NCBI GenBank assembly: GCA_022482545.1
Contig: JAKVOZ010000002.1
Span: 66,473-130,472 of the forward strand
Source: Bacteroidales bacterium
GTDB lineage: Bacteria > Bacteroidota > Bacteroidia > Bacteroidales > P3
Reading direction: 5' to 3'
DNA length: 64,000 nucleotides
Within the stretch, counting starts at the first letter, position 1. Every line of letters begins with the position of its first letter. The position numbers were made by a program, and so were the translations under genes. The notes under the pieces were generated by a model. It did not search any database and was not told where the DNA came from. It saw nothing but the letters and a program-made list of their open reading frames with translations. Positions 1-64,000 of this stretch are shown piece after piece.

Positions 1-285
1 AAAAAAGGATTAGCAAATGTAACACCAAACGTAGAAGTACGTAGTAGGAGAATAGGTGGAGCAACATTCCAAATACCAACAGAGATAAGACCTGAAAGAA
101 AGCAATCTATGGGTATGAAAAACTTGATAGGATTTGCAAGAAAACGTAATGAAAAATCAATGGCACTACGTTTGGCAAGTGAAATCATAGCAGCATCAAA
201 AGAAGAAGGTGCAGCATATAAGAGAAAAGAAGATATTCATAGAATGGCAGAAGCAAATAAGGCTTTCTCTCATTTTAGAATGTAA
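1..285 (+). CDS. rpsG: 30S ribosomal protein S7, 3' part (5' end lies outside the window)
   Basis: Manual frame-1 translation from base 1 reads ...[47 protein letters not shown]...AFSHFRM*, stop at 283-285. Sits directly upstream of fusA. Confidence 0.9.
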
Positions 286-318
286 TAATAAATTAATAGA
301 AGAAGAATAGGAAAATAA

Positions 319-2403
319 ATGGCAGACTTACATTTAACAAGGAATATAGGAATTATGGCACATATAGACGCCGGTAAGACAACAACTACTGAGCGTATAT
401 TGTACTATACAGGAAAGAACCATAAAATAGGTGAAACACATGATGGTTCAGCAACGATGGATTGGATGGAAGAGGAGCAAGAAAGAGGTATAACAATCAC
501 ATCTGCTGCTACTACTGTATTCTGGAAATATAAGGAAAAAGAATTTAAAATAAATATTATAGATACTCCAGGACACGTTGATTTTACTGTTGAGGTAGAA
601 CGTTCATTACGTGTACTTGATGGAGCAGTTGCTTTGTTCTGTGCTGTTGGTGGTGTTGAACCACAAAGTGAGACAGTATGGCGTCAAGCAGATAAATATA
701 ATGTACCTCGTATATGCTTTGTCAATAAAATGGATAGAGCAGGAGCAGATTTCTTTAATGTTGTAAAACAAATAAAAGAAAAACTTGGAGCTAAACCAAT
801 TCCATTGGAAATACCAATAGGACAAGAAGATATGTTTAAAGGTGTTATAGATTTAATAACAAATAAGGCTTTGATGTATGATGAAGAATCAAAGGGCGCT
901 AAATGTTTTGAGGTGCCAATACCTGATGATTTAAAAGATATAGCAGCAAAATATAGAAAAGAACTTGTTGAAGGTGTAGCCGAAGAAGATGATGCTCTTT
1001 TAGCAAGATATATGGAAGATGAGAATAGCATAACACCAGAAGAAATGATAGCTCAAATAAGAAAAGCAACTTGTGAGCAAAGAATTTTCCCTGTTTTATG
1101 TGGATCATCATTCAAAAATAAAGGTGTTCAAAATTTGATAGATGCAATATGTGCATTCTTACCAAGTCCAAAAGATGTTCCAGAGGTTGATGGTATTGAC
1201 CCAAGAACAGATAAACCAATATCAAGAGAAATATCAGCAAAAGCACCATTTAGTGCATTAGCATTTAAGATAGCAACAGATCCTTATGTTGGAAGAATAT
1301 GTTTCTTCCGTGTATATTCTGGTGCTTTGGACGCAGGTTCTTATGTATATAATGCAACAACTGGCAAAAAAGAAAGAATATCTCGTATAATGCAAATGCA
1401 CGCTAATCACCAAAACCCTATTGATAGAATAGAGGCTGGAGATATAGGAGCAGCAGTTGGATTTAAAGAGATAAAAACAGGAAATACACTTTGTGATGAA
1501 GATAATCCAATTATATTGGAATCAATGACCTTCCCAGAACCTGTTATTTCAATTGCAGTAGAACCAAAACAACAAGCAGATATTGATAAGTTTAATAATG
1601 CTATAACAAAATTAACGGAAGAAGATCCAACATTAAAAGTTGAAACAGATGAAACTTCAGGTCAAACAATTATGAAAGGTATGGGTGAGTTACACCTTGA
1701 TATTATAATTGAAAGAATGAAGAGAGAATTTGGAGTAGAATGTAATGAAGGTGATCCACAAGTGGCATATAAAGAAGCAATAACATCAAAAGTAGAACAT
1801 AAAGAAGTCTATAAAAAACAAACAGGTGGTCGTGGTAAATTTGCAGATATCTTATTTAGTATTGAACCAGCAGATGAAGGATTTAAAGGACTTCAATTTG
1901 TTAATGAAGTTAAGGGAGGAAATGTTCCAAAAGAATATATACCATCAGTAGAAAAAGGATTTAAAGCAGCTATGAATAATGGTGTTTTAGCAGGATTCCC
2001 AATGGAAAATATGAAAGTGGTATTAAAAGATGGATCTTATCACCCTGTTGATTCTGATGCTTTATCTTTTGAACTTTGTGCTAAAATAGGATTTAAAGAA
2101 GCAGCAAGAAAAGCAAATCCTGTATTATTAGAACCAATTATGTCAGTAGAGGTTAATACTCCGGATGCATATCTTGGTGATGTTACAGGAGACTTAAACA
2201 GAAGAAGAGCAATTTTGGAAAGTATTACAGCTAAGGTTGGTGTTCAGGCAGTAAAAGCTAAGGTGCCTCTATCACAAATGTTTGGTTATGTAACTTCTTT
2301 AAGAACAATAACATCAGGAAGAGCAAATTCAACAATGGAATTTTCTCATTATGCACAAGCTCCAAAAGATGTAACAGAAACAGTATTGAAAAAAACTAAC
2401 TAA
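319..2403 (+). CDS. fusA: elongation factor G
   Basis: 694 aa with GTPase motifs [17 protein letters not shown] and NKMDR. Canonical position after rpsG. Confidence 0.97.
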
Positions 2404-2424
2404 TATTATAAAAAAATAATAATT

Positions 2425-2739
2425 GTGAGCCAAGAAAAACAAAAAATTAGGATTAAATTAAAATCATACGATCATAATTTAGTAGATAAGTCTGCTGAAA
2501 AGATTGTAAAGACTGTAAAGCTTACTGGTGCACATGTACAAGGTCCAATACCTTTACCAACCAATAAGAAAATATTTACAGTTAATCGTTCAACTTTTGT
2601 CAATAAAAAAGCAAGAGAACAATTTGAATTGAGCTCTTACAAACGTTTATTAGACATAGATAGTACATCAACACAAACTATTGATGCGCTAATGAAACTT
2701 GAACTTCCAAGTGGAGTAGAAGTTGAAATCAAAGTTTGA
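2425..2739 (+). CDS. rpsJ: 30S ribosomal protein S10
   Basis: 104 aa, [24 protein letters not shown] start. First gene of the S10 block. Confidence 0.93.
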
Positions 2740-2831
2740 TGATAAAAATAGTTTGGGATTTTAATAAAATTAAAAGAAACTCAGCCGCTGTTAAAAAACA
2801 AGCTGAAAAGAAAAAACAAATAAAATAAAAA

Positions 2832-3461
2832 ATGTCAGGATTAATAGGAAAAAAGATTGGAATGACTAGCATTTATGATGCCTCTGGTAAACAACAACCA
2901 TGCACAGTTATTGAAGCTGGTCCTTGTGTAGTAACACAAATCAAGACGCCTGAGAAAGATGGATATAGTGCTATTCAATTAGCATTTGAGGAAATGAAGG
3001 AGAATAAATGTACAAAACCAATGAAAGGACACTTTGTAAAGGCAAGTACAACTCCTAAAAGACATCTTGCAGAATTTACTCGTTTTGAAGAAGGTGAGAA
3101 AAAAACTTTTGGAGAAGAGTTAAATTGCTCAATATTTACAGAAGGAGAATTCTTGGATATTGTAGGTATCTCAAAAGGTAAAGGTTTTCAAGGCGTTGTT
3201 CGTCGTCACGGATTTAGTGGTGTAGGAGATAAAACTCACGGACAATGTGATAGACTTCGTGCTCCTGGTTCAGCAGGTGCTTCATCATACCCTTCAAGAG
3301 TATTTAAAGGTATGAGAATGGCAGGACAAATGGGAAATCATAGAGTAAAAGTCCAAAATTTAAAGATTTTGAAAATAATCTTAGAAAAAAATTTAGTATT
3401 AGTTAAAGGATCTGTTCCAGGTCCAAAGGGTTCAATTTTAAAACTTGAGAGATGGAGTTAA
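2832..3461 (+). CDS. rplC: 50S ribosomal protein L3
   Basis: 209 aa, [10 protein letters not shown]...[14 protein letters not shown]. Operon order. Confidence 0.95.
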
Positions 3462-4087
3462 AAGTTTATAATATAAAGGGAGAAGACACTGGTAAGACCA
3501 TAGCTGTCAGTGATTCATTGTTTCAAACAGAACCCAATGATCACGTTATTTGGCTAAATGTTAAACAATATTTAGCAGACCAAAGACAAGGAACTCATAA
3601 ATCAAAAGAGCGTTCTGAGGTTTCTGGTTCAACAAGAAAACTTAAAAGACAAAAAGGTACAGGTGGAGCAAGATCAGGAGATATCAACAGCCCAATAATG
3701 GTTGGTGGTGGACGTGCATTCGGCCCAAGACCAAGAGATTATAGTTTTAAGTTAAATAAAAAAGTAAAACGTTTAGCAAGGCTTTCTGCTTTATACTATA
3801 AAGCACAAGATAATGAAATAAAAGTTGTTGAAGACTTTTCATTTGAAGCCCCAAAAACTAAACAGATGATTCAAGTTTTAGATGCTTTACAATTAAAAGA
3901 TAAAAAATCTTTGTTTATTTTGCAACCAAATAAAGAAAATTTCGTATCTTTGTCAGCTAGAAACTTGAAGAAAGTTAGAGTAATGAGTGCAAATACATTG
4001 AATACTTATGAGATATTACATGCTAATACTTTAATATTCAGTGAATCAGCATTAAAAGAGTTAGATAAAATTAATGCTAATTCTTAA
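3452..4087 (+). CDS. rplD: 50S ribosomal protein L4
   Basis: 211 aa, [27 protein letters not shown]. 10-nt overlap with rplC. Confidence 0.94.
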
Positions 4088-4128
4088 TATTCATCAAGTA
4101 TAGAAACATTTAGAAAATAAAAAAAGAA

Positions 4129-4422
4129 ATGAATATTATTGTAAAGCCGATTATTACAGAGAAGATGACCAAGATGAATGAAAAAGATTCATCACGTTGT
4201 GGTTTCATCGTTGATAAACGAGCAAATAAAATAGAAATAAAAAACGCAATAGAAGAATTGTATAGTGTCAAGGTAGAAAGTGTAAATACTATTAATTATG
4301 ATAGTAAAAATAAAACAAGATATACTAAGACAGGTTATATACAAGGAAAAGTAAGTGCATATAAGAAGGCAATGGTAACACTTGCCAAAGGTGATACAAT
4401 AGATTTTTTTAGCAATATTTAA
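4129..4422 (+). CDS. rplW: 50S ribosomal protein L23
   Basis: 97 aa, PIITEKMT start. Position between L4 and L2. Confidence 0.92.
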   Translation: MNIIVKPIITEKMTKMNEKDSSRCGFIVDKRANKIEIKNAIEELYSVKVESVNTINYDSKNKTRYTKTGYIQGKVSAYKKAMVTLAKGDTIDFFSNI

Positions 4423-4431
4423 TAGAGAGAG

Positions 4432-5256
4432 ATGGCTTTAAAAAAATTAAAACCGACAACACCGGGACAAAGACATAAAATAATAAGTACATTCGATGAG
4501 ATTACAACAAATAATCCAGAGAAGAGCTTAGTTTATGGAGTCCGTAAGAGTGGAGGAAGAAACAATGAAGGTAAAATGACCATGAGATACATAGGTGGTG
4601 GTCATAGAAAATTATACCGTTTAATAGATTTCTTAAGAAATAAAGACGGCATACCAGCAACAGTAAAAACAATAGAGTATGATCCTAATAGATCAGCTCG
4701 TATAGCATTGGTATGTTATGCTGACGGTGAAAAAAGATATATAGTTTCTCCTAATGGATTAAAAGTCGGTCAGACAGTAATGTCAGGTAAAGGAGTTGCC
4801 CCTGAAATAGGTAACACATTATTCCTTAGCGATATTCCATTTGGAACAATGATTCATAATATTGAATTACGTCCAGGACAAGGAGCTAAGTTAGTTAGAA
4901 GTGCAGGTTCTTATGCACAACTTATGTCAAGAGATGGTAAGTATGCAATAGTAAAAATGCCTTCAGGTGAGACTAGAATGATACTTCAAACATGTAAAGC
5001 AACTGTAGGTGTAGTTTCAAATACAGAGCACAATCTTGAAATATCAGGAAAGGCAGGACGTTCTCGTTGGTTAGGTAGAAGACCAAGAGTAAGAGGAGTA
5101 GTTATGAACCCAGTAGATCACCCAATGGGTGGTGGTGAAGGACGTGCATCAGGAGGACATCCTCGTTCACGTAAAGGTATGCCAGCTAAGGGTTATAAGA
5201 CAAGAACTCCTAAGAAGGTATCTAATAAATTTATAGTAGAAAGACGTAAGAAATAA
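4432..5256 (+). CDS. rplB: 50S ribosomal protein L2
   Basis: 274 aa, [17 protein letters not shown] motif. Confidence 0.96.
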
Positions 5257-5273
5257 TTAAATCATAGAGAGAC

Positions 5274-5552
5274 ATGAGCCGTTCATTAAAAAAAGGACCT
5301 TATATTCATTATAAGTTAGAGAAGAAAGTTTTAGCAGCACAAGCTAAAAAAAGTAAGAACACCATAAAAACATGGTCAAGAGCTTCTATGATTTCTCCTG
5401 ATTTCGTAGGCTTGACAATAGCAGTTCATAATGGAAATAAGTTTATTCCTGTATATGTTACTGAAAATATGGTAGGACACAAATTAGGAGAATTTGCTCC
5501 AACACGAATTTTTAGAGGACATGCAGGTCAAAAGGACAAAGCTAAGAAATAA
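5274..5552 (+). CDS. rpsS: 30S ribosomal protein S19
   Basis: 92 aa, SRSLKKGPY...[28 protein letters not shown]. Confidence 0.96.
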
Positions 5553-5568
5553 AAATTAACGACAAGAG

Positions 5569-6009
5569 ATGGGATCAAGAAAACATATAAGTGCTCAGGC
5601 ACATAAAGAAGCAAGAAAAACTCAATATATTGCAAGATTAAATAATAATCCTACATCACCAAGAAAAACACGTTTGATGGCTAATGCTATTAGAGGAATT
5701 GATGTAGAAAAAGCATTAGGAATTCTACAATATAGTCATAGAGAATCTGCACCTAAATTGCGAAAATTATTATTATCAGCTATTGCCAATTGGCAAGCAA
5801 AAAATGTTGGTAAGAGTGTAGAAGAAAGCAATTTATACATAAAACGTATTTGTGTAAATGGAGGAAGACAATTGAAACGTCTTCGTACAGCACCACAAGG
5901 ACGTGGATATAGAATAAAAAAACGTTCAAATCACGTTATACTTGAATTGGGTAGTAGATTAGAAGAAAGTAAATCTACGGTTCAATCAAATGATGCAGAA
6001 AATAAATAG
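5569..6009 (+). CDS. rplV: 50S ribosomal protein L22
   Basis: 146 aa, SPRKTRLMANAIRG. Operon order. Confidence 0.93.
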   Translation: MGSRKHISAQAHKEARKTQYIARLNNNPTSPRKTRLMANAIRGIDVEKALGILQYSHRESAPKLRKLLLSAIANWQAKNVGKSVEESNLYIKRICVNGGRQLKRLRTAPQGRGYRIKKRSNHVILELGSRLEESKSTVQSNDAENK

Positions 6010-6038
6010 TTTGTAAATAAAGAAAAAGTAGAAAAAGG

Positions 6039-6773
6039 ATGGGACAAAAAACAAATCCAATAGGAAACAGACTAGGAATCATCAGAGGTTGGGATTCAAA
6101 TTGGTATGGTGGCAGAAGATTCGAAACCAAATTGGTAGAAGATGATAAAATAAGAAAATACTTAAATGCTCGTTTAAGCAAAGCAGAAATCTCTAAAATA
6201 TATATAGAGAGAACATTGAAGCGTATTACTGTTACAATACATACAGCAAAACCAGGATTGATTATAGGTAAAGGTGGACAAGAAGTAGATAAGTTGAAAG
6301 AAGAGTTAAAGAAATTAACTGACAAAGAAGTTCAAATTAATATTTCTGAAGTAAAACGTCCAGAAATGGATGCAGTATTAGTAGCTGCTTCAATAGCAAG
6401 ACAAATAGAAGGTAGAGTTTCTTATAGAAAGGCTATTAAGATGGCTATAACATCAACAATGAGAGTTGGAGCTGAAGGAATAAAAGTTTCAATATCTGGT
6501 CGTATAGGTGGAGCTGAAATGGCAAGAACAGAACATTACAAAGAAGGTAGAACACCATTACATACATTACGTGCAGATATAGATTATTCACAAGCAGAAG
6601 CACATACAACTTATGGAAGAATAGGTGTAAAAGTATGGATATGCAGAGGCCTAATCTATAATAAAGTTGAAATAGTACCATCAACAGTTGGTGGCGGATT
6701 AAAAGAAGGAAATAGACAAGGACAACGTCCAAATATGGGACCAAGACCACGTCGTAAAAAACAACAACAATAA
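6039..6773 (+). CDS. rpsC: 30S ribosomal protein S3
   Basis: 244 aa, [16 protein letters not shown]-domain region [11 protein letters not shown]. Confidence 0.96.
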
Positions 6774-6802
6774 GAGGATTATTATAAAAAATAATTAACG
6801 AT

Positions 6803-7228
6803 ATGTTACAGCCAAAAAAGACAAAATACAGAAAACAGCAAAAGGGAAGAATGAAAGGATTGGCAAATAGAGGCCATGAATTAGCTTTTGGAAGTTTTGG
6901 AATAAAATCATTGGAAACATCTTTTATTACAGGACGTCAAATAGAAGCCGCTCGTCAAGCTGTTACTCGTTATATGAAACGTGAAGGACAATTATGGATT
7001 AGAATTTTTCCAGATAAGTCAATCACAAAGAAACCTAATGAAGTACGTATGGGTAAAGGAAAAGGAGCTCCAGAATATTTTGTAGCAAGGGTAAAACCAG
7101 GTGCAATATTATTTGAGGCAGATGGAGTACCAGAAGCAATTGCAAAAGAAGCAATGAGATTAGGTGCTCAAAAATTACCTATAATAACAAAATTTGTAGT
7201 TCGTAGAGATTATACAGAAGAAGCATAA
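6803..7228 (+). CDS. rplP: 50S ribosomal protein L16
   Basis: 141 aa, [16 protein letters not shown]. Confidence 0.96.
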
Positions 7229-7237
7229 TTTAAAGAG

Positions 7238-7459
7238 ATGAAAAATAAGATTGGATTAAAAGAGCTTTCTGACAAGGAATTGAGAGAAAGACTAGATGCT
7301 GAAAAAATGCAGTTGGTTAAAATGAAAATAAACCATGCTGTATCTCCATTAGAGAACCCAAATTTAATTAGGGTTACAAGAAAAAATATAGCAAGAATAA
7401 ATACAGAGATAACAAAACGAGAGTTAAATCCTGTTAGTTCAACAAACGAAGAAAAATAG
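7238..7459 (+). CDS. rpmC: 50S ribosomal protein L29
   Basis: 73 aa, helical K/E-rich. Position between L16 and S17. Confidence 0.88.
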   Translation: MKNKIGLKELSDKELRERLDAEKMQLVKMKINHAVSPLENPNLIRVTRKNIARINTEITKRELNPVSSTNEEK

Positions 7460-7476
7460 AAATCTTATAAATAGAG

Positions 7477-7731
7477 ATGGAAAGAAATTTAAGAAAAGAA
7501 AAAGTAGGCATTGTCGTAAGTAATAAGATGGATAAGACCATCAATGTTTTGGTTGAAAGAAAAGTAAAACACCCAAAATATGGAAAGTTCTTGAAAAAGA
7601 GCACAAAGTTTATGGCACATGACGAAAAGAGCGAAGCTGGTATGGGAGATACAGTTCGCATAATGGAGACAAGACCATTAAGTAAAAATAAACGTTGGAG
7701 ATTAGTTGAAATAATAGAAAGAGCTAAATAA
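7477..7731 (+). CDS. rpsQ: 30S ribosomal protein S17
   Basis: 84 aa, [27 protein letters not shown]. Confidence 0.94.
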
Positions 7732-7732
7732 A

Positions 7733-8101
7733 ATGATACAACAAGAAACAAGATTAGTTGTCGCAGATAATAGCGGAGCGAAAAGTGCCTTATGTATAAG
7801 AGTACTTGGTGGCACAAAAACTAGATATGCATCCGTAGGAGATGAAATCGTCATAGCTGTAAAAGATGCCTTACCTTCAGGAAGTGTGAAGAAAGGCTCT
7901 GTATCAAAAGCAGTTGTAGTTCGTACAAGAAAAGAAGTAAGAAGACAAGATGGTTCTTATATTCGTTTTGACGATAACGCATGCGTATTATTAACAGCCA
8001 CTAACGAGTTAAGAGGAACACGTATTTTTGGACCAGTAGCGAGAGAATTGCGTGAAAAACAATTTATGAAGATTGTTTCATTGGCACCAGAAGTATTATA
8101 A
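7733..8101 (+). CDS. rplN: 50S ribosomal protein L14
   Basis: 122 aa, [17 protein letters not shown]. Confidence 0.96.
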
Positions 8102-8122
8102 CGCAAAAAAATATTATAGGAT

Positions 8123-8440
8123 ATGAAATTGCATGTAAAAAAAGGAGATACTGTAAAAGTTATTGCAGGAAATTCAAAAGGTAGTGAGGGTAAAGTATTA
8201 GTAGTTTATCCAAAAGAGAACCGTGCTATCGTTGAAGGTGTAAATAAGGTAAAAAAACATACTAAACCTAGTCCAAAAAATACACAAGGAGGAATAGTAG
8301 AAAAAGAAGCCCCAATACATCTTTCAAACCTAATGGTTGTTGATGGAAAAGGAAATGCAACAAGAATAGGAAGACGATTAGACGAGAAAACAAATAAATC
8401 AGTTCGTTATTCAAAAAAGACAGGGGAGGTGATAAAATAA
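8123..8440 (+). CDS. rplX: 50S ribosomal protein L24
   Basis: 105 aa, [15 protein letters not shown] (KOW motif). Confidence 0.93.
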
Positions 8441-8441
8441 A

Positions 8442-9005
8442 ATGGAATACATTCCAAGATTAAAACAAAAATATAAGAATGAAATTGTATCATCTTTAAC
8501 AAAAGAATACAATTACAAAACAGTAATGCAAGTACCTCGTCTTTTGAAAATATCACTTAATCAAGGATTAGGAAAATTTGCATTAGCTGATAAAAAAGTT
8601 ATTGATAAAGGAATTGAAGAAATGTCGTCAATTGCAGGACAAAGAGCAGTTGCAACAAAATCAAAGAAAGATATTTCTAACTTCAAATTAAGAAAAGGTA
8701 TGCCAGTAGGTGTAAGAGTTACACTTAGAGGAGATAAAATGTACGAGTTTCTTGATAGATTAATAGCAACAGCAATACCACGAATAAGAGATTTTAGAGG
8801 TATTGATGTAAAAGGATTTGATGGAAGAGGTAATTATACATTTGGTATACAAGAACAAATAATCTTTCCAGAAATAGATATTGATAAAATTAATCATATG
8901 AATGGAATGGATATTACCTTTGTAACTTCAGCTGAAACAGATAAAGAAGCATTGTCATTGTTAAAAGCATTTGGTTTTCCATTTAAAAACGAACAAAATA
9001 ATTAA
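8442..9005 (+). CDS. rplE: 50S ribosomal protein L5
   Basis: 187 aa, [11 protein letters not shown]...[16 protein letters not shown]. Confidence 0.95.
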
Positions 9006-9013
9006 TTAAAGAT

Positions 9014-9283
9014 ATGGCAAAAGAATCTATAAAAGCTAGAGAGAGAAAAAGAGAACGTATGGTAGCAAAATATGCTGCAAAACGAGCTTCTTTATTGGAA
9101 GCAGGTGATTATGAAGGATTACAAAAACTTCCAAAGAATGCATCACCAGTTAGATTACATAATCGTTGTAAACTAACAGGACGTCCAAAAGGATATATGA
9201 GACAGTTTGGTATTTCAAGAATCAATTTTAGAGAAATGGCATTGGCTGGTTTAATTCCTGGAGTAAAAAAATCTTCATGGTAG
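9014..9283 (+). CDS. rpsN: 30S ribosomal protein S14 (long form)
   Basis: 89 aa, [24 protein letters not shown]. Confidence 0.94.
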
Positions 9284-9389
9284 AAAATCAAAGACAATGA
9301 AATATTTCGGTTAAAATAAAACGAAGAAATATTTTACTAGATTAAAGAAATAATTGAATAAAACAAAGAAATAAAAAAATAAGATAGAG

Positions 9390-9788
9390 ATGTTAACAGA
9401 TCCAATTGCAGATTATTTAACTCGTATTAGAAATGCATCTTTGGCAAAGCATAGAATGGTAGAGATTCCTTCTTCTAAAATGAAGAAAGAAATAACGAAG
9501 ATACTTTTTGATAAAGGTTATATATTAAATTATAAGTTTGAGGATGAGATATTTCCAAAGGTTATTAAAATAGCTTTAAAATATCACCCTCTAACAAAGG
9601 AACCAGCAGTTTCTACATTAACAAGAATCAGTAGTCCAGGTCTTAGAAAATATGTAGGAGCAGATAGTTTACCAAGAGTATTAAATGGCTTAGGAATTGC
9701 AATAATATCTACATCAAGAGGATTGATGACAGATAAAGAAGCAAGAGCATTAAAAATAGGTGGAGAAGTAATTTGTTATATTAGCTAA
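9390..9788 (+). CDS. rpsH: 30S ribosomal protein S8
   Basis: 132 aa, [16 protein letters not shown]. Confidence 0.95.
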
Positions 9789-9803
9789 AAATAAAAAGGA
9801 ATT

Positions 9804-10364
9804 ATGTCAGAATCAAGAATAGGTAAATTACCGATAAGCATTCCTGAGGGAGTTGAAGTAACAGTTGCAAATAATAATGTAGTAACTGTAAAAGGAAAAC
9901 TTGGGACTTTAAAACAAACAATAGATCCTTGTATAAAAATAGAAAAGGAAGAAAAAGAATTAGTATTAAAAGTTACTAATGATCAGAAACGTACAAAATC
10001 ATTACATGGATTATCAAGAGCATTAATTCATAATATGGTAAAAGGTGTTTCTGAAGGTTTTCATACTACTCAAGAAGTAATAGGAGTAGGTTATAAAGCA
10101 CAAGCACAAGGACAAGTATTGGAATTAGCATTAGGATATTCTCATAACATATTTTTTGAGTTACCTAATGAAATAAAAGTAGAAACGATAACTGAAAAAG
10201 GAAAGAATCCTTTAATCAAAATGACAAGTTGCGACAAACAATTAATTGGACAAGTTGCAGCAAAGATTCGTTCATTACGTAAACCAGAACCATACAAAGG
10301 AAAAGGTATTCGTTTTGAAGGTGAAGTTATTCGTAAGAAGGCTGGAAAAGCAGCTGCTAAGTAA
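9804..10364 (+). CDS. rplF: 50S ribosomal protein L6
   Basis: 186 aa, SRIGKLPISIPEGVEV...EPYKGKGIR. Confidence 0.95.
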   Translation: MSESRIGKLPISIPEGVEVTVANNNVVTVKGKLGTLKQTIDPCIKIEKEEKELVLKVTNDQKRTKSLHGLSRALIHNMVKGVSEGFHTTQEVIGVGYKAQAQGQVLELALGYSHNIFFELPNEIKVETITEKGKNPLIKMTSCDKQLIGQVAAKIRSLRKPEPYKGKGIRFEGEVIRKKAGKAAAK

Positions 10365-10403
10365 TTTAGATTAAGAGAATAAAAAAATCTGAGGATAAAT
10401 AAG

Positions 10404-10757
10404 ATGGCAACGAAGAACGTAGAAAGAAGACTAAAAATTAAAATGAGACTCCGCAAAAGAATTAGCGGAACATCGGTTAAACCACGTTTAACTGTATTTA
10501 GGAGCAATAAAGAGATTTATGCTCAATTGGTAGATGATGTTGAAGGTAAAACTTTAATAGCAGCATCTTCAAAAGAAAAAGCTTTTGATAAAAAAGGAAC
10601 AAAGACTGATGAGGCTGTATCTGTTGGTAAATTAATAGCAGAAAGAGCAAAAGCATCAGGAATAGAAACTGTCGTTTTTGACAGAAATGGTTATTTGTAT
10701 CACGGAAGAGTAAAATCTTTAGCTGATTCAGCAAGAGAAAATGGCTTAAAATTCTAA
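10404..10757 (+). CDS. rplR: 50S ribosomal protein L18
   Basis: 117 aa, [14 protein letters not shown]...[13 protein letters not shown]. Confidence 0.94.
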
Positions 10758-10763
10758 AAAAGT

Positions 10764-11282
10764 ATGGCAGACGTAAATATAAAAAGAGTAAAGACAAGCG
10801 AAATAGAATTTAATGATAAGCTTGTAAGTGTAAATAGAGTTACAAAAGTAACAAAAGGAGGTAGAACATTTAGTTTTTCAGCCATAGTAGTTGTTGGAAA
10901 CGGTAATGGAGTAGTAGGATACGGACTAGGAAAAGCAAAAGAAGTTTCAATAGCAATATCAAAAGGAGTAGATGATGCTAAGAAAAATTTAATTAAAGTT
11001 CCAGTTCTAAAAGGTACAATACCACACGAACAAATAGGTAAATATAGTGGAGCACAAGTATTTTTGAAACCAGCAGCTCCAGGAACAGGAGTTATAGCAG
11101 GAGGTGCTATGCGTGCTGTTTTGGAAAGCGTTGGAGTTAAAGATGTGTTGGCTAAATCAAAAGGCTCATCAAATCCACATAGTGTTGTAAAAGCAACAAT
11201 AGCAGCTTTATTGAAAATGAAAGATCCTTATACAATTGCAAAATTGAGAGGTATTGAAATGAATAGAGTGTTTAACGGATAA
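10764..11282 (+). CDS. rpsE: 30S ribosomal protein S5
   Basis: 172 aa, [24 protein letters not shown]. Confidence 0.95.
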
Positions 11283-11294
11283 AACTTTAAAGAG

Positions 11295-11474
11295 ATGAAA
11301 GTAAGAGTAACACAAGTAAAGAGTGGAATAGGTTATCCACTACGTCAAAAACAGACTTTAAAATCATTAGGATTGAGAAAAATGCATCAATCAAAAGAAC
11401 ATGAGTTAAACCCTCAAATTCAAGGAATGATTAATAAAGTTAGTCATTTAGTTAAAGTAGAAGAAATTAATTAA
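11295..11474 (+). CDS. rpmD: 50S ribosomal protein L30
   Basis: Not in the ORF track (59 aa). Manual translation MKVRVTQVKSGIGYPLRQKQTLKSLGLRKMHQSKEHELNPQIQGMINKVSHLVKVEEIN*. Expected slot between rpsE and rplO. Confidence 0.9.
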   Translation: MKVRVTQVKSGIGYPLRQKQTLKSLGLRKMHQSKEHELNPQIQGMINKVSHLVKVEEIN

Positions 11475-11497
11475 CAATAAATAAAGAGTAATTAATC

Positions 11498-11944
11498 ATG
11501 GATTTAAGTAATCTAAAACCGGCAACAGGGTCGACAAAAAGTCGTAAGAGAATAGGTAGAGGACAAGGTTCAGGACACGGTGGGACATCTACAAGAGGAC
11601 ATAAAGGAGCAAAATCACGTTCAGGATATTCTGATAAGATAGGTTTTGAAGGTGGTCAAATGCCTTTATATAGATTGTTGCCAAAATTTGGTTTTAAAAA
11701 TTTCAATCGTGTAGAATATACAGGAATTAATCTTGATACATTGGAACAATTATCAGAAAAATTCAATACAAAGGATATTACAATAGAATTTTTAAGAGAA
11801 AATAAAATAATATCTAAAAACGAAAAAGTAAAAATACTTGGAAGAGGAGAATTAACAAATACATTTAATGTAACAGTTAATGCTATTTCTAAGAATGCTA
11901 AAAGTGCTATTGAAGCCAAAGGAGGAGTTGTAACAATAATCTAA
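11498..11944 (+). CDS. rplO: 50S ribosomal protein L15
   Basis: 148 aa, GRGQGSGHGGTSTRGHKG. Confidence 0.94.
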   Translation: MDLSNLKPATGSTKSRKRIGRGQGSGHGGTSTRGHKGAKSRSGYSDKIGFEGGQMPLYRLLPKFGFKNFNRVEYTGINLDTLEQLSEKFNTKDITIEFLRENKIISKNEKVKILGRGELTNTFNVTVNAISKNAKSAIEAKGGVVTII

Positions 11945-11954
11945 AATTAAGTAA

Positions 11955-13304
11955 ATGAAACGATTTATCAATACATTAAAAAATATCTGGAGTATAAAAG
12001 ATTTAAGAGAGAGACTTTTATATACATTAGGATTAATCTTAGTATATAGAATAGGCTCTTATGTTGTTATTCCTGGTATAAATCCTTCTGATTTGGGGAC
12101 TTTACAAAGCCAAACAAAAGATGGAGTACTTGGTTTATTAAATATGTTTTCTGGTGGTGCTTTTTCACACGCATCAATTTTTGCGTTAGGAATTATGCCA
12201 TATATCACAGCTTCCATTGTTGTACAACTATTAACAATGGTAGTACCTTATTTCATTAAAATGCAAAAAGAAGGAGAAAGTGGTAGAAACAAAATTAATC
12301 AGATGACACGTTGGCTTACTATACCAGTAACAATATTCCAATCTTTTGCATATATATCAAGTATTAGACAACAAATAGGTAATGCAAACATTTATAATAT
12401 ATTTGGAGGAGATAGTTTGACATTTTTGAACTGGGTACTTCCAATATCAATATTATTAACATGTGGAACATTGTTTGTTATGTGGCTTGGAGAAAGAATT
12501 ACAGATAAAGGTATAGGTAATGGTATTTCATTGTTAATTATGATAGGTATTATAGCTCGTTTGCCATTTGCTCTATTTGCTGAATTCGCTTCAAGAATGG
12601 AAGCCTTAGGTGGTGGATTAGTAATATTCTTTGTTGAATTAGTAATATTATTAGTAGTTATTATGCTTTGTATATTATTAGTTCAAGGTACAAGAAGAAT
12701 ACCAGTACAATATGCTAAGAGAATAGTAGGAAATAAACAATATGGTGGAACTCGTCAATATATACCAATAAAGGTTAATGCTGCGGGAGTTATGCCAATA
12801 ATCTTTGCTCAGGCAATAATGTTTATTCCTGTTACATTACTTGGTTTTTCAAGTGGAACATCTACACAAGGAATAAGGGCAGCGTTATCAAATTTTGATG
12901 GATTTTGGTATAATTTCATATTTGCTATATTAGTAATTTTATTTACATATTTCTATACAGCAGTTGCTATTAATCCAAAACAAATGTCAGATGATATGAA
13001 AAGAAATGGAGGTTTTATTCCAGGTATTAAGCCAGGGAATAAGACAGAGGAGTTTTTTGATAACATATTATCTAAGATAACATTACCAGGATCTATATTT
13101 TTAGCAATAGTAGCTATATTACCAGCAATAGTTAGACTATTTAATGTTAATACACAATTTGCACAATTCTATGGAGGAACATCATTACTAATCTTAGTAG
13201 GAGTAGTTTTAGATACACTTCAACAAATAGAGAGTCATTTGTTAATGAGACATTATGATGGTTTAACAAAGACAGGAAGAATCAAAGGAAGAGGACAATA
13301 TTAA
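11955..13304 (+). CDS. secY: preprotein translocase subunit SecY
   Basis: 449 aa polytopic membrane protein, LGIMPYITASIVVQLL motif. Canonical position. Confidence 0.96.
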   Translation: MKRFINTLKNIWSIKDLRERLLYTLGLILVYRIGSYVVIPGINPSDLGTLQSQTKDGVLGLLNMFSGGAFSHASIFALGIMPYITASIVVQLLTMVVPYFIKMQKEGESGRNKINQMTRWLTIPVTIFQSFAYISSIRQQIGNANIYNIFGGDSLTFLNWVLPISILLTCGTLFVMWLGERITDKGIGNGISLLIMIGIIARLPFALFAEFASRMEALGGGLVIFFVELVILLVVIMLCILLVQGTRRIPVQYAKRIVGNKQYGGTRQYIPIKVNAAGVMPIIFAQAIMFIPVTLLGFSSGTSTQGIRAALSNFDGFWYNFIFAILVILFTYFYTAVAINPKQMSDDMKRNGGFIPGIKPGNKTEEFFDNILSKITLPGSIFLAIVAILPAIVRLFNVNTQFAQFYGGTSLLILVGVVLDTLQQIESHLLMRHYDGLTKTGRIKGRGQY

Positions 13305-13339
13305 TAAATAATAATTAAGGAAGGAGTAATTTTTAAATA

Positions 13340-14134
13340 ATGATACGTACAAAAACACCGGAAGAAATAGAAGAAATGAGAAAAAGTGCACTTTTAGTTG
13401 GTGATACTTTGGCTGAGCTGTCAAAACATATTAAGCCAGGTATTACAACAAAAGAGTTAGATTCTATTGGTGAAGATTTTATACGATCACATGGAGCTAC
13501 TCCGACCTTTAAAGGTTATTTTGATTATCCAGCTTCTCTTTGTATTTCTATCAATGAAGTGGTAGTACATGGAATACCAGGTAAGAGAGAGATTAAAGAA
13601 GGCGATGTTATATCAATAGATTGTGGAACAACATTAAATGGTTGGGTTGGTGATTCGGCTTATACTTTTGCAGTTAAAGGTATAAAAGATGAAGACAAAC
13701 AATTATTGAAAGTAACAAAAGAATCTTTATATTTAGGGATAAAAACTTGTCAAGTTGGACATAGACTTGGAGATTTAGGTTATACAATACAATCATATTG
13801 TGAATCGTTTGGATATGGAGTTGTTAGAGAGCTTTGTGGACATGGTGTTGGACATCAAATGCACGAAGATCCTAATGTACTTAATTATGGTAGACAAGGT
13901 ACAGGTGCAAAATTTAGAGAAGGAATGACAATAGCAATAGAACCTATGATAACATTGGGTAATAAAGAGGTTGTTTTTCAATCAGATGGATGGACTTGTA
14001 CAACGATAGATAATTCAACGGCAGCACATTATGAACATGATATAGCCATTACAAAAGATGGTCCAACAATATTATCAAGTTTTGAACAGATAGAAAAAGC
14101 AATAGGAACAAATAATAATTTAGAATTAATTTAA
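13340..14134 (+). CDS. map: type I methionine aminopeptidase
   Basis: 264 aa, VVVHGIP, DCG...GDSAYTF, GHGVG, IEPM motifs. Confidence 0.94.
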
Positions 14135-14139
14135 AAAAT

Positions 14140-14358
14140 ATGGCAAAACAAGTATCCATCCAATTAGACGGAGTGGTTTTAGAATCATTAGGAAACGCAA
14201 TGTTCAGTGTAGAGTTAGAAAATGGACATGTAATAATAGCACATATCTCAGGAAAAATGAGAATGCACTATATAAAAATACTACCTGGCGATAAAGTTCA
14301 AGTAGAAATGTCTCCTTATGATTTGACAAAAGGAAGGATAACTTATAGACATAAATAG
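14140..14358 (+). CDS. infA: translation initiation factor IF-1
   Basis: 72 aa S1-like, [16 protein letters not shown]. Confidence 0.95.
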
Positions 14359-14385
14359 TATAACACAATAAATAATTATAGAAAA

Positions 14386-14502
14386 ATGAAAGTAAAAACC
14401 TCAGTAAAGAAAAGATCTCCTGAATGTATAGTCGTTCGAAGAAAAGGAGTTGTTTATGTGATTAATAAAAAGAATCCAAAATATAAACAAAGACAAGGTT
14501 GA
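14386..14502 (+). CDS. rpmJ: 50S ribosomal protein L36 (Cys-poor form)
   Basis: Not in the ORF track (38 aa). Manual translation [38 protein letters not shown]. Slot between infA and rpsM. Confidence 0.9.
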
Positions 14503-14551
14503 TTTATTAACTAGACAAATTATAAAAACTTAAAAAATATAAAAAAGGTTT

Positions 14552-14929
14552 ATGGCAAGAATTGCAGGTATAGACTTACCTAAAAATAAAAGAGGAGTAA
14601 TTGGTTTGACCTATATATATGGTATAGGTAGAAGTTTATCTTCTAAGATATTAGCAAAAGCTGGAATCGATGAAAATAAAAAGGTAAGTGAATGGAATGA
14701 CGATGAACAAAATGCTATTCGTAACATAATAAGTGAAGAATGCAAAGTAGAAGGCGATCTCCGTTCAGAAGTACAAATGAACATTAAACGTTTGATGGAT
14801 ATAGGTTGTTATAGAGGAATCCGTCATCGTATAGGTCTTCCAGTACGTGGACAAAGTACAAAGAATAACGCAAGAACACGTAAAGGAAAGAAGAAGACAG
14901 TTGCAAATAAGAAGAAGGCAACTAAATAG
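14552..14929 (+). CDS. rpsM: 30S ribosomal protein S13
   Basis: 125 aa, [10 protein letters not shown]...CYRGIRHR. Confidence 0.95.
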
Positions 14930-15015
14930 TTAAATAATTAAAAGAAACAACTAAGTGCGGATCATATAAAATAATTTTGGAGCATTTAGTAAAAAACAAA
15001 ATTGCATAAAAGAAA

Positions 15016-15405
15016 ATGGCAAAAAGTTCAAAACCAACAAAGAAAAGAGTAGTCAAAGTAGAACCTCAAGGAAAGGCATTCATCTTTGCATCTTTCAACA
15101 ATTGCATTGTTTCTTTGACAAACAATGCAGGACAAGTTATCTCTTGGTCATCAGCAGGTAAGATGGGATTTAGAGGATCAAAGAAAAATACTCCGTATGC
15201 ATCACAAATGGCAGCAGAAGATTGCGCTAAGGCTGCATATGATTATGGTTTAAGAAAAGTAAAAGTATTTGTAAAAGGTCCAGGAGCAGGACGTGAGTCT
15301 GCAATAAGAGCTATAAATACTTCAGGTATTGAGGTTATGGAAATAACAGATGTTACTCCATTACCACATAACGGATGTCGTCCACCAAAAAGAAGACGTG
15401 TATAA
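15016..15405 (+). CDS. rpsK: 30S ribosomal protein S11
   Basis: 129 aa, [14 protein letters not shown]...[13 protein letters not shown]. Confidence 0.95.
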
Positions 15406-15445
15406 TTAAGTATTGTGTTGAATAAAATAAAAAGGAAATAAAACT

Positions 15446-16048
15446 ATGGCAAGATATACAGGACCAAAAACTAAAATAGCAAGGAAATTTAGAGAACCTA
15501 TTTTTGGGGCAGATAAATCTTATGATAAAAAGAGTTATCCACCAGGACAACATGGAATAAATAAAAGAAGAGCAAAACAATCTGAATACGGTGCTCAGTT
15601 AATGGAAAAACAAAAAGCTAAATATACATATGGTATATTAGAAAGACAATTCCGTAAATTATTTGAGCAAGCATCTCGTAAAGGTGGTGTTACAGGTGAA
15701 GTTTTATTACAATTAATAGAATCAAGATTAGACAATGTTGTATATCGTTTAGGTATAGCTCATACACGTAGTCAAGCTCGTCAATTAGTTTCTCATAAAC
15801 ATATAACTGTTAATGGACAAGTTGTTAATATACCATCATATTTATTAAGAGCTGGCGATATAGTTGGAGTTAGAGAACGTTCTAAATCTTTGGAAATAAT
15901 AACAGATTCTCTTTCATCAAAATCTTCTTATTCTTGGTTAGAATGGGACGATAGCAAAATGGAAGGTAAATTTATGAGCTATCCAGAAAGAGCAGATATT
16001 CCAGAGAACATAAAAGAACAATCAATAGTTGAGTTGTATTCTAAATAA
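15446..16048 (+). CDS. rpsD: 30S ribosomal protein S4
   Basis: 200 aa, [16 protein letters not shown]4 domain LDNVVYRLG. Confidence 0.95.
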
Positions 16049-16071
16049 TAGATAAAAATAATAAAATTAAT

Positions 16072-17064
16072 ATGGCCATATTAGCTTTTCAACAACCTGA
16101 CAAGGTTATAATGATAGAGTCAGACGATTTTAAAGGTAAATTTGAGTTTCGTCCACTCGAACCTGGCTATGGAATGACAATAGGAAATGCTTTGCGTAGA
16201 ATATTGTTATCTTCATTAGAAGGTTTTGCAATTACCTCAATACGTATTGATGGTGTTAATCATGAGTTTGATACAATTCATGGCGTAGTTGAAGATATGA
16301 CAGAAATCATTCTTAACTTAAAACAATTATGTTTTAAACGTCAGATAGAAAATCAAGATAGTGAAGAGGTAACATTCAAGATAGAAGGAAAATCAGTATT
16401 TAAAGCAGGAGATATTAATAAATCTTTAAATGCTTTTCAAGTATTGAATACTGATGTAGAAATATGCCACATGGAACCTTCAGTTAGTTTAAATATTACT
16501 ATGAGGATTGAAAAAGGAAGAGGATATGTGCCTTCAGAAGAGAACGTTAAAACGAATGATCCAATAGGAACAATAGCAATAGATTCCATATTTACTCCAA
16601 TAAAGAATGTTCAATATTCTATAGAGAATTATCGTGTGGAGCAAAGAACGGACTATGAAAAACTAATTTTTGAGATAGAAACAGATGGTTCAATAACACC
16701 TAAGAATGCTTTAAAAGAAGCAGCTTTGATATTGATTCAGCATTTTGTATTATTCTCAGATGAGAAAATTGATATTCAAACAGAAATCAAATCAGCTTCT
16801 GATGAATTTGATGAAGAAACACTTCACATCCGTCAATTGTTAAAGACTAAATTGGTAGATATGGATTTGTCAGTAAGAGCATTGAATTGTTTGAAATCAG
16901 CAGAAGTTGAGACATTAGGAGAACTTGTTTGTTTTTCAAAAGCAGACTTATTGAAGTTTAGAAATTTTGGAAGAAAATCACTTACAGAATTAGAAAACTT
17001 AGTCAAATCAAAGAACTTAGAGTTCGGTATGGATATTTCAAAGTATAAATTAGAAAAAGAGTAA
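16072..17064 (+). CDS. rpoA: DNA-directed RNA polymerase subunit alpha
   Basis: 330 aa, [12 protein letters not shown]-terminal domain [10 protein letters not shown]...NFGRKSL. Confidence 0.96.
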
Positions 17065-17068
17065 GAAA

Positions 17069-17605
17069 ATGAGACACGGTTGTAAAGTAAATCATTTATC
17101 AAGGACATCAGCACATAGAGCATCTTTGTTGTCAAATATGGCAACGTCTTTGATAATGCATAAAAGAATAGAAACAACTTTGGCAAAAGCTAAAGCATTA
17201 AGAAAATACGTAGAACCATTAATAACAAAAAGTAAAGAAGATTCAACACACCAAAGAAGAATTGTGTTTAGTTATCTTAGAGATAAAGATGCTGTAACAG
17301 AATTATTCAGAGAAGTATCTCAAAAGGTTGCTGATCGTCCAGGTGGTTATACAAGAATACTTAAACTTGGAAGACGTTTAGGTGATGGAGCAGAAATGGC
17401 AATGATGGAACTTGTTGATTACAACGAAAATATGTTGAAAGAAACAGTTGCTAAGAAAGCTAAGACAACACGTAGAGGTGGTAAGAAAAAAGCTACTGAA
17501 ACAACAGAAACTCCAAAAACTGAGGCAAAAGCAGAAGAAGTAAAAACTGAAGCTACGGTTGAAGAAAATAAACCAGCAACAGATGATACTACAAAAACTG
17601 AATAG
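17069..17605 (+). CDS. rplQ: 50S ribosomal protein L17 (K/E/T-rich C-terminal extension)
   Basis: 178 aa, [17 protein letters not shown]. Last gene of the alpha block. Confidence 0.94.
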
Positions 17606-17638
17606 ATTTTTATAATCATATAATTATTTAAATAAAGA

Positions 17639-17668
17639 AAGAACCTTTTTATTAAGGTTCTTTTTTTT
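17639..17668 (+). terminator. intrinsic terminator of the ribosomal superoperon
   Basis: Perfect 9-bp stem AAGAACCTT/AAGGTTCTT, 6-nt loop, then a T8 run. Confidence 0.75.
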
Positions 17669-17885
17669 GTATCTGTGCAAAATGTCTAAATTTTTTTTTC
17701 TATTCTTCTCAATAAATATTTTTAAGTTAGACATATGAAAGATTAAAATTCTATAGTATATTGTTGAGCAAACATATTCAATTTGCAAACAATACAATAC
17801 ATATAATAATTATTAGTTTTTTCATTGTTAATTAGTTCTTATTTCTCATATAGTATTATCATAAGATAACTTAATTATTTCGCCA

Positions 17886-17893
17886 CAAAGGTA
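17886..17893 (-). promoter_or_regulatory. Bacteroides-type -7 box TACCTTTG (no intact gene downstream)
   Basis: Plus-strand CAAAGGTA matches the TAnnTTTG consensus on the minus strand. Identical box in the second repeat copy. Confidence 0.4.
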
Positions 17894-17978
17894 GTTATAT
17901 TTATTGAAAGATTGTTATTTTATTTTGATTTGATTATAAAAAACATACTGCGAAATCCAGTACATCTATTTTCTTTTT

Positions 17979-18076
17979 GCGATGTACTGCCAGTACATTA
18001 GCAATGTATTACCAGTACAACAGCGATGTATTATCAGTACATTAGCAATGTACTGGCAGTACAACAGCGATGTATT
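17979..18076. repeat. A-array copy 1: 4.5 tandem 22-bp units of ATGTAYTR-N-CAGTACA palindromes
   Basis: Units at 17979, 18001, 18023, 18045 and 18067. Perfect palindrome ATGTACTGcCAGTACAT at 17982-17998. Confidence 0.95.
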
Positions 18077-18214
18077 TTATTCTTTCTTTATTCTATTAAA
18101 ATGGATTGCTATTCTAATTCATTATAACAAAGTCTCAATTTCTTTATGTCTCAAAAAAAACACCTTCCTTAATAAAAATTCTATTTATTATCTTCAATAT
18201 GTCAAATTACAAAA

Positions 18215-18886
18215 CTACTTATTTTTTAATTGCTTTAAACACCTCTCTATATTTTTAGAATTATTACTTTTAGGCATTAATTTTAATAATCTATTATATG
18301 ATATAATTTTATGCATAAAAAACCATAAAAAATAAGAGAAATGTTCTCCTTTACTTTCTAATCCTCTTGTCCCCGCAAAATATGGATCTTTACGTTCAAA
18401 TTTTACATCATCATTTACAATACAATCAAATTTTAAATAATCATAATTAATACCTCTATTTACAATTATATTTATAGGTATATTATACGGTATTTCCCCT
18501 GTTTCTATTAAATAATTAGGTACTAATAAATATTTTATAGCCATAATAACACTATCTGGTATACTATCACTTGAAAAATCTTGTATTTTTTTTATCACAT
18601 CCATTTTAAGGAAAACAGCTGGAGTTATAGCACTTATAGTTAAATTTTTATCTAAAGAAATGAAATCTATTGTTTTATAATATTTACAAGTGCATTTTTC
18701 TATTATTTTTACTTTTAAAACATAATCTCTCATATCAGAATAACATACATTTGTATCTATTGGTAACATTGGCTTAGATGGAAGATACATATCTTTTGGA
18801 TATGTAATAGTATCTAATACTTGAGACAAGACTGTTATATAACAAAATATTGTTATTATAAATATAATATATTTTTTCATAATCAA
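18215..18886 (-). CDS. predicted immunity protein for the upstream Rhs-CT toxin (N-terminal signal peptide or membrane anchor)
   Basis: 223 aa. The ATGA overlap with the toxin stop (18883-18886) suggests translational coupling. N-terminus MIMKKYIIFIITIFCYITVLSQ. I recognise no family. Confidence 0.6.
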   Translation of the reverse strand: MIMKKYIIFIITIFCYITVLSQVLDTITYPKDMYLPSKPMLPIDTNVCYSDMRDYVLKVKIIEKCTCKYYKTIDFISLDKNLTISAITPAVFLKMDVIKKIQDFSSDSIPDSVIMAIKYLLVPNYLIETGEIPYNIPINIIVNRGINYDYLKFDCIVNDDVKFERKDPYFAGTRGLESKGEHFSYFLWFFMHKIISYNRLLKLMPKSNNSKNIERCLKQLKNK

Positions 18887-19893
18887 TATACTCCTGTATG
18901 TCTATAAACTTGTTGTGTAGGACGTTCAAAAGAAGAAGCAGGTGTCGGTTCTTCAGAATATGTCGGCAATTCTACTGTAACATCCTTTCTTAAATAATCC
19001 TTTTTACTTACATTAACATATATATCATTTCCACTCATAATTTGCATTTCAGTCGGTACATAATATTGACCATTTTTAAAATATTTATCATAATTCATAC
19101 TTAAATTCTCTGAAAATTCTTTTGCTTGTAATTCTAATAATAACAAAGTTTCCCTATCCATTCCTTTAAATTTCCATGTCCCATCATCTATTTGTTTACA
19201 ATGGAATAACTCTTCTGTTAAGATATCAACATCTGTTCCTCCATAAGATATATTTAATGGATTTCCCCATGAAACAACAAGATCTTCTGATACTTCTCTT
19301 TCACTTAAATATTTTGATTTTGTGGGAATTTCAAAAGAATTTTTTGTACTATTCATTATTTGTTTCATTAGATTTTTACCCTCGTTCCCTGATTTATAAA
19401 TATGTTGCATAGTTTGTATTCTTTCATCAGTAGATTCTATTTCCATATCATTTTCTGTAACTTTATGAATTCGTTGTCCATCCTCATCTAAAATCCAAAT
19501 TTCTTTTCCATTCGGGTCAATAAGTTTTACAGGATTATCTGCACAATAAACATAAGGTGAAAGTGATGGATATTTATCACTCATCGGGTCTACACTTAAC
19601 CAACTTAGCTTCTCACTATCATAATATCTCGCTCCATAATAATTATATCCACTCTCTGCGTCTTTCTCCTTTCCATTAAACTTATATACTCCCAAATTAC
19701 TCTCTACTGGCATCAAATCAAAATATTGCAAATCTACCCAATCTTCTCCATATGGCAGATAATTCAATGTCTGTGTTACTTTACCATCACCATTCGTTAC
19801 GTATGATGCACTTCCTAAATGGTCTGAATGATAATAAAACGCTGGCTCCTTTTCTTTCTTTCCTATATAGTTATATGACTTCTTTCTTTCCAT
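18883..19893 (-). CDS. orphan Rhs/YD-repeat C-terminal fragment carrying a polymorphic toxin domain of unassigned family
   Basis: 336 aa. YD repeats (YYHSDHLGSASYVTNGDGKV, YNYYGARYYDSEKLSWLSVDP) and the core-end motif PVKLIDPNG at about aa 121-129. About 205 aa of unrelated C-terminal sequence follows. Far too short for a full Rhs protein. Confidence 0.8.
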   Translation of the reverse strand: MERKKSYNYIGKKEKEPAFYYHSDHLGSASYVTNGDGKVTQTLNYLPYGEDWVDLQYFDLMPVESNLGVYKFNGKEKDAESGYNYYGARYYDSEKLSWLSVDPMSDKYPSLSPYVYCADNPVKLIDPNGKEIWILDEDGQRIHKVTENDMEIESTDERIQTMQHIYKSGNEGKNLMKQIMNSTKNSFEIPTKSKYLSEREVSEDLVVSWGNPLNISYGGTDVDILTEELFHCKQIDDGTWKFKGMDRETLLLLELQAKEFSENLSMNYDKYFKNGQYYVPTEMQIMSGNDIYVNVSKKDYLRKDVTVELPTYSEEPTPASSFERPTQQVYRHTGVY

Positions 19894-19916
19894 AAGAAAA
19901 CTTAATTATTTCGCTA

Positions 19917-19924
19917 CAAAGGTA
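19917..19924 (-). promoter_or_regulatory. Bacteroides-type -7 box TACCTTTG upstream of the Rhs-CT gene
   Basis: Matches TAnnTTTG on the minus strand, 24 nt upstream of the ATG at 19893. Confidence 0.5.
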
Positions 19925-20018
19925 GTTATTTATTTTGATTTAAAAGAAAGATTGTTCTTTTATTTTGATTTGATTATAAAAAACAGATTACAAAATCCAG
20001 TACAACCATTTTCTTTTT

Positions 20019-20116
20019 GCGATGTACTGCCAGTACATTAGCAATGTATTATCAGTACAACAGCGATGTATTATCAGTACATTAGCAATGTACTGGTAGT
20101 ACAACAGCGATGTATT
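20019..20116. repeat. A-array copy 2
   Basis: Same 4.5 x 22-bp structure as 17979-18076, with 2 mismatches. Confidence 0.95.
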
Positions 20117-20191
20117 TTATTATCTCTTGATTCTATTTTACTGGATTAAAGAACTATTTAATCTTTGTAATTCCTTGTTTATTAGAGTGCT

Positions 20192-20641
20192 TTATTCGGT
20201 AATTTTTTCAATAGAAATATTGAAATTAAAGAAAGATTTATCTCTTAATAAATATAATATGGAATAATATATCAATATGATTATTACAGCAAACAAAGCT
20301 ATTAAAGGGTCGGAAAGATGAAAAACAGAAGATGTTAAACTAATTGAAAGAATGATTAATAGCATTGGATAAACAAAAGCTATCATCACGGCTTTCATTG
20401 CTTTTTTCTCTGGAATTTTTACCGTAACTTTTTCGCCAACAGTGTATAACTCAGGATTTTTTTCAATGACAAGAATATCTTTTCCTTTTGTTGAAGTTTT
20501 TTCGCAGGCACTTTTTACGGCACAACTGCTACATGCTTCTCTTTTTTGAATGCGTACAATTATTTGTTTTTCAACAATACTCGTTATTATGCCTTCTTCT
20601 GTGTTGCAACTTGTAGGTCTTTCTGTCTCTTTCATAATCAT
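20192..20641 (-). CDS. RseC/MucC-family (SoxR-reducing system) membrane protein
   Basis: 149 aa. N-terminal Cys cluster CSSCAVKSAC followed by two TM helices. Start overlaps the batD/E stop by 1 nt. Confidence 0.65.
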   Translation of the reverse strand: MIMKETERPTSCNTEEGIITSIVEKQIIVRIQKREACSSCAVKSACEKTSTKGKDILVIEKNPELYTVGEKVTVKIPEKKAMKAVMIAFVYPMLLIILSISLTSSVFHLSDPLIALFAVIIILIYYSILYLLRDKSFFNFNISIEKITE

Positions 20642-23265
20642 TAAATCCTTTTATAATCTTTGTTTTGTATAAATCCTTCTTTTCTATCTTCTGTACGAAC
20701 TCTCAACCATGAATTTTCGTCATCTTTAATTATTCTTATTTTTTGTCCTTTATATAGAACGGAAACATTTTTAGAAGTATTGTTTTCGCTTTGTTTCATT
20801 TTAGTATTGGATTTCATTATTATTGCATAAGAGTCATCGTTTTGAATGTTTTGTCTGTATATGCCGAAACCACAACAGATTAAACTTAAAAGAAAAGCAG
20901 ATAAACAAAGATAAAAGAATAATTGTTTTTTGTTTTGAGAAAAATAGTAAAGAAAAAATAGGACACAAGACGAAACGAAAAGAATTATCATTATTATTGC
21001 CCACATAACAATAGATAAAGAGCCAGCAATTATTTTACTATAACGAATAGCAAACCAATCAGGAATAATATAACAGTCGCCAATAAGACGAGCTCTTGTT
21101 ACTTTAATATTCAATTGTGTTGTTTTGTCGTTAGGCGATAGTTTTAATGCTTTTTCATAATAAAGAATACTGTTAGCATAGTCGGATAAACGAAAATATG
21201 TTGCTCCTATGGAAGAATAAACTGATTTAGATGGTTCCTTTTGGGCTAATTTTTTATAGCAAACAAGAGCTGAATCATAATTTTTTATACTATATTGATG
21301 ATTAGCTTGTTCAAGTGTTTGACTATTTGCAGATAATCCTACAAACAAACACATAATAAATAGAATACAAGGAAGATTTTTCATCTTTTTAGTTTTTAAT
21401 TGTTGTTCAATAGAAGAAATAACATCAACTGTATCATCGTATATTGTTTGGTCGGCATTAACTGTTTTGTCCTGAGAAAAACGAATATATTGGCAACGAT
21501 TAAGTATGGATACAAGATTATTGACAACATCTTCATCTATGTTTAGTTCTAATAACTTATTTTGACAAGATTCAATACTGAAATCAGATTTATTTATTTT
21601 AAACCTATCAAGTAAGTAATTCCAAAGGGCTATTGCTATTTCATCTTCAAATTCAGTTGTTAGATTTTTATCTAATAATTTACGTGCTTTTTTCAATCGT
21701 TTTATAGCAACTCGTGTGGCTTTTTTCCTTTTCATATTAACAATATCAGACGATTCTTTTAAATGTTTTTTCATAAAAAAGATAGCAACGAATAAAGCAA
21801 TTAATAAGAATAGTGGAATGATATAGATTAAATAATTATCAAAAATATGTCTTTCTTTATCATAAATACCAAAGAATATAGGATTTTGAATATCCATATT
21901 TTTGTATTTTGCTCTTTCATCAAGTTGTGTAGCATAGTCTTTATCAACATTACCTTTGTCAATATGAATTTTATAACCTTCTGTTGATAATGTAACATAT
22001 TTATTGTTAGATATATCAAAATAAGATATATTTAAAGGCGGTATATTGAAATCTCCTTCAACTCTTGGTATTATAAGATAACGAAACGTTCTACTACCTT
22101 GTAATCCAGAAGAAGTTTTTGATATATTGTCTGTTATCTCAGGGTCAGAAACTTCAAATTCGTCAGGAAGATTTAATGGAAGATTATTAATAAGAGTTAT
22201 ATTTCCTTTGCCAGATATTGTGTAGGTAAGAGTGAAAGCATCAAAAGCCTTTACTTTTTTTGTGGAGATATTAGAAGTTATAGAAAATTTGCCAACACCA
22301 CCGCAATAATCTTTTGGTTCATTTGGTAATTCTTTAACATTAAACGTGATAGCATTTGTTTGAAGTTTTCTTTTTACACTTTGATAACTTGTTGTAGATG
22401 CAGCAAAGAAAGGGTCGTTAAGGAATTGGTCAAAGAAAGGATCTCCCGTAGAAAACTTTCTTTGAGAATGTGTTTGAATATGAGCAACAATAGTTAAAGA
22501 CATTGGCTTAATTGTTAATATGCCAGACTTTTGCGGATATACAATAACCTTACGAAGTGTTGCAACTTGGTATCTTTGACCATTAAAAGATTCTATGCTA
22601 AGATGAGGGTCGTCTTGTTTATCAAGCTCTTCAATCCAAAAGCCTATTGAAGACGGTATCTTTTCTATTTGATATTCAGAAACAGGTATTAGTGTGTAAA
22701 GTTTATAAGATATAACAACTTCTTCTCCTTTAACAACATTTGTTTTACTTGGTATTGCACGAACAAACAAAGCTTTATTGTCAATATTTATTTGAGAAGC
22801 TTTTTGTTGTGGTTGTCTTTGTGCTTGTGGTTGATATGTAGTAAAACCACCTTGACTTCTTCTTTGAGATTGAGTTGGATTTTTTTCTACTTTTATTGTT
22901 AAACCATTAGATTGATATACTTTTCCATTTGCTCTTATTTTTGCAGGAGGAATATGAATAGTACCAACAGAAAGACTTTGAAGAGTATAAGTGTAAGTAT
23001 AAGAAGAAGAATTAGAGACTCTTCCATTAATAATAGTAGTGCTTGATGATGAAGATGTGCTTGGACCTGCCATAATATTAACACCTCTAAATGTCGGAGC
23101 AATAAAATTGGAAGGATTCTTAACATTAGATATAGTGAAATTAACAGAAAATCCTTCATTGACTCCTACAACAGAAGGTCCTTTTGCTCTAAAAGATACT
23201 TGACAAAAGCATATATTGAAAACAAATAATGTTACAACAAATATTAAAAGTTTTGTTTTTTTCAT
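20641..23265 (-). CDS. batD: BatD-BatE fusion protein (BatD oxygen-tolerance domain, then TPR + TM + SH3-like BatE part)
   Basis: The ORF runs to 23364, but the signal-peptide start MKKTKLLIFVVTLFVFNICFCQ is at 23265, just after the batC stop. A second signal-like segment, MKNLPCILFIMCLFVGLSANSQ, starts in frame at 21384. Confidence 0.8.
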   Translation of the reverse strand: MKKTKLLIFVVTLFVFNICFCQVSFRAKGPSVVGVNEGFSVNFTISNVKNPSNFIAPTFRGVNIMAGPSTSSSSSTTIINGRVSNSSSYTYTYTLQSLSVGTIHIPPAKIRANGKVYQSNGLTIKVEKNPTQSQRRSQGGFTTYQPQAQRQPQQKASQINIDNKALFVRAIPSKTNVVKGEEVVISYKLYTLIPVSEYQIEKIPSSIGFWIEELDKQDDPHLSIESFNGQRYQVATLRKVIVYPQKSGILTIKPMSLTIVAHIQTHSQRKFSTGDPFFDQFLNDPFFAASTTSYQSVKRKLQTNAITFNVKELPNEPKDYCGGVGKFSITSNISTKKVKAFDAFTLTYTISGKGNITLINNLPLNLPDEFEVSDPEITDNISKTSSGLQGSRTFRYLIIPRVEGDFNIPPLNISYFDISNNKYVTLSTEGYKIHIDKGNVDKDYATQLDERAKYKNMDIQNPIFFGIYDKERHIFDNYLIYIIPLFLLIALFVAIFFMKKHLKESSDIVNMKRKKATRVAIKRLKKARKLLDKNLTTEFEDEIAIALWNYLLDRFKINKSDFSIESCQNKLLELNIDEDVVNNLVSILNRCQYIRFSQDKTVNADQTIYDDTVDVISSIEQQLKTKKMKNLPCILFIMCLFVGLSANSQTLEQANHQYSIKNYDSALVCYKKLAQKEPSKSVYSSIGATYFRLSDYANSILYYEKALKLSPNDKTTQLNIKVTRARLIGDCYIIPDWFAIRYSKIIAGSLSIVMWAIIMIILFVSSCVLFFLYYFSQNKKQLFFYLCLSAFLLSLICCGFGIYRQNIQNDDSYAIIMKSNTKMKQSENNTSKNVSVLYKGQKIRIIKDDENSWLRVRTEDRKEGFIQNKDYKRI

Positions 23266-23269
23266 AAGT

Positions 23270-23935
23270 CTACCAATCTTTATCATTAGTTTGTCTTTGA
23301 TTTTGTTTGTCTTTTTGTTCTTTAACTTTGCGTAAAGTCTTTTTCTCATTATTATTAAGAGCATCTAACATTCTTTGAGTTTGTTGTTGGTTTTGATTTT
23401 GTTGAGGCTGAGGTTGATTTTGAGGTTGGTTTTGTTGTTGGCTTCTGCTATTATTATTGTTCTTTAATAACCATAAACACAAAGCAAGATTATATTTACT
23501 GTCTTTATCTTTTGGATTAAGAATTAGTGAGTTCTTATAGTCTTTTACTGCTGCTTGTAATAGTTTAGATGATTTATCACTCCCTTTTATTGAAGCACTT
23601 TGAGATAATGAAAAATAAGTATTTCCTCTATTGTAGTAGGCATTAGCAGTGTTTAAAGAATCTTCTTTTGTTTTACCTGTCTTTTTTTCAAGGTATTTGT
23701 TGTAAAATTTTAATGATTTAACATAATCCTTACCTTTATAAGAACTATTAGCTAAATTATATTGTGCAACATTATAAGTAGAATCACTTTTTATTGCTTT
23801 TTGATAATATTTTGTTGCAGAAGAATATTCTTTTTTATTGTATTTTCTATTAGCTTTTCTTGTATATTGTTTAGCTTTATCACAAGAAATAAAACCTAAA
23901 CAAGTTATCATCAATATTATTAATATATTTTTCAT
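23270..23935 (-). CDS. batC: BatC-like TPR lipoprotein with Q/N-rich tail
   Basis: 221 aa. Signal + Cys (GFISC), TPR-like Y/A repeats. Operon position. Confidence 0.75.
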   Translation of the reverse strand: MKNILIILMITCLGFISCDKAKQYTRKANRKYNKKEYSSATKYYQKAIKSDSTYNVAQYNLANSSYKGKDYVKSLKFYNKYLEKKTGKTKEDSLNTANAYYNRGNTYFSLSQSASIKGSDKSSKLLQAAVKDYKNSLILNPKDKDSKYNLALCLWLLKNNNNSRSQQQNQPQNQPQPQQNQNQQQTQRMLDALNNNEKKTLRKVKEQKDKQNQRQTNDKDW

Positions 23936-23941
23936 CTTTAA

Positions 23942-24979
23942 TTACTCCTTCCCAAAAAATAATTTTCTATTAATAAATTTATTCTTAGAATTATAAACAA
24001 AAAATTCAATAATAAGTAAGAGTAAGCCAATGATAGCAAATAAATAGAACACGGTTGTGTATTCTCTAAAAGCCATTGCTTCGTATTGTTTCTTATCCAT
24101 CTTACTCAAACTCTTTAATATGTTATCTAATCCTAAGCTTGCGTTGTTTGCTTGTATGTATTCACCACCACCAACTTTTGCAATACTTTTTAATGTCTGT
24201 TCATTAAGATGAGTTATAACAATATTACCTTCTTTATCTTTCTTATATTGAAAACCATTACCATTATTAATAGGTATTTTTGAACCTTCCTTACTTCCAA
24301 TACCAATACAATTTATTATTATACCTTTTTTTGAAATATCACCTGCTAAATCTATTGCCTTATCTTGGTTTTCTTCTCCATCAGATATTAAAACAATGGC
24401 ACGAGAATGATTAGAAACATTTTCTTGTCTAAAAGCATTGGAAGCCAAATCAAGAGCTTCACTAATATTTGTTCCTTGGTTTTCTACTAATTTAGTATCT
24501 ATAACATCAACAAACATTTTTGCTGTTGCATAATCAGATGTTAATGGAAGAAAAGTGAAACTACTACCAGCAAAAACAACAATACCAATACGATCTCCTT
24601 GTAATTGAGTTATAAGTTGATTAATTGAAAGTTTTGCTCTTGATAATCTATCGGGTGTAAGATCATTTGCAAGCATAGAGTTGGAGATATCTAAACAAAT
24701 AATAATATCACATCCTTTTCTATCTTTCTTTCCTGTTGATGATGCTACTTCTGGATTGGCTGATGCTAAAACAATAAAAAAGAAAGCCAAGCAAAGAAGT
24801 GTGAATTTTAATCTTTGTTTGCCAAAAGAGAGTAAAGGAAGTACTGTTTTTTGAAGATTAATGTCTATTATTTTATTTAAGTCTTTCTTTTTCTTGTTTT
24901 GAAATATAACAAAACATAATATTCCAATAGGAATGAGTAAAAGCAACCAAAGTATTATAGGATATTCAAATTTAAACAT
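23942..24979 (-). CDS. batB: BatB, von Willebrand factor A domain membrane protein
   Basis: 345 aa, MIDAS motif DISNSM, N- and C-terminal TM segments. Confidence 0.85.
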   Translation of the reverse strand: MFKFEYPIILWLLLLIPIGILCFVIFQNKKKKDLNKIIDINLQKTVLPLLSFGKQRLKFTLLCLAFFFIVLASANPEVASSTGKKDRKGCDIIICLDISNSMLANDLTPDRLSRAKLSINQLITQLQGDRIGIVVFAGSSFTFLPLTSDYATAKMFVDVIDTKLVENQGTNISEALDLASNAFRQENVSNHSRAIVLISDGEENQDKAIDLAGDISKKGIIINCIGIGSKEGSKIPINNGNGFQYKKDKEGNIVITHLNEQTLKSIAKVGGGEYIQANNASLGLDNILKSLSKMDKKQYEAMAFREYTTVFYLFAIIGLLLLIIEFFVYNSKNKFINRKLFFGKE

Positions 24980-24991
24980 AATTCAAAAGTT

Positions 24992-25984
24992 TTAAAATTT
25001 AGACCTAAAAACTACAAATCTTAAAAAGCTTTCAAGAACTAACAATATTAATGCAACAAAAACAAAACGATAACCAACATCTCTTGTCTGTTGATAGAAG
25101 GAAACATTAATTCTTGATTTTTCCATTTTATCTATTTCTTGGAATATATTTTCTAATGAAGAATTTTCTGTACTTCTAAAATATTTTCCAGATGTTTCTT
25201 TGGCAATATTTTTTAGAAGTCCTTCGTCAATTTCTACTGGAACATTTTGATATTGTTTGCCAAAAGGTGTTTGATAAGGGTATGGAGCATAACCTTGTTT
25301 GCCTACACCAATAGTATAAACTCTTATACCATATTGTTTAGCAAAATTTGCTGCAGAAATAGGGTCAACTTGACCAGTATTATTAACTCCATCTGTTATT
25401 AAAATTATTACCTTGCTTTTTGTTTTGCTATCTTTTATTCTATTTATTGCTACTGCTAAACCATCGCCAATAGCTGTACCATCTTCCAAATTGCCACTTT
25501 CTGTTGTAGATAAAAGATGCAAAAGAACATTATGATCTATCGTTGGAGGACATTGAGTAAAAGCTTCACCTGAAAAAACTACTAAACCAATAGCATCTGT
25601 TGTTCTATTTTCAATAAATTCTTTGGCAACGCTTTTTGCACATTCCAAACGATTAGGTTTAAAATCTTCTGAAAGCATAGAAGGCGAAACATCTAATGCA
25701 ACAACAATATTTATTCCTTCAATATCTTTATTGTCTTTTGAAAGATAGAAATGAGGACGAGCTATTGCTATAATAATAATCGCAATAATAAGGACTCTTA
25801 AATAATCAGGAATTAATCTAAACTTTATTCTCCAAGTTTTTCTTGCTTTACTGAATTGATTAATATCTGAATATTTTAAACTTGTATGGCGTTTCTTGTC
25901 TTTTAAAATAATAAAGACAATAAATAATGGTATTAATAATAACAATAAAAGTAAATATGGATATGAAAAAGACAAACTACTCAT
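24992..25984 (-). CDS. batA: BatA, von Willebrand factor A domain membrane protein
   Basis: MIDAS motif DVSPSM. The ORF extends to 26005, but MSSLSFSYPYLLLLLLLIP at 25984 is the likelier start. Confidence 0.85.
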   Translation of the reverse strand: MSSLSFSYPYLLLLLLLIPLFIVFIILKDKKRHTSLKYSDINQFSKARKTWRIKFRLIPDYLRVLIIAIIIIAIARPHFYLSKDNKDIEGINIVVALDVSPSMLSEDFKPNRLECAKSVAKEFIENRTTDAIGLVVFSGEAFTQCPPTIDHNVLLHLLSTTESGNLEDGTAIGDGLAVAINRIKDSKTKSKVIILITDGVNNTGQVDPISAANFAKQYGIRVYTIGVGKQGYAPYPYQTPFGKQYQNVPVEIDEGLLKNIAKETSGKYFRSTENSSLENIFQEIDKMEKSRINVSFYQQTRDVGYRFVFVALILLVLESFLRFVVFRSKF

Positions 25985-26906
25985 TATCTTTATCCTCCTT
26001 CTCAATAATTATTCGTTTTGTATTATTTATGAAATCACTACTTTCTTGCATTATTTTAGTGTTCGTTATATTGTCTGGAATATATTTTGCAAATTTAACT
26101 AAATCAGAAACAATGAATATATCTTTTAATGTATTCTTGTTGTCATTATTTGGTTCTTTGTTATTTAAATCATTTAATATTTGAGAAGAAGTCATTTCAA
26201 AAGCATTGATATCGTATCTTCTATATAAATATTTCCAAAGAATATCAGAAAGAGAGATATAGTGTTGTTTAACTAATCCTTTTTCTAATAAGTGTTCTTG
26301 ACGAAGATTCTCTAAATTATTAAGGGCTTCAATATCTTCTGGTAAAGGTTTTTCAATCTTTTTAGGTATGATAGTTATGTGAGTCTTTTTATGTTTAACA
26401 AGATAAATTATTCCGTAAATTATACCACCTAAAATTAATAATCCTATAATGAAAGGTAATATTTCAATAAAAGTTATTGGTGATTTTTGTATTGGTTTAA
26501 TATCTTTTATAGCGACAGAGTTTGTGTCAATAGTGGGAGTTGAGACAACGATAGGAAAACAATTTACATTATATATAGGAGTAGAGGAAGAATTCTTCAT
26601 AATATAAAATGTAGGTAGATTATGTATTCCTTCAATAAATGATATAAAAGAAAATTTGAAAGATAAAATGGTTTTGCCATCTTCTTTTATTGTGTCTATT
26701 TTTTGATTTAGAAGTTGCAATGTATCTGAATATTGAAACTGAGTAACAGCAGAAAGATTGTTGTTTGAAAATGGAATAGAAAAACTATATTCTATTTTAT
26801 CACCTATTAAGTATTTGCTTTTGTCTGTTTTGCCAGAGATATTTTGAGCAACAATGGCAGTAGAAACAATAAATAAAATTAATATTAAACTTATTATCTT
26901 TTTCAT
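25977..26906 (-). CDS. membrane protein of the bat operon (unknown function)
   Basis: 309 aa. Signal peptide, central TM segment (IIGLLILGGIIYGIIYLV). Slot between DUF58 and batA, as in Bacteroides bat operons. Confidence 0.7.
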   Translation of the reverse strand: MKKIISLILILFIVSTAIVAQNISGKTDKSKYLIGDKIEYSFSIPFSNNNLSAVTQFQYSDTLQLLNQKIDTIKEDGKTILSFKFSFISFIEGIHNLPTFYIMKNSSSTPIYNVNCFPIVVSTPTIDTNSVAIKDIKPIQKSPITFIEILPFIIGLLILGGIIYGIIYLVKHKKTHITIIPKKIEKPLPEDIEALNNLENLRQEHLLEKGLVKQHYISLSDILWKYLYRRYDINAFEMTSSQILNDLNNKEPNNDNKNTLKDIFIVSDLVKFAKYIPDNITNTKIMQESSDFINNTKRIIIEKEDKDNE

Positions 26907-26909
26907 TTT

Positions 26910-27776
26910 CTATAATCTTTCTCTATTAGCAAATAGTTTAATTAAAGCTTTTGTATAGTCATCATTTGTTTTGATGTTTACATAGTCAATACCAAACTTA
27001 GTAAATGTTTGAATAAGTTCTTTTTGCTGATGTTTTCTATATTTTTCAAATTCTTTTCTTGTCTTATCATCAGATGAATCTATCCAAACAGAAGATTTTT
27101 TTTCGCAATCTTCAATTAGAACCATACCAATATCAGCAAGAGTGAATTCCATAGGATCATTAACTATTATAGAACAAACATCATGCTTTCTTGAAAATAT
27201 TTGCAATCCTTTATCAAATGTTCCAAAACCATCTGTTATTAAAAAACAAGTGCATCTTTTTTTTATTACATTATTTAGAAACTCAAAAGGACCTTTAAAT
27301 GAAGTCATATTGTTAGTTCTCTTAAATGAAAGCAACTCTCTAATTATTCTTAAACAATGAGAAGAACCTTTTTTGGGTGGAATATAAAGCTCAACTTTAT
27401 CAGAAAAAAGAATAGCTCCAACTTTATCATTATTAGATATCGCAGAAAAAGCTAATATTGCAGCAATTTCTGTTATTGTATCTGTTTTTAAACAAGTATT
27501 TGTTCCAAAATTTGTTGAGCCACTAACATCAATCATAAGCATTATTGTTAGTTCTCTTTCTTCTTCAAATATTTTTACAAAAGGGTGATTGAATCTTGCA
27601 GATACATTCCAATCAATACTTCTTATTTCATCGCCATAAGAATATTCTCTTACTTCGGAAAAAGTCATACCTCTACCTTTAAATGCACTTCTATATTGCC
27701 CAGAGAATACATTTTTTGATAAACCTTTGGCTTTAATCTCTACTTTATGTACTTTTTTTAATAAATCAGAATACAT
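26910..27776 (-). CDS. DUF58 family protein
   Basis: 288 aa, VREYSYGDEIRSIDWNVSAR...MIDVSGS. Follows moxR. Confidence 0.85.
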   Translation of the reverse strand: MYSDLLKKVHKVEIKAKGLSKNVFSGQYRSAFKGRGMTFSEVREYSYGDEIRSIDWNVSARFNHPFVKIFEEERELTIMLMIDVSGSTNFGTNTCLKTDTITEIAAILAFSAISNNDKVGAILFSDKVELYIPPKKGSSHCLRIIRELLSFKRTNNMTSFKGPFEFLNNVIKKRCTCFLITDGFGTFDKGLQIFSRKHDVCSIIVNDPMEFTLADIGMVLIEDCEKKSSVWIDSSDDKTRKEFEKYRKHQQKELIQTFTKFGIDYVNIKTNDDYTKALIKLFANRERL

Positions 27777-27781
27777 AATTA

Positions 27782-28765
27782 TTAAGGAACATCAACCCTG
27801 TTAATTATTTCGTTGATAATATCAACACTTGTTATATTTTCTGCTTCTGCTTCATAAGTTAAACCTATCCTATGACGAAGAACATCAGGACAAATAGCAA
27901 CTACGTCTTCTGGAACGACATAACCTCTTCTATGAATAAAAGCATAAGCTCTTGCAGCAAAGGCTAAACATATAGAAGCTCTTGGAGAACCACCAAAAGC
28001 AATAAAAGGTTTTATCTTTTTTAATTCATAATTTTCAGGAAAACGAGAAGCAAATACAATGTCAGTAATATAATTCTCTATCTTTTGATCAATATAAACT
28101 TCTTTTACAATCTCTCTTGCCTTAATAATATCTTCTGTTGAAACAATAGCAGAAGTTTGATTTTGAGATAAACTTATTTTTTGATGTAGTATTTGTCTTT
28201 CTTCTTCAATAGTAGGATAAGATACAACAACTTTTAACATAAATCTATCTAATTGTGCTTCTGGTAATGGGTAAGTTCCTTCTTGTTCAATAGGGTTTTG
28301 AGTTGCAAGTACAAGAAAAGGATTATCTAATTTATATGATTTTTCTCCCAAAGTTACTTGTCTTTCTTGCATAGCTTCTAAAAGAGCAGATTGAACTTTT
28401 GCAGGAGCACGGTTTATTTCATCTGCTAATATGAAGTTGGAAAATATAGGACCTTTCTTTACAATAAATGAAGAATTTTGAGGATTATAAACCATTGTTC
28501 CTATAATATCAGCAGGAAGTAAATCAGGAGTAAATTGAATACGAGAAAAGCCTGCATTAATAGATTTTGCAAGAGCAGAAATAGCCAAAGTTTTAGCAAG
28601 ACCAGGAACACCTTCTAAAAGAATATGTCCATCAGAAAGTAATCCAATCAAAAGTCTTTCAACCATTGCTTTTTGGCCAACAATAGTTTTTCCTAATTCT
28701 GTTGTAATGGCATCAACAAAAGCACTTTCTTGTTCAATTTTTTTATTTAATTCAATAATATCCAT
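27782..28765 (-). CDS. moxR: MoxR-family AAA+ ATPase
   Basis: 327 aa, Walker A GVPGLAKT, Walker B LADEINRAPAKVQSALLEAMQE. Confidence 0.92.
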   Translation of the reverse strand: MDIIELNKKIEQESAFVDAITTELGKTIVGQKAMVERLLIGLLSDGHILLEGVPGLAKTLAISALAKSINAGFSRIQFTPDLLPADIIGTMVYNPQNSSFIVKKGPIFSNFILADEINRAPAKVQSALLEAMQERQVTLGEKSYKLDNPFLVLATQNPIEQEGTYPLPEAQLDRFMLKVVVSYPTIEEERQILHQKISLSQNQTSAIVSTEDIIKAREIVKEVYIDQKIENYITDIVFASRFPENYELKKIKPFIAFGGSPRASICLAFAARAYAFIHRRGYVVPEDVVAICPDVLRHRIGLTYEAEAENITSVDIINEIINRVDVP

Positions 28766-28803
28766 ATAGTATTTTTTTTATCTTCAAAAGTTTTAAACGA
28801 TAA

Positions 28804-28811
28804 CAAATTTA
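28804..28811 (-). promoter_or_regulatory. candidate -7 box TAAATTTG for the moxR-bat operon
   Basis: Plus-strand CAAATTTA, 39 nt upstream of the ATG at 28765. Confidence 0.4.
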
Positions 28812-28948
28812 ATTTATTACAAAATTTATAATTTTTTTGTCTTTTGCTAATAAATTTGAGAGAATTATGCTATTTTTATAATGCAGAAAGATTATAATAT
28901 TACCAATAAAAATGATGTAGTAAAATAAATCTTCGTAATGTTTTTCTT

Positions 28949-29011
28949 AAAACGAGGAAATAATTGCAAAAAACGAAGGAATAATTGCAAAAAACGAAGA
29001 AATATTTTTTT
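28949..29011. repeat. D-array: 3 tandem 21-bp units AAAACGARGRAATAATTGCAA
   Basis: Units at 28949, 28970 and 28991, in the divergent moxR / BNR-protein spacer. Confidence 0.8.
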
Positions 29012-29185
29012 GTAATTAATACAATAATTTAATAGCATAAAAATTAAAAAAATAAATAAAGAAATAACATAAAAACACTATGATTTTGTAGTATAAATAT
29101 CTGATTTATAAAGTGAGAATTACAAAAAAAATAATAAAACTAATAATTTTTTGAAATAAAAAGTTTGTATATTATTTTTTTTATG

Positions 29186-29193
29186 TACCTTTG
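29186..29193 (+). promoter_or_regulatory. candidate -7 box TACCTTTG
   Basis: Matches TAnnTTTG, 70 nt upstream of the ATG at 29263. Confidence 0.45.
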
Positions 29194-29262
29194 CCACTTA
29201 AAATAATAGTTAAAATTTGGAATAAAAGTATTAGAATTAATAAGAAATAAACTAAATACATT

Positions 29263-32200
29263 ATGAAAAACAGAAAGTTACTTTTAAGTTTATTAATTTT
29301 CACTTTCGTAGGAATGCTCACAAGTTCAACAAGAGCAGTTTCATCAATAACAATAAATGCAGATGGTAATACGGGAAGTGAAAAATCATGGACATCAATA
29401 GGTCCAAATAACGTTAGCGGACGTGTTCGTTCAGCTATGTTTGATAAATACAACAAAGGCGTTGTTTATGCAGGTACAGTAGGCGGAGGTTTATATGTTA
29501 GTGTAAATAACGGTAAAAATTGGAAAGAAGTAAAGCTAGGAAATGGAGAAGGAATAGCAGTAACAGCCTTAGCTCAAGATGAGAATGGAATTGTTTATGT
29601 AGGGACAGGAGAAGGATACTATGCAAACGCTTTACATAACGAGAATCCAACAGGACATAGTAATAATACTTCTGGTATGATAGGTACCGGAATTTATAAA
29701 ATGACTGTTCCGTCAGATTATAATAAAGCATGGGCAACAGGATTGACAGATCAAGCAAAATATACTTATATTTTAAATAATATAGTTTTTAATGTTTTGC
29801 CAACGACTAAGCCAACTAATCGTTATGATATTTCAGATAAATGGGCATACATTAATGAAATGGCATGCGTAGGAACAACTGTTTATGTAGGAACAAAGAA
29901 TGCAGGATTACAAGTATCAACTGATGGTGGAACAACATTTACAAATGTTCCATTGGAAGGAAATGCTTCAATTAATATATATGATTTAAAAGTTAATGCT
30001 AACAATAGACTTGCAGTATCTTACGACAATCAAGGTGGTAGAGTAGCAATAAATACAGTTGAAAATCCAACAACATTTACAAAAATATTTGATAATACAT
30101 CAATAGGATATTCTGCAGATACAACAGTTATAGGAAGAATTAAATTGTCATTTGGACAAAAGAATCCAAATACATTATGTGTTGTAGCTACTGATTATTT
30201 ATCAGATTATAATTATAATTATTTCGGAGCTTATGGATCATTGAGAGGTGTTTATTTAACAAGACAATTAGATAATGCTTCATGGAGTTCAATAACATCA
30301 AGTAATGTAGGTTTAGGTTCTACTTTGGGAAATGCAATGGCTGTTTGTGTTAATGATAGAGATATTGTTGAGAAAGTTTATGTTGGAGGAACAACAATTA
30401 AACAAGGATATGATAACAATGGTGTAGGAATATTTTCATTTTCTTCAATGGCATCAAATACAGTAGAACATACATCAGCATTTTATGTAGCACCAAATAT
30501 TCATAATATATTAATGTTAGATAATCCACAAACATTAGCTGATTCTATTTTTCTTATGGTAACAACAGATGCAGGAATATTTACATATCAATTTGATAGC
30601 TTACTTCACGGAGCAAGATGGATTCCATCAAATTTTGGAATGAATAGTTTGCAAGCATATAAAGTAGCAGGTGGTGCAGATGGTTCAATAGTAGCAGCAA
30701 GCCAAAGTAATGCTATAACATATATGATAGGAACAAAAGATAATGATACTTTAAGTAGAGCAGAAACAATATGGTCAATAAACAATCCTGATTATTTAAC
30801 ATTAGTTTCAAATGAAGGAGATGCTTATATGGGATATAATTCAAGTATGTGGAGTGGTAGTAACGTTGCAGCATCTGCAATAAACAAAACATTACCACAA
30901 CAAAGAAAACCATTTATATTAGCACGTCCAAATAATAACATAACAAGAACTTATGGAAATAAAGGTGATTATGAAACAATAAATACTAATACTTGGACTT
31001 ATGGTGGAGGAGTATCTCAATTGTTATTTAATGGTAATGCTTATTCAGATTTAGCATTAGCTCCATTTAATACTCCAATGGCTTTTTGGGAAACATTTAA
31101 TGCTTCAACAAAAGTGAAAGATAGTGTTTATTTAAAATTGACAGAACATAGCGTAATACATAGAAATGGAAAACTTTTACCATGTATAAATGGAGAAAGA
31201 ATATTAGACGGAGATTCTGTAATGGTTCAAAGTGATAATTTAGGTTATCCATTCTTCCATGTATTTAATAAAACAGCAGAGAGTGTTGGGGATACAGTAA
31301 TATTTAAGAATCAAGATACATCAATATTAGTTCAAAGTCCTGTTCAAGCTCGTCTTTTAATAGGAACAAATGCAGGTGCTTTCTTAACAACTAAGATTTT
31401 AGATTTTTCAAGAACATTCCAATTATATCCAACAAAAACAGACCTTGCTTGGGGTAGAATATTTACAGTTCCAGGAACAGATTCTATAAATAAATTAAAT
31501 TCAAGAATACATACATTAGCTTTATCAATGGACGGCAATTATGCTTTCATCGCAATAGATAAATATTCTAATTATTCAACTTATGAAAAAACACAACTTT
31601 TAAGAATTAAAGGTTTGAATGAATCAGATTTAGCAGATGCAATTGAATTTAAAGGTGCAAGTGCAGATATTAATAGATTTGTTTTAGATACAATAGCAAC
31701 ATTTACAAGACAAATATCATCAATAAGATGTAATCCAATAGATTCAACAAAGATGGTTATAACATTTGATGGTTATAATCCTTCAAATGCAAACGTAATG
31801 TATTCTAATGATGTTTTGTCAGCAACTCCAACATTTAATGATATAAGTTTATCAGCGGATAAAACAAAACCAGTATTTACTGCATTGTATGAAACAATGA
31901 AAAATGCAACAGGAAATGTACTTTATGTAGGAAGTGATGATGGTATTTATAAGACAACAAATTATATGGCAGCAAATGTTGATTGGACATTAGAAGATTC
32001 AACATTAAATGTTCCTGTTTATGATTTGTGGCAACAAATACAAAACCAACCTATGATTCACTATTACACATATTCAGGAAGCAATTCAGAAGAAGTTCAA
32101 TTCAATGCAACTCAAAATCCTGGTATTATGTATGCAGCAACTTATGGTAAAGGTATTTTAATGAATAAGAAAAATATTGTAGAAGGTAAGCCAGATGTAT

Positions 32201-32484
32201 CAATATCAAATGTTACTAATGATAAAGTTCAAATTAGTTTGAATGTTTATCCAAATCCTGCTTCAACTCAAACAACAATAGCTTATACATTAGATAATAA
32301 CACAAAGGTGTCATTTAACTTATATGATATTAACGGAAGATTAGTTTCTACATTAAATAAAGGACAACAAGCAAAAGGTTCTCACAATCAAGTATTAAAT
32401 ATAAACAATATGAAAAAAGGTGTTTATATGATAAAGATGATAACAAATAATTCTGTTCGTTCAGCAAAATTAATCGTAGAATAA
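29263..32484 (+). CDS. BNR/Asp-box beta-propeller protein with T9SS C-terminal sorting domain
   Basis: 1073 aa. Signal peptide, Asp-box-like motifs (SVNNGKNW, STDGGTTF). C-terminus ...VYPNPASTQTTIAY...GVYMIKMITNNSVRSAKLIVE is a typical type-A CTD. Confidence 0.8.
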   Translation: MKNRKLLLSLLIFTFVGMLTSSTRAVSSITINADGNTGSEKSWTSIGPNNVSGRVRSAMFDKYNKGVVYAGTVGGGLYVSVNNGKNWKEVKLGNGEGIAVTALAQDENGIVYVGTGEGYYANALHNENPTGHSNNTSGMIGTGIYKMTVPSDYNKAWATGLTDQAKYTYILNNIVFNVLPTTKPTNRYDISDKWAYINEMACVGTTVYVGTKNAGLQVSTDGGTTFTNVPLEGNASINIYDLKVNANNRLAVSYDNQGGRVAINTVENPTTFTKIFDNTSIGYSADTTVIGRIKLSFGQKNPNTLCVVATDYLSDYNYNYFGAYGSLRGVYLTRQLDNASWSSITSSNVGLGSTLGNAMAVCVNDRDIVEKVYVGGTTIKQGYDNNGVGIFSFSSMASNTVEHTSAFYVAPNIHNILMLDNPQTLADSIFLMVTTDAGIFTYQFDSLLHGARWIPSNFGMNSLQAYKVAGGADGSIVAASQSNAITYMIGTKDNDTLSRAETIWSINNPDYLTLVSNEGDAYMGYNSSMWSGSNVAASAINKTLPQQRKPFILARPNNNITRTYGNKGDYETINTNTWTYGGGVSQLLFNGNAYSDLALAPFNTPMAFWETFNASTKVKDSVYLKLTEHSVIHRNGKLLPCINGERILDGDSVMVQSDNLGYPFFHVFNKTAESVGDTVIFKNQDTSILVQSPVQARLLIGTNAGAFLTTKILDFSRTFQLYPTKTDLAWGRIFTVPGTDSINKLNSRIHTLALSMDGNYAFIAIDKYSNYSTYEKTQLLRIKGLNESDLADAIEFKGASADINRFVLDTIATFTRQISSIRCNPIDSTKMVITFDGYNPSNANVMYSNDVLSATPTFNDISLSADKTKPVFTALYETMKNATGNVLYVGSDDGIYKTTNYMAANVDWTLEDSTLNVPVYDLWQQIQNQPMIHYYTYSGSNSEEVQFNATQNPGIMYAATYGKGILMNKKNIVEGKPDVSISNVTNDKVQISLNVYPNPASTQTTIAYTLDNNTKVSFNLYDINGRLVSTLNKGQQAKGSHNQVLNINNMKKGVYMIKMITNNSVRSAKLIVE

Positions 32485-32511
32485 ATAAATTCTAAAATAT
32501 TAAAACACTAA

Positions 32512-32544
32512 ATAGGAAGCAGTAAAATGTTTCCTATTTTTTTA
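32512..32544 (+). terminator. intrinsic terminator
   Basis: 7-bp stem ATAGGAA/TTCCTAT, 12-nt loop, T7 run. Confidence 0.6.
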
Positions 32545-32561
32545 TTGCTATTATATTCAAA

Positions 32562-32666
32562 TGGTTCTTTAATCCAATAAAATAGATTAAAGAACTATTT
32601 TATTATCTCTTTATTCTATTTCAACGGAATGAAGAACTATTTTTGTCTCTTTTGATTTCATTAAAA
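32562..32666. repeat. C-array: five 20-22-bp units in both orientations
   Basis: Includes a perfect 11-bp inverted doublet GTTCTTTAATC/GATTAAAGAAC at 32564-32595. Confidence 0.85.
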
Positions 32667-32761
32667 TACTAATAGAAATACTAAAATCTAATATTTTGAG
32701 TTATATTATATAATATTTATTAAAAACAAAGATTTAAATAAAAAAGACAACTTGGTAAAGA

Positions 32762-33796
32762 ATGTTGAATAAGAAAATACTACTAACAATTATAATTACT
32801 CTTAGTTCTATAACTTTATTGTTTTCTCAGTCTGAGGCAGGAAAGAATGGATATGCTATCTTGAACTTATATAATAGTGCAAGAATGACTTCACTTGGTA
32901 TTAATTCTATGCCACGTTTTTCAAACGACGCAAGTTCGGCACTAACTAATCCATCAATATTAGATAGTTCATTAAATAAAAATATCTCAGTAACATATAC
33001 AGATTTGTTTGCGGGAGCCTTTCAAGGAGCCTTAGCATATACAAGAACATTTCAAAAATATGGTAATTTTGGTTTTGGACTTCAATGGATAAATTATGGG
33101 AAATTCACACAAACAGAAGAAAATGGTGATGAGGTTGGTAGTTTTTCCGTAAATGATTATATGCTTACTGTTTCGTGGGGAAGACAAATAGAGAAGAATA
33201 TCTTTATTGGGGCAACAATGAAGCCTATTTTTTCTCAATATGAATCATATACAGCATTTGCATTAGCGTTTGATTTGGCAGCAACTTATGTTAGCAATTC
33301 TAAGTTATGGCAAGCATCGTTTGTTGTTAAGAATATAGGACGACAAATTGATGCGTTTTCTAATGAAAGAGATACATTACCGTTTGATATTCAGCTTGGA
33401 GTTTCAAAACAATTTAAACATGCACCAGTAATTTTGTATGTTGTTGCAACAGATTTGCAGAAATGGAACATAAGAGAAAATGATGATTTGAATCCGCGAG
33501 ATAAAACGAATATAGATGGTACAGTAGATAAAGAAAAGACATTCTCTGCATTCTTGGATAAAGGGTTTCGCCATTTGCATTTTGCTGCTGACATAACGCC
33601 AAGTAAGTATTTTTATCTTTCATTAGGTTATTCGTGGCGGCAACATCAAGAGATGAAAGTTGATGATGCTTTTTCTTTGGCAGGACTTTCTTATGGCTTT
33701 GGGATAAACTATAAAAAATATACTCTAAATTATGCTCGTAATGAGTATCATCGCTATGGTTCACCAAATTATATTACAATTGGTTATAAATTTTAA
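32762..33796 (+). CDS. PorQ / PorP-SprF-like T9SS-associated outer-membrane beta-barrel
   Basis: 344 aa. Signal peptide, N-terminal NSARMTSLG...NPS motif, alternating beta-strand pattern, C-terminal aromatic residue (YKF). Family assignment is from memory only. Confidence 0.5.
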   Translation: MLNKKILLTIIITLSSITLLFSQSEAGKNGYAILNLYNSARMTSLGINSMPRFSNDASSALTNPSILDSSLNKNISVTYTDLFAGAFQGALAYTRTFQKYGNFGFGLQWINYGKFTQTEENGDEVGSFSVNDYMLTVSWGRQIEKNIFIGATMKPIFSQYESYTAFALAFDLAATYVSNSKLWQASFVVKNIGRQIDAFSNERDTLPFDIQLGVSKQFKHAPVILYVVATDLQKWNIRENDDLNPRDKTNIDGTVDKEKTFSAFLDKGFRHLHFAADITPSKYFYLSLGYSWRQHQEMKVDDAFSLAGLSYGFGINYKKYTLNYARNEYHRYGSPNYITIGYKF

Positions 33797-33824
33797 CATA
33801 AATAAACTTAAAAAAATAAATGAT

Positions 33825-34370
33825 ATGAAAACAATTTTTGATTTCACGATGAAAAGTCTTAAAGGTAAAGACGTTTCTTTTAAAGATTATCAAGGCAAAG
33901 TACTTCTTGTAGTAAATACAGCAAGCAAATGTGGATTTACTCCTCAATATGCTGGATTAGAAAAACTTTATGAGCAATATAAAGATAAAGGTCTTGTTGT
34001 TCTTGGTTTTCCTTGCAATCAGTTTTTAGCACAAGAGCCAGGTGATGCAAAAGAAATACAAGAGAGTTGCTTAGTTAATTATGGTGTTTCTTTTCCAATG
34101 TTTGCAAAGATAGATGTTAATGGAGATAAAGCCCCAGAGTTATATAGATTTTTGAAAGATAAAGCACCTTTTATGGGGTATCCTGATAAAGAATTAGGAG
34201 CAAAACTTGACTCTATTCACAAAGAACATAGTCCAGAGTTTTTGAATGGTAATGAGATACGTTGGAATTTTACTAAGTTTCTTGTAAGTAGAGATGGTAA
34301 AACAATAAAGCGTTTTGAATCAATGGTAACTCCTGAAAGTATAGCAAAGGATATAGAAAATCTTTTGTAA
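33825..34370 (+). CDS. gpx: glutathione peroxidase (Cys type)
   Basis: VLLVVNTASKCGFTPQY, LGFPCNQF, WNFTKFLV. The ORF opens at 33732, but the ATG at 33825 gives the canonical N-terminus. Confidence 0.92.
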   Translation: MKTIFDFTMKSLKGKDVSFKDYQGKVLLVVNTASKCGFTPQYAGLEKLYEQYKDKGLVVLGFPCNQFLAQEPGDAKEIQESCLVNYGVSFPMFAKIDVNGDKAPELYRFLKDKAPFMGYPDKELGAKLDSIHKEHSPEFLNGNEIRWNFTKFLVSRDGKTIKRFESMVTPESIAKDIENLL

Positions 34371-34392
34371 ATGAAAGATATTCTTTTATAAG

Positions 34393-34436
34393 AAAAAAAG
34401 CGACTTAATGATTATATATTAAGTCGCTTTTTTTTA
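34393..34436. terminator. bidirectional intrinsic terminator
   Basis: Perfect 11-bp stem AGCGACTTAAT/ATTAAGTCGCT flanked by an A-run and a T-run, between convergent genes. Confidence 0.8.
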
Positions 34437-34453
34437 TTGTTATTTATATTCTA

Positions 34454-35212
34454 TTACTTGAATATATTTTTAATGATATAGCGAACTTTTTCTTTTTGTA
34501 CTTTTCCCATAGAAGATAAATCCATATAAGCTAAACCTATCATCTTCGGATTAGAAGTAGTTTTTCTCATAGTTTTTTTGTTCGATATTGCAGAAATATC
34601 AAAATTTCTATCAATAAATGATGCAGAAACATTATTTGTTTGAGATGGAGAGAAACTTTCGTCTAATGTATTAATAAGAGAAACATCCATAGTGTTTAAC
34701 TTTTCTAAGAAAGTATTATGAGTAGTATAAGAAGAATCATTGATATTTCCTGTGTAATTTACGTTGGTAAATTGATTAGACCATAAAGACATTTCATTAG
34801 ACCAATATTTAAATGCTGTGAGTAATTTACTATTATTATTATTGCTTGTTACATAAATAGGAGCAATTATACGATTAGAATAATACACAAAAGCAAATAA
34901 TGTTGTATCTTTATTAGAATTAACTTTTATATAACTATATAGATAAACAGTTACACCTAAATTAAGAGTTGTATCTTTATAAGAAGTATAACCTTTACTT
35001 AATAAAGAGTTTTGAGCAACTTCTTTTGTCATACCAATGAAAGATTTCAAATATTTTAAAGAAACTGTTTCTACTTCTGTTTCTGTTGGATTGTTGTTGT
35101 TTGAATTGTTGTTAGTATTATTATCATCTTTATCATCTCCACTACAAGATGGTAAACAAAAAGCCATCATCATTATGGCAGATAACATTAAAATTGTTTT
35201 TTTCATTTTCAT
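34454..35212 (-). CDS. lipoprotein of unknown function (N-rich linker)
   Basis: 252 aa, lipobox-like AFCLPSCSG. I recognise no family. Confidence 0.7.
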   Translation of the reverse strand: MKMKKTILMLSAIMMMAFCLPSCSGDDKDDNNTNNNSNNNNPTETEVETVSLKYLKSFIGMTKEVAQNSLLSKGYTSYKDTTLNLGVTVYLYSYIKVNSNKDTTLFAFVYYSNRIIAPIYVTSNNNNSKLLTAFKYWSNEMSLWSNQFTNVNYTGNINDSSYTTHNTFLEKLNTMDVSLINTLDESFSPSQTNNVSASFIDRNFDISAISNKKTMRKTTSNPKMIGLAYMDLSSMGKVQKEKVRYIIKNIFK

Positions 35213-35270
35213 TTTATTTTAAAATTAATAATTCTTTATTATGATACAATTAAAAGTATTAAGACGCTTA

Positions 35271-35278
35271 CAAAAGTA
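35271..35278 (-). promoter_or_regulatory. candidate -7 box TACTTTTG
   Basis: Plus-strand CAAAAGTA, 59 nt upstream of the ATG at 35212. Confidence 0.4.
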
Positions 35279-35328
35279 ATATTTTTTTCATAATAAACGC
35301 ACATAAATTTAATAAAAAGTAATATTTT

Positions 35329-36354
35329 TTATTCCTTTATCATCATTATTATAGGAAAATGGTCGCTTATTCCACCTTGATAGTGCATACCTTTGTATGT
35401 TGAAAAAGGAACATCTAAATGACTTTTGTTGTTCTTGTCTATTAAGAAATCAGGCTTAAAAATAAAACTTTCATTAAAGTTATCATTAAAAACAATCTTT
35501 TCTTTAATACTTTCAGATACTAAGAACTGGTCAAAACTTAAATATTCTCCATTATAAACATAAGAGCCGGTTTTTCCTTTGTTTTCTTGCATTAAGTTAA
35601 TCAGTAAAGGATTAGGATTGTTTGCATGTGCTTTTGTTTTAAAACCATCTTTTATTGTTTCGTCCCAAGGATTGTCGTTCATATCTCCCATAACAATAAA
35701 ATTCTTTTCTCCTTTTGTCATTAAAGAATCAATATGAGAATAAACCAAAGAAAAAATCTCTTGACGAAGATGCTTTTTTATGTTTTTTTCTCTACGTGAA
35801 GGCGCATGAACAACATAAATATTAACAAGCATTTCGCCTAATTTGCCTTTAACATAAAGAACGTCTCTTGTGCGGTCTTCTTCTTTTTGAATAGGTGCAG
35901 TTATAACTTTACTTTCTTGAACCGAAAATCGTTTAGGATTATATATAAGCGCAACATCTATTCCACGAATATCATTAGAAGAATAATGAATATATTTGTA
36001 TCCAACTTTTCTAAGAGGAGTATCCATAGTTAAAGCATTCAAGACAGTGTTATTCTCAATCTCGCTTAATCCAATAATTGAAGGCATATTGTTTTTATCA
36101 ATAGAAATATATGTTTTTGCGAGTTCATTTAGTTTGGTCTTATATTTTTTGAAAGTCCAATGTTTTTTACCTTCAAGCGTATATTCATCATCTTCTGTTA
36201 AAGAATCATTAAGAGGATAGAAAAGATTTTCGCAATTATGAAATACAATAATATCTTTTTGTGCTACTGCCATACTTGGTATCATACACAAAACAAGAGC
36301 AATGTTTTTTAAACGATTATTCTTTTTGCTTGAATTGTTTTTAGAATATTTCAT
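35329..36354 (-). CDS. endonuclease/exonuclease/phosphatase (EEP) family protein, secreted
   Basis: 341 aa. Signal peptide, GLSEIEN, GDMND, C-terminal SDHFPI motif. Confidence 0.8.
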   Translation of the reverse strand: MKYSKNNSSKKNNRLKNIALVLCMIPSMAVAQKDIIVFHNCENLFYPLNDSLTEDDEYTLEGKKHWTFKKYKTKLNELAKTYISIDKNNMPSIIGLSEIENNTVLNALTMDTPLRKVGYKYIHYSSNDIRGIDVALIYNPKRFSVQESKVITAPIQKEEDRTRDVLYVKGKLGEMLVNIYVVHAPSRREKNIKKHLRQEIFSLVYSHIDSLMTKGEKNFIVMGDMNDNPWDETIKDGFKTKAHANNPNPLLINLMQENKGKTGSYVYNGEYLSFDQFLVSESIKEKIVFNDNFNESFIFKPDFLIDKNNKSHLDVPFSTYKGMHYQGGISDHFPIIMMIKE

Positions 36355-36370
36355 AATAATTGTATTGTAT

Positions 36371-36410
36371 ATAAAAAGCCTGCATTATTCTTTTCTATTA
36401 ATGCAGGCTT
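36371..36410 (-). terminator. intrinsic terminator after gcvT
   Basis: Perfect 12-bp stem AAGCCTGCATTA/TAATGCAGGCTT, with a U-run on the minus strand. Confidence 0.75.
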
Positions 36411-36429
36411 AGTCTTATTTGTTATTAAA

Positions 36430-37536
36430 TTATTCTGCTTTATAGAAAGGCATCTTAACAACCTTTGCTTCAACAAGTTTTTCTCTTATCTTAATAAAAA
36501 TAGGAGTGTCTTTTTTAGAGAAAGCCGTATTAACGTGTGCTGTTCCTATTGATTTATGAAGAGAAGGAGAAGGGCAACCAGAGCAAACATGTCCTATTTT
36601 GTTGCCATCTTTATCACAAATATCATAACCTTCTCTTGGAATACCTTTGCCTATTACCTCAAAACCAACAAGTTTTTTAGCAACCTTAGTAGCCTTTTGT
36701 TCTTCCCAAAGTTTTCTGTTTATGAAATCATTGCCAAAAGTGAATTTAATGATAAAGTTTAATCCAGCCTCAATACCAGATGTTTCATCATTTATTTCAT
36801 GGCCATATAAACAAAATCCCATTTCCAAACGAAGTGTATCACGGCAACCAAGTCCAGCAGGCATAATACCAAATTCTTTTCCTGCTTCAAACACTGCGTC
36901 CCATATTTTCATTGAATCTTTTTTGTCAAAATAAACTTCGCAACCACCTGCTCCTGTATATCCTGTTGTAGAAAGAAGAACATTATCAACACCAGCAAGA
37001 GTTAAGTAATGGAAAGTATAATATTCCATATCAAGAATAGGAGTCTTAGTAAGTTTTTGCATAACTTTCAAAGCATTTGGTCCTTGAATAGCAAGTTGTC
37101 CATAATGTTCTGATTCGTTAGTAAAGTCTTTGCCAAGAGTTAAGCCCATTTTCTCTGCTATTTGACTCATCCAAGCCCAGTCTTTATCAATATTTGCTGC
37201 GTTTGGTACCATAAAATATTCGTCTTCTTTAACTCTATAAACTAACATATCATCAACAACACCACCTTTACCGTTTGGTAAAAGAGTATAAAGAACTTTT
37301 CCATCATAAAGAGAAGATATATCATTTGAAGTTACATATTGCATAAACTTAAATGCGTTCTTACCTTTTGCTCTAAATTCTCCCATATGAGAAACATCAA
37401 AAACACCAACATTATTTCTAACATTGTTGTGTTCTTCTATCAAACTTGTATATGATATTGGCATATTGTAGCCAGCAAACTCTGCCATCTTAGCACCTAA
37501 TTCAATGTGCTTTTGTGTGAATGGTGTATTTTTCAT
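36430..37536 (-). CDS. gcvT: glycine cleavage system aminomethyltransferase T
   Basis: 368 aa, FAGYNMPISY, FDVSHMGEF, TGYTGAGGCE. Confidence 0.94.
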   Translation of the reverse strand: MKNTPFTQKHIELGAKMAEFAGYNMPISYTSLIEEHNNVRNNVGVFDVSHMGEFRAKGKNAFKFMQYVTSNDISSLYDGKVLYTLLPNGKGGVVDDMLVYRVKEDEYFMVPNAANIDKDWAWMSQIAEKMGLTLGKDFTNESEHYGQLAIQGPNALKVMQKLTKTPILDMEYYTFHYLTLAGVDNVLLSTTGYTGAGGCEVYFDKKDSMKIWDAVFEAGKEFGIMPAGLGCRDTLRLEMGFCLYGHEINDETSGIEAGLNFIIKFTFGNDFINRKLWEEQKATKVAKKLVGFEVIGKGIPREGYDICDKDGNKIGHVCSGCPSPSLHKSIGTAHVNTAFSKKDTPIFIKIREKLVEAKVVKMPFYKAE

Positions 37537-37600
37537 CTTTTTATCTTGTTTTATTTAATTATTTTAATAATATTTTTCTTCATTACTCTAAAAGAATTTG

Positions 37601-37608
37601 CAAAAATA
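37601..37608 (-). promoter_or_regulatory. candidate -7 box TATTTTTG
   Basis: Plus-strand CAAAAATA, 65 nt upstream of the gcvT ATG. Confidence 0.35.
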
Positions 37609-37617
37609 TAAAAAAAA

Positions 37618-38388
37618 CTACTCTTTTTCAAATCTTTTTACTATTAATTCTTCATTATTCCATTTTGCATAACAACAATCATTTACCCAATCGCCAACAT
37701 TGATGTATCGTGCTTTGTTGTTAAGTGTTATATCGCAAACAATATGTCTATGACCAAACACAAAATAATCTATATCTTCTTTTTCTAAAACTTTCTTACA
37801 ATAAACATATATAGGTTCTTTTTCTTTTAAATCTATAAGGTCAATTGCTTTATGAGATTTTCTACTTTTCTTGCTCCAAGAGTTACCAACAGACATAAAC
37901 CAGTTAGTTGGACATAAAGATATGAATTTAATTGAAGCCCAGTTTTTGAACATAAAGTCAATGAACTTGTATTTAAAATCACTTTTGTCTAATCCATCGC
38001 CATGACCTATCATAAAACGTTTGCCATCAAGCACAATGATCTTACTGCTTTCTTTATGTATTTTTATGTTTAATTCTTTTTCAAAATAATCTTTTTGCCA
38101 AAAATCATGATTACCACAAAAGAAATCAATCTTTACTCCATTGTCAGTCAGTTCTGCTAACTTGCCAAGCAGTCTTACATAGCCTTTTGGTACTACATAC
38201 TTATATTCAAACCACAAATCAAAGATATCACCCAAAAGATATATCTGTTTGGCATCGTCTTTTATTGATTCCAAAAATCTTACTATCTTTTTCTCTCTTT
38301 CAAGGCTTGCTTTTTTGTTTGGCACTCCAAGATGAAAGTCAGCAAGAAAATAAACGCTATCTCTTTTGACTTGATTCATTGGCGACAT
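37618..38388 (-). CDS. lpxH: UDP-2,3-diacylglucosamine diphosphatase
   Basis: Metallophosphoesterase motifs ADFHLG, LGDIFDLW, GNHD, GHGD, GHRH. The ORF opens at 38418; the start is uncertain (38388 or 38379 avoid a long overlap). Confidence 0.85.
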   Translation of the reverse strand: MSPMNQVKRDSVYFLADFHLGVPNKKASLEREKKIVRFLESIKDDAKQIYLLGDIFDLWFEYKYVVPKGYVRLLGKLAELTDNGVKIDFFCGNHDFWQKDYFEKELNIKIHKESSKIIVLDGKRFMIGHGDGLDKSDFKYKFIDFMFKNWASIKFISLCPTNWFMSVGNSWSKKSRKSHKAIDLIDLKEKEPIYVYCKKVLEKEDIDYFVFGHRHIVCDITLNNKARYINVGDWVNDCCYAKWNNEELIVKRFEKE

Positions 38389-39118
38389 TTTGACTTTGTA
38401 CTTGTTTGGCTTGCTCAATAAAATTCTTTAAAGCAAGAGTGTGAGCATTGTTTGGATATTTCTTTTCTAATCCAACAAGGACTTTTTGATATATATCTAA
38501 ATCTGTGTGAAAATCTATTAAGGGCTCGTTCTCCATTGTACGATAAAGAGCAATTAGTGTTGTAAGCGAGCCAAGGTTAGCATTGATATAATCTATCATA
38601 AACTTACGTTGATTGTTTCTTAACAGCATATATCTTCCTCGCATCACTGTTTTCAAAGAATCAAAGTTGTCTGTACTACTCATATTCATTACATCGCTCA
38701 TAGTCTTTAATGCTAAACGACTCTTTGTTTGCTCATTGTTAAGAATTTGTAGTTTAGAAGATTCAGGCGAACCAGCAATCTTATAAGTAGATGCCATATC
38801 CTCAAAATTTGCATTAATCTTTATATCTTCTTTTCGTTGAGGACATATTGTTATGTAATCATTCTTTCCTTGAAGAATAAAAAGTGTTGGACTAGGAAGT
38901 TTTTCTGTTATAGAGAAATCACCATTTTTGTCTATCTCTATTGAATCTACTACTCTAACTCCTTGTTCTCTCATCTCCAAAAGAACAAGATAGCCTTTGT
39001 TGGCATTAGTCATATTGCCAGAAAGACGAAAACTTTCATTATCTACTTTCTTAAATTTACTGCATGAAGTAAAGATAAGAACCATTACTGCTAAGATTGT
39101 TAATAATTTTTTATTCAT
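38357..39118 (-). CDS. lipoprotein of unknown function
   Basis: 253 aa, lipobox IFTSCSK. The N-terminal region resembles DUF4369-type domains (from memory, weak). Confidence 0.65.
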   Translation of the reverse strand: MNKKLLTILAVMVLIFTSCSKFKKVDNESFRLSGNMTNANKGYLVLLEMREQGVRVVDSIEIDKNGDFSITEKLPSPTLFILQGKNDYITICPQRKEDIKINANFEDMASTYKIAGSPESSKLQILNNEQTKSRLALKTMSDVMNMSSTDNFDSLKTVMRGRYMLLRNNQRKFMIDYINANLGSLTTLIALYRTMENEPLIDFHTDLDIYQKVLVGLEKKYPNNAHTLALKNFIEQAKQVQSQNVANESSQKR

Positions 39119-39119
39119 T

Positions 39120-40121
39120 TTATTTGTTTGTTTTATTCATTAAAATCATATCCATCATTGTCATTGCAGCAACACTCTCCACAATAACACCAGAGCGAAA
39201 TATTTGACATTTGTCGTGTCTGCCTCCAAACTCTCTTTGTTCTATTACGCCATCTTTGCTAATAAGTTTCATCTTTTGACTTATCGTACCAATAGGACGA
39301 AACCCAACATGAAAAACAATACTCATTCCATTAGTTATTCCTGCATTTATTCCACCGCAATGATTACTTGTTGTTGAAAAATCATTATTCCAATTGTCTA
39401 AATCTTCACTGCCTTTTTTTTCTGTGCGTTTGAATCCATCGCCTATTTCAAAACCACAAACAGAAGGAATAGAGAATATATTTTTTGCTAACACTGCTGA
39501 AAACTTATCAAACAATGGCTCACCCAATCCTTTTACTGTGTTTTTTATCTCGCATCGTATCTTGCCACCAACGCTATCGCCTTCGTTATAAACATCTTCT
39601 AATAGTTTCTTTATCTCATCTTGCTCTTTTTCGTAATCAAATCCGCCAATGGATTCAATGTTAGAAGAAATTTTAACGCCATATTGTTTCAAACACATCT
39701 TTGCAATACTTCCTCCAACAACCATTATCGCAGTATTTCTTGCCGAAGCCATATCTTTTAATAGCAGATTATCTTGACCATATTTTAAATAATAAACATA
39801 ATCACAATGAGAGGGGCGAAAGAGATTAAGATTTTTTGTATAATCTTCTTGTTTGACGTCTTTGTTTTCAATATAAAAAGTGATATTAGAAGAAAGTGTT
39901 GTGTTGTTTTTTAGTCCTGAAAGGAAGATAACTTCATCTTGTTCAATTCTTTGAGTAGAATATTTATTGGAAGGTTTGCGTCTAAGCAGGTCATCGTTAA
40001 TCAAATCCATATCAATCTTAATTCCTTGTGGGCAACCTTCAATAATGCCACCAACAACCTTGCTATGACTACCGCCAAAGATTGTTAAGCAAAAATTTTC
40101 TCCCAAAGTATTGTGTCCCAT
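39120..40121 (-). CDS. aroC: chorismate synthase
   Basis: 333 aa, FGGSHS...GGIIEGCP, RRKP, SARNTA, GRHDKC motifs. Confidence 0.9.
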   Translation of the reverse strand: MGHNTLGENFCLTIFGGSHSKVVGGIIEGCPQGIKIDMDLINDDLLRRKPSNKYSTQRIEQDEVIFLSGLKNNTTLSSNITFYIENKDVKQEDYTKNLNLFRPSHCDYVYYLKYGQDNLLLKDMASARNTAIMVVGGSIAKMCLKQYGVKISSNIESIGGFDYEKEQDEIKKLLEDVYNEGDSVGGKIRCEIKNTVKGLGEPLFDKFSAVLAKNIFSIPSVCGFEIGDGFKRTEKKGSEDLDNWNNDFSTTSNHCGGINAGITNGMSIVFHVGFRPIGTISQKMKLISKDGVIEQREFGGRHDKCQIFRSGVIVESVAAMTMMDMILMNKTNK

Positions 40122-40154
40122 AAATGAAAAGTGTTAATCTTTTAATAATTTTTG

Positions 40155-40162
40155 CAAAGATA
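40155..40162 (-). promoter_or_regulatory. candidate -7 box TATCTTTG
   Basis: Plus-strand CAAAGATA, 34 nt upstream of the aroC ATG. Confidence 0.45.
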
Positions 40163-40286
40163 TTTTGTTTTTCTAACATCACAAAGAAATATTTTTATTC
40201 TTTTTCAAAATTTTATTTGAATCGTATTAGCATATAGAGAGATAGAATCAAAAGAGAGAAGATTGTTTTTTGAAGATAATAAAACA

Positions 40287-40420
40287 AAATAGCATTATAT
40301 TAGTAATAGAATGGCATTATGTTGATGATAGAATGGCATTATGTTGCAACAGAATGGCATTATGTTTTGATAGAATGGCATTATGTTATTAATAAAATGG
40401 CATTATGTTATTTGTAGAAT
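40287..40420. repeat. B-array copy 1: six 21-22-bp units AGAATGGCATTATGTT + 5-6 variable nt
   Basis: Units at 40287 (degenerate), 40308, 40330, 40351, 40372 and 40394, plus a partial unit at 40416. Confidence 0.95.
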
Positions 40421-40567
40421 GAAGAAAGAATGTTTTTTATCTTTAAACGAATTTAATAATTTCAAAAAATAATTGGGTTTTATGATGATTTTAATAAAAA
40501 AACCATACAAAAATTATATTTATAACAAAAAAAGGCAAAAAACTTTTATCATTAAGAATAAACTTGC

Positions 40568-40575
40568 TAACTTTG
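40568..40575 (+). promoter_or_regulatory. candidate -7 box TAACTTTG for korAB
   Basis: Matches TAnnTTTG, 47 nt upstream of the ATG at 40622. Confidence 0.5.
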
Positions 40576-40621
40576 CAAAAATTTAATTGTAGAAACAAAA
40601 TAATACAAAAATATAAAAGTT

Positions 40622-42469
40622 ATGACAGTAAAAGATGTTATAAAGAAAGAAGATGTTGTTGTAAAATTTGTCGGCGATAGTGGCGACGGAATGCAACTAA
40701 CAGGCACACTCTTCTCTGATACCTCAGCTTTGGATGGTAATGATATTGCAACATTTCCAGACTATCCTGCTGAGATAAGAGCTCCTCATAATACAGTTTC
40801 AGGAGTATCAGGATTCCAAGTGCATATAGGAAAAAAGATTTATTCTTCTGGAGATAAGGCAGATGTACTTGTTTCAATGAATCCAGCTTCTTTGAAAGCC
40901 AATTTAAAATGGGCAAAAATAGGTGGAACAATCATTGTTGATGCAGATACGTTTGTTGAGGAAGCAATAGAGAAAGCAGGTTACAAACAAAATCCTTTGA
41001 CTGACGATAGCTTATCAAGTTATAATGTTGTCAAAGCTCCAATAACAAAACTTACGATAGAAGCAGTTAAAGATATCTTCCCAGATCGTAAGAGCCAAGA
41101 AAGATGCAGAAATATGTTTGCCTTAGGAATGATATTCTTCATTTTCGGAAAGGATTTGAAACATACTGATGAATATTTGGAGAAGAAGTTCAAAGGAAAA
41201 GATGCAGTCATAGATGCAAATAAGAAAGTGGTTAGAGCAGGTTATAATTTCTGTGAGAATACAGATGAACAAGAAAGACCACTTCCAAAAGTAGAAGTTG
41301 CAGAGGCTGATATGGAGAAAGGAAAATATAGAAATATTACAGGAAACATAGCAACAGCTTGGGGATTGTTAGCAGCATCAGAAAAAGCAGGCATTCCATT
41401 GTTTCTTGGTTCTTATCCTATCACACCAGCAACAGATATATTGGTAGAACTTTGCAAAAGAAAATCATTGGGAGCAAGAGTATTTCAAGCAGAAGATGAG
41501 ATAGCAGGTATATGTTCAGCAATAGGTGCATCATTTGCAGGAGCAATGGCATGTACTTCAACATCTGGTCCAGGACTTTCATTAAAGAGTGAAGCAATAG
41601 GGTTGGCTGTTATGTTGGAGTTGCCACTTATCGTTGTAGATGTACAAAGAGGTGGTCCATCAACAGGACTTCCAACAAAGACAGAGCAATCAGACCTTAA
41701 TCAAGCATTGTTTGGAAGAAATGGAGAAGCACCATGTATTGTTATAGCAAGTAGTTCTTCTGCAAATTGTTTCAATTGGGCTTTTGAAGCAGCTAAGTTG
41801 TCTTTGGAAAATATGACACCAGTTATCCTTCTTTCAGATGGTTATCTTGGAAATGGTTCTCAATTGTTTAGAATACCAAAGATGTCAGAGTTTCCTAAGA
41901 TTAATCCACCGTTTGCAACACCTAACGACCCTAATTATGCACCATATCGTAGAGATCCAAAGACACTTGTTCGTCAATGGGCAATACCAGGTATGGAAGG
42001 ATTAAGACATAGAATAGGTGGTTTGGAGAAACAAGATATAATAGGAAGTGTTTCAACAGATAATGAGAATCACCAAAAGATGGTTAATTATCGTCAAGAG
42101 AAAGTTAATCGTATAGCAGATAGATTACCACTTCAACAAGTACAAGGAGATGAAGATGCAGACTTACTTGTTATTGGTTGGGGAGGAACAGCAGGTGCAT
42201 TAACTGGAGCTGTTAAAGAGATGAGAGAAGAAGGAAAGAAAGTCGCTTATACTCATTTCAATTATATTCATCCGCTTCCAAAAAATACAGGAGATATTCT
42301 TAGAAAATATAAGAAGATTGTTGTATGTGAATTGAATATGGGACAATTTGTTAATTATCTTAGAATGAATTTCCAAGGTATTCTTTTCCATCAATATAAT
42401 AAAGTACAAGGACTTCCATTTGAAGTTAGTGAGTTAAAAGAAGAATTTAATAAAATTTTAGGAGAATAA
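40622..42469 (+). CDS. korA: 2-oxoglutarate:ferredoxin oxidoreductase subunit alpha (fused gamma-alpha)
   Basis: 615 aa, FVGDSGDGMQLTG, GSYPITPATDI. Followed by the TPP-binding beta subunit. Confidence 0.88.
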   Translation: MTVKDVIKKEDVVVKFVGDSGDGMQLTGTLFSDTSALDGNDIATFPDYPAEIRAPHNTVSGVSGFQVHIGKKIYSSGDKADVLVSMNPASLKANLKWAKIGGTIIVDADTFVEEAIEKAGYKQNPLTDDSLSSYNVVKAPITKLTIEAVKDIFPDRKSQERCRNMFALGMIFFIFGKDLKHTDEYLEKKFKGKDAVIDANKKVVRAGYNFCENTDEQERPLPKVEVAEADMEKGKYRNITGNIATAWGLLAASEKAGIPLFLGSYPITPATDILVELCKRKSLGARVFQAEDEIAGICSAIGASFAGAMACTSTSGPGLSLKSEAIGLAVMLELPLIVVDVQRGGPSTGLPTKTEQSDLNQALFGRNGEAPCIVIASSSSANCFNWAFEAAKLSLENMTPVILLSDGYLGNGSQLFRIPKMSEFPKINPPFATPNDPNYAPYRRDPKTLVRQWAIPGMEGLRHRIGGLEKQDIIGSVSTDNENHQKMVNYRQEKVNRIADRLPLQQVQGDEDADLLVIGWGGTAGALTGAVKEMREEGKKVAYTHFNYIHPLPKNTGDILRKYKKIVVCELNMGQFVNYLRMNFQGILFHQYNKVQGLPFEVSELKEEFNKILGE

Positions 42470-42472
42470 ATC

Positions 42473-43495
42473 ATGATAGAACATTCAAAAGAAAAACTAA
42501 CAAGAGAAGATTTTGCTAATAATCAATTAGTAAAGTGGTGCCCAGGTTGTGGAGACCATTCTATATTAGCATCAGTGTTAAATGTATTTCCTAAAATAGA
42601 TTATAAGAAAGAGAACTTCTGTATTGTTTCTGGTATAGGTTGTTCATCTCGTTTTCCATATTATGTAAATACTTATGGATTTCACGGTATTCACGGTCGT
42701 CCAGCTGCTATTGCAACAGGAGTTAAGATAGCTAATCCACATCTTTCTGTTTGGATAACGGCAGGTGATGGAGATTCTACTGCAATAGGTGGTAATCACT
42801 TTATGCATATCATAAGAAGGAATATGGATGTTAATCTTATTATGTTTAACAACCGTATCTATGGTTTAACAAAAGGACAATATTCTCCAACAACAAAACA
42901 AGGACAGATAACTAAGACATCACCTTTTGGTGTTATAGATTATCAATTGAATCCAGGAGAATTAGTTCTTGGTGTTAGAGGAACATTCTTTGCGAGAGCT
43001 ATTGACAATCAACCACAAACATTGCAAATGGTTTGTGAAAGAATGGCAGCACATGATGGAACAAGTGTTGTAGAAGTTCTTCAAAATTGTGTTATCTTTA
43101 ATAATGGTACACACAAAGAAGTTACAGACAAAGAGGTTAGAGATGATAGACAACTTTGGCTTGAAAACGGCAAACCAATGATATTTGGTAAGAACAGAGA
43201 CAAAGGTATTGTTCTTCGTGGTACTAAGTTTGAAGTTGTAACAATAGGAGAGAATGGAATAACTGAAAAAGATATTCTTGTTCATGATGAAACGACAGAA
43301 GATACTGGCATTCATATTATGTTAGCTCAAATGCGTCCACCAGAATTTCCTATGGCTTTTGGTGTAATTCGTGCAGTTAAGAAGCCAACTTACAACCAAA
43401 TGTTTGAACAACAAATGAAAGAACAACAAGAGTCTTCTCCAATAAAATGTGTTGATGACTTATTAAATAGTGGTGAAACTTGGACAGTAGCTTAA
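42473..43495 (+). CDS. korB: 2-oxoglutarate:ferredoxin oxidoreductase subunit beta
   Basis: 340 aa, WCPGCGDH, GDGDSTAIGGNHF, NNRIYGLTKGQ. Confidence 0.9.
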   Translation: MIEHSKEKLTREDFANNQLVKWCPGCGDHSILASVLNVFPKIDYKKENFCIVSGIGCSSRFPYYVNTYGFHGIHGRPAAIATGVKIANPHLSVWITAGDGDSTAIGGNHFMHIIRRNMDVNLIMFNNRIYGLTKGQYSPTTKQGQITKTSPFGVIDYQLNPGELVLGVRGTFFARAIDNQPQTLQMVCERMAAHDGTSVVEVLQNCVIFNNGTHKEVTDKEVRDDRQLWLENGKPMIFGKNRDKGIVLRGTKFEVVTIGENGITEKDILVHDETTEDTGIHIMLAQMRPPEFPMAFGVIRAVKKPTYNQMFEQQMKEQQESSPIKCVDDLLNSGETWTVA

Positions 43496-43527
43496 TTGAA
43501 TAAGTAAAATAGTTTCATTAAATAAAT

Positions 43528-43570
43528 GAAAGGGCTTTTCTATAATTAGATAAGTCCTTTTCTTTTTTTC
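43528..43570 (+). terminator. intrinsic terminator after korB
   Basis: About 10-bp stem GAAAGGGCTT/AAGTCCTTTT (with G-U pairs), then a T-run. Confidence 0.55.
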
Positions 43571-43659
43571 TATAAAAGATCTAATAAGCAGTATATTTTT
43601 TGTGCTAAGATATTAAGACAAGAAAACACTAACAAAACATTTAGTAATAATTTTTTCAT
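43570..43659 (-). CDS. 29-aa signal-peptide-like mini-ORF (gene remnant or small peptide)
   Basis: Manual translation MKKLLLNVLLVFSCLNILAQKIYCLLDLL*. A TATCTTTG box lies 24 nt upstream. Confidence 0.2.
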   Translation of the reverse strand: MKKLLLNVLLVFSCLNILAQKIYCLLDLL

Positions 43660-43682
43660 AATAAACGTTATTTCATTTTTTG

Positions 43683-43690
43683 CAAAGATA
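43683..43690 (-). promoter_or_regulatory. candidate -7 box TATCTTTG
   Basis: Plus-strand CAAAGATA. Only the mini-ORF lies downstream. Confidence 0.3.
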
Positions 43691-43712
43691 AATAATTTAC
43701 AGAAAAGGACAA

Positions 43713-43752
43713 CAAAAAAAAGAGTTCTACTTTTGTAGAACTCTTTTTTTTA
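43713..43752. terminator. bidirectional intrinsic terminator (3' end of the OmpA-family gene)
   Basis: Perfect 10-bp stem AGAGTTCTAC/GTAGAACTCT, TTTT loop, flanked by A8 and T8 runs. Confidence 0.8.
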
Positions 43753-43773
43753 GATTATTAAATTATTAAGTTG

Positions 43774-45018
43774 TTATTGAATAACAGCAACTCTATTTAA
43801 GTATGCTTTGCCTTCAAATGGTTGAACACCGCATCCTTTATAATCTATTTTTAATTTACTCTTATCAACGCCTTCGTTTACTAATGCATTGTAAACACTT
43901 TCAGCACGTTTTTGAGAAAGCTCTAAGTTTCCTTCTTCTGTACCTGTTTGTTTATCTGCATATCCAGTGATAGTAAATACTTTATCTTTGCTTGAAGCTT
44001 TGATAGCATTAGCAAGGAATTTAACATTAATAGTATTCTTATCAGAGATTTTAGCACTGTTGATAGGGAAGAAAATACTTAAACTAACATCATTGTTTGT
44101 CATAGCAGGAGTTTGTTTTGCTGCTTTTTGTAAAGCCTCATTTTTAGCTCTTGTTTCATCATCTAATGCTTGTTTGTACTTGTCTAATTGTTTTTGATAT
44201 TCACTATTTTGATCTTGTGCACTTTGTAAGTCTTTTTCTAATCCGCTAATTTTGTTATCATAAGCAGATTTGTCAAAATAATTGAAATCTCTCTTAGTTG
44301 GGAATCTGTAAGTAAGACCAGCTGTTGCTGAAAGGATATTTCCTATTTTATCATTTACAACTGCTCCACGTTCATCTGAATTATCAAACATTTGACGAAC
44401 AAGGATATCTCTAAATTCTAAGTTAATGCTCCATGCATCACAAAGACGGAATCTGTTTAACAAACCAACAGGCATTGCCCATTCGTTGTTATGTCCGCTA
44501 TATGCATAATCATCATTACCTTTTGATGAATTAGCATAACCAACTCCTACAAAAGCAATAGCATTGTAGAATCTATCAGCTTTGTATCCACAAATCCAGT
44601 TTGTTAAATTCATTAAGAAGTCTCCATGAATAACAAAATAATTTACTTTGTTTTCTGTGCCATCTTCATTATTATTAACTTGATCTGTCTTTGTTAAAAA
44701 GTAATTTGTGAAGTTTAATCCAGCAAAACCTAATCTAACTCCAAATACAGGAGTTATCCATTTTGTAAGATAAGCATCAACATCTAATGTGAAATCTTTA
44801 CCAAATCCTTGTGGATTTAACTTAACTCCATCTTTTTTGTTTGGAAGTTTATACATTGTTTGAACACCTGCATCAGCAGAAAGCTCCCAATTGTCAATGA
44901 AACGATTTGTTTCAAAGTGGTTGAATCTTACTTTACTTGTAGTCTGAGTATTGTCAGTTTGAGCAAACATTGCTCCTGCTGATAACATCAAAGCTAGTGT
45001 AATAACTAATTTTTTCAT
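43774..45018 (-). CDS. OmpA-family outer membrane protein (beta-barrel + coiled coil + OmpA_C)
   Basis: 414 aa. Signal peptide, C-terminal GYADKQTGTEEGNLELSQKRAESV peptidoglycan-binding motif. Confidence 0.88.
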   Translation of the reverse strand: MKKLVITLALMLSAGAMFAQTDNTQTTSKVRFNHFETNRFIDNWELSADAGVQTMYKLPNKKDGVKLNPQGFGKDFTLDVDAYLTKWITPVFGVRLGFAGLNFTNYFLTKTDQVNNNEDGTENKVNYFVIHGDFLMNLTNWICGYKADRFYNAIAFVGVGYANSSKGNDDYAYSGHNNEWAMPVGLLNRFRLCDAWSINLEFRDILVRQMFDNSDERGAVVNDKIGNILSATAGLTYRFPTKRDFNYFDKSAYDNKISGLEKDLQSAQDQNSEYQKQLDKYKQALDDETRAKNEALQKAAKQTPAMTNNDVSLSIFFPINSAKISDKNTINVKFLANAIKASSKDKVFTITGYADKQTGTEEGNLELSQKRAESVYNALVNEGVDKSKLKIDYKGCGVQPFEGKAYLNRVAVIQ

Positions 45019-45076
45019 AACTTTTATAATTTAAATTAATAATCTGTTACTCTGTAAATTTTATACATTTTAACGG

Positions 45077-45084
45077 CAAAATTA
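45077..45084 (-). promoter_or_regulatory. candidate -7 box TAATTTTG
   Basis: Plus-strand CAAAATTA, 59 nt upstream of the ATG at 45018. Confidence 0.4.
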
Positions 45085-45212
45085 CAAAAAAGTTTCATAC
45101 AAGCCAAGAAAATATCAAAAAAAGTAATTATTTATATTTTTTACTAATATTTTTTTCTAAAATAAAAATACTTTTATGCCGTTATATAAAACAAAAATAT
45201 AAAAAATTAAAT

Positions 45213-47330
45213 ATGAGAAAAACAATTAGTATTAGTTTTGTGTTGATAGCATTACTTATAAGTAATATTTCGTTTTCACAAGTAACTAAATCTGTTTTAA
45301 AACAGAAAAAACAAGCTCTTTTAGAACAAAGAGAGAAAATGTCAAGCAAGGAAATTGCAGACTATTATCAAAAAACATCAAAGCGTATTCCAAATATGTT
45401 TGATGCTAATAATATGAAATCTCTTGTTAAGAAAAACACAATAGGAGAAAATACTTTAAAATCATCACTTGCTGTTCCTTCAGATATGATATATCCAATA
45501 GAGAGTGATGAAGTTCAAGCAATATTAATGACTTGGATATATGATACACGAACATTGAGTGGAGCCTATGCTGAACAACTTTTTGATGGTTGGGGTGTCC
45601 CTTATAACGGTGGCTATGCTTTGCAACAGGTGGTAAGTGCTCCTGATGTGGCATCAAATAGTGATTATGCAAAACTTTTTGCTCGCTTGGCTAATGGCAT
45701 ACAACAACACGCACAAGTATGGATTGATGTATGGGCTGCTGAAGATACAACAACAATAAAAAACTATATGACTAACAGAGGAACTCCTCTAACAAATTAT
45801 CGTTTCTTTATTCACCCAGGTAATTCTTTCTGGTATAGAGATTGCGGACCTGTGGCATTCTATTATGGAGATAATGATAATATTGCTTTTATGGATTTTG
45901 AATATTATGGAGGAAGACCATTAGATGACAATATTCCAGTTGCTATTGCTCATGATTTGGGATACCCTGTTTATACAAATACAATAGAATATGAAGGAGG
46001 AAATATTCTTCTTGATGGAAAAGGAACATTATTTACTTCTTCTGCCGTATATTCAAACAATCAAGACCAATATGGTTTGTATATTAAGGATTCAACTCAA
46101 ACTAATGGCTATTATGTCCAAACAAAAACAGCACTAACACAAGCACAAGTAAATGATAGTCTTTCTCATCTATTAAATCTTACTCGTTGCACTGTTTTGC
46201 CTGCTCTTCAATATGATGGAGGAACAGGACATATAGACCTTTATGCTGATATGTGGGAAGAGACAGGTATTGTTGCTTCAAAATATCCTGCAATTCTATC
46301 ATCAACATCTGATGCAAAAAGAGTAGAAAGCAATTTGGATACAATGATGTCAAAAAAGACAATATTCAATAAAGGATATTCAAGTATTAGAATACCACTT
46401 CCAGCAAAGAATGATGGTTCTTGGTATTCTACTTTAAGTGATTACAATACCAATTACACACGTTCATTCTCTAATCATACGTTTGTAAATGATGCAATAA
46501 TGCAACCGGTGTTCTATGATACGACATTAAGTGGCACAAACAAAGGAGATGTATCAGGAAACAAGAATGCGATGAAGATATTTGCTGATTGCTACCCTGG
46601 TTATAAGTTAGAACAAATAGATGTTAGAGCATTTGATGGATTTGGAGGAGCATTGCATTGTATCACTAAGCAAATACCAGCAGAGAATCCTATTAGAATT
46701 TATCACGATCCTATTCATTGGTTAAACACAACAAATATCAATACTCCACAAGTTGCTCTTAATATTATTTCTCAAAATCATAGCGGAATAAATAATGTTA
46801 AGGTTTATTACAAGAGAGCATCTGAATCAACATGGAATGAATCAACTGCAACATTATTATCAAATAATATGTATCAAGGAAGTGTTACTATTGACTTAAA
46901 TACAACAAGAGATACCTTATATTATTATATATCATCAACAAGTAATAATGGCAAAACAATAACAAAACCAATGACAGCTCCACAAGGATATTATAAATTG
47001 GTTTATGGAAGAGATGTTAGTGGAATAAGTCAAGGTGAGATATATTCTTCAATTTGTTGTCAAGTAAGTCAAAAAGAATTGCAAGGAATAGGACAAATTT
47101 ATCCTAATCCAACAAACAATGAGGCTAAAATCAATCTTTCTCAATCATTGAGTAGCAACCTTATTTATAAGATAGTAAATCTTAAAGGACAAGTAGTAAG
47201 ATATGATAAGGTAACAAAAGGAAGTTCTATGATTTCATTGAACGTAGAAAATCTAAAACCAGGTTCATATTGGGTAATCTTCACTGATGGTAACCTATCA
47301 ACAAGTAGACAATTAGTTATCGCTAAATAA
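45213..47330 (+). CDS. secreted agmatine/peptidyl-arginine deiminase family protein (PPAD-like) with T9SS C-terminal domain
   Basis: 705 aa. Signal peptide, guanidino-modifying motifs FWYRDCGP, GGNILLDGKGTLFTS, TGHIDLYADM, GGALHCITKQIP. CTD IYPNPTNNEAKINL...YWVIFTDG...LVIAK. Confidence 0.82.
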   Translation: MRKTISISFVLIALLISNISFSQVTKSVLKQKKQALLEQREKMSSKEIADYYQKTSKRIPNMFDANNMKSLVKKNTIGENTLKSSLAVPSDMIYPIESDEVQAILMTWIYDTRTLSGAYAEQLFDGWGVPYNGGYALQQVVSAPDVASNSDYAKLFARLANGIQQHAQVWIDVWAAEDTTTIKNYMTNRGTPLTNYRFFIHPGNSFWYRDCGPVAFYYGDNDNIAFMDFEYYGGRPLDDNIPVAIAHDLGYPVYTNTIEYEGGNILLDGKGTLFTSSAVYSNNQDQYGLYIKDSTQTNGYYVQTKTALTQAQVNDSLSHLLNLTRCTVLPALQYDGGTGHIDLYADMWEETGIVASKYPAILSSTSDAKRVESNLDTMMSKKTIFNKGYSSIRIPLPAKNDGSWYSTLSDYNTNYTRSFSNHTFVNDAIMQPVFYDTTLSGTNKGDVSGNKNAMKIFADCYPGYKLEQIDVRAFDGFGGALHCITKQIPAENPIRIYHDPIHWLNTTNINTPQVALNIISQNHSGINNVKVYYKRASESTWNESTATLLSNNMYQGSVTIDLNTTRDTLYYYISSTSNNGKTITKPMTAPQGYYKLVYGRDVSGISQGEIYSSICCQVSQKELQGIGQIYPNPTNNEAKINLSQSLSSNLIYKIVNLKGQVVRYDKVTKGSSMISLNVENLKPGSYWVIFTDGNLSTSRQLVIAK

Positions 47331-47350
47331 TTGTAAAAGTATTAATAAAT

Positions 47351-47386
47351 GGAAGAGTGGAAGCAAATAAACTTCCGCTCTTTTTT
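47351..47386 (+). terminator. intrinsic terminator
   Basis: 11-bp stem AAGAGTGGAAG/CTTCCGCTCTT (one G-U pair), 8-nt loop, T-run. Confidence 0.7.
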
Positions 47387-47398
47387 GTATCTATTAAA

Positions 47399-47529
47399 TT
47401 CTTTCTTGATTATAGTAAAATAGTTTTTGATTCTAATAAAATAGTTCTTTATTCTATTTTAACAAAATGGCATTATGTTGGTGATAGAATGGCATTATGT
47501 TGGTGGTAGAATGGCATTATGTTTTAATA
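47399..47529. repeat. composite array: 3 C-units (47399-47463) continuing in phase into 3 B-units (47464-47529)
   Basis: Six consecutive 21-22-bp units, in the spacer between convergent gene ends. Confidence 0.92.
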
Positions 47530-47593
47530 ACTCTTTATTCTAAGTGATTATTATCAAAAAACAATTTACTCAAAAAAGAAAATGATTTACTTT

Positions 47594-49438
47594 TTACTGA
47601 ATCTTATAAAATATCTTGTTGCTATTTGATATTTCAACGCTGACTCTGTCTTCTCTTACGTGGCTTTTGATAAGATATTCTCTAACTTTCTCTGCCGTTT
47701 TCTTATTGCCAAGGATTGCTACTCTCATATAAGCATTCTTGTTTAAGAACATCAAAAATTCATTCAAAGTTTTTATGCTCTCTTGTGTGAAATCGCTATT
47801 GTTGTTATTCAAACTAACTCCATCTAATTCTATCTTCATACCGCTCTCTGTTGGAGATATGTTAAACAATAGACTATCTTTCTCATTATTATTAATAATC
47901 TTATTATAGAAAGGATAACCTTCGGCAGATATTGTGATGAGATAGGAGTCGTTCTCTTTAAGAGCAAGCGAGAAATTGTTGTTGCTTGGATTTATATTAT
48001 ATATAATATAGGAGTCATCGCTAACATCTTTGGCTTTTATCTTTATGTTAATGTTTTCTTCCGCCTTTTCAATTCTACCATTAATCAATCGCATACTCTC
48101 ACTTCTAACATTCTCTGGCAAAGTGAAAAGATTTATTTCAGCGAATTTATTATCTTTGTTTTTGAAAGTAGAATATGCTGTTTTGCCATCAGCCATCACT
48201 CCTATAGAACTTTCATTCTCTTCTGTATTAATAGGATAACCTATGTTTTTTGGTTTATCTTTCTTTTCTATATTCGCAAAAAATATATCGCTTTTGCCAA
48301 TTGTCTTCCATCCATTAGAGAGAAAATATAAGCTTTTGTTGTCTAAGGCAATGAAAGGTGAGGTTTCGTTAAGGAAGGTATTGATATTGTTGCCCATATT
48401 TATTGGTACGCCCCAAGAATTGTCCTTTTCTCTTGAACAATACCATATATCATAACCACCTTTTCCTCCTGGACGATTAGAAACAAAGTATAGAGTGTTG
48501 CCATCAGAAGAAATAGAAGGTGAAAATTCATCATACATAGGAGTATTAATAGAAAGTGGTTTGCTTTCTGACCAATATCCATTAAATTTTTCGCAGTAAT
48601 AAATATCCCAAGAACTATTATCTTTGTCTGTTTGCTCAATAGCGTAGAACAAAAGGTTGTTGTCTGGTGTTATACTCACTCTTGATTCTCTTTTTCCGCT
48701 ATTAAAAGGGGCATCACACGCAAATCCTCTATCATATATTCCATCACTATCAATCTTAGACACACACATCTCATTCTTACTCGTTGTACTAATCTTTGAA
48801 ATAAAACTATCCATATTGGTATCTGTTGTAATATTGTTGCGAATGAAGTAAATCTCACTATTATCATAGCAAATGAATGGTTCGTAATAGTTCATATTTG
48901 GTGCTAAGTATTGAATCTTAGTTGGCGAAAACTCAACTTTGTTTTCTAATGTTTGATGAAGAAAATTGCTCCAATCAATATAATTTATTGCAACGTTTTG
49001 TAGAGAATCGTAATAGTTGATACCTTCTGATAAGTTAAGAAAAGTTTCAAAGTTTTTTTGAGCTTTCTCGTAGTGTTCATTAGTATAGTCAAGCATTCCT
49101 AAGTAATAGAACAACAAAGGGTGCGAAAATTCTGGACAAATCTCAATAACCTTAGGAAAATATTTCTCAATCATTGTTATGTTGTCTTTATTAACGCCAA
49201 TCATTCCTAAAAGGAAATAAGCAGAAGCAAAGTTATCTTCTGTTTTAATAATGTTTTGCAATAAAGAAGAAGCTTTTTGATATTTTCTATCTTTGAATAA
49301 ATCAAAAGCTTCTTCGTATTTTTTTATGCTACTCTTTGAAATATCGTCCTTACAATTGTCATAATCCAAAATTTTCTTGTTTTGGGCAATAGATATTATG
49401 CTTAAACAACAACAAAAAAACAAAGCAAGGACTTTCAT
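47594..49438 (-). CDS. TPR + PD40 (TolB-like beta-propeller) repeat protein with degenerate OmpA-like C-terminus
   Basis: 614 aa. Signal peptide, TPR region, PD40 motifs (SITPDNNLLFYA, PSISSDGNTLYFVSNRPGGKGGYDIWY). Confidence 0.75.
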   Translation of the reverse strand: MKVLALFFCCCLSIISIAQNKKILDYDNCKDDISKSSIKKYEEAFDLFKDRKYQKASSLLQNIIKTEDNFASAYFLLGMIGVNKDNITMIEKYFPKVIEICPEFSHPLLFYYLGMLDYTNEHYEKAQKNFETFLNLSEGINYYDSLQNVAINYIDWSNFLHQTLENKVEFSPTKIQYLAPNMNYYEPFICYDNSEIYFIRNNITTDTNMDSFISKISTTSKNEMCVSKIDSDGIYDRGFACDAPFNSGKRESRVSITPDNNLLFYAIEQTDKDNSSWDIYYCEKFNGYWSESKPLSINTPMYDEFSPSISSDGNTLYFVSNRPGGKGGYDIWYCSREKDNSWGVPINMGNNINTFLNETSPFIALDNKSLYFLSNGWKTIGKSDIFFANIEKKDKPKNIGYPINTEENESSIGVMADGKTAYSTFKNKDNKFAEINLFTLPENVRSESMRLINGRIEKAEENINIKIKAKDVSDDSYIIYNINPSNNNFSLALKENDSYLITISAEGYPFYNKIINNNEKDSLLFNISPTESGMKIELDGVSLNNNNSDFTQESIKTLNEFLMFLNKNAYMRVAILGNKKTAEKVREYLIKSHVREDRVSVEISNSNKIFYKIQ

Positions 49439-49444
49439 TTGTTA

Positions 49445-49855
49445 TTAAGATTTTTCCAAGCTTAACTTTATGGTATCCATCAAGCGATTTAATCCATCTT
49501 CTACTTGCTTTTTGAACATCATAAACATCATTGGATTGCATTTAATCATACATTTAGCATTCAATAAGCAACCTTCATCTTCTTTATCAAGCAATAGGTT
49601 CAATGAAAAAGATATTCCGCCAACAATTTCTTTGCTACTTGATATTATTATTGAAGAATAAGGAGTACAAGATTCTATTTTCAACTCAATTTCTGCCATA
49701 TTATTAACAGAAAAAGAGCAAGTATCTTTGGTTGCTTTAAAATCTTTTACTTTATCATTTGGTATGTAATGAAAATTTGTAAAATCTGAAAGAGTATTAT
49801 ATACTATTTCAATTGGTTTTTCTATTTTTACTCTCTTAGTTTCTATTTCTTTCAT
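49445..49855 (-). CDS. hypothetical protein (possibly SRPBCC/START-like fold)
   Basis: 136 aa, packed 6 nt from its neighbours in a same-strand run. The fold guess is weak. Confidence 0.55.
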   Translation of the reverse strand: MKEIETKRVKIEKPIEIVYNTLSDFTNFHYIPNDKVKDFKATKDTCSFSVNNMAEIELKIESCTPYSSIIISSSKEIVGGISFSLNLLLDKEDEGCLLNAKCMIKCNPMMFMMFKKQVEDGLNRLMDTIKLSLEKS

Positions 49856-49863
49856 AGTCTTTT

Positions 49864-50514
49864 TTACAAATTTATTCTATCATCACTCCATTTCTCAGGA
49901 TTTTCTCTCCAATCATTCAAAGACATTATATCTTTGTCAGAAATATAGTGCTCATCAATTGCTGTTTGTATTAATGTAGAATAGTTTGTTAAAGTATTCA
50001 AAGAAACATTCTTGTCAATAAAGTTTTGCTTTGCTACTTCTAATTCATAAGTAAAGATAGCCACCATTCCTTTTACTATACAGCCTTCTTCTCTTAATGA
50101 ATCAACAACTTCCAAACTGCTTTTGCCTGTTGATATTAAGTCTTCAATAACAACAACACTTTGTCCGCTTTTCAAATCTCCTTCAATCTTGTTTTTCAAT
50201 CCGTGTTTTTTTGCTTCTGGTCTAACATAAGCAAATGGTTTTCCTAAATCTTGTGCAACCAAAACTCCTTGTGCTATTCCACCTGTTGCTACTCCAACAA
50301 TAGCATCAATATCTCCAAATATTTCATTTATTGTGGATACGAATTGTTGTCTAATAAACGTTCTTATTTCAGGATAAGATAATGTTATTCTGTTGTCGCA
50401 GTAAATTGGAGACTTTCTTCCTGAAGCCCATGTGAAAGGATTCTCAGCATTTAACTTTACTGCCTTAACTTGTAAAAGACATCTGGCAGTCTCTATGGCG
50501 TTTTCTTTATTCAT
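49864..50514 (-). CDS. pyrE: orotate phosphoribosyltransferase
   Basis: 216 aa, FTWASGRKSPIYCDNR, PRPP loop VVVIEDLISTGKSS. Confidence 0.92.
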   Translation of the reverse strand: MNKENAIETARCLLQVKAVKLNAENPFTWASGRKSPIYCDNRITLSYPEIRTFIRQQFVSTINEIFGDIDAIVGVATGGIAQGVLVAQDLGKPFAYVRPEAKKHGLKNKIEGDLKSGQSVVVIEDLISTGKSSLEVVDSLREEGCIVKGMVAIFTYELEVAKQNFIDKNVSLNTLTNYSTLIQTAIDEHYISDKDIMSLNDWRENPEKWSDDRINL

Positions 50515-50550
50515 TGTTTTATTTAATGATTAATAAAATTCATTTTAATT

Positions 50551-51174
50551 ATGCAAAAATACATTATTTTTAATAAATATAACAAAATAACGATAGTAAA
50601 AAATGGTTTTGAAAAAATAAAATTTCAACAAACCAAACTAATCAACTGTTTTTCAAATAATTTATCATCAATTGATTTTTTTCAATATTTTAAAGAAGAA
50701 TGTAAAGATGATATAATATTGGTTGCAAATGATGTTTCGATTGAAGATGTTTTTAAGTACGCAATAAAAGGTTTAAAGTTTGTTCTTGCAGCAGGCGGAG
50801 TGGTGGAAAATGAACAAGATGAGGTGTTGTTTATGTTTAGAAATGGAGAATGGGATTTGCCAAAAGGTCATTGGGAACAAGGAGAAACAATACAAACAAC
50901 AGCAAAAAGAGAAGTTATGGAAGAATGTGGTATGAAAATTCTTGAAGAAAAAGAATTTTTAGCAAAAACATATCATACTTATGTGATGAATGGTGTAAGA
51001 GAAATAAAGGAAACATCTTGGTATAGAATGTTTTGTCTTAAACAAGAGAAACTAATACCGCAAACAATTGAAGGTATAGATAAACTTGTTTGGGTAAAAA
51101 AAGACAAAATACAAGAAATACTTGAAAAATCTTATCCAAGCATACAACAATTATTCAAAGAAATTTCACTATAA
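50551..51174 (+). CDS. NUDIX hydrolase with N-terminal extension
   Basis: 207 aa, Nudix box GHWEQGETIQTTAKREVMEECG. Confidence 0.82.
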   Translation: MQKYIIFNKYNKITIVKNGFEKIKFQQTKLINCFSNNLSSIDFFQYFKEECKDDIILVANDVSIEDVFKYAIKGLKFVLAAGGVVENEQDEVLFMFRNGEWDLPKGHWEQGETIQTTAKREVMEECGMKILEEKEFLAKTYHTYVMNGVREIKETSWYRMFCLKQEKLIPQTIEGIDKLVWVKKDKIQEILEKSYPSIQQLFKEISL

Positions 51175-51212
51175 AAACGTTTTGATAATTAGAGGTTTAT
51201 AAATTATTGAAA

Positions 51213-51275
51213 AAAACGAAGAGATATTTTGTTAAAACGAAGAGATAATGAAATATTACGAGAAAATAATCAATT
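51213..51275. repeat. D-array copy: AAAACGAAGAGATA units (21 + 24 + partial)
   Basis: Units at 51213, 51234 and 51258. An AAGATTGTT word follows at 51282-51290. Confidence 0.7.
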
Positions 51276-51384
51276 AAAATGAAGATTGTTTTTTTTGAGA
51301 AGTTTTTTACTTACAGAAAATTAAAAAAAGAGCGTTGCTAAAATTATTATCATATAAAATAGAAGATAATTAGAGAAAAAATTA

Positions 51385-51392
51385 TATCTTTG
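51385..51392 (+). promoter_or_regulatory. candidate -7 box TATCTTTG
   Basis: Matches TAnnTTTG, 42 nt upstream of the ATG at 51434. Confidence 0.5.
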
Positions 51393-51433
51393 CAACTTTG
51401 AAATAAAATTAATAAAAGAAATAAAACTAATAA

Positions 51434-52447
51434 ATGGATAAATTAAATTTAAAAGGAACACTAAAATTCCTTTCAAAATATAAAAAAATACTTATTGGAA
51501 CATTTATTTTGTCAGCTATTATAGCAGCAGTTATATCATTGTTTTTACCAAATTATTATAAATCACAAGTACTTCTTTTACCAAGTGAAACGAATGCTGT
51601 ATCTCAAGGAATATTGAGCGTAACAGATAGGTCAGACCCTCTTGTTTATGGAACTGAGAAAGAAAGTGAATATATGATGGAGATGCTTACAAGTTATCAA
51701 ATAATGGAAGAGGTTATAAATAAATTTGATTTGGCAACTCATTATGGGATAAATAAAAATAATATTATGGCTTCTGATATATTACAAAGGAAATTGTTAA
51801 ATAATATTAAGGTAAAACGTTCAGATTATTTGGGAGTAAAACTTACGGTTTGGGATAAAAATCCAAAATATGCGGCAAACATTGCTAATTATATGGTGGA
51901 AAGATTAGAGAATCTTAGAAACAAAATGAAACAAGCAAAAACAGATAGTATTTTAGTTGTTGTTCAAAGAAGTAGAGATAGAATTAGAAAAGATATACAA
52001 GTTGTGGCTGATTCAATTTCTACATTAAGTAAAGAGAGTGGAGTATATTTTCCTGATAATTATGAAGACCGTTTTGCAGAAGAATTATCAAAACAAGTTG
52101 CAAAAGGAAATAATGTTGCAATAAGTAGATTGGAAAGCAAGATGAAACAAAATGATATTTATGGGTCAAGAATACAAAATCTAAGATACCAATTGGAGAA
52201 TAAGAATAAGAGTTTGATGTTTTGGGACGAACAATATGAGAAAGCATTAGTTAATGTAGAGTCTCAAATACCAACAGATTTTATAGTAGAAAGTGCTGCT
52301 CCATCATTTACAAAAGATAAACCTCATCGTTCTATAATTGTTCTTATAGCAGCGTTGTGTTGTACGCTTTTGGCGGCAGAAGTGTTAATAATAAAAGAAA
52401 AATATATATCTTCTAAAAGTGAAGATGAAGGAAATAGTAAAGAATAA
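51434..52447 (+). CDS. Wzz-like polysaccharide chain-length determinant protein
   Basis: 337 aa. N- and C-terminal TM helices flank a coiled periplasmic region. LPNYYKSQVLLLP motif. Confidence 0.7.
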   Translation: MDKLNLKGTLKFLSKYKKILIGTFILSAIIAAVISLFLPNYYKSQVLLLPSETNAVSQGILSVTDRSDPLVYGTEKESEYMMEMLTSYQIMEEVINKFDLATHYGINKNNIMASDILQRKLLNNIKVKRSDYLGVKLTVWDKNPKYAANIANYMVERLENLRNKMKQAKTDSILVVVQRSRDRIRKDIQVVADSISTLSKESGVYFPDNYEDRFAEELSKQVAKGNNVAISRLESKMKQNDIYGSRIQNLRYQLENKNKSLMFWDEQYEKALVNVESQIPTDFIVESAAPSFTKDKPHRSIIVLIAALCCTLLAAEVLIIKEKYISSKSEDEGNSKE

Positions 52448-53897
52448 CAAACAAAACATAATCCTTATAAGCCTTGTATGTTTGGCATTTCTTGCTATTG
52501 GATACGAAGCAGTAAAATATGAGTATTATAATTATGCATATTTTCCATTAATAATACTTGGAATATTTTTTATTATATTCAAATTTTATTATTCGGTGTT
52601 TTTGGTTGCACTCTTAACTCCGTTTTCATTGTTTATTAGGTTTGAATCTTTTTCAATAACGTTGCCCACTGAGCCTATACTAATTATTATTATGGTAGTA
52701 TTTCTTTGGGAGATGTTCCTTAATAAAAAATATGAAGTTAAATACGTTAAAAATCCCATAAGTATGATGATATTAATTAATATATCATGGATGCTTGTTT
52801 CAGCAATATTTAGTTGGGATTTTGTTGTGTCAATAAAATATATAGTATCAAGATTGTGGTTTGTTATTCCATGTTATTTTATGATGCTTATGGTTTTTAA
52901 AGATATAACTAAAATAAGACTATTTGTTCTTGTTTATGGTATTTCGCTTAGTATTATTATAATTATTTCAACAATAAAATATGCACTAACAGGATTTAAT
53001 CATGATTTTGCTGATTATATAATGTGTCCATTTTACAATGATCATACAGCTTATGGAGCAGCAATAGCTTTATTTGTACCTATATGTTCATTTTATTTAT
53101 TTTCCAATAAAGAAGTTTGTCCTAATAAATATTATAGAGTATTATTTGCTTTTATTGAGTTTTGTTTGTTTATAGGATTAATATTTTCTTACGCAAGAGC
53201 AGCATGGATAAGTATAGCAGTGCCTTTTGTTATATATGCTCTTGTTAAAATGAAAATAAAACTTAGAACATTATTTGCGATTTTTGTTGTGTTTGTAATA
53301 GCACTTTCAGTATCATGGACAGGTGTTGTTCAAAAATTACAAAAGAACAATCAAGATTCTTCTGGAAACATAGTTAAACATATAAATTCCATAAGTAATA
53401 TATCAACAGATGCTTCCAATGTTGAAAGAATAAATCGTTGGGCATCAGCTTTTAGAATGACAAAAGAAAGACCAATAACAGGTTGGGGAGTTGGAACATA
53501 TCAATTTGTTTATGGTAGTTTTCAACATTCATCTCAAAGAACTCCAATATCAACAAATGAAGGAATACTTGGAAATGCTCATAGTGAATATATAGGACCA
53601 TTGTGTGAGCAAGGATATATTGGTTGCTTGATTATAATAGTTATGTTTGGAACAACGATATATATAGGTATAAAAACTTTTCATCAATCCAAGAACAAGA
53701 ATATTGCAAATCTTTCGTTATTTATTACATTGAGTTTAATAACATATTATACACATGGATTTTTGAATAATTTTCTTGATACAGATAAATTAGCAGTACC
53801 TTTTTGGACTTTTACTGCAATGATTACAGCATTGAATATATATTCAGATAAAAAAGAAGAAACAAATAAAAATATTATAGAAATAAAACGAAAATAA
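52419..53897 (+). CDS. O-antigen ligase / Wzy_C family membrane protein
   Basis: 492 aa polytopic. [11 protein letters not shown] and [12 protein letters not shown] loop motifs. Confidence 0.75.
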
Positions 53898-53898
53898 G

Positions 53899-56800
53899 AT
53901 GTCAAATTTTTTAGCAACATTATTTGGAAATAAATCACAAAGAGATTTAAGAGAAATAAAACCGATTTTAGATAAATGTCTGCAAGCTTATGAAGTGGTT
54001 AAAACACTAAGCAATGATGAATTGAGAGCAAAGACAATAGAATTTAAAACATTAATAAAAGAATCTGTTAAGAACGAAGAAGCAGAGAAAAAAGAAATAA
54101 GAGAAGCCTTAGATACTAATTTTGATATGTCAATTGATGAGAAACAAAAGGCATACACAAAAATAGAAGACCTTGATAAAAGGATTTATGATAAGACGCA
54201 AGATATTTTGAATAATATTCTTCCAGAAGCTTTTTCTGTCGTTAAGGAAACAGCAAAACGTTTTTTTGATAATGAACAAGTTGTTGTAACAGCAACTGAT
54301 TTTGATAAGAAACTTGCTACAACAAGAGATAATATAACAATATCAGGAGATAAAGCTATATATAAAAATTCTTGGATGGCAGGAGGAAGTATGATAACTT
54401 GGGATATGGTACATTATGATGTGCAGATTATTGGAGGAATAGTACTTCACCAAGGGAAAATATCAGAAATGGCAACAGGTGAAGGAAAAACATTAGTAGC
54501 TACATTGCCAATTTATCTTAACTCATTAGCAGGAAAAGGTGTTCATGTTGTAACAGTTAATGATTATCTTGCTAAACGTGATAGTGAATGGATGGGAATG
54601 TTGTTTGAATTTCATGGACTTAGTGTTGATTGTATTGATAAACACGAGCCAAATAGTGAAGAAAGAAGGCAAGCATATAATTGTGATGTAACATATGGTA
54701 CAAATAATGAGTTTGGTTTTGATTATCTTAGAGATAATATGTGTAGTAATATTAATGAGATAGTACAAAGAGAACATAATTATGCAATAGTAGATGAGGT
54801 AGATTCTGTTTTGATAGATGATGCTCGTACTCCACTTATAATTTCAGGACCAACACCAAAAGGAGAAGATCAAGAGTTTGATAGATTTTGTCCAATTATA
54901 GAAAAACTTTATAATGCACAAAGACAAGAAGTAAATCAAATTATCGCAGATGCAAGAAAAAAATTAGAATCAGATAATGTTACAGATCAAGATAAACAAC
55001 AAGGAGGGATATTACTTCTTAGAGCACATCATGGACTTCCAAAAACAAAAGCATTAATTAAATTGCTTTCAGAGCCAGGAATGAGAGCATTGAAATTAAA
55101 GACGGAAAATTTCTATATGCAAGATCAAGGTAAAGAGATGCATGTTATTGATGATGATCTTTATTTTGTAATAGATGAGCAACAAAATACAATAGAACTT
55201 ACAGAGAAAGGTATGGATTTTCTTGCAAAACTTGGAGAAGACCCAAAATTCTATCAATTGCCAGATGTTGGTTCTCAATTAGCAGAGCTTGAACAAGAAA
55301 CTATTACTGCAGAAGAAAAATCTAAAAAGAAAGATGAAATAATGCAGACTTTTGCTATTCAAAGTGATAGAGTACATACAATAAATCAACTTTTGAAAGC
55401 TTATACGTTGTTTGAAAATAATGTTGAATATGTTGTTATTAATAATCAAGTAAAGATTGTTGATGAACAAACAGGTCGTATTATGGAAGGAAGACGTTAT
55501 TCTGATGGATTACACCAAGCAATAGAAGCAAAGGAAAAAGTAAAAGTAGAAGCAGCTACTCAAACATATGCAACAATAACTCTTCAAAACTATTTCCGTA
55601 TGTACAAAAAACTTGCAGGTATGACAGGTACTGCTGAAACAGAAGCTGGTGAGTTTTGGAATATATACAAATTAGATGTTGTAACAATACCAACTAATCG
55701 TCCAGTTATTCGTGTAGACCATAATGATTTAATATATAAAACAAAGAGAGAAAAATTTGCTGCAGTAATACAAGAAGTTGAAAATCTTAGAGAACAAAAT
55801 CGCCCGGTATTAATTGGTACAGTAGATGTTGATACATCAGAACTTCTAAGTAAGATGTTAAAATTGAGAAAAATTCCTCATCAAGTATTAAATGCTAAAC
55901 TACATCAAAAAGAAGCAGAAATTGTTTCTTTGGCAGGTAGAGCAGGAGCAGTAACAATTGCAACTAATATGGCTGGTAGAGGAACAGATATTAAGCTTGG
56001 AGAAGGCGTAAGAGAAGCTGGTGGTTTGGCTATTATTGGTACAGAAAGACACGAATCAAGACGTGTTGACCGTCAGTTGAGAGGCCGTGCGGGAAGACAG
56101 GGAGACCCAGGAAGTAGTCAATTCTTCGTTTCTTTGGAAGATAAGCTTATGCGTTTGTTTGGTTCAGAAAGAATGGTGAAGGTTATGGACCGTTTAGGTA
56201 TTCAAGAAGGAGAAGTTATTCAGCATTCAATGATGACAAAGAGCATTGAAAGAGCACAAAGAAAAGTAGAAGAGAATAATTTTGGTATTAGAAAACGTTT
56301 GCTTGAATATGATGATGTTATGAATAATCAAAGAACAGTTATTTATACTAAACGTCATAATGCTTTATATGGCGACAAGCTTGCAATAGATATTTCTAAT
56401 ATGATATATGATTGCATTGCAGTTTTGATAGATAATTATGAGTATGATTACCCTGAACTTGTTTCGCAATTTATAAAGATATGTGGTTTTGAATTCCCAA
56501 TAGATGAAGAAACTTTTAATCATAATCGTAAGAATATTAATAAAGATATAGCTTATGAAAGCGTTTATAAGTATTATAAAGAAAGAATGGAAAGAATATC
56601 ATTTCTTGCCTTTCCTTTTGTAAAGAATTTGGTTGAAAGCAAATCTACAAAATATGAAAATGTTGCTTTTCCTATCACTGATGGAATAAAGATGATAAAT
56701 GCAATAGCTCCAATAAAGAAATCATTTGAGACAGAAGGAAAAGAAATAGCACTTTCTGTTGAAAAGAGTATTACTTTGCAGATAATAGATAATGCTTGGA

Positions 56801-57183
56801 AAGAACATCTTAGAGAACTTGATGATTTAAAACAAAATGTACAGAATGCTTCTTATGAGCAAAAAGACCCATTGGTTGTATATAAACTTGAAAGTTTTAA
56901 TTTGTTTGAGGCAATGTTGATTAATATTAATAAGGAGATAACATCATTCCTTTGTAGAGCATCACTTCCAATATCTGAAGACCAAATTAGAGAAACAGAT
57001 GAACCGACAACAGATCAAAAAGGTATAAAAACATCAAGAGAAGAGGTGAGCACAAATACATCAAATGAACCTCAAAAACAACAACCTATTCATGTTGATA
57101 AAAAAATAGGAAGAAATGATCCTTGTCCTTGTGGTAGTGGTAAAAAATATAAGAATTGCCATGGAAAGAATCTTGCAGAATAA
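53899..57183 (+). CDS. secA: preprotein translocase ATPase SecA
   Basis: 1094 aa, [34 protein letters not shown]-terminal zinc motif [14 protein letters not shown]. Confidence 0.97.
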
Positions 57184-57205
57184 AATAAATATTTAAATAT
57201 ATATC

Positions 57206-57242
57206 ATTAGGTGAAGAGATAAAAACTTCACCTAATTTTTTT
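57206..57242 (+). terminator. intrinsic terminator after secA
   Basis: Perfect 11-bp stem ATTAGGTGAAG/CTTCACCTAAT, 9-nt loop, T-run. Confidence 0.8.
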
Positions 57243-57304
57243 ATGATAACAAAAATTTATGTTGGAATAAATGGATAATGAAATAAAACGCTGTTTTATT
57301 AAAA

Positions 57305-57370
57305 TACAACAGCGATGTACTGTCAGTACAACGGCGATGTATTATCAGTACAACGGCGATGTATTTTATT
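57305..57370. repeat. A-array copy 3 (three 22-bp units TACAACRGCGATGTAYTNTCAG)
   Basis: Units at 57305, 57327 and 57349. A C-type inverted doublet follows at 57398-57447. Confidence 0.9.
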
Positions 57371-57605
57371 AGTATTTTATTTCATTTATAAAGAACTCTA
57401 TTTCTTTCTAATACATGTGCCTCACTTATGTTGAATAGAAAGAATAGATAAAAAATATTTAAAAGAAAAAAACAACATAAAACAATAATAAAAATCTTTA
57501 AATGTAAAAAAATGCCAAAAAATTTGGTTTTATGAAAAAAATAGTATTATTTTGCACACTCTAAAAATTAAATGTAAAAATTGTTTAATAATTAAAATAA
57601 AAAAA

Positions 57606-58136
57606 ATGAAGAAGAGATGGTACTTTTTGCTAATAGCTTTAATAATATCTATTAGTGGTTTCTCGCAAACAACAGAAGTTACAATTGGAACAGGCACTTC
57701 TACTAATGAACATAGCCCGTTTAATACATTTGTTAGTAATAATTTTTCTCAGCATATTTATACTGCTGCGGAGGTAGGACATTCTGGAACAATAACGAGA
57801 CTAAGTTATAATAATACTAGTTCTTATATTTGTTCAAGGACAATATCTGTTTATATGGCAGAAAATTCAAAAGCATCATTTTCTTCAGCTTCTGATATTT
57901 TACCATTAAGTAATTTTACGTTAGTGTATAATGGTAGTGTTACTTTTAATGGGTGGAGCCAAATAAATTTAACGACTTCTTTTGCTTATCAAGATACAGC
58001 AAATTTAATAATTGCTATTGTTGATAATACAAGCAATTATGAGGAACAGTCAATAGAGTTTGCTTCAAGTACAACAACAAACACATCAAATCTTTATTGG
58101 TTTAATGATAATGAAACTTTTGATGTGAATAATTAA
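57606..58136 (+). CDS. 5' fragment of a T9SS-sorted giant surface protein (signal peptide + first module)
   Basis: MKKRWYFLLIALIISISGFSQ signal peptide. The ORF-track start at 57552 is a TTG; the ATG at 57606 is the likelier start. Ends at the TAA at 58134-58136. Confidence 0.7.
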   Translation: MKKRWYFLLIALIISISGFSQTTEVTIGTGTSTNEHSPFNTFVSNNFSQHIYTAAEVGHSGTITRLSYNNTSSYICSRTISVYMAENSKASFSSASDILPLSNFTLVYNGSVTFNGWSQINLTTSFAYQDTANLIIAIVDNTSNYEEQSIEFASSTTTNTSNLYWFNDNETFDVNN

Positions 58137-58174
58137 CGGTACCTGTAACATCAGGAGAGTATGTTGGTAGTGGA

Positions 58175-61100
58175 ATGGATGCTAATCGTCCTAATATAAA
58201 ATTAAACATCACACCATTTGGAACACTATTTTGTTATACTCCAACGGAATTAAATATAACAAATAAGCAAACAAATAGTGCAACAGCTTCTTGGCAGAGT
58301 GCCCAAAATGCTTCTTCATACACAGTAGAATATAAACTTAACACAGCAACGACATGGACAGTTGCAAATAATGCAGTAGTAGATACATTTTATAATATTA
58401 CAGGATTAGCATCTGCCTCAGGATATGATGTAAGAGTAAAAACAAATTGTAGCGCAACAAATCAATCAGAATATATAGAAGGAAGTTTTCGTACGCAATG
58501 CCAAGCCGTAGCAACACCATATACTTATGGTTTTGAAGAAGATTGGGTTAGTGGTTCAGGAATAAGTAATAGGAATGCACCACCTTGTTGGACTGTTCTT
58601 GATGGAGGAGTTCAAAATGCTTCTGATAGTTATTTTTGGATGTCAGAAAGTAATGAATACTATACAGTTCATGGAGGAAATAAATGTGCTGGTATTTATA
58701 CTGATTACGCACAAGCACAACATAATGATTGGTTAATCACGCCTAAGATTACATTAACAGGAAATAATAGATTAACGTTCTATGCGCAAAGAGCTAATGA
58801 AGAGACAGATGAACCAGAAGAAATATCTGTATGGATATCAACAAATGCAACAATAGATACAACAGGACTTGCAAGTGGAAATGCTTTGAGTGGTTTTACT
58901 CAATTGATTCAAACAGAAATACCACAAGGGGCATGGAGAAGATATGAGGTTAATCTTTCTGAATATAGTGGAGATGCTTATATAGCTTTTGTTAGAAGAA
59001 ATACACCTTATGATGGATATAGACTTTTGTTAGATGATGTAACAATAGATTCAATGCCAGATTGTCCTGGTGTATATAATACATCTTTAAGTTTAGTTTC
59101 TCAATCAAGTATAAATGTTAATTTTGATACAATTAATAGTAAAGGTATGGGTTGGATAATTGCTTATGGAACAGCAAACGATAGTGCAAGTTTTAATCCA
59201 TCAACAGTTGCTAATCCAATAACAATAACATCTTCTACGCAATTACCTTATGAAATCACAGGATTAAATGCAAATACTACATATTATGTATCAGTAAAAC
59301 AAAATTGTGGCGGAGGACAATGGTCTAATTATGTTAGTGAATTTATTCCAAATATAAAACAAGTAACAATACCATATACTCAACATTTTGATACAACAAA
59401 TGTAAAAGAGATTACTTTTATTGCTAATGATTCAATAAATAAATGGTATATTGGTAATGCAACAAATGCTGATACAAATAATACAACAAGTGGAGCTTTA
59501 TATATATCAAATAATAACGGAACTAACAATACAGCAACATATCCAGTTGGAAATTGGGCATCAACTCCTTATAGTTATGCGCAGATGTATGTTAAGTTTC
59601 CACAAGGAAAAGAATTTCATTTAGATTTTGATTATAAAAATGAAGGCGGATATTTGAATGTGTATTGTATGGACGTAAATTATAAATTAGAAAATACAAA
59701 TATACCAAATTATGAGTATAGATTAAGACAATATACAGATTCTAATACATGGAAACATGATAAGATTGTATTTGATAGTACTAATTCTAATACATATAAA
59801 AAGATTATATTTCTTTGGTATGCAGAGAATGGTTGGGACGATGCAGAATCTGGAATTCCAGCAGCAATAGACAATATAGACTTTACTAATGTTTCTTGTG
59901 CAAAGCCAAATGAATTACATCTTGTTACAAAAGATACATCAAAAGCAGTAGTTGCTTGGCATGATATTAATTTATCTGGTTCTTATGTTGTGGAATATAA
60001 ACAATCAACAACAGATTTATGGAGTAGAATGGTTGCTTCAGATACAATAGTAACAATAACAGGATTAATTCCAAGTACAGAATATGATGTAAGAGTATAT
60101 TCAAAATGTACAGCTAATGATTCTTCATTAATTTCATCTTCAATATCTTTCTATACTGAATGTAGTTATCAAACAATACCATATATTGAAGATTTTACTT
60201 CTAATGTTGTTTCAAGTACTTGTTGGAGTACATATCAAGGACAATTAACAAATAATTCATCTTTAACAAATTATGATTATTATTCTTGGGCTTATAATCA
60301 AACAGAACATAATGTACGACTTAATATATATGGTACATCTTGTAATTATTGGTTAGTAACACCAACAATAAACCTTGGAACAGATGGAATTACAAAACAA
60401 ATAGAATTAGATGTTGCATTAAAGGCATATAGTGGAGATGGAGAACCACAAACAGCAGGAACAGATGATAAGTTCGCTATTGTAGTTTCTCGTGATAATG
60501 GACTTACTTGGTCTGATACTAATGCTTATATTTGGAAAGCAGGTGATTCAATAAGAAATTATTATTCATTTGGAGTTAATTCTCAACATTTAGTAATACC
60601 TTTATATGATTCAGTACAAAACGTTCCAATTCAAGGATTAATTAAAATAGCATTTTATGGTGAAAGTACTGTAAGTAATAATGATAATAACATATTCATA
60701 TCAAATTTAGATGTTAATAATTGGAATAGTTGCATAAAACCAACATCTCTTGCAGTAACTCATAAAACAGACACAAGTTTTGTATTTGGATTTACCGAGA
60801 ATGGAACAGCAACTTCATGGCAATATGTTATAGGTAATTATGGTATGGATCCAGATAATGGGACTCCTGTTAATATTACATCAACAACAGATACAATAAT
60901 AGGTTTAACTCCTGCAACAAGATATACATTATCAGTACGTAGTATTTGCGGTAACGGATATTCAGAGTGGAGTAATCCAATAGATATTAAAACAACATCA
61001 ATTCCAGCAACATTACCTTATGTATGTGATTTTGAAAATGCAACAGAAAATAATAATTGGGCAATAGATAATGGAGGATGTATAAATAAATGGTATATAG

Positions 61101-62152
61101 CAACGCCTAATGGAGTAAATGGTTCAAAATTATTTGTTTCTTTCAATGGAACAGATACAACTTATGATGAAAGCTCAGCATCTGTTGTTGTTGCAGAAAG
61201 ATTATTAAATATGGGAACAGCTGATAGTGTGTCTGTATCATTTGATTTAAAGATAGGAGGAGAAGCAAGTGAATATGGTAAGAATTATGATTATCTTAAA
61301 GTTTATTTGTTAGACCAAGATACAACATATAGTTCAACAACAAGTTATAATGTATTTTATGCAAATGAAGAATATTCAAATAATATAATAGTTAGAACAT
61401 CAATAGAAGATAAATATATTTGCAATCTTCAACCTAATACAATACATTTGGGTAACATAGTACATAATCAGCAAAATAAAATAAAGAAACTTGTCTTTGT
61501 TTGGGTTAATGATGGAAGCCAAGGTAATCAACCAGGAGCAATAATAGATAATATTTCAGTTGTGCCTGTAATGCCAAGTATAGATAGTGTTGTAACAGAA
61601 GAGCCAACAGAAGTTGAGGCAACAACAGCAACATTAAATGGAAATTTAATAAGTTTGGCAAAACCAAAAGTAAATGTTAGACTTGGATTTGTTCTTTCTA
61701 CAACAAATAATCCAGAATTAACAACAGCAGGAATTGAAAATGATACAGTTGGTTTTACTCCAAATATGGCTACGTTTAACAAACAAATAACTAACCTTCA
61801 ATCTGCAACTCCATATTATTATCGTGCTTATGTTATAAACAACAACGATACAACTTATGGACAAACTAAGATATTTACGACAAAGAGCGGATTACTTGAT
61901 GTTGAAAATAATGTAAATATTTCAATTTATCCAAATCCAACAACAAATGATGCAACATTAGAAGTTAAAGGATTAAAAGAGAAGGCAAATGTTGTAATGA
62001 TAGATGTTCAAGGAAGAGTTGTTAGTAGTCAGGTTATGGCATTAGGACAAACAACTTTAACAATAAAGAGAAATAATTTAGCAAGCGGAGTATATTATAT
62101 AAGAGTTATTACAGATAATCAAACTCGCACAGAGAAATTGATAATCAAATAA
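58175..62152 (+). CDS. 3' fragment of a T9SS-sorted giant surface protein (four FN3 + lectin/choice-of-anchor-J-like module pairs, T9SS CTD)
   Basis: 1325 aa with no signal peptide. The frame is open from 58133. Repeated CxxPxxL...W...Y.VEYK...TGL...Y.V.V...C FN3-like modules and DWLITPKI / YWLVTPTI modules. CTD IYPNPTTNDATLEV...GVYYIRVITDN...LIIK. Confidence 0.8.
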   Translation: MDANRPNIKLNITPFGTLFCYTPTELNITNKQTNSATASWQSAQNASSYTVEYKLNTATTWTVANNAVVDTFYNITGLASASGYDVRVKTNCSATNQSEYIEGSFRTQCQAVATPYTYGFEEDWVSGSGISNRNAPPCWTVLDGGVQNASDSYFWMSESNEYYTVHGGNKCAGIYTDYAQAQHNDWLITPKITLTGNNRLTFYAQRANEETDEPEEISVWISTNATIDTTGLASGNALSGFTQLIQTEIPQGAWRRYEVNLSEYSGDAYIAFVRRNTPYDGYRLLLDDVTIDSMPDCPGVYNTSLSLVSQSSINVNFDTINSKGMGWIIAYGTANDSASFNPSTVANPITITSSTQLPYEITGLNANTTYYVSVKQNCGGGQWSNYVSEFIPNIKQVTIPYTQHFDTTNVKEITFIANDSINKWYIGNATNADTNNTTSGALYISNNNGTNNTATYPVGNWASTPYSYAQMYVKFPQGKEFHLDFDYKNEGGYLNVYCMDVNYKLENTNIPNYEYRLRQYTDSNTWKHDKIVFDSTNSNTYKKIIFLWYAENGWDDAESGIPAAIDNIDFTNVSCAKPNELHLVTKDTSKAVVAWHDINLSGSYVVEYKQSTTDLWSRMVASDTIVTITGLIPSTEYDVRVYSKCTANDSSLISSSISFYTECSYQTIPYIEDFTSNVVSSTCWSTYQGQLTNNSSLTNYDYYSWAYNQTEHNVRLNIYGTSCNYWLVTPTINLGTDGITKQIELDVALKAYSGDGEPQTAGTDDKFAIVVSRDNGLTWSDTNAYIWKAGDSIRNYYSFGVNSQHLVIPLYDSVQNVPIQGLIKIAFYGESTVSNNDNNIFISNLDVNNWNSCIKPTSLAVTHKTDTSFVFGFTENGTATSWQYVIGNYGMDPDNGTPVNITSTTDTIIGLTPATRYTLSVRSICGNGYSEWSNPIDIKTTSIPATLPYVCDFENATENNNWAIDNGGCINKWYIATPNGVNGSKLFVSFNGTDTTYDESSASVVVAERLLNMGTADSVSVSFDLKIGGEASEYGKNYDYLKVYLLDQDTTYSSTTSYNVFYANEEYSNNIIVRTSIEDKYICNLQPNTIHLGNIVHNQQNKIKKLVFVWVNDGSQGNQPGAIIDNISVVPVMPSIDSVVTEEPTEVEATTATLNGNLISLAKPKVNVRLGFVLSTTNNPELTTAGIENDTVGFTPNMATFNKQITNLQSATPYYYRAYVINNNDTTYGQTKIFTTKSGLLDVENNVNISIYPNPTTNDATLEVKGLKEKANVVMIDVQGRVVSSQVMALGQTTLTIKRNNLASGVYYIRVITDNQTRTEKLIIK

Positions 62153-62177
62153 AGCTTAAAATATATTTATAAGATTA

Positions 62178-62212
62178 AAGAGTGGTAATATTAAAATTAT
62201 CACTCTTTTTTT
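62178..62212 (+). terminator. intrinsic terminator
   Basis: 11-bp stem AGAGTGGTAAT/ATTATCACTCT (one G-U pair), 6-nt loop, T7 run. Confidence 0.7.
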
Positions 62213-62252
62213 ATGATTATACATATAATAAATATTATAAGAACCATTTATA

Positions 62253-64000: not shown

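Follow-up and report, generated by a model that had tools for sequence, protein, structure and literature searches.

What kind of element is the phased array of GTAC-cored palindromes at positions 17979-18076 of the 64,000-nucleotide stretch of Bacteroidales DNA analysed here (the window), and does it serve the genes beside it? The first-pass annotation of the window had described a 22-bp array with three copies, and had proposed that it was bound cooperatively by a dimeric protein in the manner of an operator or iteron, with a cruciform or a run of RNA hairpins as further possibilities. The host genome is a 1.88-Mb metagenome-assembled genome (MAG) of an uncultured rumen-type Bacteroidales, with 29.6% GC, 23 contigs and 94% completeness. 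Our analysis favours, with a probability of roughly 0.6, a reading in which the array forms the core, variable in copy number, of a dispersed, non-coding palindromic repeat that resembles REP/BIME elements or BrickBuilt, and is not a gene-specific operator.

The array and its copies in the window

The features of the three copies are collected in Table 1. When ATGTAYTRNCAGTACA was sought with at most one mismatch, 15 matches were found in the window against 0.08 expected from dinucleotide shuffles, and none of 100 shuffles reached 15. Together with the TRF results, this bore out the phased array and its three copies. Copy 1 consists of four 22-bp units in the order P-Q-Q-P (P, ATGTACTGNCAGTACA; Q, ATGTATTAYCAGTACA), followed by a terminal half-unit, GCGATGTATTTT, and is in its entirety a palindrome. 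The two shorter palindromes described within it, the perfect ATGTACTGcCAGTACAT at 17982-17998 and the unit-junction CAGTACATTagcAATGTACTG at 18035-18055, read as claimed. TRF reported copy 1 as 17979-18076 with period 44 (2.2 copies, 88% match) and as 17982-18074 with period 22 (4.2 copies), and copy 2 at 20019-20116 gave the same two periods (period 22, 4.2 copies; period 44, 2.2 copies, 87-88% match), while copy 3 was reported as 57305-57365 with period 22 (2.8 copies). The alternation of half-sites at a 22-bp phase was therefore upheld with one correction, namely that 44 bp is the strongest period in copies 1 and 2, where it outscores 22 bp because the linker types TTAGCA and ACAGCG alternate. 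An ATG within the array opens an ORF of 117 aa; despite this ORF, such arrays are not to be annotated as genes, nor as operators.

Table 1. Features of the three array copies and their surroundings (positions in the window)
Feature	Position	Strand	Basis or remark
A-array copy 1	17979..18076	+	TRF, motif matches, RNA fold
Leading half-site CCAGTACA	17957..17964	+	kept in all type I copies
Leader (L) module and promoter cassette reading away from copy 1	17860..17956	-	alignment to copy 2
Bacteroidetes -7 box TACCTTTG (CAAAGGTA on + strand), copy 1	17886-17893	-	86 bp from array
Tail of copy 1, two 21-bp C-family words (TTCTTTATTCTATTAAAATGGA, TTGCTATTCTAA...)	18077..18125	+	right-flank BLAST, flank listing
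Orphan Rhs C-terminal toxin cassette, 336 aa	18883..19893	-	weak Pfam RHS match, paralogue cluster, shared promoter
ATG of orphan Rhs-CT gene, copy 2	19891-19893	-	
Leader and promoter module of copy 2	19891..20018	-	alignment, promoter-module matches
-7 box of copy 2	19917-19924	-	95 bp from array
A-array copy 2 (P-Q-Q-P)	20019..20116	+	TRF, motif matches, alignment; 2/98 positions differ from copy 1
Tail of copy 2, C-family words partly diverged from copy 1	20117..20160	+	alignment to copy 1
A-array copy 3, type II form	57285..57372	+	TRF, left end shared with other type II loci

Copies 1 and 2 are parts of an ~250-bp direct repeat (89% mean identity) that brackets the Rhs cassette at 18883-19893. 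This block, with its array and outward promoter, was duplicated around the orphan toxin cassette, and copy 3 stands alone. The leading half-site of copy 1 is part of the leader, and a T-rich linker of 17 nt lies between it and the first unit. The minus-strand promoter boxes that had been noted near copies 1 and 2 were present, at 86 and 95 bp from the arrays, and only a truncated remnant of an orphan Rhs-CT start follows the box in the leader of copy 1. Copy 3 begins with AAAACGCTGTTTTATTAAAATACA, continues with two full units that have ACGGCG linkers and closes with GCGATGTATTTTATT. It lies behind the secA terminator and ends 236 bp ahead of the ATG (57606) of a T9SS adhesin gene with fn3 and Por_Secre_tail domains (Pfam), which agrees with the distance of ~240 bp given earlier.

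A dispersed family of modular elements in the host genome

The array belongs to a family that is dispersed over the host genome. There were 105 exact matches to the unit, against 0 for a reversed control, and these were grouped in ~28 arrays, all of them intergenic even though ORFs of at least 90 aa cover 87% of the genome. Type I elements, of which there are ~14 copies with copies 1 and 2 of the window among them, have the order opposite-strand promoter module (TACCTTTGTGGCGAAATAA), ~100-nt leader, CCAGTACA, T-rich linker, array, GCRATGTATTTTATT and two 21-bp C-family words. Type II elements (~6 copies including copy 3) start with AAAACGCTGTTTTATTAAAATACA and end with TGTATTTTATT; their left end is common, with small differences, to copy 3 and the loci C1:97575, C4:148464, C13:10564 and C22:4757, and at C3:160221 it is interrupted by the end of the contig.

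The elements are modular and their unit number changes. Arrays contain from 0 to 5 units among copies that are otherwise 90-97% identical, and in the 0-unit variant at C3:96332 the leading half-site is fused directly to the terminal half-unit. At C9:1244 a private G is common to two adjacent units, and one unit was therefore duplicated in place. More generally, 22-bp units are gained or lost in place, and entire elements, with leader, array and tail, have been copied into new intergenic sites. A metagenome contig (L112) carries an ~190-bp core, made up of tail, one unit and leader, at ~93% identity and with unrelated sequence on either side, so that the core is a discrete module.

The C-family words of the tail are also found free-standing at ~80-120 places in the host genome. 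The C-word, too, is species-specific, with 83 exact matches there against 0-2 per genome in 40 relatives, which is no more than the reversed-pattern control. A-arrays, L modules and 21-bp C-words thus occur in variable combinations and with variable unit number, as is typical of BIMEs. Tandem periods of 21 and 22 bp stand out in this genome: TRF returned 201 rows at 21 bp and 85 at 22 bp against 15-23 each at 19, 20, 23 and 24 bp, so that 21-22-bp tandem arrays are 4-10 times commoner than those of neighbouring periods. Once merged, the arrays with periods of 21-23 bp amounted to 271 loci and 17.7 kb, and the A family formed a separate cluster of 26 loci. In samples of two congeners the TRF peak was also at 21 bp, with different words.

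The element ends, both in the flanks of the host-genome arrays and on L112, showed neither clear terminal inverted repeats nor target-site duplications. IS5-like ends were considered and rejected, as the TACCTTTG/CAAAGGTA strings belong to the adjacent genes as their -7 boxes and are confined to one side. A small hairpin with a T-run on the minus strand of the leader was likewise dropped because its left arm varies without compensation.

Unit anatomy and folding

The 22-bp unit is composed of a linker of 6 nt that contains AGC (the conserved arms being 7 nt apart) and of ATGTAYT-N3-AGTACA. Units in tandem form a chain of overlapping palindromes in which half-sites alternate in orientation and dyads recur about every 11 bp, and the 22-bp phase is strict, with no indel in any array. 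When 87 units were aligned in register, 12 of the 13 arm positions (ATGTA-T at positions 7-13, AGTACA at 17-22) were invariant or nearly so, with at most 3 of the 87 units differing, although this conservation is inflated by the shared descent of the array copies. The variable arm site is position 12, with C in 52 units and T in the other 35; the other variable parts are the 6-nt linker, [T/A][T/C]AGC[A/G], and the 3-nt centre. The dominant unit types in the host genome are P (ATGTACTGNCAGTACA) and Q (ATGTATTATCAGTACA), and the commonest array is P-Q-Q-P with alternating linkers. GTAC is not avoided in this genome (observed/expected 0.95), and on that ground an effect of restriction sites was rejected.

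The arrays have a strong potential to fold back on themselves. Copy 1 gave a predicted RNA fold of -43.7 kcal/mol on the plus strand (z -7.3) and of -39.1 kcal/mol on the minus strand, copy 3 gave -27.3 kcal/mol (z -4.8), and most of the 27 arrays folded form a single long hairpin, all of which supports the hairpin possibility raised at the outset. Whether as single-stranded DNA or as RNA, the chain would be expected to collapse into one long hairpin. Folding is also asymmetric between strands: the strand defined by the flanks was the more stable in 23 of 26 informative arrays (27 folded, one tie; Wilcoxon p = 5e-4, a statistic inflated by shared descent of the copies), because the frequent C-to-T change in the left arm still allows pairing, as G-U, on that strand but not on its complement. 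Its counterpart in the right arm, G-to-A at position 18, is found in 2 of 87 units against 35 of 87 for the C-to-T change.

The strict phase and the near-invariant arms could also be accounted for by a protein-binding platform, on which a dimeric or filament-forming protein would occupy GTAC half-sites about one helical turn apart on one face of the DNA, the arrays being selected to organise DNA or to tune nearby promoters. A regulator, a nucleoid-associated protein or a centromere-like binder would be candidates, and the excess of 21-22-bp periods, seen in two congeners with other words, fits such a platform as well. We regard it as unlikely. The imbalance between C-to-T and G-to-A changes breaks the symmetry of a dimer site in duplex DNA, and the placement of the arrays and their distribution among genomes, given below, also count against it.

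Genomic placement and neighbouring genes

The spacers that hold 27 of the arrays are convergent in 8 cases, tandem in 17 and divergent in 2, against a length-weighted baseline of 14%, 65% and 21%, respectively (p = 0.026 for the convergent excess; the other p = 0.055). At least one gene 3' end adjoins 25 of the 27. No significant bias towards the leading or the lagging strand was seen (10 vs 16). Genes that have their start towards an array are unrelated in function. The neighbours as a group include genes for an S1-domain protein, a glutamate dehydrogenase-like protein, an ECF sigma factor, RimP, Rhs-CT proteins and lipoproteins, several of these names being read from sequence without Pfam support. 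Thus, while the genome-wide search envisaged in the first-pass annotation found the word again in ~28 arrays, the neighbours were heterogeneous and every kind of spacer was represented.

In favour of a binding platform that tunes promoters, the array is placed 86-99 nt upstream of a -7 box in 12 of 14 type I copies. However, this steady distance is explained by co-duplication of the promoter cassette and is not evidence of regulatory design. Outside type I the presence of a box is not consistent, and three arrays lack an outward TAnnTTTG box in the 400 bp to their left and right; eight arrays sit in convergent spacers, and the number of units varies freely between 0 and 5. The unit word is moreover missing from all 21 congeners analysed, which carry the same housekeeping genes. 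Thus of the earlier interpretation the geometry and the idea of a hairpin have stood, but the role of operator or iteron for adjacent genes has not, as the array is the inner part, variable in unit number, of a repeat that has its own leader and tail and recurs at ~28 loci. Absence from congeners, variable unit number and an internal place in a repeat are results of the kind that the first-pass annotation had itself named as speaking against its reading.

The proximity of the arrays to gene ends raises a different alternative, that of an element acting at the RNA level, in which a 3'-end hairpin would serve as terminator, insulator or block to 3' exonucleases, for instance by separating toxin/immunity cassettes from upstream genes. 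The frequency with which arrays face a gene 3' end is in keeping with this role, as is the strength of folding (z -5 to -7), the G-U-compatible changes that favour folding of one strand, and the co-directional succession of upstream gene, tail, array, leader, promoter and downstream gene that 11 of the 14 type I copies display. Several Prevotella arrays (see below) start 0-30 nt past a stop codon, one of them ~17 nt past that of radC. In contrast, a terminator scan called none of the arrays, because they have no G+C-rich stem with a following T-run, and secA has a hairpin and T-run of its own upstream of copy 3 (recognised by eye, at a site that the scan also missed). Furthermore, read-through transcripts of type I copies would bear the less stable strand, type II copies are of mixed orientation relative to the upstream gene, and no Rfam family was found beyond generic hairpin noise. 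An RNA-level function for the arrays therefore seems rather improbable to us. As regards named classes of RNA element, an intrinsic terminator was rejected, with no site called in the three window arrays, and so was a known RNA family, as Rfam 15 gave 0 matches at gathering score in the window; a permissive Rfam scan returned sub-threshold matches of the miRNA-precursor type only.

The promoter module TACCTTTGTGGCGAAATAA precedes five paralogous orphan Rhs-CT genes, among them that of the cassette at 18883-19893, some with an array and some without, and it is also found ahead of several small signal-peptide ORFs that have no Pfam family. As about half of the arrays accompany this one promoter cassette in toxin/immunity-like loci, some of the dispersal may be ordinary segmental duplication. 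The arrays beside polymorphic-toxin cassettes carry outward promoters.

Since orphan Rhs-CT genes or the Pfam-less small signal-peptide ORFs follow about half of the arrays, it could be envisaged that folded arrays are attC-like sites, used by a tyrosine recombinase to shuffle orphan Rhs-CT/immunity cassettes. As imperfect palindromes of 60-110 nt they are of attC-like size, and the rAID-1 clusters of Bacteroidales are reported to combine repetitive intergenic sequences with a XerD-like recombinase (Ross et al., bioRxiv 10.1101/471110). However, the host MAG has three PF00589 tyrosine recombinase genes (C4:155 kb, C2:175 kb and C19:22 kb) and none of the three adjoins an A-array, with the caveat that the cassette clusters lie at contig ends; several orphan Rhs-CT cassettes have the promoter module but no array, and half of the arrays, together with all Prevotella arrays inspected, lie between housekeeping genes. 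This alternative is very improbable.

Distribution across genomes

The distribution of the family is patchy and crosses genera. The unit word gave 0 matches in 40 relatives of the host, the 21 congeneric species included. When 250 genomes sampled from the order were searched, the strict core turned up at a single site. A strict pattern of two units picked out just one Prevotella MAG from 185,579 species representatives; its arrays carry an identical ACAGCG linker, and in one of them (L111) identity to a host-genome array was ~90% over 52 nt in a hand alignment. A pattern based on arms and spacing only found 71 loci in ~16 rumen or gut MAGs of Prevotella, Prevotellaceae and Bacteroidaceae, with a mean GC content of 51%. 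The number of pattern matches per carrier was mostly 2-18, but 54 in one genome and 749 in Prevotella sp. RGIG4872, with controls at 0, and 40 relatives of RGIG4872 gave 0 matches. Such a spread, from 2 to ~750 matches among carrier species, is unlike that of a regulon and counts further against a binding platform.

The Prevotella unit, A[A/G][G/A][C/G]CCA TGTACT SNS AGTACA, has the same 22-bp period, and the usual array there is a half-site, three full units and a second half-site. In 141 Prevotella units the arms TGTACT/AGTACA were invariant, which follows from the construction of the extraction pattern, and, compared with the host units, loops and linkers drift with the GC content of the genome. 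That arms are kept in both sets while loops and linkers drift speaks for a binding platform, and it weighs against the preferred reading in that such invariance across genera would also be expected of a conserved protein-binding site. The arms, the period and the AGC-containing linker are the same at 30% and 51% GC and are absent from close relatives on both sides, which argues for horizontal spread followed by expansion within genomes. A scattered hairpin repeat that is also found in unrelated rumen Prevotella looks like spreading DNA of the REP/BIME type and not like a control site for neighbouring genes.

At one Prevotella locus that could be compared across eight strains or samples (ENA/NCBI contigs), the array was identical in all and no insertion polymorphism was seen; the differences in length there are due to a separate promoter-like repeat of ~89 bp. 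Between the host and its congeners, secA shows ~74% DNA identity and synteny is not kept past secA. Insertion into pre-existing hairpins in Prevotella was rejected, as flank complementarity equalled that of the control, and an origin from plasmids, phages or viral contigs was rejected with 0 matches in those collections.

Comparison with known repeats

The REP, BIME and REPIN elements of Proteobacteria share much with the A family: they are short palindromes outside genes, number from tens to hundreds, form mosaic arrays with other short words, fold into hairpins as single strands, are over-represented next to the 3' ends of genes and between convergent genes, and have species-specific words with burst-like abundance. 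With 17-bp palindromes in 22-bp units, ~87 units and ~28 arrays, the A family has the small size and high copy number of REPs (20-40 bp). REP palindromes have a conserved GTAG (or CGTC) tetranucleotide at one end (PMC3733652). In contrast, this tag is missing from the A unit matrix, in which the core is a GTAC inside the stems. The A units are also strictly head-to-tail at 22 bp with no spacer, whereas REPs measure 35-40 bp and have defined linkers; the lagging-strand bias of REP/REPIN elements was not seen; and the single-copy, REP-flanked RAYT (Y1/HUH) gene of the REPIN system has no match in the host MAG (94% complete).

In the searchable literature, BrickBuilt of P. gingivalis was the described element that came nearest to the A arrays. 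It is a 23-nt minisatellite with leader and tail, present in 19 intergenic copies of 1-22.8 units and endowed with promoter activity (PMC4596501), and it has IS5-like terminal inverted repeats (GAGACCTTTGCA / TGCAAAGGTCTC) with occasional target-site duplications (Klein et al. 2015, PMC4596501). Like the A family, it has a Bacteroidales host, a spacerless tandem unit of 22-23 nt in 1 to about 20 units, a non-repetitive leader and tail that may be full, partial or absent, ~20-30 strictly intergenic copies and promoters in its flanks. However, there is no sequence similarity between the two, the A unit is itself palindromic so that the array is a foldback, and BrickBuilt is confined to one species group whereas the A family crosses genera. 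The IS5-like inverted repeats of BrickBuilt are not found at A-element ends, where the only similar string is the neighbour's -7 box. The architecture is thus analogous without sequence homology, and the relation is one of resemblance and not of membership.

Operator, iteron and centromere arrays, such as the 43-bp repeats of sopC, the 11-bp iterons of parC and phased repressor operators, have in common with the A arrays phased palindromic half-sites at integral helical turns, a higher-order period (44 bp in the A arrays) and, for copies 1 and 2, a position upstream of a promoter. Against this, the A arrays occupy ~28 chromosomal loci in spacers of all kinds, promoter-free convergent ones included, vary in unit number, have no linked gene for a binding protein that we could find, and are absent from congeners and from plasmid, phage and viral collections. 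Integron attC sites and rAID-1 repeats resemble them in that imperfect palindromes of attC length lie between orphan toxin/immunity-type cassettes, with promoters between cassettes, but the A arrays have no adjacent recombinase, many lie outside cassette loci, and some cassettes are without an array.

Proposed mode of spread and search for a partner gene

Distant rumen Prevotella and Bacteroidaceae genomes share the family, down to its arms, period and linker core, and close relatives do not have it; on the preferred reading, that of a dispersed palindromic repeat, the family would arrive by horizontal transfer and then multiply within the genome. By analogy with the Y1/HUH transposase of REPINs, spread may require a protein that acts in trans and binds the GTAC arms, in their folded form, on a single strand. 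A sequence-specific protein recognising these arms is likely to exist, and its role is more probably to propagate the repeat than to regulate the Rhs or adhesin genes. Effects on neighbouring genes, such as 3' hairpins on transcripts or the promoters that are carried along, would be side effects. A small array in one MAG is in this way tied to a family of distant rumen Bacteroidales whose carriers differ in copy number by more than 100-fold.

More tentatively, the GTAC arrays may be one lineage of an undescribed, Bacteroidales-wide class of mobile non-coding elements, made up of phase-locked arrays of 21-22-bp palindromes that move between rumen genera and multiply by a mechanism other than RAYT/REPIN. 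This wider proposal is a good deal less secure than the reading of the array itself. The mover of such a class could be a divergent Y1 enzyme, or a factor specific for hairpins by which units two helical turns long would be added or copied. As the GTAC lineage keeps its arms across genomes of 30% and 51% GC and occurs in ~17 species with 2 to ~750 matches, phylogenetic profiling could identify the partner protein. The family offers a handle both on the mobilising factor and on why the period is locked at two helical turns. REP-like repeats, like their partners, are well understood in Proteobacteria, but the Bacteroidota are nearly blank in the searchable literature save for BrickBuilt, and no description of GTAC arrays in Prevotella was found there.

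Candidate partners were sought in the host MAG, which is 94% complete. The PF01797 profile for Y1/RAYT proteins gave no match at E <= 0.01, tblastn with two Prevotella Y1 proteins gave nothing below E = 2.5, and neither TnpB/IS200 nor a multi-copy transposase was found among its sequences and ORFs, respectively; as the assembly is a draft at this level of completeness, absence of a partner from it is no proof. In contrast, most but not all of the Prevotella carriers have Y1 genes. RGIG4872 has one divergent Y1 gene (L216 3276-3731), which falls below the NCBIfam cut-offs for IS200 and RAYT alike, and 40 nt past its stop codon, on one side only, lies an array of 4.9 units of 22 bp with a sister word (CAGTATC-AAGCCCA-GATACTG). 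This sister word is dispersed elsewhere too, and the other Y1 genes inspected had no adjoining array, so that we treat the pairing in RGIG4872 as a lead and not as an association. Finally, short-read contigs (Logan) of other samples break off at the repeat, and the arrays thus disrupt short-read assemblies.

Tandem periods in the genome and in Prevotella

Across the whole genome of the Bacteroidales bacterium (G000), tandem periods of 21-22 bp were found to outnumber neighbouring periods 4-10-fold, and arrays of this period occupied 271 loci with a total of 17.7 kb, or approximately 7% of the non-coding DNA; five examples from the window are listed in the table below. In two congeners, each represented by samples only, the period peak also lay at 21 bp, with words that differ from those of G000.

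A sister-word array was found in Prevotella sp. RGIG4872 (contig L216), where it begins 40 nt 3' of the stop codon of a Y1/HUH transposase gene and comprises 4.9 units with a period of 22 bp, the word having GATAC arms and unchanged AAGCCCA linkers. The transposase itself (151 aa) is divergent, and falls under the NCBIfam cut-offs for IS200 and RAYT alike.

The radC spacer of Prevotella sp. RGIG4872 and other samples (contigs L222-L227) varies in length between strains through a module of approximately 89 bp, present in 1-3 tandem copies about 150-520 nt past the radC stop. It terminates in a box resembling TAnnTTTG (…cttttcgtaactttg…), the Bacteroidetes -7 promoter box. This module is a promoter-like repeat separate from the GTAC array, which showed no difference in 8 of 8 samples.

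Other repeated features of G000

Several promoter modules were followed only by truncated reading frames: in copy 1 of the window by the remnant MIILYEK*, and elsewhere by ORFs of 37-41 aa (e.g. MTKRENNYEYKRFNMGNSIINS...). These frames look like the decayed 5' ends of toxin-type cassettes. Two copies of a resolvase/invertase-like serine recombinase (MIYGYIRVSSDKQ...), both located at contig ends, are probably part of a multi-copy mobile element at which the assembly breaks off.

Location of repeat-associated features
Feature	Source	Position
21-22-bp-period array	window	9315-9374
21-22-bp-period array	window	28949-29004
21-22-bp-period array	window	40288-40421
21-22-bp-period array	window	47403-47523
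21-22-bp-period array	window	62284-62354
Promoter module, truncated frame	window (copy 1)	17840-17893
Promoter module, truncated frame	G000	C13:21170
Promoter module, truncated frame	G000	C2:27846
Promoter module, truncated frame	G000	C3:95379
Promoter module, truncated frame	G000	C8:11488
Serine recombinase	G000	C19:26853-27449
Serine recombinase	G000	C5:149964-150560
Y1/HUH gene with sister-word array	G275:C56 (L216)	3276-3881
168-bp repeat tract	G000, outside window	C1:32927-56917

On contig C1, a 168-bp unit is repeated in approximately 110 tandem copies with 96% identity to their own consensus, and a single open frame (TGCDSTTTLRLTVNPKISQEITATICEGQTYNENGFNETGVVGSTTTYTHTDPSKV) runs through the tract, which is a giant gene of >24 kb whose product is built of a 56-aa repeat.

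Three palindromic tetranucleotides are strongly avoided in G000 (observed/expected 0.08 for CTAG, 0.14 for TCGA and 0.17 for GATC), which may reflect restriction-modification pressure; GTAC is not avoided (0.95).
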